DNA of 20,640 nucleotides, taken from the NCBI GenBank assembly GCA_043732485.1, contig JAYTHP010000003.1:1-20640 (forward strand), read 5' to 3'. Made by a program: the position numbers and the translations under genes. The number at the start of each line of letters is the position of its first letter. Within the stretch, counting starts at the first letter, position 1. Source of the stretch: Oligoflexia bacterium. GTDB taxonomy: Bacteria > Bdellovibrionota > UBA1018. Shown here piece after piece: positions 1-20,640 of this stretch. Below the pieces are notes generated by a model, which searched no databases, was not told the origin of the DNA, and saw only the letters and a program-made list of their open reading frames with translations.

Positions 1-127
1 GTTTTCGCCTGCTTCTAAATTTCTCACACAAACCGGAAGAATACCTGTAAAAAAGATCCAAAGTAGCCTATTTTTTACCCAAAACCTCGTGACTTGCGCA
101 GCAACCTTGAAAGTGAGCCCCCGCTTG

Positions 128-2773
128 ATGACCTTTAGCACACCCCCCCAACCTACTGCTGCCGCCGCCTCCTCCCACCCGAACAGCACCGCAGGCCTTG
201 AGCGACTCCACGGGGTGGTCGAGCGCGTCACCTTCCATAGTGAGGAAAGCGGCTGGTCCGTGCTCAAGGTCACACCTTTTGGTCAAGCGACCCAAAAAAT
301 GACCACCGTGGTGATCCATCAAGTGAAAATCTTTGCTGGCGCGACGATGGAGTTTTGGGGCAGCTGGAGCCGCCACCCCAAGTACGGCGAACAGTTCAAA
401 GCCGTACGCGCCTCTGAGACCAAACCCTCATCGGCCGCAGCCCTGGAGAAATACCTCGGCTCTGGCTTGATCAAAGGGGTGGGACCTGCCACGGCCAAGC
501 GGATCGTCGATCACTTTGGCAAACAAACGCTTGAGGTCTTTGAAAGTCAGATCACCGATCTGCTGCTAGTTCCAGGCATTACCACCAAGAAACTCAAACA
601 AATTCAGGAATCTTGGGAAAAACACCGTGCGATTCGCGACGTGATGATTTTTTTACAAAACTTTGGCATCTCCTCGCTCTTTGCGACTAAAATTTATAAA
701 ACCTACGGTGACCAAGCAATTGCCACGGTTACCAGCAATCCCTATCGTTTAGCGCAAGATATTTACGGCATTGGATTTTTCTCTGCCGATAAAATTGCGC
801 TTGCCATGGGTTTTGAGCGGGCGGGGATGGCCCGGATCGAAGCGGGTATCAAGCACGCTTTAGCAGCCAGTCGCGACCAGGGGCACTGTTTTCTAGAAGA
901 CACCCAGATCACTGCAAACACCCGAGAGCTGCTGCAAGAAGACTTGAAACTAGAGCAGATCCAAAACCTCCTGCAGGTGCTGCTGCAAAGCGATCAGATC
1001 AAAGCCCGTACGCTCCTTCGTGAGGGGGTCAAGCACCACTGCTACTACTCGAAGAAACTGTATTTTGATGAAATCAGCGCAGCCAACAGTATTTTGCAAG
1101 CCTTAAGCCAGCCTGTCGTCTCCCATCCAGCGCAGCTGGAAAGCTGGATGGCGCAGTATTGCCAGCAAAACACCTTGCAACTCAGCGACGAGCAGCGGCT
1201 CGCGATCTTAGGCATTGCCGGACAATCCTTCTCCGTGCTCACCGGTGGTCCAGGGTGCGGTAAAACCACCTGTACTCGGGTACTTGTTGCCATGCTGCAA
1301 GCGATGAACAAGCAGGTGTTGCTGACCGCACCCACGGGTCGCGCGGCGCAACGGATGTCCGAAGTGATCGGCGCTGAAGCCAAAACCATTCATCGCTTGC
1401 TGGAATGGGCCCCGGAGCTGAACAACTTTAGACGCAACGAGCAAGAACCCCTAAGAACTGATTTTTTGATCTGTGATGAGACCTCCATGCTGGACATCAG
1501 CCTCGCTGCAAGCCTGCTCAAAGCCGTGCCTGCCGGAGCCCAAGTGCTGCTGATTGGCGATCCAGATCAATTACCAGCCGTGGGGGCAGGCGAGGTCTTG
1601 CGCGACTTACTGAAAAGTGCGCAAGTGCCACGCTTCCGCCTGACCCAGATCTTTCGACAGGCGAGCAGCTCCTCGATTATCCGATTTGCCCACGCCATTA
1701 ACTCCGGTCAGGTGCCCGCCATTCTCTCCCCACTCGCACAACCGCAAGCATTCGCCCATGGGCACGACTGCCTGTTTGTCGACGCCGATGAGGCTACACG
1801 AGAACAGGTGCAATTCCTCACGCGCGCCCGCCTTGCCATCGAGCAAACCTTAAAAACGCCGACTGGCCCTTTCGTACAACTCGGCAAGCAGTGGCAGGGG
1901 AGACTAGAGAAAACCGCAAATGGCATTGAAATCAACCCCTTAGATCCAGACCCCCTACTTGCGACCGCTCGAGAGTCAGGCCCCAGGCCAAGTGCCGCCT
2001 CTCCCACGATGACAAGTCTTCCCCCTTCCGGAGTTTTGCGTATTCCTGAAAAATTCCGGCACGTCAACTTCAATGACCTAAGTCAGGCTGCCTCGCTGAC
2101 GGAGGAACTCATGACCGTGCTTAAATCAGTCCACCCCTGGTCCACTCTCAATTACGGCTATACCGCAGTCGAGACGGTGATGCGACTCTACACCAAAACG
2201 TTGCCCGAGTGGCTTGGAGAGGCCCACCCTGAGATTCAAGTTCTCACCCCGCAAATCCGGGGAACGCTGGGCACTGCCCACCTCAACGAGGCGCTGCAGC
2301 GCATCAAAAATCCTCCTGCGCCAAGCAAACGCCAAGTAGAAATCGGCGGCAAATTAATGCGGGTCGGTGACCGGGTCATTCAGACCCGCAACAACTATGA
2401 GCTGGGGGTGTTCAACGGCGACATTGGCCATATCACCGATCTCGATCCCACGGAGCTCAGCTGCACCGTCACGATGACAGGTGGCGGTGAGCGGCAAGTG
2501 AGTTACGGAAAAGAGGACTTAAGTGATCTCGCTTTGGCCTACGCCATTACCGTGCATAAATCCCAAGGTAGCGAATTTCAAGCCGTGATCCTGCCCGTCA
2601 TGAGCCAGCACTTTAATATGCTTTTTCGTAATCTCATCTACACCGGTCTGACGCGCGCCAGAAAACTTGCAGTCTTTGTCGGCAGCCGCAAGGCCTTTGC
2701 TATGGCCATCCATCAAACCAATCAAACGCCTCGGCAAACTGCGCTCGTTGAGCTACTGGAGTTGCCTGATTGA
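128..2773 (+). CDS. recD2: RecD2-like ATP-dependent SF1B DNA helicase (about 881 aa)
   Basis: N-terminal 'GVVERVTFHSEESGWSVLKV...HPKYGEQF', HhH-like 'YLGSGLIKGVGPATAKRIV', 'NPYRLAQDIYGIGFFSADKIA', Walker A 'TGGPGCGKTT', 'APTGRAA', 'DETSMLD', 'GDPDQLP', 'YAITVHKSQGSEF', 'LIYTGLTRARK'. The start is uncertain: GTG 89 or in-frame ATG 128. Confidence 0.95.
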   Translation: MTFSTPPQPTAAAASSHPNSTAGLERLHGVVERVTFHSEESGWSVLKVTPFGQATQKMTTVVIHQVKIFAGATMEFWGSWSRHPKYGEQFKAVRASETKPSSAAALEKYLGSGLIKGVGPATAKRIVDHFGKQTLEVFESQITDLLLVPGITTKKLKQIQESWEKHRAIRDVMIFLQNFGISSLFATKIYKTYGDQAIATVTSNPYRLAQDIYGIGFFSADKIALAMGFERAGMARIEAGIKHALAASRDQGHCFLEDTQITANTRELLQEDLKLEQIQNLLQVLLQSDQIKARTLLREGVKHHCYYSKKLYFDEISAANSILQALSQPVVSHPAQLESWMAQYCQQNTLQLSDEQRLAILGIAGQSFSVLTGGPGCGKTTCTRVLVAMLQAMNKQVLLTAPTGRAAQRMSEVIGAEAKTIHRLLEWAPELNNFRRNEQEPLRTDFLICDETSMLDISLAASLLKAVPAGAQVLLIGDPDQLPAVGAGEVLRDLLKSAQVPRFRLTQIFRQASSSSIIRFAHAINSGQVPAILSPLAQPQAFAHGHDCLFVDADEATREQVQFLTRARLAIEQTLKTPTGPFVQLGKQWQGRLEKTANGIEINPLDPDPLLATARESGPRPSAASPTMTSLPPSGVLRIPEKFRHVNFNDLSQAASLTEELMTVLKSVHPWSTLNYGYTAVETVMRLYTKTLPEWLGEAHPEIQVLTPQIRGTLGTAHLNEALQRIKNPPAPSKRQVEIGGKLMRVGDRVIQTRNNYELGVFNGDIGHITDLDPTELSCTVTMTGGGERQVSYGKEDLSDLALAYAITVHKSQGSEFQAVILPVMSQHFNMLFRNLIYTGLTRARKLAVFVGSRKAFAMAIHQTNQTPRQTALVELLELPD

Positions 2774-2885
2774 AAAGACACTTAAAATGCTGCTGAGCTT
2801 TGGCTTAAAGCCGCGGCTGAGGACTGCGCTTACGGCTGGCACTTGGGAAAGCGGATCTCAAAACAAGTGTGAGGATCCTAGCTTA

Positions 2886-3789
2886 GACACCGTTTCGCAA
2901 ACCTCTAAATAGAATAAATTAGGTAATTCATGTATGTCTTTCAGACATCAAAGAAGAAAGGCGCATATAATTCCCTCGACTTGCACTCTATCAGAAAAAG
3001 ACTGGAAACTGATCCAAAAAATTTTGCCTCCTGAAATTGAAACAGGCAAGGGCACGGAAGGGGGGTGACTCCACGCAGACCTTCGAAAAATTTTTTGTGG
3101 ATTGCTGTTTTGGATTCGATCAGGATGCCCATGAGATCTGGTTCCAAGGTATTTTGGCAGCCGCACCAGTCTTGGTAAATATCTAAAAAAGTGGGTAAGC
3201 GCCGGTTTTTTTGATCAACTCATGGAAGAGGCACCGCAATTGTACGATGAGACACTCGGCATAGATTGGTCTTTCCAATCGATCGATGGGTCCCTAAATC
3301 AGGCTCCCGGATGTTCTAAAAATACTGGAAAGAACCCAATAGATCGGGTCCGACCCGGAATCAAGCATATAATCTTAACTGACAAAAATGGGATACCCAT
3401 TGCGGTTAAGATCATTCCAGCAAACGAGTCCGATATGCACCAGATTGAAGAAACCCTCGAAAGTATTGGACTACCCAGGCCTAAACCAAAAGAAGTTGAG
3501 CAGCACCTCTGCGCAGACAAGGGCTTCGACTCAGCTGCCAACCGGCAGCTAGTAGAAGAGTGGGGCTACACTTCTCATATTATTAAGCGCGGGGCTCAAG
3601 TTAAACCCATTCGACGCTATAATGCCAAGCGGTGGGTTGTTGAACGTACCCATTCATGACTCAATCAATATCGCGGGATTCGAACGCTACGGATTCACCG
3701 CCCCGAAGTCTATCGGGCAATGACATTTTTAGCCTGCGCTTGCGTCATTTTAGCTAAACTATGATATTCGGGGTTTGCGAAACGAGCTC
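2886..3789 (+). mobile_element. Degenerate IS5-family insertion sequence (IS427/IS1031-like), 904 bp
   Basis: Terminal inverted repeats GACACCGTTTCGCAAACC (2886-2903) and GGTTTGCGAAACGAGCTC (3772-3789) match at 15/18. TA flanks both sides (2884-2885, 3790-3791). The element encloses a transposase pseudogene. Confidence 0.88.
2934..3764 (+). pseudogene. IS5-family DDE transposase pseudogene with three in-frame TGA stops
   Basis: Single frame: MSFRH...LSEKDWKLIQKILPP...GG*LHADLRKIFCGLLFWIRSGCP*DLVPRYFG...SIDGS...KHIILTDKNGIP...ADKGFD...KRWVVERTHS*LNQYR...FLACACVILAKL*. Internal TGA at 3066, 3132 and 3657. The ORF-track entry 3222..3659 is the middle fragment. Confidence 0.9.
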
Positions 3790-4179
3790 TAAAGCTTGAA
3801 GAGCTTACCCGGTTTAGCCGCATCATAGCAGAAAAACCTGAGCAGAGAAGGCGGCTGGTCAGGTCCTCCAACGGTGCCCAACTACCCCCAGTAACTCTGA
3901 GAAATGATCTCACTGAATCAACGCCTCATCAACGTTTCAACGCACGGAGAACTTTACCCTTCGGCTTAGGATGTGATCCGCCTTGTGTCTCGCCAACCTT
4001 AAAAGCAAAAATTTAATTTGCCAATCTTTCTGGGAATGTGCTAACTCTCTTTGCCACCAGCAGGCAATCAGTTTCCACCAGAGAAAGAAATGCCCTATCT
4101 CTCAAGAGGAAATCGGCTCGACAGAGCAGGTCTCAAATTATCCGCTCTGAGGCTCTGAGCAGTTTTTTAGGAGTATAAA

Positions 4180-5001
4180 ATGAAGTCCCATCAATTTTCA
4201 CCTCAACGAGGCGTAGTCCCTTTTGTGATTTTACTTCCCATCTTACTCACTATCGCACTGCAGTCCACCCTGGAAGCTCACGCGCTCACTCCCGAAAAAG
4301 ACACGGGCAACCTCGGAGAAATTAGACAATCGATTTTGAACGTCACTCAGTTTCAAGAGATCTATGGTCAGGGATGGATTTTAATGGCAGGCCAGAACGC
4401 GCAAGACAGCGATCTCTTTCGCGAAAAACTCTGGAACGAGTCAAATATCCCTGATGCACGAGGCGTTTTTTTAAGGTCAAGCAATGAGGGTCGCCCAACA
4501 ACTGAGGGATGTTCCGAGGGTAATTTAGGGATCGGCAGTTATCGAGCCGATCAATTTGGTAGCTATAATCACCCAGGAACTTCCCACGCGGGAAACGCCA
4601 AATTTTACCGCACCGTTGACTCCCACAATAAGCCCCACGAAGACCGTGAGCGCAACCCTTACGAATCACGAGACAATCACCAGACGGGGTGGGATAATTC
4701 GACCCGAAGTTTCTATATTGACCGCAACGACAGCGCCTGGACTAATGCCAATCACACTCATGACCTGGCAATCGAAAAATCGGGCGGCACCGAAACCCAA
4801 CCAAGAAACATCACGGTCAATACCTTCATCAAAGTCAACCGGACGCCAGAGAGCCAACAAACAGACCATATTCTCAGCTCTTTAACGAACCTCCCTGGGC
4901 AAATTGCAAAAAATGAAGCCTTGCATCAAACCCTTCAGGCTCTCATTCAGATTGAAGTTTTCAGAGCACTAGCGGCGTTCCAAGCTCCAGCGCAACCGTA
5001 A
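4180..5001 (+). CDS. Exported protein with a phage tail-collar / tail-fibre-tip-like domain
   Basis: SD AGGAG upstream. Signal peptide MKSHQ...VILLPILLTIALQSTLEAHA. Collar-like motifs 'LGEIR...GWILMAGQ...LF...NIPDARGVFLR', 'GSYRADQFGSYNH', 'NHTHDL', 'GGTETQPRNITVNTFIKV'. About 50 extra C-terminal residues look helical. Confidence 0.75.
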   Translation: MKSHQFSPQRGVVPFVILLPILLTIALQSTLEAHALTPEKDTGNLGEIRQSILNVTQFQEIYGQGWILMAGQNAQDSDLFREKLWNESNIPDARGVFLRSSNEGRPTTEGCSEGNLGIGSYRADQFGSYNHPGTSHAGNAKFYRTVDSHNKPHEDRERNPYESRDNHQTGWDNSTRSFYIDRNDSAWTNANHTHDLAIEKSGGTETQPRNITVNTFIKVNRTPESQQTDHILSSLTNLPGQIAKNEALHQTLQALIQIEVFRALAAFQAPAQP

Positions 5002-5071
5002 ACGGCGTTTTTTTTAGAGTGGTGAGTGGTGAGTTGATTGACAGATCATTTTTTGGCAAGGAGTGGAAGCA

Positions 5072-6394
5072 ATGAAATCTATCGGGTCAAAACTTATAGG
5101 TTCATTTTTGCTAACCAGCACTTCGAAAAAAGTAATTTGTCTCACTCTCCTGCTGGGCATGGTTATTTTTTTTGGCTGCTATGACAGCTCTGCCGCTTCT
5201 CTTGTCGATTGTAAGGAAGTTCTTCCCGAAAGTTTACCCAATTTTCCGGTAGAAAACGAGCCCAGCGCGTATCGCTCCAAAGTGACCACCTACCCCGTCG
5301 TGTCTGAGCTTAATTGTCAGAAAACCCCTGACGGCAACCTGAGTTCGTGTCTGTATCCGACTATTGAGTTAAAAAACGAGTGGGGGACTTTTCCTGCTGT
5401 ACCGTTTGAAACAGTTGTCAAAGTCAAAGTCTCTCGCGCCTGCAGACTGAGCCAGCCCTTCTCCACTCTGCAAATCAGGCTCGGCAAACCCTTCGCAGCC
5501 TCCCCTGCGGACGACTCTGCAGCAGCACGTTACAATAACTCAGATTTCTTAGGTTTTCAGGATCTCAACATCGACCACAATCGAAAAATCACCTTAACTC
5601 AGACGAATCACGCCCCTTTGGGCAGCTTAAAAATTTCACCTCTGGCGCCCAAGATCTTCTTAGACTCCCTCTTTCCAAGGGGTTGTGAAATTTTCCTTAC
5701 CCTCGAGATGAATCGCATCGCTTTGAGGACTCAACAGGAAGCACGCCAGCATCTCACCCAACTCAGCACACAAGCCCAGCTGATGGCTGCGACCCTAAAA
5801 GGATTGCAAGCGCTGCCGCAAGAAATGCCTAGCCTGGCTCAAAATCTTCTTGCGCTGTTTCAGCGCAATCAAGAAAACCTCAGCAACTTCCAATTGAAGT
5901 GGGAACCTCTGAGAAAACTACTTCCCGAGCTCAATCGGCAACTTGAACACGAGAAGGAGAACATTTTCAGTTTGCGCGAACTGACGCTAGTAATCAATAC
6001 CTTTACCGATTTTCTAGACGGGATTTTAGGCCTCAAAGACGTCAGTACCGGAGCAGATCTCGAGGACAGCATTAAAAAACTGATGCCCGGGACACCTAAC
6101 CCCCTCCAGCGCTTCGTCGACCTACTTGACAAGGAATACCTAACTCAGCTGGAAAAAAGGGTGCAAGAAGCGCAACACCAGGTTAGGGTTGCGCAACAGG
6201 CACTGGACTCGAACTTTTCTGATAAGCAGGTGGTTTCGCGCCTCCTAGAAGAGCTCAGGGATCAGCTCATTCTACAGATCTCCGGTCCGCACGGGATGAT
6301 AGACCAATTTGTCCATGGTCTTTATCAAAATGGAAAAAAAAGACACGCTAACCTGGTGGGAGCAACCATCATCGGAGTGCAAAATCATGCTTGA
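5072..6394 (+). CDS. Exported (possibly lipoprotein) hypothetical protein: Cys-containing N-terminal domain plus long coiled coil (about 440 aa)
   Basis: SD AAGGAG at 5058-5063 favours ATG 5072 over GTG 5063. Hydrophobic segment 'KKVICLTLLLGMVIFFGC' has an imperfect lipobox. The C-terminal half is Q/L/E-rich and amphipathic. Confidence 0.8.
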   Translation: MKSIGSKLIGSFLLTSTSKKVICLTLLLGMVIFFGCYDSSAASLVDCKEVLPESLPNFPVENEPSAYRSKVTTYPVVSELNCQKTPDGNLSSCLYPTIELKNEWGTFPAVPFETVVKVKVSRACRLSQPFSTLQIRLGKPFAASPADDSAAARYNNSDFLGFQDLNIDHNRKITLTQTNHAPLGSLKISPLAPKIFLDSLFPRGCEIFLTLEMNRIALRTQQEARQHLTQLSTQAQLMAATLKGLQALPQEMPSLAQNLLALFQRNQENLSNFQLKWEPLRKLLPELNRQLEHEKENIFSLRELTLVINTFTDFLDGILGLKDVSTGADLEDSIKKLMPGTPNPLQRFVDLLDKEYLTQLEKRVQEAQHQVRVAQQALDSNFSDKQVVSRLLEELRDQLILQISGPHGMIDQFVHGLYQNGKKRHANLVGATIIGVQNHA

Positions 6395-7769
6395 AGGCCT
6401 CAAAAATAGACAAAAATGGGTTGGATTCTCAGTCAAGGCAAGTCTCCTTTGGCTCGTAGGGATATTTTTTTGTGCAACTGAATTGCAAGCTTTGACCTAT
6501 CAACAATACCTGAACGAAAGGGATAATTGGAAGACTTTAGCTCAGAATAACAAGTCCTCAAAAGAACTTGCACTCAAACGCGCGAGGCAGAGCGTCGATC
6601 AGAAAAAAGCTCATCGCGACCAGCTTATCGAAGTTAAGAAAGCTCTCCTGACACTCGGGCACAGTCGACTGACCGACTCCCAGCACGCCAAGATGGAGGG
6701 GTTAAACGATGAAATCAAAAACATCAAGGAGAGCAACTTTCAGGGCAGCACAATCAATCTCAAATACACCAAAAACCAACAGTCTTATGTAAAAGACTAT
6801 ACTAGTCTCCTTGACCATTTCCAACACTATCACGGCTCGGAAACAACCGAGAAGAAGAAGCTGCAAGATGAGGTAACCCTATCCTTGGGGGCAAAAAACA
6901 CTAGCGACCTCGCCCTTGCACAAGCTCGACTGATCGGGCTCCGCAAAGAGGAAAGCGCCGATCAAACCCTACTTGAAGCACAGGCAGGAATTCTTGTAGC
7001 AAAAATGAAAAACACTTTTACTGAGTACGAAGAGCAACTCACACCTTGGCAAACGTTTCTCACGCATTATCAAATATCAAAAATTGATCCCCCAGCGGCC
7101 TATCTGACTCAGCTCCAGCATATCCAAAATTATGCCCACCAAAGGGGGGAATATTTTGCGCACACCGTGGCAACTCAGCTCCCCAAAATTGAGAAGCAAT
7201 TGAATGACTGCCTTCACACAGCTATCAACACGGATCAGCAATCCGGGGAGAAAAAGCGCCTCGATACCGCCCTGTCCGTTGGGTTTCTTGATACAATCGG
7301 GGCACTGCTCAAAGAGGAAATGCAAATCAGGAAGGATCCGGAAAATCAATCCGCTTTTGGCTGCGGAAACAAATTAAAGCCCACTTATGACTTTTTTCAG
7401 AGAGTGCTAGTTTATCAAGAGCAATGCCAGGACGTGAGGGCCCTGAAGCAGGCAGGATCGCCCTACGCTTTGGGATGCCTTTTATTTAAACCGGTCCTGC
7501 AAGGCGCCAAGGGGTTCTTCAAATCAGGGGCTTGGGGCAATATTGGATTCACACTCATTCCCGCCGAGTTTTGCGGACCCAAAGCACTTTCTCCCCTCGG
7601 GCAGAGAATCAACGCCATCAAACAGCTGCGCGTCAAAGAAAATGACATGCCCAACGCAATTTTGCTGGAAGCCATTCAACTTCATGATGAGTTGCTCACT
7701 CAGTGGGCAACTCTTGCTGCGGCTCCCCCGATCAGCCCCGACGTTGCCCCAACCGGGGAGGGGCAATAG
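6387..7769 (+). CDS. Exported hypothetical coiled-coil protein with a Cys-containing C-terminal domain (about 460 aa)
   Basis: ATG 6387 follows GGAG and overlaps the upstream stop by 8 nt (ATGCTTGA). This start gives the signal peptide MLEGLKNRQKWVGFSVKASLLWLVGIFFCATELQA. The body is K/Q/E/L-rich, with five Cys in the last third. Confidence 0.8.
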   Translation: MLEGLKNRQKWVGFSVKASLLWLVGIFFCATELQALTYQQYLNERDNWKTLAQNNKSSKELALKRARQSVDQKKAHRDQLIEVKKALLTLGHSRLTDSQHAKMEGLNDEIKNIKESNFQGSTINLKYTKNQQSYVKDYTSLLDHFQHYHGSETTEKKKLQDEVTLSLGAKNTSDLALAQARLIGLRKEESADQTLLEAQAGILVAKMKNTFTEYEEQLTPWQTFLTHYQISKIDPPAAYLTQLQHIQNYAHQRGEYFAHTVATQLPKIEKQLNDCLHTAINTDQQSGEKKRLDTALSVGFLDTIGALLKEEMQIRKDPENQSAFGCGNKLKPTYDFFQRVLVYQEQCQDVRALKQAGSPYALGCLLFKPVLQGAKGFFKSGAWGNIGFTLIPAEFCGPKALSPLGQRINAIKQLRVKENDMPNAILLEAIQLHDELLTQWATLAAAPPISPDVAPTGEGQ

Positions 7770-7771
7770 AA

Positions 7772-10120
7772 ATGATACGCCAGCGATCGCCGTTAGGAAG
7801 CCGTTTACGTTTGCTCTACGCCGTAGCTGGGATATTGCTTGTCGGGGTTAACCCGAGCGCTGAGGGCAGTCCGTGTCCAGGAAAATCTTGCTTTGAATTG
7901 CAGGCAGATGGAAACAAAACCAAATCAGGATCTTGGAGAAATCAGTCAGCGGGGGATATTAGGACCTACTACAAGAATCTCAAACATCCAGAATATTATC
8001 TCCTGGTCAACAGTCAAAAAGTTCAGCTCGAGGGTTACGAATTTGAGCAACCCGTTTGGACGTTGCTAGCTTTTCCAGCAATGAACTTATTTGATGAAGG
8101 ATCGAATTCAATTGCCATTCACTTTGTGGGTGAAAACTTAATTGGCCTCTTGTTGACTTTAAAATACTGGAATGCACAGGGTGGATCACCCCTGCCTATT
8201 TGTTCCGCCCGATTGAACCATGACACGGTGAACACGGTTAACTGCCAGGTAACGATCTCTTTAAAGCAGCTCGATCCAAGCATTGCAGCCCGCATTGAGG
8301 ACCTAAAGCGGGAGATTGCAGAATATAAGGTCCAAGCAAACGACCGTAGTAACCCTGAAGAACAGGCAGCCCACGCACTGGAGAAGGAATTCGAACAGGA
8401 GTGTGCAGAGATCCAACTCAAACTAGACCTTTTGAATCAGGAATTACAAAAAATCAATTTTGACGACTTTGATTCTATGACCTCCGAGCAAATGGCGAAC
8501 CTGTTTGCGGCAGATCAAAACCTAGCTGAGCTTTATCAGCAACTCAACCATGCCGTTGTACAGACGAGGGAGCGCTTGCAGTCGGCTGTGCAATCGAATC
8601 AGCAGGAGGTGACCCAGCGCGGGGATGAGATTAAAGCAAGTTTCGGGAATTTAGAGATCCCAGCCTCCTCTTTTACTTTTGCAGGGGAGGTAGAGCCGCT
8701 TTTTACTGCAGGCGATCCAGGGAATGTGACCAACGCTAGCGACGGGCTCTCTGCTGCTTCTGCTGCGACGACGACTCTAGATTACTTTGACAATGAAACT
8801 GAGCACACCGTTCAGCGACTCGATGCTGCTTTAAAAGAGGGAGAGCGGGGTCGGTTTTTGACGATTTTTTCCCATTGGAAACTCTTGCAGGATCTCACGC
8901 TTCAGAATTTAGAAAAAAGCCGGGTGAGTGGAGCATCCCTGGCGCGCATCAAAAAAGCACAAAAAAGAGTGATCGAGCATGTAGATAGCCTGGTGGATAC
9001 TTACGGCTTCTTTCGCGCAGTGAAGATGGGAGAGCAAACCAAGCGCATCGCCGGCCAAAAGCTTAAGTCTTGGAACGAACGACTCAGTCGGGAGCTTCTC
9101 GAGGAACTGAACGGCTGGCAGGATCAGCTCTCGCCCGCACAAGAAAAAATTGTGCAGGCCATTGACAGCCTGGGTCCCTTGCTCTCAAAAATGCAAGAAC
9201 CCAACTTTCTCAGCCCTGAGGAGGGAAAAACCCTTCCCCAGCAAGCAGCCAAGGAGCTGAGCCAAGATATCCTCAAGCACGGAGTGGAATCGCTCATTCA
9301 GGCCGCCCATGAGGCAACCGAACCAGCGGCGCCCCAGACTCCGGCTGAGCCCCCGGTTGACGCTGAGATTGCTAACAACAGCACCGATACTGCTGAAGCC
9401 AGCACACAAAGCAGCGACTACACCAGCCCCTTCGGAGAGCTGCTCGCACAGGTTCAATCAGCGGTGCACACCGCTCAAGTCTTGGCGGATCTTGCCCTAG
9501 GTATCTTGCCTTTCACCGCTGGGGCTAAGGATCTGTACCAAGCCTACACGGGCGTCAATCCGATCACAGGCGAAGCCCTGAGCTTTAACGAGCGCTTGTT
9601 TTCCACGGTGACCGGAATCCTCCCCTTAGAAGCCGGAGGATTAGCAAAGATCCTATGCAAAGGACCGCTCAAGATCCTCGAGAAATTTGGCAAGGCGGAC
9701 AAGCAAGCTTCGGCCGTAGGGCAGAGCTATCGCACTGAGGAGATCGTTCAGGGGGTTGAGAAGTTTGCTGATTCTGCGGTGGGTGCAGCTAAAAATCAAG
9801 CAGCATTTGCGAGATATGTTAGAGACTTAAGGGAAGCAATGCAGCGTCCTCATGTCCAAGACCCCCATTTAGCGGACATGATGAGACAGCAATATCGACC
9901 CGGTGCAGTCATTGGAAGTTGTAGCACGGCCGCAGCTATAAGGTACGAGAGAAAGACAGGTGAACTTCTAGGCGGACGAAGTCACATTCAAAAAGGTGAG
10001 AATGATGCAGTTTTCTTAAGACACTGGATACAACAAAAACCGACTGCGACTCCAGGGGATAGAGCTGCTGCCGAAAATGTATTAAAAGACCTCCAAGATG
10101 CCCTTCAAGGACCAGCATGA
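7772..10120 (+). CDS. Polymorphic toxin: signal peptide, N-terminal domain, coiled coil, pre-toxin TG motif, C-terminal putative tRNase-type domain (about 782 aa)
   Basis: ATG 7772 lies 2 nt after the upstream stop, with GGAGGGG upstream. Signal peptide MIRQRSPLGSRLRLLYAVAGILLVGVNPSAEG. PT-TG-like 'DLALGILPFTAGAKDLYQAYTGVNPITGEALSFNER' at about 9488-9600. C-terminus 'YRPGAVIGSCSTAAAIRYERKTGELLGGRSHIQKG...PGDRAAAENVLKDLQDAL'. An overlapping small gene follows. Confidence 0.85.
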   Translation: MIRQRSPLGSRLRLLYAVAGILLVGVNPSAEGSPCPGKSCFELQADGNKTKSGSWRNQSAGDIRTYYKNLKHPEYYLLVNSQKVQLEGYEFEQPVWTLLAFPAMNLFDEGSNSIAIHFVGENLIGLLLTLKYWNAQGGSPLPICSARLNHDTVNTVNCQVTISLKQLDPSIAARIEDLKREIAEYKVQANDRSNPEEQAAHALEKEFEQECAEIQLKLDLLNQELQKINFDDFDSMTSEQMANLFAADQNLAELYQQLNHAVVQTRERLQSAVQSNQQEVTQRGDEIKASFGNLEIPASSFTFAGEVEPLFTAGDPGNVTNASDGLSAASAATTTLDYFDNETEHTVQRLDAALKEGERGRFLTIFSHWKLLQDLTLQNLEKSRVSGASLARIKKAQKRVIEHVDSLVDTYGFFRAVKMGEQTKRIAGQKLKSWNERLSRELLEELNGWQDQLSPAQEKIVQAIDSLGPLLSKMQEPNFLSPEEGKTLPQQAAKELSQDILKHGVESLIQAAHEATEPAAPQTPAEPPVDAEIANNSTDTAEASTQSSDYTSPFGELLAQVQSAVHTAQVLADLALGILPFTAGAKDLYQAYTGVNPITGEALSFNERLFSTVTGILPLEAGGLAKILCKGPLKILEKFGKADKQASAVGQSYRTEEIVQGVEKFADSAVGAAKNQAAFARYVRDLREAMQRPHVQDPHLADMMRQQYRPGAVIGSCSTAAAIRYERKTGELLGGRSHIQKGENDAVFLRHWIQQKPTATPGDRAAAENVLKDLQDALQGPA

Positions 10121-10761
10121 GAGTAGACGTAAATAATTTTATTATTTTTTTACTGGGACTTGATCCTGACTTTGAAAGAGATTGCGAAAGATACCTCAAC
10201 TTTACCGAAGGACAGGAGACAGTTCACGGTATTGCTAGCACATTTTCCGATTTTATTGGAAAGAAACTAAGAGATAATAGATACAGTAAGGCGCAGGCTG
10301 TATTTAACGGAATAGAAACTTTGCTAGCTGAAAGCAAGGGAGACGAAAACATAAAGAATGCCCTCTGTACCTGTTTTTTAGAAAACCTCCTTAATAGATT
10401 TACAGAAGAACCTGCAGTCCTTGATAAATTTATTCCTCTGCTTGGACCTAAAAGTATAAAACACTCTAAGGCATGGGATGAATTTACAGGGGTGCAAACC
10501 CATGGGCTATGGGGAAATGAGCCATTTAAAATAAAAAATCAAGTAAATTTAGGCGACGATGAGGCCCTTAGAATCATCGTTGCCATTCGGCAACAGGACA
10601 ATTCCACTGCGACGGAGGAGGAAGACAGACTAAGAATTCTTCAACAGGCTTTCCCCGGCGTTTTAAATCTAATTTTTTACGATAAAAGAAAGTTGACTCC
10701 TGAACAGGTTTTGGCGGAAGCCAAAAAAATCATTAAAGATAACCATTACCGGGACCGATAG
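10117..10761 (+). CDS. Cognate immunity protein, probably two fused immunity domains
   Basis: ATGA overlap with the toxin stop, no signal peptide, AT-rich (two 60-nt lines counted at 35-38% GC). Domain 1 'IETLL...GDENIKNALCTCFLENL...LLGPKS...AWDEFTG...GLW'. Domain 2 resembles colicin/pyocin DNase immunity proteins ('TEEEDRLRIL...PGVLNLIFY...LTPEQVLAEAK'). Confidence 0.8.
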   Translation: MRVDVNNFIIFLLGLDPDFERDCERYLNFTEGQETVHGIASTFSDFIGKKLRDNRYSKAQAVFNGIETLLAESKGDENIKNALCTCFLENLLNRFTEEPAVLDKFIPLLGPKSIKHSKAWDEFTGVQTHGLWGNEPFKIKNQVNLGDDEALRIIVAIRQQDNSTATEEEDRLRILQQAFPGVLNLIFYDKRKLTPEQVLAEAKKIIKDNHYRDR

Positions 10762-11073
10762 TTCTTCTAACTGCCCTGCGGAACGTGCCAACAAATTTGG
10801 ACACTCAGGCAAAAAGTTTAATGTATTTTAGGGCCTCTGAGGTTTAAGTCATTCTCGGTTTATTTAGTTGCTTGTTATTTTTTTTGTTATCCGTCAAAAA
10901 GATGACAAAAATATCTCACCCCCTTAATCGGCTCTTAAATGCCCTGTATGCTGTTTTTGGTTCTGTCACCACCCACCCCCTGTTTCGCTATCGGAAGCCA
11001 TCCAGAGGGCCTCAGAATTCGCCTGAAGGCCATTTGCAGAGCACTTGTCGATTTTTTACTTTTCTCTTGAGTT

Positions 11074-12217
11074 TTATTTTTTTACAAAAATTGCTCCTTC
11101 GGTTTTTTCATGGGTGTCTTTAGCAAGGTTAGCTATCGCCTGAGTAAGGCCTGGCTTAACTTGCTCGGGCTTGTTAATCCAGACCTCGGTAGGAACTTCT
11201 CTTGGCTTCGGAAACCGCCCGAAGCGCTCTGGATTCCTCTGGTAGGCTTCAGCCAGGGATTTTTTTCTCATCTTGGCAAGCTCCTGGTGTAAGCCATGAT
11301 GAATCTGGGACGGCGTATAGTCAGCCAGGCTGGAGTGCCAGTGCTCGGTATTGTACCAGGTGATTAGCCTATTACAAACTCGGCGCGCGTCTCCCAGACT
11401 CGCGAATCGTTCAGGAAAGTGCGGCGAGTATTTCAAAGTCTTAAACTGGGCCTCGGAGAAGGGGTTGTCATCGCTGACGGAGAGCCGAGAGAAGCTCTTG
11501 TCGATGCTGAGGTCAGAGTAAAGCATGCTGAGCGTCTTGGATTTCGCCGCCGCGCCGCGATCGCTGTGTATCGTGAGCTGTCCTGGGAGAATTTTTTGCT
11601 GCTGGTACGCCGATTCGACTAGCTCCCGCGCGAGCACAGCAGACTCACTGTTTGCAACCATGTAACCAACCACGTATCGACTAAAAATATCAATAATAGC
11701 ATAAAGACAGAAGTAAAACCACTCCTCATGCGTCAGCAGCTTGGTGATGTCCCAACTCCAAACCTGATTCTCCTGCGTGGCCAAGAGCTCTGGCTTCTGG
11801 TAAGACGCCCTGCGCGCGATGTTTCTCCACTCCCTCAGCTCGTCCCGCTCCTCGAGAATTCGGTAGATGGTTCTTACCGAGCAGAGGTAAATCCCGTCGT
11901 CCAGTAACGCCGCGACAATGGCCGCCGGCGACCAGTCAAAAAACCGCGGCGAGTGCAAAATGTCAACCACCTTTTCCCTCTCATCGCTTGTGAGGGCGCG
12001 ATGAGAGGGACCACGCTTCGCCTTAGCTCCTACGGCTTGCGCTTTTGTCGATGCATAGTAGCTCGATCGGCTTACCTCAAGGCTTTCGCACGCCAACTGA
12101 GCCGGAACCCCTTGTGCTGTCAGCGTCTTGACCGCCTCCACAAGCCTAGCCAACGACCCAGGCTCTTTCTCTAGTCCTGCTTGTGTTTGATCTGCAGAAT
12201 TTCTGAAATTTTTTTTT
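11074..12217 (-). CDS. IS3-like transposase OrfB (rve/DDE core), probably expressed as an OrfAB fusion by -1 frameshift
   Basis: 'PELLATQENQVWSWDITKL', 'IDIFSRYVVG', 'HSDRG', 'DDNPFSEAQFKTLKY'. The frame stays open upstream of TTG 12153 back to the A9 run (KNFRNSADQTQAGLEKEPGSL), which is -1 relative to OrfA. Confidence 0.9.
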
Positions 12218-12587
12218 GAACCTCGATGATTTTTTGCGCCTGGCTATACTTCAGCTCTAACGCGCTATACTTTCGCTTGAAGATTCGCAGCTCCTCCTCG
12301 AGCTCACTCTCCTTTGGGCGAGGCCCACGTTGTATCTTGCTGTTTCTTATCAGTTTTCCCTGCTCACGCTCTTTTCTCCAGAGACTCAGGTGGGAGGCGT
12401 AAAGCCCCTCCTTCCGCAGCAACTCTCCTAGCGATCCGTTAGCCTTTTGACAACGGTCCGCCGCGGACAAGATCTCGAGCTTGTAATTAACCGTGAGGTT
12501 TCTCCGCTTCCTCTTGGCTTGACCCGGTATCACCTCCGGATTTGGTACCCTATTAGTCGTGGCTTCATCTTGCTTTATCTCGTCCAT
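12171..12587 (-). CDS. IS3-like transposase OrfA (HTH plus coiled coil)
   Basis: SD GGGGGAG. 'RRNLTVNYKLEILSAADRC...LGELLRKEGLYASHLSLWRK...IIEVQKKISEIL'. A9 slippery run near the 3' end. Confidence 0.9.
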   Translation of the reverse strand: MDEIKQDEATTNRVPNPEVIPGQAKRKRRNLTVNYKLEILSAADRCQKANGSLGELLRKEGLYASHLSLWRKEREQGKLIRNSKIQRGPRPKESELEEELRIFKRKYSALELKYSQAQKIIEVQKKISEILQIKHKQD

Positions 12588-12771
12588 AGGCTCCCCCCTA
12601 GGGATGATTAAAGCTCAAATTTGTCCTTAAAGCTTCATTAAACTTTCGTGCCGAGTGTCCAGTGGGTTATTGGCACACAGGGCTGCTCTGTTTTCCGGTT
12701 GGCAACCACCGACAAACAAGTCGTCCCGTGTCCCACCCCCCCCCAAAGCGCGCAAGTCTTGAGCTTCTCTT

Positions 12772-12800
12772 TTGACCGGCCAAATGGCCTATGCTAGCCT
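12772..12800 (+). promoter_or_regulatory. Putative sigma70 promoter of ampG
   Basis: TTGACC (12772-12777), a 17-bp spacer ending in TGC (extended -10), then TAGCCT (12795-12800). Confidence 0.55.
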
Positions 12801-12806
12801 GATAAG

Positions 12807-14069
12807 GTGATGACATCCTTCTGGGGGAATCTTTTTAACCGTAAAATGCTGATCGTGCTAGGCCTGGGCTTTTCTTCCGGAATCCCCATTTCCTTAGCGG
12901 GCGGGACGCTGCAGGCCTGGATGGCTAGCCTGAAGGTCGATCTCTCACTGATTGGCGCTTTTTCGCTCGTGGGGTTGCCCTATACCCTTAAGGTTCTTTG
13001 GGCGCCCCTGATGGATCGCTATCTGCCGCCGTTTTGGGCCAGGCGCAGAGGCTGGATGGTGAGCAGCCAGGTGGCGCTCATTTTTTGCTTGCTGGGCATG
13101 TCTTTTGCCGATCCCTTGCAATCGCCAGCCAATTTGGCGCTGCTTGCAGTGCTGGTAGCTTTTTTCAGCGCCAGTCAAGACATCGTGGTAGACGCCTACC
13201 GGGCGGAACTGCTGGAAAAAAAGGAGTTTGGCGTGGGAGCTGCCACCGCAAACTTAGGCTATCGGCTTGCCATGATCTTCTCCGGTGCCTTTGCGCTGAT
13301 TCTCTCTGATCACCTCGCGTGGCCGACGGTTTACCGCATCATGGCGCTCACCATGGGGATTGGGGTGTTGACCACTTTTTTTGCCCCCAAGGAGAATCCG
13401 CGCGCAAACGCGACTCGCCCGCACTCGCTGCAAGAAGCGGTGGTTGATCCTTTTTTGGACTTTTTTCACAAGAAAAAAGTGGCCTCCTTGATTGCTTTTA
13501 TCCTGCTTTATAAGCTTGACGTGGTGGTGGCGGTGGCCTTGATGACCCCTTTTATGATGGAGTTAGGGTTTACCCGCACCGATATTGGTGCCATCACCAA
13601 GGGCTTTGGTATTCTGGCGACACTCATAGGCACCTTTGTGGGCGGGCTGGCTTTAACGCGCATCCCGATGAAGCGAGCCTTAGGGATTTTTGGAGTGTTT
13701 CAAGGCGTCTCAGGCATTTGCTTTTATCTGCTTGCCAAATTAGGTCTCAACTACCCGATGATGATCGTGACGATTGCCGCCGAAAACTTCTTTAGCGGCA
13801 TGGGCAATGCCGCCTATGGTGCTTTTTTGATGACCCTGTGCAATCCCAAGTTCACGGCAACCCAGTTTGCGCTCCTTACCAGCCTGATGGCGCTCACCCG
13901 CACCCTGGCAGGAGCCCCGACCGGCTGGCTGGCCCAGACGGTCGGCTGGGAAACGTATTTTCTCATCTCCATTGCTTTGATGATCCCAGGCCTCGTCCTC
14001 CTCAGACACTTTGATGCTTGGATGAGCCCGCGATCTTCCGACCTGAGCCTCAGCGGTCGTTTGACATGA
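12807..14069 (+). CDS. ampG: AmpG-family muropeptide MFS permease
   Basis: 'LGFSSGIP', 'LPYTLKVLWAPLMDRY', 'RRRGWM', 'FFSASQDIVVDAYRAE', 'GYRLAM', 'FTATQFALLTSL'. Multiple TM segments. Start is GTG 12807 or ATG 12810. Confidence 0.95.
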   Translation: MMTSFWGNLFNRKMLIVLGLGFSSGIPISLAGGTLQAWMASLKVDLSLIGAFSLVGLPYTLKVLWAPLMDRYLPPFWARRRGWMVSSQVALIFCLLGMSFADPLQSPANLALLAVLVAFFSASQDIVVDAYRAELLEKKEFGVGAATANLGYRLAMIFSGAFALILSDHLAWPTVYRIMALTMGIGVLTTFFAPKENPRANATRPHSLQEAVVDPFLDFFHKKKVASLIAFILLYKLDVVVAVALMTPFMMELGFTRTDIGAITKGFGILATLIGTFVGGLALTRIPMKRALGIFGVFQGVSGICFYLLAKLGLNYPMMIVTIAAENFFSGMGNAAYGAFLMTLCNPKFTATQFALLTSLMALTRTLAGAPTGWLAQTVGWETYFLISIALMIPGLVLLRHFDAWMSPRSSDLSLSGRLT

Positions 14070-15025
14070 GCCGTGCCATGAGCAGTTCCCCCAGTAATTC
14101 TATGATGCTCCTCCCCCCCGGTTGGTATGCTTTTGCCTCGCCTGAAGAACTTTCCCGCAACAAACCCAATGCCTTGCGCAGATTTGGCCTCGCTTGGGTC
14201 GTTTGGCGCTCGTCGACAGGTACCTGGGTGGCACAAAGCGATCGCTGTCCCCATCGCGGCGCAAAGCTCAGTCAGGGGGTGATCAAGCACAATACCTTGC
14301 AATGTCCGTTTCATGGGTTTTGCTTTCAACCCTCAGGCGCATGTGCTTGGGTGCCGGAGCTGCAAAAAGAGGCTCCACTGCTGCAACTTGCCACCCAAGT
14401 TTTGCGCGAGGAGTTTGATTTTCTCTGGATCAACTGGGGAAATACCCCGGAGCGCGCTCTGCCCTGGTTTCGTGAGCTTGAAAACGCTGGATTTTCTTAT
14501 AGCCAGATTTGCCAACGCTGGAGCAAGCATTTTTCGCGCTGCGTTGAAAACCAGCTCGATTACGCGCATCTTCCCTTTGTCCACGCCACGACCATTGGGC
14601 GGGGCTTTGACGTTCACCGCAAGGTGCACTGGCAACTCAACGAAAAAGCGCTCACCGTGTCCCTGGGAGATTCTACTAGTCAGTTTCAATACCGCTTCCC
14701 GAATGTTTGGAAGCTAGTGATTAGCCCGAAAATGGCCCAAACTTTGATGTTTGTTCCCGTCGATCACCAAGAAACCTGGATTTATAGCCGCGCCTACCAA
14801 CGCTTTACCTCAGTGCCTCTCCTCAAGCAGCTCATCGCCTGGATTGCAGCACACATCGCAAACCCCTTCATCTTAGCGCAAGATCACCAGGTGGTGATGG
14901 GCCAGCAGCCGGAAGAAAGCCTCCAAGCCGCCGCTAATGATCATTTATTCCCCAGCGACCAGGCCATACTGGCTTTTCGAGCCTGGTTAAAAACCGCCCA
15001 GCCCACCCCAGCCAAACCCTCTTAA
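14066..15025 (+). CDS. Rieske non-heme iron oxygenase alpha subunit (VanA/PaO-like), substrate unknown
   Basis: Rieske ligands 'DRCPHRGAKLS...LQCPFHG', mononuclear iron motif 'ENQLDYAHLPFVH', C-terminal 'AQDHQVV'. ATG 14066 overlaps the ampG TGA (ATGA). Confidence 0.9.
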   Translation: MSRAMSSSPSNSMMLLPPGWYAFASPEELSRNKPNALRRFGLAWVVWRSSTGTWVAQSDRCPHRGAKLSQGVIKHNTLQCPFHGFCFQPSGACAWVPELQKEAPLLQLATQVLREEFDFLWINWGNTPERALPWFRELENAGFSYSQICQRWSKHFSRCVENQLDYAHLPFVHATTIGRGFDVHRKVHWQLNEKALTVSLGDSTSQFQYRFPNVWKLVISPKMAQTLMFVPVDHQETWIYSRAYQRFTSVPLLKQLIAWIAAHIANPFILAQDHQVVMGQQPEESLQAAANDHLFPSDQAILAFRAWLKTAQPTPAKPS

Positions 15026-15088
15026 GCTCAAACACCCCTTTGCAGGGAAAACGAACTGCGAGAGTGTGTCTCCCCTCAAGCCCCGCGC

Positions 15089-15499
15089 CTATTTTTTTTT
15101 GCTAGGCTCAGGCTTTTCAGGGCGCGGCGCCTGATGTTTTTTGAGATCCTCAAGCGGAATGATCTCAAGCGCCTTAGCGTGGGTCGCCTCCAAGACCACC
15201 GGAGGGGCCACCTGATGGATGAGAGCCTCTTTCCAGCGCAAAGCACATAAACACCAACGATCTCCAGGCGTTAACCCCGGAAAGCGCAGGTGAGGCCGCG
15301 GCGTGATCAGGTCATTGCCTTGCGTGCGCGAAAACTCCAGAAATTCTTGTGTCACCACCGCACAAACGACATGCAAGCCATGGTCATCCTCGCCCGTGGC
15401 ACAAAACCCGTCGCGGTAAAACCCGCATTGCGGATTTACCCCGCAGACCTCAAGCTTTTCTTGTAAAACATTCAAGGACGGATGCTTTGGGATGGTCAT
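15089..15499 (-). CDS. DUF2237 family protein
   Basis: 'NVL..KLEVC...GFYRDGFCATGEDDHGLHVVCAVVTQEFLEFS...GNDLITPRP...FPGLTPGDRWCLCALRWKEA...APPVVLEATH'. SD AGGAG precedes ATG 15499. An alternative in-frame ATG lies at 15619. Confidence 0.9.
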   Translation of the reverse strand: MTIPKHPSLNVLQEKLEVCGVNPQCGFYRDGFCATGEDDHGLHVVCAVVTQEFLEFSRTQGNDLITPRPHLRFPGLTPGDRWCLCALRWKEALIHQVAPPVVLEATHAKALEIIPLEDLKKHQAPRPEKPEPSKKK

Positions 15500-15675
15500 G
15501 GCTACTCCTGGGCTGTTTCCTGGCTGTTCTCCGAGACCTGCGCCCGCGCCGACTCCCTCTTCCGGCAAGACGATGATGAGCGCGCCTACCAGGAGGAGCG
15601 CTAAGTTGCGGTAGGTCATGAACAAGTCATTTCCGGACGTCTCCTCGTTAGATGCATGCGTTGCATGCACCATCA

Positions 15676-15733
15676 AATTCCTCCCGTCTCTTGCAAGACG
15701 GGGCGACAGGGAGGCAATTTTTTCTTTTCTTTT
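15676..15733 (+). other. GC-rich hairpin followed by a T-rich tract in the divergent DUF2237/photolyase intergenic region
   Basis: CCTCCC (15680-85) pairs with GGGAGG (15709-14). An alternative stem is CCCGTCT (15683-89) with AGACGGG (15696-702). T-rich run at 15718-15733. Confidence 0.4.
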
Positions 15734-15882
15734 GCAAAACCTTGCACATGCTTCCGTTAAGTTACCAAAGCGTTCATGGCTTAGCAAGCCTACTTACAGG
15801 CGGCTACGACACCTTTTTTCTTGGTCCCCTCATTTTTCTTTGCCAAAAGCACGACTTTTCGCGTTAAAGTCAAAAGATCACG

Positions 15883-17397
15883 ATGAAAACCGGTCTTTTG
15901 GTTCTTGGTAACCAACTTTTTCCTCCGTCCTTACTCAAAGCGCACCCACCCGTAAGCCAGGTCTTTATGCGCGAGGACGTGGAGCTTTGCAGTTATTTCA
16001 AGTTCCATCACTTGAAGATTTACTTCTTTTTAGCCTCCATGCGCCAATACCGTACCGAACTCACGCTAGCGGGCCTCGAGGTCACGTACCAAGAACTTGC
16101 CCACTCCCGTCACCCTTATGAGTTTCACCTGTTAGCTTGGACCGAGCACTTTAAGCTGAAAAAAATCCTGCTCTACGAGATTGAGGATAAGTTTTTTAGT
16201 CAACGAATTTTAGCCAGCCTCAAGCAAGCAGGCGTCACAGTCCAGCTTCTACCTAGCCCGATGTTTCTCACCTCGCGCAGTCAGTTTGCAGACTACTTGA
16301 AGACCACAAAACGCCCCTTCATGAAAAGTTTCTATCAAGCCCAGCGCCATAGGCTGCAAATCCTGATCGAAGCAGACGGCAAACCCGTGGGCGGGCAATG
16401 GAGCTTCGATGAGCTCAACCGCAAGTCGCTCCCCAAGACCCTGCAGCCCCCTGAACCTGAGCGAAAAACTCAGCTTTCCGAACTTGAGCACACTGCCTTA
16501 GTCGCCACCTGCCAAACCTTCTTCCCCGATCACCCGGGAACCGCCGCCACCCCCTGGTTCCCAGTGGAGCGTGCAGGCGCCAGGCGCTGGCTTAAGGATT
16601 TTATTGATCATCGTCTAGCCTCTTTTGGGCCCTATGAGGACGCACTCACCGAGCGCTCTGACTTTGTTTTTCACTCAGGCCTGTCACCCTTCTTAAACTG
16701 TGGCTGGCTCACCCCTGAGGAAGTAGTCCGCGCGATTCTTGCTGCGGCTGCGAAAAAAAACCTCCCTCTCAACTCCATCGAAGGGTTCATTCGCCAGGTG
16801 ATCGGCTGGCGGGAGTTTATCCGCGGCATTTACCAACACTATAGCACCGAGCAAGACCAACAGAACTTTTGGGGTCACCACCGTAAGCTCACCCAAGCCT
16901 GGTACCAAGGAAACACCGGAGTGGGACCGCTCGATCAGGTGATTGCGAAAGTGCAACGCCTTGGCTACGCCCACCACATTGAGCGCCTCATGGTGGTGAG
17001 CAACCTCATGCTGCTGCTTGAGATCCATCCCCAGGAAGCGCATCGCTGGTTTATGGAGATGTTCCTGGATTCCTCCGACTGGGTGATGGGCCCCAACGTC
17101 TACGGCATGGGTCTTTTTAGTGATGGCGGTATTTTTGCCACCAAACCCTATATCTGCGGCTCTAATTACTACCGCAAGATGGGGGATACTAGCCCAAGCG
17201 ACTGGCATGAGGCGGTGGATGGCCTGTACTGGGGCTTTATCGACAAGCATCAGGCCTTTTTCCTAAAAAACCCGCGGCTGTCGATGATGGTCAGATCGCT
17301 TGCAAAAATTAATCCCGAGCGCAAGAGTAGGATCTACGCCGCAGCCGAAGCGCTCAAGCAGCGCATCACCGCCCCCCCAACAGCAACGACCGCCTGA
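15883..17397 (+). CDS. Cryptochrome/photolyase of the PhrB/CryB (FeS-BCP) class, probable (6-4) photolyase
   Basis: 'LVLGNQLF', 'GGQWSFDELNRK', 'FGPYEDA', 'FHSGLSPFLNCG', 'NSIEGFIRQVIGWREF', 'YAHHIERLM', 'WVMGPNVYGM', 'DGGIFATKPY'. Confidence 0.92.
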   Translation: MKTGLLVLGNQLFPPSLLKAHPPVSQVFMREDVELCSYFKFHHLKIYFFLASMRQYRTELTLAGLEVTYQELAHSRHPYEFHLLAWTEHFKLKKILLYEIEDKFFSQRILASLKQAGVTVQLLPSPMFLTSRSQFADYLKTTKRPFMKSFYQAQRHRLQILIEADGKPVGGQWSFDELNRKSLPKTLQPPEPERKTQLSELEHTALVATCQTFFPDHPGTAATPWFPVERAGARRWLKDFIDHRLASFGPYEDALTERSDFVFHSGLSPFLNCGWLTPEEVVRAILAAAAKKNLPLNSIEGFIRQVIGWREFIRGIYQHYSTEQDQQNFWGHHRKLTQAWYQGNTGVGPLDQVIAKVQRLGYAHHIERLMVVSNLMLLLEIHPQEAHRWFMEMFLDSSDWVMGPNVYGMGLFSDGGIFATKPYICGSNYYRKMGDTSPSDWHEAVDGLYWGFIDKHQAFFLKNPRLSMMVRSLAKINPERKSRIYAAAEALKQRITAPPTATTA

Positions 17398-17717
17398 AGG
17401 AAAGCGCCAGGGGAGGGGTGCCGTCAGCCGGAATACTACACCGGACTACTACGATGATGCTCTAAATTTTAATTATAATAAATTTTAATTTTTTTTAACT
17501 TTCTATTCCTCAAGCAATAAAATAAAATAGTACTGAAAGCTTCACGCGCGCTGTCTCCCGAAGTGCGATCCTATCGCCCATGGCAAGAGAAGCGTTTCCA
17601 CCTTTGCTTCGTCTCCAGTCTATCGGTCGATGGTCTGTCTCGTGAACACGGATGGCGACTCTCAAGGCAAACGCGAAATACGAAAAAAATTACCAAAAAG
17701 AGGTTAAAGAAAATTTT

Positions 17718-20640
17718 GTGAGCATCCAATCCTATCCAGCCGTCAAAAACCCCACCGGAGTAGCTGCTTTTTCTGTCAGTAACCCTCACCTGATGATCGT
17801 GATTTGCCTGTTAATCGTCTTGCTGGGCTCCATTGGCATTACCAGGATGCCCAAAGACTTGCTCCCGGCTTCCAATCAGCCGGCGGTGCAGATTCTCTCG
17901 ATTTATCCTGGCATGGCCACCCAAAACGTCGAGACTGATTTAACCTGGAAATTTGAGCGCTATACCGGCCAAGCAGTTGGGCTCACGCACCAAGAATCGC
18001 GCTCGATGCCTGGCATTAGCGTGGTGCGCAACTTTTTTGACCCCCACGCGGCTGATCAAAACTCGGCCATGTCTCAGACCACCGCCCTGATCATGTCGGT
18101 TTTAAGACGGCTGCCGCCTGGCGCCCAGCCACCCATCGTGCTCCCTTTTGATCCGATGGCCAACGTGCCCTTAGCCTTAGTCGCCGTTACCGGCGATTTC
18201 CCACCTAATATTCTCTATGATTACGCGCAGTACGATGTTCGGCGGGAGGTCCAGTCGCATCCGGGTGCCATTGCTCCGACCGTCATGGGTGGCGCAGAAA
18301 AGCAGATTATTATTGATCTAGACCCCAAAAAACTGCGGCAATTTAACCTATCCCCCCTGGAAGTAATCAATAAACTCTCTCATCTCAATACTTTCATCCC
18401 CACAGGCGACATGAAGATCGGGCAGTTTGATTATCAAGTCTTGAGCAATGGTCTTGCAGCCACGGTCAAAGACTTAGATCAATTCCCGGTACGGACGCAA
18501 GAAGGGGTAGAGATCCTGCTCCATCAAGTGGGGCAAGCCAAAGAAGGCAACATCATTCAAACCAATGTTGTGACCATTGACGGCAAAGAACAAGTGTATG
18601 TGCCTATTTTTAGGCAACAAGGGGCGAACTCGCTGGGCGTGGTCGACACGGTCAGGGAGGGGATCAAAGCTTTAGAAAAAACCATCCACGGCTTGAAGCT
18701 GTCGCTCGTGGGTGATCAAACAGTTTACATCAAGCGGGCGATTGCCAGCATCGCCGAGGAAGCCTTGATCGGCGGCGGACTGGCAGCCTTGATGGTCTTT
18801 TTGTTCCTTGGAAACCCGCGCGCCACCTTTGCCACCCTCTTGTCCTTGCCCTTATCGACCTTCTTTGTCGGTATGGGACTGAAGGCCGCCGGACAAACGA
18901 TTAATGTCATGACCCTGGGAGGCATCGCCTTAGCTATTGGCCTGCTGGTCGATAACTCGATTGTGGCCATCGAAAACATCATGAGACACCTGCAGGCTTG
19001 TCGCAGTCAAAACAGGGAAGACCGGATTCGAACGGTGATTATAGCCGCTCAAGAAGTGACCCTACCGATCCTAGCCTCTACCCTCTGTAACCTGATTGTG
19101 CTCTCGCCAGTGATTCTCTTAGGCGGAGTGGTGCAGATTCTCTTTGCAGCCGTCGCGAAAACCGTGATGTTTGCTATTTTAGGCTCCCTGATTGCTGAAA
19201 CTGCGGTCATTCCGCTGTTTGCCTCGCACTTTTTAACCGGACCGATCCCGGAATTACCGGCTTTCTTTCAAGCAATCAACCGTTTTGTACAGACGTTAAC
19301 CCAAAGCTACGGTCGAGCTTTAGCACAAGTGATCGTGCGCTTTTGGGGGGTGGTGGTCGCCCTTGTGCTGTTGCTTGCCTTAGGCCTCAGTCTGGTGAGT
19401 CACATTGGAACGGAGTTGTTCCCGAGAGCAGACTCAGGCGGGATGGTGCTAGAACTGCGTTTTGCTTCAGGCCTCCGGATTGAAGAGACCGTCAAGCGAG
19501 TCGGCGAAATTGAAAAAAAAATTCGCGAATGGATCCCCAAAGAAGAGCTGCACAGTGTGATTGCCAATATCGGTGTTTATAACGGTTTTCCTGCGGCTTT
19601 TACCACCAATGCCGGGACGCAAGATGCCTTTTTACTGATTGAGCTCACGGAAGAGCGGATACAATCCTCGCAGGCCTATGCGCGCATTTTACGCGAGCAG
19701 ATCCCCCGCTTTTACCCGGACGTTGAGATAGGCATTCAATTAGGCGGTTTACTCAGCTCGGCGCTAAATGCTGGACTTAAGGCGCCCATTGACATTCAGT
19801 TCTCAGGCCCCAAGATTGAAGTCTCCTACGGCATGGCCAAACAACTCTTAGCCCCCTTAAAAAAGATTCGCGGTGCCGTGGACGTTAGGATCCAAGAGCG
19901 GCTCGATGCCCCTGAGATTGATCTGCAAATCCATCGCACCCGCTCTGATCAGATGGGTTTAATGACCGATGAAATTGTCGAGAACATTGTGAGCGCCTTG
20001 AATGGCAGTATCGTCTTCAAGCCTGTTATCTGGATTGATCCGCGCACCGGCATTGATTATTTGCTCGGCGTGCGCTTTCCTGCCACCAGCATGCATACGC
20101 TGGAGGATCTCAAAGCCATTCCCTTAACCGGGCGCAACCAGATGCGGCAAATCCCCCTCCATGAGGTGGCGGATGTGGCGTTACACCACGCTGCCATCAC
20201 GGAGCTGAACCGGGTGGATATGAAGCGCGTGGTCAATGTCTTCATGGATGCCCAAGGGCGGGATATCGGCGGGGTGGCTGCAGACGCTGAAAAAATCATC
20301 CAAGCTGCCACTTTTCCAGACAATTACTCAGCAAGTATTCAAGGTGAGATCTCGGAAATGAGGACTGCCATTGGCCAGCTTACAGGCGGCTTTCTACTCT
20401 CGGCACTGCTGGTTTACCTCGTGCTCGTCGTGCAGTTCCGCTCCTTCATCTACCCAGCCATCATGATGGTCACCATTCCTTTAGGGATGGTGGGGATTGT
20501 CTTAATGTTTGTCTTGACTCAGACTTATTTTAGCCTGCAAGCAGCCATCGGGACGATCTTCATGGTGGGCATTGCCGTCTCCAACGGCGTGCTGTTGGTC
20601 GAGTTCATTCAACAAAAAATACACCAAGAACACCTACCGC
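17718..20640 (+). CDS. RND efflux transporter permease (AcrB/CzcA superfamily), 3'-truncated by the window edge
   Basis: Translated by hand; it is absent from the ORF track because no stop is reached. Segments read: 'FSVSNPHLMIVICLLIVLLGSIGITRMPKDLLP...YPGM...ESRSMPG', TM4 'NVMTLGGIALAIGLLVDNSIVAIENI', 'GTELFPRAD', 'MVGIAVSNGVLLVEF'. The start, TM4 and final segments were checked to be in one frame. Start is GTG 17718 or ATG 17652. Confidence 0.92.
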   Translation, partial: MSIQSYPAVKNPTGVAAFSVSNPHLMIVICLLIVLLGSIGITRMPKDLLPASNQPAVQILSIYPGMATQNVETDLTWKFERYTGQAVGLTHQESRSMPGISVVRNFFDPHAADQNSAMSQTTALIMSVLRRLPPGAQPPIVLPFDPMANVPLALVAVTGDFPPNILYDYAQYDVRREVQSHPGAIAPTVMGGAEKQIIIDLDPKKLRQFNLSPLEVINKLSHLNTFIPTGDMKIGQFDYQVLSNGLAATVKDLDQFPVRTQEGVEILLHQVGQAKEGNIIQTNVVTIDGKEQVYVPIFRQQGANSLGVVDTVREGIKALEKTIHGLKLSLVGDQTVYIKRAIASIAEEALIGGGLAALMVFLFLGNPRATFATLLSLPLSTFFVGMGLKAAGQTINVMTLGGIALAIGLLVDNSIVAIENIMRHLQACRSQNREDRIRTVIIAAQEVTLPILASTLCNLIVLSPVILLGGVVQILFAAVAKTVMFAILGSLIAETAVIPLFASHFLTGPIPELPAFFQAINRFVQTLTQSYGRALAQVIVRFWGVVVALVLLLALGLSLVSHIGTELFPRADSGGMVLELRFASGLRIEETVKRVGEIEKKIREWIPKEELHSVIANIGVYNGFPAAFTTNAGTQDAFLLIELTEERIQSSQAYARILREQIPRFYPDVEIGIQLGGLLSSALNAGLKAPIDIQFSGPKIEVSYGMAKQLLAPLKKIRGAVDVRIQERLDAPEIDLQIHRTRSDQMGLMTDEIVENIVSALNGSIVFKPVIWIDPRTGIDYLLGVRFPATSMHTLEDLKAIPLTGRNQMRQIPLHEVADVALHHAAITELNRVDMKRVVNVFMDAQGRDIGGVAADAEKIIQAATFPDNYSASIQGEISEMRTAIGQLTGGFLLSALLVYLVLVVQFRSFIYPAIMMVTIPLGMVGIVLMFVLTQTYFSLQAAIGTIFMVGIAVSNGVLLVEFIQQKIHQEHLP

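Follow-up and report, generated by a model that had tools for sequence, protein, structure and literature searches.

How do toxins with the PT-TG pre-toxin domain leave a Gram-negative producer and enter the target cell? Both steps are stated as open in the available part of a 2026 survey, where the secretion route of PT-TG singleton proteins of diderms is given as unknown and only the W10XG/T7SS subset is resolved (PMC13483458). Bdellovibrio, Archangium and Oligoflexus proteins appear in a table of this survey annotated with PF14449 only, and Bdellovibrio, Oligoflexia and tail fibres are unmentioned in its main text as far as available (PMC13483458).

The window, i.e., the whole stretch of DNA analysed (20,640 nucleotides from an Oligoflexia bacterium), contains a locus that raises this question. 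An earlier note had proposed here an undescribed polymorphic toxin system with several exported proteins and an immunity gene. The features of the locus and its flanks are:

3222..3659, + strand, truncated DDE transposase (DDE_Tnp_1, E 9e-12), upstream flank, outside the system
4180..5001, + strand, gene 1 (273 aa), signal-peptide protein with a stand-alone phage tail-collar / T4 gp12-like receptor-binding domain
5072..6394, + strand, gene 2 (440 aa), exported partner, N-terminal region followed by a predicted helical region
6387..7769, + strand, gene 3 (460 aa), exported partner, predicted helical
7772..10120, + strand, gene 4 (782 aa), polymorphic toxin: signal peptide, beta domain, helical stalk, PT-TG, toxin tip
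7889..8257, + strand, toxin beta-strand domain, residues 40-162 (AlphaFold2 model and alignment)
8261..9319, + strand, helical stalk, conserved, family-defining, unnamed trafficking region
9482..9685, + strand, PT-TG pre-toxin domain, residues 571-638 (PF14449, E 4.7e-11)
9752..10120, + strand, toxin tip, residues 661-782, all-helical, exchangeable
10117..10761, + strand, gene 5 (214 aa), predicted cytoplasmic immunity protein, DUF7674 with a C-terminal addition of about 80 aa
11074..12587, - strand, two-ORF insertion-sequence-like element (ORFs of 138 and 359 aa), downstream flank, possibly IS3-like by its motifs

The five genes are co-directional in the ORF listing and are joined by a 70-nt gap (genes 1/2), an 8-nt overlap (2/3), a 2-nt gap (3/4) and a 4-nt ATGA overlap (4/5), which bears out the tight coupling described in the earlier note. 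GGAG-type Shine-Dalgarno sequences lie upstream of the ATGs at 4180, 5072, 6387 and 7772, and alignments of homologues of genes 2, 3 and 4 agree with the starts that the note had reassigned to the last three. With regard to the proposed Sec-type N-termini, hydropathy, the only measure used, places a hydrophobic stretch in the first ~37 residues of each of the products of genes 1-4; that of gene 5 is short, covering residues 3-15 only. A Pfam search with genes 1-3 gave zero matches. A single contig of run X1, which may itself be the source of the assembly, covers positions 3755-10807 with zero differences and at a depth equal to that of the flank; three runs of a second study gave short identical pieces, which were sparse. 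In run X1, the transposase sequence has a depth far above that of the operon. Promoter and terminator scans of the locus were near chance level.

Judged from its sequence, this is a polymorphic toxin operon with an exchangeable tip and cognate immunity, in which the tip would be toxic and gene 5 would neutralise it. The conserved stalk carries interchangeable enzymatic tips, with a small gene after each. For example, the relative P0006 is 39% identical to gene 4 over residues 10-673 and then continues into a ParB-like tip, P0011 and P0091 differ in tip within one 90% cluster, and the tip of gene 4 recurs, 77% identical, on an unrelated N-terminus. Among 64 stalk relatives scanned, PT-TG was found in 29, WHH/colicin DNase in 6, and RES, EndoU, YwqJ deaminase, Ntox10 and DUF6883 in 1 each. 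Clustering gave 37 tip clusters among 67 sequences, an overcount, as some entries are truncated or frameshifted. The PT-TG motif and toxin-like tip noticed earlier in gene 4 are upheld by the PF14449 match and by this exchange, and the C-terminus is variable among homologues, together with the immunity genes downstream. DUF7674 covers residues 13-119 of gene 5 (Pfam, E 1.4e-14). Gene 5 homologues follow the same tip at L001 (E 7.5e-77) and, twice, at L074 (E 3e-32), and other tips are followed by other small genes; tip and immunity gene travel together. GC3 is 0.33 in the tip and 0.35 in gene 5, vs. 0.55 in the stalk.

Arg724, Glu726, His738 and Lys741 are invariant in the tip. Its atlas score for Ntox28 was 0.84, and it was unmatched by Pfam Ntox28 (PF15605) and by PDB sequences. 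The Ntox28 tRNase of CdiA-CT of UPEC536 is, like the tip, small and all-helical with a conserved His, and has the active site Asp ... His-x-x-Glu according to the available part of its description (PMC9086364). This site is absent from the tip, which has His738-x-x-Lys741 instead, in 6/6 sequences. Similarity to the Ntox28 tRNases is a lead only. The toxin copy in the window may be impaired, because Cys717 replaces the Gly of 5/5 homologues.

The stalk is predicted to consist of long helices (residues 164-291) and a bundle (328-516) in the AlphaFold2 model (pLDDT mostly 75-97 outside the linker). The beta-strand domain is kept in most family members and replaced in some, and the segment at about residues 198-290 is the only part of the toxin kept in genome G320. 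The stalk profile retrieved 81 proteins at E<=0.001, mostly signal-peptide-like; by a crude h-region test, this holds for 60/66 family members of >=540 aa vs. 109/283 long ORFs of the genome. The stalk was unmatched in Pfam/NCBIfam. Fold searches of the toxin model against PDB and BFVD gave zero matches at E<=0.001, the best match, VIA (Z 8.5), lying inside the helical background, and the ESM atlas gave no usable match for residues 33-520. Word-indexed homologue searches, which are insensitive, returned 2, 2 and 1 matches, self included. Relatives of P0037 were absent from the viral contigs searched.

Gene 1 is homologous to the C-terminal, collar/receptor-binding region of T4 gp12, as claimed earlier for a tail-fibre-like subunit, and the likeness extends to both sequence and fold. 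Alignment A1 matched the T4 short tail fibre (PDB 1ocy) at E 1.5e-7, PHROG tail/tail-collar families were matched at E 1.6e-12 to 3e-5, and T4 fibres head the structural matches of a low-confidence model (Z 5.1). Unlike gp12, gene 1 is short, stand-alone, exported, encoded in a toxin operon and without fibre shaft; a variable loop at about residues 100-200 is followed by C-terminal helices. It is presumed to be the homing subunit. Phage-like MAT fibres serve prey recognition in Bdellovibrio, according to the available part of PMC10769870. Two sets of gene 1 paralogues, upstream of gene 2 and of giant toxins, respectively, are split by a 100/99 branch, and G311 and G320 each carry both kinds; the paralogues sort by class of the downstream toxin.

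Genes 2 and 3 are the least familiar components. The N-terminal region of gene 2, probably beta-rich, has conserved Cys82/93/124/205, and the conserved C-terminal domain of gene 3 has Cys347 and Cys364. Counted in related genomes with profiles partly built on the same genomes, gene 2 is present in 5/116 genomes of the order, in all five within this operon where the contig permits, and gene 3 in 7/116 (7/401 of the phylum sample), including all 5 with gene 2. Related genomes and metagenome contigs share the order tail-collar, partner, partner, toxin. G320 has it on a single contig (L065) and G311 in expanded form (L066), while in G305 and G419 it is broken up by contig ends. It is also found in L113/L114, which were retrieved by the stalk alone and matched the profiles of genes 1-3, from which both were absent, at E 9e-55, 8.5e-42 and 2.4e-62. 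Genes 1-3 co-occur with the toxin as the earlier note predicted; the toxin genes of this lineage thus sit beside those of three exported proteins dedicated to it.

A gene 3 homologue lies directly upstream of the toxin in 8/15 stalk loci, a count that excludes the weak stalk matches L117, L121, L074 and L122 (E>1e-6) and takes the 407-aa gene of L096 as gene 3-like, for which the sole support is a pairwise E of 2e-7. The other 7 loci count against the explanation preferred below: 3 have two other signal-peptide genes that are profile-unlike genes 2 and 3, 2 encode a toxin with about 480-515 additional N-terminal aa instead, and the last 2 are a decayed copy and a truncated orphan. The same is true of G311, where genes 1-3 accompany a toxin without detectable stalk, and of the many other PT-TG toxins of the phylum without co-oriented partners. 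Across the wider stalk family, partners are not obligatory and are substituted by other gene pairs or the N-terminal extension. When the profiles of genes 2 and 3 were compared with those of 11 other families of upstream genes or extensions, none exceeded 1% probability; single-linkage ties of gene 3 to shorter partners (E about 1e-5) were therefore rejected as coiled-coil noise. The same comparison does not support the extension of G160 and G152 as a fused gene 2 or 3.

The claim that no known delivery machine is present stands for the locus and fails for the genome, which has a type II secretion operon, gspC-D-E-F-G-pseudopilins-J-L-M, on contig C210. Because Sec substrates cross the outer membrane by T2SS as a default, a way out of the cell is present. 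A GspD N0 domain was found in 5/5 other carriers tested. T2SS is expected in this lineage, and its presence alone is no proof of substrate use. VgrG, PAAR and WXG100 gave no match in the genome (89% complete), WXG100 controls being matched. The ORF listing has no CdiB transporter gene at the locus; in a CdiB/ShlB search of the genome, the controls themselves went unmatched. Pfam detected no TPS domain or FHA repeats in the toxin, whose model is mostly helical, no LXG or WXG100 domain at its signal-peptide-like N-terminus, and no VgrG, PAAR or Rhs repeats in the locus genes.

Taken together, there is a somewhat better than even chance that the locus encodes a polymorphic toxin system that acts on bacteria and has a delivery module not described so far, Sec/T2SS-exported, multi-subunit and bacteriocin-like, with a phage-fibre homing subunit; its assembly, export and killing are what we infer. 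The products of genes 1-4 would reach the periplasm across the inner membrane by Sec, fold there (conserved Cys pairs) and exit via the host T2SS. Genes 2 and 3 would bind the long stalk helices (about residues 198-290) to form a rod-like particle; complex prediction for gene 2 (68-420), gene 3 (48-441) and toxin (40-291) scored 0.14 vs. a mark of 0.32, with controls not folded, and is counted on neither side. Gene 1, probably trimeric as T4 gp12 is, would bind a surface polysaccharide or protein of a competing bacterium. The stalk and the mildly hydrophobic PT-TG region would then carry the tip into the target cytoplasm, where it would attack nucleic acid, here probably as an RNase, and gene 5 would shield the producer and its kin.

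The most serious alternative, though an unlikely one, is that the toxin acts on its own, as a Sec/T2SS bacteriocin or on the cell surface, with genes 1-3 as co-regulated chaperones, display factors or separate adhesins that do not leave with it in one particle. Among known systems close to the locus are the T2SS/Sec-dependent polymorphic toxins, the default export class, which share the signal peptide, variable C-terminal toxin and downstream immunity gene, and for which no signature genes of the neighbourhood are listed in the available part of the source (Zhang et al., 2012, PMC3482391). The locus differs from this class by a conserved stalk that has no name and by three exported genes of its own, one of which derives from a phage fibre; use of the T2SS by these proteins is likewise presumed. 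Self-sufficiency would fit the stalk relatives of G160 and G152, where gene 1-3 homologues are absent, the lack of detectable homology between the partner pairs of other loci, and the occurrence of gene 1 homologues also before a different toxin class and TIG or RCC1 repeat proteins. Possible lipoboxes, in 1/7 gene 2 rows (Cys36, in the window) and 2/12 gene 3 rows, would tether the partners to the producer. However, partnerless stalk proteins have an extra ~500 N-terminal aa, as if partner function were fused, the genes overlap in an order conserved across several genera, and gene 1 lineages follow toxin class.

It is improbable that the complex is a predation effector, deployed at predator-prey contact via Tad/type IV pilus machinery and killing prey rather than kin. 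The named relatives belong to Oligoflexia, Archangium and Myxococcales (Myxococcota), lineages that include many predators, and 4 secretins are encoded in the genome along with several pilus ATPases, among them Tad-like and type IV pilus-like clusters. But the patchy distribution of the stalk (17/401 phylum genomes, 9 of these at E<1e-9), the rapid exchange of tips with cognate immunity, and the orphan cassettes and decayed copies (L074, L115, L076) fit kin/competitor conflict, and nucleases would destroy prey nutrients.

Little weight is given to a tripartite alpha-helical pore-forming toxin (Hbl/Nhe/XaxAB-like), in which genes 2 and 3 and the stalk would make the translocon through which the tip passes. 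A single operon with three exported helical proteins of 400-500 aa, and a weak likeness of the gene 2 profile to the toxin N-terminus at the beta-to-coil junction (P 54%), would fit paralogous subunits. Hydrophobic hairpins are lacking, however: the 19-residue hydropathy maximum after residue 50 is <=1.1 in 7/7 gene 2 rows, <1.6 in 12/12 gene 3 rows and >1.6 in only 2/65 stalks. ClyA/Hbl/XaxAB were absent among the listed fold matches of the toxin model and gave no match in sequence searches, which weakens the analogy drawn in the earlier note.

PT-TG is mostly an LXG/WXG feature, with small helical partners upstream there (PMC13483458, available part), and LXG toxins with Lap1/Lap2 resemble the locus in that PT-TG precedes the tip and a pair of helical partner genes lies upstream of a helical toxin N-terminus; they are T7SSb substrates of Gram-positives in the available text (10.1101/2023.07.21.550046). 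The fold list of the toxin model also has a LapA chain (8gmh_E, Z 8.2), at rmsd 11.9 with 86 aligned, inside the helical background. Still, a diverged known system overlooked by profiles, whether LXG/Lap-like T7SS substrate or phage-derived injection cargo, is very improbable, given the Sec-type signal peptides, the diderm host with T2SS, the much larger partners (440-460 aa), the unmatched LXG/WXG, WXG100, VgrG and PAAR, and zero viral fold matches at E<=0.001.

For the preferred multi-subunit particle, the closest functional analogue would be the Streptomyces umbrella particle UmbABC, a secreted multi-protein polymorphic toxin with coiled-coil stalk, adaptors and a separate variable receptor-binding subunit; Tat signal, ALF repeats, trypsin-lectin subunits and occurrence in Actinobacteria are its own features in the available text (PMC11062931). 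Genes 1-4 gave no Pfam/NCBIfam match to ALF repeats, Tat signal or trypsin-lectin UmbA, and the model is without repeat ring; the binder here is a tail-collar protein and the host a diderm. None of the systems compared matched the locus, as the earlier note had supposed, and no description of this operon was found in the literature searched, where coverage of subscription papers was thin. A wider reading is more tentative, with a chance somewhat short of even: in Bdellovibrionota and Myxococcota, a T2SS-exported multi-subunit particle would be the Gram-negative counterpart of umbrella toxins, targeted by a domesticated tail-fibre tip and translocated by a new helical stalk with swappable partners, and the second lineage of gene 1 may do for giant haemagglutinin-like toxins what CdiB does elsewhere.

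The locus offers a defined candidate module for the exit and target entry of PT-TG toxins in Gram-negatives, in which a stalk family that has no name (about 80 clusters) is joined by two families of partners and a binder of phage origin. If the wider reading is true, the particle would be a new delivery class and explain some of the diderm PT-TG proteins that lack an explanation so far. A modular antibacterial that diffuses and has its homing subunit apart would also add to the routes by which bacteria domesticate phage parts. A toxin-immunity arsenal for competition among predators remains to be studied according to a 2026 Bdellovibrio review (PMC13689555). The named relatives fall in lineages with cultured predators, and the system points to such an arsenal for competition among predatory bacteria.

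The cluster in the window is a genuine and conserved polymorphic toxin operon, in which the trafficking region has no name and the exported partners are dedicated ones. It consists of five genes.

4180-5001, + strand: gene 1, ORF, tail-collar-like protein
5072-6394, + strand: gene 2, ORF, exported partner
6387-7769, + strand: gene 3, ORF, exported partner
7772-10120, + strand: gene 4, ORF, toxin
10117-10761, + strand: gene 5, ORF, immunity gene

The gene overlaps described in the earlier note are borne out by the sequence, its reassigned starts are backed by Shine-Dalgarno-like sequences, and the Sec-type N-termini that it ascribed to genes 1-4 correspond to a hydrophobic N-terminal stretch in each protein (hydropathy). 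Its PT-TG domain in gene 4 has a Pfam match at residues 571-638 (E 4.7e-11). Gene 5 carries DUF7674, and genes 1-3 have no match in Pfam. No paralogues of the cluster genes are found elsewhere in genome G000, the source genome (2.58 Mb, 89% complete), of which the window is contig C3 in full. The cluster is flanked by a transposase remnant on one side and an insertion-sequence-like element on the other, and a single contig of sequencing run X1, possibly the assembly's source, covers it whole with zero differences. The upstream insertion-sequence remnant (window 2947-3737), whose transposase ORF is short here, lies at 30-60x operon depth in X1 and is also present in the runs of a second study, and is therefore a widespread element. 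The RecD2-like helicase of 894 aa encoded at window 89-2773 has a long insertion between its two helicase parts, seen as a gap in the Pfam matches at about 551-732. The last 3.2 kb (window 17400-20640), without a listed two-ended ORF of >88 aa, probably hold a long minus-strand gene leaving the contig end.

The toxin joins a conserved helical stalk to an exchangeable C-terminal tip (residues 661-782). Its closest relative, P0006, has 39% identity across residues 10-673, followed by a ParB-like tip. A stalk profile (residues 160-515, built from four sequences), run against 1.84 billion representatives, retrieves 81 proteins, including the query and one training sequence, mostly of 600-820 aa. 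PT-TG is present in 29 of the 64 relatives scanned, and the named tips among these 64 are WHH/colicin DNase (six) and RES, EndoU, YwqJ deaminase, Ntox10, and DUF6883 (one each). Two members of one 90% cluster differ in tip. A crude signal-peptide test is passed by 60/66 long stalk members vs 109/283 long ORFs of genome G000. The window's tip occurs at locus L001 on an unrelated N-terminus (77% identity), followed by a gene 5 homologue, and at L074 a window-type tip is found as a full gene together with an orphan tip-immunity cassette. The same stalk with differing tips, and the same tip on an unrelated N-terminus, uphold the earlier reading of a polymorphic toxin, and the toxin-immunity part of that reading alone, with toxicity and rescue predicted, is held with high confidence. 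Two larger proteins, P0041 (1,906 aa) and P0066 (1,259 aa), have only the bundle part in common with the stalk, which suggests that the bundle is mobile and serves as a pre-toxin module in other large toxins as well.

The GC3 of the tip (0.33) and of gene 5 (0.35) is below that of the stalk (0.55), as would be expected after a recent swap. In an AlphaFold2 model every secondary-structure element of the tip is helical, and a likeness to Ntox28 tRNases (atlas score 0.84) serves as a lead only; Ntox28 gave no match to the tip in Pfam or PDB, and the tip has His-x-x-Lys vs His-x-x-Glu of Ntox28. Residue 717 (window 9920-9922), within a conserved motif, is Cys in the window and Gly in 5/5 homologues. 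Run X1 reads the same letters at this codon, and judging from the sequence the substitution may impair the window's toxin copy.

Among 116 genomes of the order, own genome included, gene 1 is found in 10, gene 2 in five, and gene 3 in seven. Conservation of gene order, proposed earlier as a check, is seen in genome G320 (locus L065) and in the metagenome contigs L113/L114, where the order 1-2-3-toxin-small gene is unbroken; L113 stops within the toxin gene. These contigs were retrieved by the stalk alone and are absent from the gene 1-3 profiles. The same order, interrupted by contig ends, is found in G305 and G419. Genome G311 has genes 1 and 2, two gene 3 copies, two more exported genes, a toxin with no detectable stalk, and a CPCC gene. 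In the G320 toxin only the long-helix segment (198-284) is kept, and this segment is therefore the likely partner-binding part. Fifteen stalk loci were counted (E<1e-6, L113/L114 as one), most of which were in profile building. A gene 3 homologue lies directly upstream of the toxin in eight of the 15 (one by pairwise link only), two other signal-peptide genes in three, and in two the partners are replaced by an N-terminal extension, some 480-515 aa long; of the remainder one is decayed and one a truncated orphan. The alternative partners have no profile likeness to genes 2 and 3. Genes 1-3 are thus dedicated to the toxin, yet not universal in the stalk family.

Several variants accompany these loci. 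In the decayed copy (L115:9664-11666), a truncated gene 1 runs straight into remnants of the stalk, a piece of the tip, and a small gene, without genes 2 and 3. The extended toxins (L097:6018-9728, L116:7413-10943; 1,176-1,236 aa) have no gene 1-3 homologues at their loci, and their extra N-terminal region, a Cys-containing segment followed by a long helical-looking one, is a possible fused partner, to which profile comparison gave no confirmation. In G311, the N-terminal half of a 916-aa gene 3 paralogue (L066:10711-13461) contains a region that is rich in glycine and collagen-like, and the next gene is a lipoprotein-like copy of gene 3. Two genomes of a single genus have truncated gene 3 copies at a shared chromosomal site (L070:3652-4638, L076:10667-11233), one fused to a lipoprotein-like N-terminus and placed after the immunity gene, the other a fragment next to transposase ORFs, with the toxin lost.

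Gene 1 is a phage-fibre derivative. It aligns with the receptor-binding domain of the T4 short tail fibre (1ocy, E 1.5e-7) and matches PHROG tail-collar families, and the top structural rows of its low-confidence model (pLDDT 60) are T4 and cyanophage fibres, all in keeping with the tail-fibre-like subunit first noted. Its homologues have a variable loop between conserved collar motifs. In a tree of 16 homologues (three rows unlabelled), a 100/99 branch parts five located before gene 2 from eight before giant toxins of ~1,900 aa, and both kinds are present in G311 and G320; the split suggests that each gene 1 lineage belongs with its own toxin class, with the caveat that these rows, being kin, are not independent. 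In the second class, a gene 1 paralogue precedes a protein of about 1,900 aa with a signal peptide, and then immunity genes (L067:7207-13620, L068:6730-14197, L072:6321-11486, L073:5541-12292, L075:6155-11548, L077:2-2922, L078:998-7138, L080:6581-13200). These giant toxins are mutually homologous, with weak haemagglutinin and PT-VENN matches and varying tips, e.g., Ntox21, and some copies are split. No CdiB is adjacent to them, and a ShlB search in five carriers gave nothing over the cut-off, the controls being equally silent.

The AlphaFold2 model of the mature toxin (68 sequences, mean pLDDT 75.9, pTM 0.54) runs from a beta domain at residues 40-162 through long helices at 164-291 and a bundle of helices at 328-516 to PT-TG and the helical tip, with no clear fold match in any library searched. 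Gene 2 weakly resembles the toxin's beta-to-coil junction (profile comparison, P 54%). VgrG, PAAR, and WXG100 have no match in genome G000 (89% complete), with positive controls; a CdiB search of this genome left its own controls undetected and so speaks for neither presence nor absence. The genome contains a gspC-M operon on contig C210 and further secretins and pilus ATPases, and the GspD N0 domain is found in 5/5 other carriers tested. T2SS carries folded complexes outward. Sec plus T2SS would be the simplest export route. The earlier statement that no known delivery machine is present stands for target entry and falls for export.

We somewhat favor a secreted, multi-subunit bacteriocin-like particle, with assembly, export, and killing all as predictions. 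The gene 1 protein would bind the target cell, genes 2 and 3 would brace or chaperone the stalk, PT-TG would aid entry, the tip would attack nucleic acid, and gene 5 would protect the producer. A self-sufficient toxin, with helpers that do not form a particle, is a clearly less probable reading that still carries some weight, and a predation effector is improbable. A pore-forming translocon, as in the earlier analogy to alpha pore-forming toxins, is slightly more doubtful still: by hydropathy, genes 2 and 3 and 63/65 stalks have no transmembrane-strength hydrophobic segments, which argues against a Hbl/Nhe-type pore. PT-TG, the most hydrophobic part (median 1.38), is left as the likely membrane-crossing element.

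A diverged known system is very unlikely. Zhang et al. (2012; PMC3482391) describe a broad T2SS/Sec class into which the operon fits and for which the available text names no neighborhood signature. As far as the accessible parts of the sources describe them, umbrella particles (PMC11062931) are closest in proposed working and LXG-Lap tripartite complexes (10.1101/2023.07.21.550046) are alike in gene logic, but the operon lacks defining features of each. In the portions available, a 2026 PT-TG survey enters proteins from Bdellovibrio, Archangium, and Oligoflexus under PF14449 alone and states that PT-TG proteins of diderms must depend on different systems or on unknown ones (PMC13483458), and PMC12419801 and PMC13689555 do not describe the operon. 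Our literature search, with subscription papers mostly outside its scope, found no description of it; that it represents a new delivery class is a tentative proposal, held at a little under even confidence.

The named relatives are Oligoflexia, Archangium primigenium, and a Myxococcales bacterium, and the carriers would therefore be Bdellovibrionota and Myxococcota. The stalk is patchy, being found in 17/401 phylum genomes, nine at E<1e-9, of which seven are in the alignment. Genus g113 has a compact operon (L098:5981-8894, L099:5045-8356, L100:5395-8699, L123:5714-9052) for two exported proteins, one of about 295 aa and the other of about 205 aa, together with a PT-TG toxin of ~470 aa and a 129-aa gene, adjoining a DNA glycosylase-like gene. 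The tip of this toxin is of the window's family, but neither its N-terminus nor the partner proteins are related to those of the window. Phylum-wide, many signal-peptide toxins, mostly PT-TG, lie behind one, two, or three closely coupled genes for signal-peptide proteins, which come from several unrelated families (L093, L095, L102, L103, L105-L108, L125, L127, L130-L132, L135). Partners plus toxin plus immunity is a recurring layout in the phylum.

Follow-up and report, generated by a model that had tools for sequence, protein, structure and literature searches.

Organization of the five-gene cassette

Gene 1 (4180..5001) opens a five-gene cassette, which consists of a tip gene, two genes for orphan proteins, a gene for a PT-TG polymorphic toxin and a gene for a DUF7674 protein, all on the forward strand of the window (the whole stretch of DNA analysed, 20,640 nucleotides). 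The genes of the cassette and the elements at its borders are as follows.

3222..3659, forward strand: left border, truncated DDE transposase ORF, an IS remnant (DDE_Tnp_1, 9e-12)
4169..4173, forward strand: Shine-Dalgarno-like AGGAG, 6 bases 5' of the ATG of gene 1, read from the sequence
4180..5001, forward strand: gene 1 (protein P0001), predicted exported collar/tip protein, ATG start, 273 aa
5072..6394, forward strand: gene 2, orphan predicted exported protein, 440 aa, with a signal-like N-terminus, a Cys-bearing beta domain (about aa 70–216) and long helices
6387..7769, forward strand: gene 3, orphan predicted exported protein, 460 aa, with a helical N-terminal half and a Cys-bearing C-terminal domain
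7772..10120, forward strand: gene 4, predicted polymorphic toxin, 782 aa from ATG 7772 (805 aa from GTG 7703), with a signal-like N-terminus and PT-TG
10117..10761, forward strand: gene 5, DUF7674 protein (1.4e-14), 214 aa, with a start that overlaps the gene 4 stop and no hydrophobic segment
11074..12587, reverse strand: right border, IS element with an rve integrase ORF (11074–12153; rve, 7.8e-16) and a small HTH-like ORF (12171–12587)

The sole hydrophobic stretch of the gene 1 product, residues 9–31 of the hydrophobicity profile, is closed by A33-H-A35, and family conservation starts directly past this A-x-A site in an alignment of 23 sequences. Based on the profile and the alignment, used in place of a dedicated predictor, the gene 1 product is predicted to be exported via a Sec signal peptide, in agreement with the AHA-type signal peptide that had been proposed. 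A single N-terminal hydrophobic segment was found in each of the products of genes 1 to 4, and none in that of gene 5.

Homologues of gene 2 come after the tip gene at the related loci L025, L004, L003 and L002/G305. The AF2 model of the gene 2 product was poor (pLDDT 54), and its VIA comparison, which scarcely tested the beta domain, aligned only a helical hairpin (residues 219–298) with generic helical proteins, at a Z of at most 7.7. In a large protein collection searched with the single sequence and with a 4-row alignment, only the gene 2 product itself and its L003 homologue were found. The start of gene 3 was taken to be the ATG at 6387, which lies within the 3' end of gene 2. Neither protein gave a match in Pfam (E≤10), NCBIfam or PADLOC beyond weak rows far under the cut-off, or a usable match in the ESM Atlas.

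The gene 4 product carries PT-TG at 9482–9685 (Pfam, 4.9e-11; 42.9 bits vs a cut-off of 23.5) and, at about 9788–10117, a variable C-terminal module of approximately 110 aa. This module had no match in Pfam or NCBIfam; its best PDB sequence match, at E 0.22, was not meaningful, and it did not resemble the C-terminal end of the carrier at locus L048. The cassette at L025 has the same gene order as that described here, and its gene 4 homologue matches over residues 189–695 only (E 8.5e-56), after which Ntox10 (3.2e-7) forms the C-terminus. These results indicate that gene 4 encodes a predicted polymorphic toxin, with a pre-toxin domain and a C-terminal module that appears to be exchanged between homologues. 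Gene 5 is 45% identical to a gene that follows the giant carrier at L048, and the C-terminal ends of that carrier and of gene 4 are unrelated; gene 5 likely encodes an immunity protein, a putative assignment in which the tie to the toxin is one of position. No paper on DUF7674 was found in the literature search. The original prediction dealt with gene 1, and the toxin–immunity context provided by genes 2 to 5 was absent from it.

At the left border, a multi-copy repeat at 3617–3737 reached a depth of 165–410 vs 17.3 in the cassette, and at the right border loose ends and joints were found at 10778–11117. A promoter and terminator scan of 2700–12800 gave numbers not clearly over those of shuffled sequences (12 vs 7.8 +/- 2.7; 13 vs 13.3), and no RNA dataset was listed as holding the cassette.

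Relationship of the gene 1 product to the T4 short tail fibre

The short tail fibre gp12 of phage T4 is a trimer that binds LPS and holds a metal ion by the histidines of an HxH motif. We compared the gene 1 product with this and other phage fibre proteins at the levels of single sequence, family profile and predicted structure. The protein matched PHROGs tail-protein and tail-collar-fibre families (1.6e-12 to 3e-5), with values of 4.1e-8 to 4.7e-6 for families named 'tail collar fiber protein', and its single sequence reached gp12 at an E of only 0.08. It gave nothing in Pfam (E≤10), NCBIfam or PADLOC apart from a few weak rows far under the cut-off, and no match to the Pfam family PF14928 (S_tail_recep_bd). 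A comparison with Pfam Collar and with gp12 had been suggested as a check. The Collar model itself (PF07484, gathering score 24 bits) did not match gene 1 even at E≤10 or any protein of the whole genome, and it matched only 2 of 25 sampled relatives; the relationship was seen at the level of the 23-member family. The family profile matched gp12 (1ocy, 1.1e-5; 1pdi, 5.5e-5; 5iv5, 2.9e-4) and another short tail fibre (9.7e-4), and in hhalign it aligned with the relative P0160, which bears Pfam Collar at residues 152–217, at 99.1% and E 8e-19 (P0001 63–218 with P0160 165–333).

The AF2 monomer model of gene 1 was poor in the tip, with a pLDDT of 44–68 for residues 100–210. Its best Foldseek match in the PDB was again gp12 (5iv5_AI), with modest values (E 7.6e-4, TM 0.23), and a VIA comparison, in which gp12 also ranked first, was likewise modest for residues 41–221 with gp12 337–527 (Z 5.8, rmsd 2.1 Å over 56–68 residues). 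The named BFVD matches were tail collar or tail fibre proteins. Taken together, these comparisons make the gene 1 product a relative of gp12, in its collar as well as in its receptor-binding tip. Every motif named in the original prediction was found in the translation: G65-W-I-L-M-A-G-Q72, P91-D-A-R-G-V-F-L-R99, S128-Y-N-H131, H191-T-H193 and E205-T-Q-P-R-N...F216-I-K218. The parts of the protein, all on the forward strand, are as follows.

4180..4284: predicted Sec signal peptide, aa 1–35, with the A-H-A end (hydrophobicity, family alignment)
4285..4476: collar part, aa 36–99 (PEKDTGNLGEIR ... GWILMAGQ ... IPDARGVFLR; pLDDT, conservation, P0160 alignment)
4477..4572: proximal tip, aa 100–131, ending in Y129-N-H131 at the family HxH site (family and gp12 alignment)
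4573..4779: variable tip module, or insert, aa 132–200, with the motifs GNAKFYRTV, NHQTGW and NHTH (conservation, BLASTP)
4780..4839: closing strands, aa 201–220 (SGGTETQPRNITVNTFIKVN; conservation, gp12 alignment)
4840..4998: C-terminal helical tail, aa 221–273, helix, conserved Pro239, helix (AF2, family alignment)

The collar was modelled with a pLDDT of 88–95 over aa 41–90 and showed a top-residue frequency of 0.68 in the 23-member family; from residue 63 onward it can be aligned with the part of P0160 that Pfam assigns to Collar. The closing strands, with a top-residue frequency of 0.78, align with the C-terminal end of gp12, up to residues 526–527. The tip segment between these flanks was the most variable region of the family (0.24 vs 0.68 and 0.78), with a length of 34 to 69 aa across the 23 members, gene 1 being the longest (69 aa). 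The segment between SYNH and HTH had been described as an insert, and a check for hypervariability among homologues had been suggested; this variability was observed, and what did not stand was the notion of an insertion unique to this protein. BLASTP matched the module of gene 1 in no more than 5 of the 164 other proteins, and the architecture of three of these 5 is different; HTH 191–193 marks one tip subtype, common to P0002, P0003, P0007, P0160, P0082 and P0032. Since this motif is tied to a subtype that occurs in other proteins, the insert is a swapped, mosaic module that also occurs in collar proteins built differently.

HTH had been listed among the collar-like motifs. In the alignment of the family with gp12, the canonical metal-site HxH of gp12, in YHKH, aligns with SYNH and not with HTH 191–193. 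HxH is present at this position in 21 of 23 members, and gene 1 has Y129-N-H131 there; it lacks the first His, so its metal site may differ. Beyond K218, the gene 1 product continues for 53 residues, in agreement with the roughly 50 helical residues noted earlier. AF2 placed helices at 226–244 and 246–268 (pLDDT 84–93), hydrophobic positions are spaced by 3–4 residues, and Pro239 is conserved in all 17 alignment rows with a residue there. This tail is conserved across the family, and it was detected in 13 of 164 other proteins.

The gene 1 product thus shares with gp12 (PDB 1ocy, 1pdi, 5iv5, 5lye) the order of its elements, namely, collar motifs, HxH position, variable head and ETRP..N..IKV closing strand. 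It differs from gp12 in that it has no N-terminal shaft, the mature chain beginning at the collar just past the predicted signal peptide, in its 53 helical residues beyond the gp12 end point, in Y-N-H at the HxH site and in its location outside any phage.

A search of the whole library gave 1209 relatives at E≤1e-3. The family comprises 22 full-length homologues (E up to 6e-20) with the same signal peptide and tail. Among 165 proteins (the query, relatives and two gene 2 proteins), a signal-like N-terminus preceded the collar in 67, a rough motif count that serves as a hint, the motif having been missed in 59 of the 165. Of the relatives inspected by eye, P0160 and P0082 stop at the closing strand and P0032 has an N-terminal coiled coil. 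Stand-alone collar proteins in BFVD ('Phage tail collar domain containing protein' and 'MdpB microcystin-dependent protein') are likewise short and composed of collar and tip, but they differ by the C-terminal tail, which is rare among the relatives as stated above. We know of no report that links such stand-alone proteins to toxins. Relatives on viral contigs were distant, with at most 32% identity over the collar and tip match. Pfam detected no phage structural domain in any of the 14 large ORFs that the window contains, on a contig of just 20.6 kb, and no phage structural gene was found beside the tip gene in the eight loci whose upstream genes were scanned. The collar/tip module thus lies in a non-prophage setting, as had been predicted.

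Tip genes and toxin carriers at related loci

We analysed 20 related loci, drawn from genomes and metagenomes of Bdellovibrionota. In 15 of them, a tip homologue is followed immediately, on the same strand, by the gene for a toxin carrier; at the 13 loci where it was measured, the distance from the tip gene to the next gene ranged from −4 to 111 bases. These 15 carriers, from several genera, are of type A (5 loci), type B, which is a giant protein (8 loci), and type C (2 loci); in the remaining five loci, no recognised toxin carrier was found behind the tip gene. The toxin-type domains at the related loci include Ntox21 (7.6e-27), Ntox10, RHS/SpvB and haemagglutinin repeats, the type B carriers having a weak PT-VENN match besides their haemagglutinin repeats. 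In hhalign comparisons among genes 2, 3 and 4, the type B giant and type C, all values were below 1%, with neither mutual homology nor a shared docking element detected among the three carrier types. Upstream of the tip gene, the eight scanned loci have housekeeping genes, which differ at every locus.

In the tree of tip proteins, those associated with type B carriers form one clade (100/99), as do those associated with type C (99/99), and those associated with type A do not. At both termini, the tails of these proteins also vary by carrier type. This clustering by carrier type may simply reflect common descent. One genome, G311, has four tip copies.

No two-partner transporter or secretion domain was found at these loci, in the carriers of L006, L029, L048, L049 and L052 (Pfam E≤0.01) or in 19 flanking proteins (E≤0.001), and no T6SS or T7SS genes were found among the scanned neighbours. 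No gene for an outer-membrane export route was found near the cassette or at the scanned loci.

Possible role of the gene 1 product

Phage-fibre-like proteins are already known from the same phylum. The MAT fibres of Bdellovibrio bacteriovorus carry a signal peptide, a conserved N-terminal domain of approximately 130 aa and a variable C-terminal tip, and are long, with named constructs extending to residues 922–1151 (PMC10769870). They have in common with the gene 1 product a signal peptide (predicted here) and phage-fibre-like tips of mosaic origin, which in MAT fibres are trimeric and displayed to other bacteria and would likely be so here; the word 'toxin' does not occur in that paper (PMC10769870). 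The gene 1 product is set apart by its length of 273 aa, by collar motifs that start approximately 10 residues past the predicted cleavage site and by an extra helical element at the C-terminus, and its identification as a MAT fibre was set aside on these grounds (PMC10769870).

With polymorphic toxin systems, as described in PMC3482391 and PMC13483458, the cassette shares a predicted toxin with a leader, PT-TG and a replaceable C-terminal module, followed by a small gene. 'Tail fiber' repeats are listed there inside some toxin polypeptides (Zhang et al. 2012, PMC3482391), whereas the fibre-like element described here is a separate, predicted exported protein encoded upstream and not a repeat within the toxin. 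The word 'collar' is absent from PMC3482391 and PMC13483458, and 'Bdellovibrio' is absent from the latter, the PT-TG survey. Filamentous carriers of the CdiA type differ in that no two-partner transporter domain was found at the scanned loci. Protein bacteriocins and tailocins, including colicins and S- and R-type pyocins, combine a killing module, an exchangeable receptor-binding module and an immunity gene. The toxin chain of colicin-type bacteriocins includes the receptor-binding part as one of its domains, and in tailocins this part is a fibre on a contractile or flexible tail. The present cassette may resemble them by function, with a predicted killing module, an exchangeable binding module and a putative immunity gene, but it has neither a tip within the toxin chain nor genes for a phage-like tail.

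Based on gene context and homology, we consider the chances about even that the gene 1 product, a predicted exported and likely trimeric relative of the gp12 tip, is the surface-binding, 'aiming' subunit of the downstream polymorphic toxin; binding, trimer formation and toxicity are parts of this proposal. Once exported, the protein would form an intertwined trimer like that of gp12, and the variable module would then be distal. Since both ends of the gp12 chain lie in the collar, the additional C-terminal helices of gene 1 would exit proximally, in place of the usual N-terminal shaft, and could form a stalk docked on a carrier, the product of gene 2, 3 or 4. The tip would then bind a glycan or protein on the surface of a target cell and bring the C-terminal module of the toxin to it, while gene 5 would protect the producer. 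One conserved mode of docking is hard to reconcile with three unrelated carriers that have no detectable docking element in common.

A broader proposal, which we put forward tentatively and regard as rather doubtful, is that this Sec-exported phage-tip derivative, whose stalk would have shifted to the C-terminal end, is an interchangeable aiming device in a new fibre-like class of polymorphic toxin weapons in Bdellovibrionota. Three or more unrelated chassis would accept it, among them a set of three proteins, a filament of 1900 residues and a set associated with RHS/SpvB, and swapping of its distal module would set which prey or competitor is hit.

Tailocins, contractile injection systems and Bdellovibrio fibres are known cases in which phage receptor-binding proteins have been put to new use, and polymorphic toxins carry receptor-binding regions of their own. 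The reuse of phage tips and polymorphic toxins are thus each known, and their pairing was not found in the literature searched, in which no paper contained 'tail collar' and 'polymorphic toxin' together. If the aiming role is true, a free-standing gp12-like tip with unrelated toxin cassettes would be a third arrangement, in which targeting and killing reside on separate, exchangeable proteins. It would help to explain how bacteria of a predatory phylum pick the cells that they poison, and would provide a small modular binding scaffold and the orphan carrier proteins of genes 2 and 3. If tip and toxin are merely co-located, what is left of the finding is a common domain in a new architecture.

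The same context would fit a trimeric tip that binds the outer-membrane surface of the producer itself, for example its LPS, and holds the carrier there for contact-dependent use. Some anchor would be needed for a cassette that has no dedicated gene for surface anchoring or outer-membrane transport in or next to it, and gp12 binds LPS. We regard such self-anchoring as unlikely: a variable, mosaic tip suits changing targets better than the cell's own surface, an argument somewhat blurred by the four tip copies in genome G311. Another role conceivable for a gene that always comes first, whose product is predicted to be exported like the carriers and which is found with unrelated ones, is that of a generic helper, templating trimerisation, folding or outer-membrane passage of the carriers with no part in the final weapon. 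A hypervariable, swapped distal module is not expected of a helper, and by its fold class the protein belongs with receptor-binding tips, which makes this role quite improbable.

An independent adhesin or lectin, secreted for a role of its own such as attachment to prey and merely co-located with toxins on mobile islands, would accord with the signal-like N-termini in the rough count above and with the five loci that have no recognised toxin neighbour. This appears very improbable in view of the placement of the tip gene directly before the carrier in the other 15 loci, with short gaps, three carrier types and several genera, and of tip-protein tails that differ by carrier type. A decaying prophage remnant with no present function, suggested by IS remnants on both sides of the cassette and by phage fibre tips as the nearest named relatives, is disfavoured as extremely improbable, given an intact gene 1 frame with a ribosome-binding site, 22 full-length homologues with the same signal peptide and tail, neighbourhoods free of phage structural genes in the window and at the eight scanned loci, and the distance of the relatives on viral contigs.

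The tip gene and its cassette

The tip gene is an ORF of 273 codons with an ATG start and AGGAG six bases 5' of it, and all of the collar-like motifs claimed for it in the original prediction were found in its translation. The N-terminus carries a single basic residue (R10), contains the sole hydrophobic stretch of the protein (residues 9–31) and ends in A-H-A. In the alignment of 23 homologues, conservation sets in abruptly past the counterpart of this A-x-A, with the block PEKDTGNLGEIRQSIL. This pattern fits a cleaved Sec signal peptide, by which the tip protein is predicted to be exported. Four further genes lie 3' of the tip gene on the same strand.

Genes of the cassette
4180–5001, plus strand: gene 1, tip protein (P0001), 273 aa, collar and variable tip
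5072–6394, plus strand: gene 2, a single hydrophobic segment at the N-terminus, a globular part with Cys, and helices in the AF2 model
6387–7769, plus strand: gene 3, one N-terminal hydrophobic segment; putative Cys-bearing globular and helical parts, as originally read from sequence alone
7772–10120, plus strand: gene 4, signal-like N-terminus and PT-TG pre-toxin domain (4.9e-11, above cut-off)
10117–10761, plus strand: gene 5, DUF7674, overlapping the gene 4 stop, without a hydrophobic segment

Genes 2 and 3 matched no family in Pfam, NCBIfam, PADLOC or ESM Atlas, and the approximately 110–120 residues of gene 4 past PT-TG matched no known family. The layout of genes 4 and 5 is that of a polymorphic toxin followed by its immunity gene, from which we infer toxicity and immunity. 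The DUF7674 protein of gene 5 also has a second, C-terminal part.

The G+C content of the cassette was 0.46–0.49 (0.40 near gene 5), compared with 0.51–0.58 in the flanks. To its left lies a DDE transposase ORF that is truncated, and to its right an IS of the rve type. Among the contigs of a public run from which the DNA may derive, one 7053-base piece corresponded exactly to 3755–10807 at a depth of 17.3, whereas bases 3617–3737 formed a repeat with a depth of 165–410. Both cassette borders (3617–3794 and 10778–11117) were multi-copy repeats with many loose ends in these contigs. The cassette is thus unique DNA bounded by IS-type repeats, and it is through repeats that the contig joins it to its flanks. 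The runs of a second study yielded short contigs with a depth of 2–4.5 and 0–1 differences, scattered over 3872–10878, and one piece at 4065–4274 with eight differences. These near-identical low-depth pieces indicate that the cassette DNA is not an assembly artefact and that a near-identical cassette occurs elsewhere. Between a RecD2-like helicase gene (ending at 2773) and the cassette lies an IS remnant (2941–3780), with a short N-terminal-like frame at about 2935–3065 and the truncated DDE ORF at 3222–3659, apparently broken by frame changes.

Kinship with phage receptor-binding tips and exchange of the tip module

No Pfam family was found for the tip protein even with the threshold relaxed to E<=10, and the Pfam Collar model had no match anywhere in the 2.58-Mb, 89%-complete genome. 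Tail-protein and tail-collar-fibre families of PHROGs matched the tip protein (1.6e-12, 4.1e-8, 1.6e-7 and weaker). The single sequence gave a weak match to the short tail fibre protein gp12 of phage T4 (E 0.08); the family profile matched gp12 chains with E-values of 1.1e-5, 5.5e-5 and 2.9e-4 and a different short tail fibre with 9.7e-4. The profile alignments extended right up to the gp12 C-terminus, with ETRPR..VNTFIKV of the family opposite ETRPWNISLNYIIKV of gp12. By hhalign, the family also matched P0160 (99.1%, E 8e-19), a collected relative bearing Pfam Collar and a weak S_tail_recep_bd match.

The AF2 monomer model of the tip protein, built from 23 sequences, had a mean pLDDT of 70, with high values for collar residues 41–90 (88–95) and the C-terminal helices (84–93). 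The tip was poorly modelled, which would be expected of a region that can fold only within an intertwined trimer. Foldseek against the PDB placed gp12 first (5iv5_AI, E 7.6e-4). In VIA, model residues 41–221 were superposed on gp12 337–527 with a Z of 5.8 and an rmsd of 2.1 Å across 56–68 residues, followed by the gp37 tip (Z 5.2) and a cyanophage fibre (Z 4.5). In BFVD, every match bearing a name was a tail collar or tail fibre protein, the best at E 9.2e-4. These structural scores are modest, and it is mainly on the profile comparisons that we consider the tip protein homologous to gp12-type phage receptor-binding tips. It is predicted to work like them. It falls below Pfam's own thresholds and is missing one His of the HxH pair.

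A whole-library search returned 1209 relatives at E<=1e-3 and only 12 at E<=1e-30, indicating that the close family is small.

Conservation in the 23-row family alignment (frequency of the top residue)
Residues 36–99: collar, 0.68
Residues 132–200: tip segment, 0.24; 34–69 aa long, the window's being the longest
Residues 201–222: closing strands, 0.78

The insert, for which hypervariability among homologues was to be checked, thus proved far more variable than the collar and closing strands. An HxH, aligned with gp12 'YHKH' at what we take to be the gp12 metal site, is present in 21 of the 23 family members, and the window has Y-N-H there, which makes 'SYNH' a degenerate version of that canonical site. 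A different element is the 'HTH' at 191–193, part of a tip subtype recognisable by GNAKFYRTV, NHQTGW and WSNxNHTH. In BLASTP among 164 other collected proteins, the 69-residue tip module was found in only five, the collar in 162 and the C-terminal tail in 13. Three of these five differ in architecture: P0160 and P0082 are extended at the N-terminus and stop at the closing strand, and P0032 has an N-terminal coiled coil. The occurrence of the module in other architectures argues that the tip is exchanged between collar proteins. Such module exchange is usual in receptor-binding proteins. The C-terminal tail (221–273) has hydrophobic positions spaced 3–4 apart, with Pro239 in all 17 rows having a residue there. 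The original observation is confirmed. The proposal of a domesticated receptor-binding module with the insert as its specificity tip was supported in part, and is sharpened by the HxH assignment and by the recognition of the tip as a swapped module. Among other relatives, P0066 (775 aa) is a fusion of a collar/tip-like N-terminus (residues 3–154) with an animal haem peroxidase domain (1.6e-39), and in P0098 an Mtd second domain is joined to a collar-like tip.

Tip genes and toxin carriers in other loci

Of 401 sampled genomes from the phylum, 18 had a tip match at E<=1e-10; in the window's own family, 9 of 57 other genomes had one, some with 2–4 copies. We examined 20 loci (the window and 19 others), which are not independent, as several share a genome with others (four from G311, two each from G087 and G320).

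Carriers encoded 3' of the tip gene
Type A (five loci: window, L025, L004, L003, L002): homologues of genes 2, 3 and 4
Type B (eight loci: L048, L049, L052, L051, L053, L006, L029, L057): a single giant protein (about 1900 residues), split in some cases
Type C (two loci: L056, L058): a protein of 837–1211 residues; tip proteins more distant
No recognised carrier (five loci: L005, L055, L059, L028, L030)

In L025 (type A), the toxin matches gene 4 over residues 189–695 (8.5e-56) but has Ntox10 at its own end, and a 130-codon gene comes next. Two of the type B giants contain haemagglutinin repeats. The L049 giant has a C-terminal Ntox21 (7.6e-27) and is followed by DUF3885, and the L048 giant is followed by a DUF7674 gene. 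The product of the latter is 45% identical to gene 5, yet the toxin ends ahead of the two are unrelated. In L058 (type C), the next protein is SpvB/FG-GAP/RHS. No homology between the three carrier types was detected by hhalign (all under 1%). In a tree of 17 tip proteins, type B formed one clade (100/99) and type C another (99/99), and type A formed no supported clade. In Bdellovibrionota, a fibre-tip family predicted to be exported thus heads polymorphic toxin cassettes built in three unrelated ways. This link is the more interesting point, and was absent from the original prediction.

Several loci showed further features. In L003 (11768–15705), the type A cassette is enlarged, with adjacent genes of 916 and 396 aa sharing near-identical gene-3-like C-terminal halves (E 1e-145) and three further ORFs ahead of the gene-4-like protein. 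The L048 DUF7674 homologue (9791–10450) has a C-terminal part weakly matching colicin/pyocin immunity proteins (E 0.006, below cut-off). In L029, a metagenome locus, the tip gene lies in two ORFs (73 and 128 aa; 4232–4870) ahead of a type B carrier, which may reflect a frameshift or sequencing error. In L055 (G127:C49:288041-288277), the ORF 3' of the tip gene (3867–5429) runs off the contig; it includes another collar-like stretch (E 1.1e-26 against positions 20–99 of the family), and its N-terminal part is RCC1 repeat-like by eye. In L056, a 1526-aa RCC1/cadherin/Big_9 repeat protein (316–4896) is encoded directly 5' of the tip-like gene with a 4-base overlap, so that here the tip gene does not come first.

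According to Zhang et al. (2012; PMC3482391), some polymorphic toxins contain 'tail fiber' repeats, and the word 'collar' is absent from the text searched; a 2026 PT-TG survey (PMC13483458) mentions neither Bdellovibrio, collar nor tail fibres. Within the literature searched, with most subscription journals outside its scope, no publication joined 'tail collar' and 'polymorphic toxin' and DUF7674 was not found; absence from print is meant here in this sense. The four publications in it naming PF07484 were not about toxins, judging by title and abstract. Identity with the Bdellovibrio MAT fibres as described in PMC10769870 was rejected: those are long and carry their anchoring domain at the N-terminus and their tip at the C-terminus.

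Role proposed for the tip protein

In the tip protein, a collar and tip of gp12 type follow a signal-like leader and are extended at the C-terminus by an amphipathic tail. The placement of its gene at the head of toxin cassettes is conserved, and its distal module is variable and exchanged. We propose, with the balance about even, that it aims the toxin at another cell. The chain would be exported by Sec, cleaved after A35 and assembled into a trimer, as in its phage relatives. The closing strand would go back to the collar, since the alignment covers gp12 337–527. In gp12, the chain ends sit in the collar, and the C-terminal helices would then exit on the side taken up by the shaft in a phage fibre, forming a short stalk for docking onto the carrier. 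The outward-facing variable module would bind a surface structure of the other cell, to which the toxin C-terminal module would thereby be brought, while the gene 5 product would protect the producer. Doubts attend this aiming role: no outer-membrane route is evident, and the carriers have no detectable shared docking element, though the mature N-terminus and C-terminal tail of the tip proteins vary with carrier type.

Anchoring of the tip protein to the producer's own surface is unlikely, and a function as an assembly or export helper is less probable again. Slightly further down stands an independent adhesin, merely co-located with the toxin genes; against it, the gap from the tip gene to the next gene ranged from −4 to 111 bases across the 13 loci where it was measured. 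A prophage remnant is very improbable. The 5' genes scanned at the tip loci included no phage, two-partner, T1SS or T6SS gene and varied from locus to locus (MFS, glycolysis, MotAB and others), and the relatives on viral contigs were all distant, with at most 32% identity over a match covering collar and tip.
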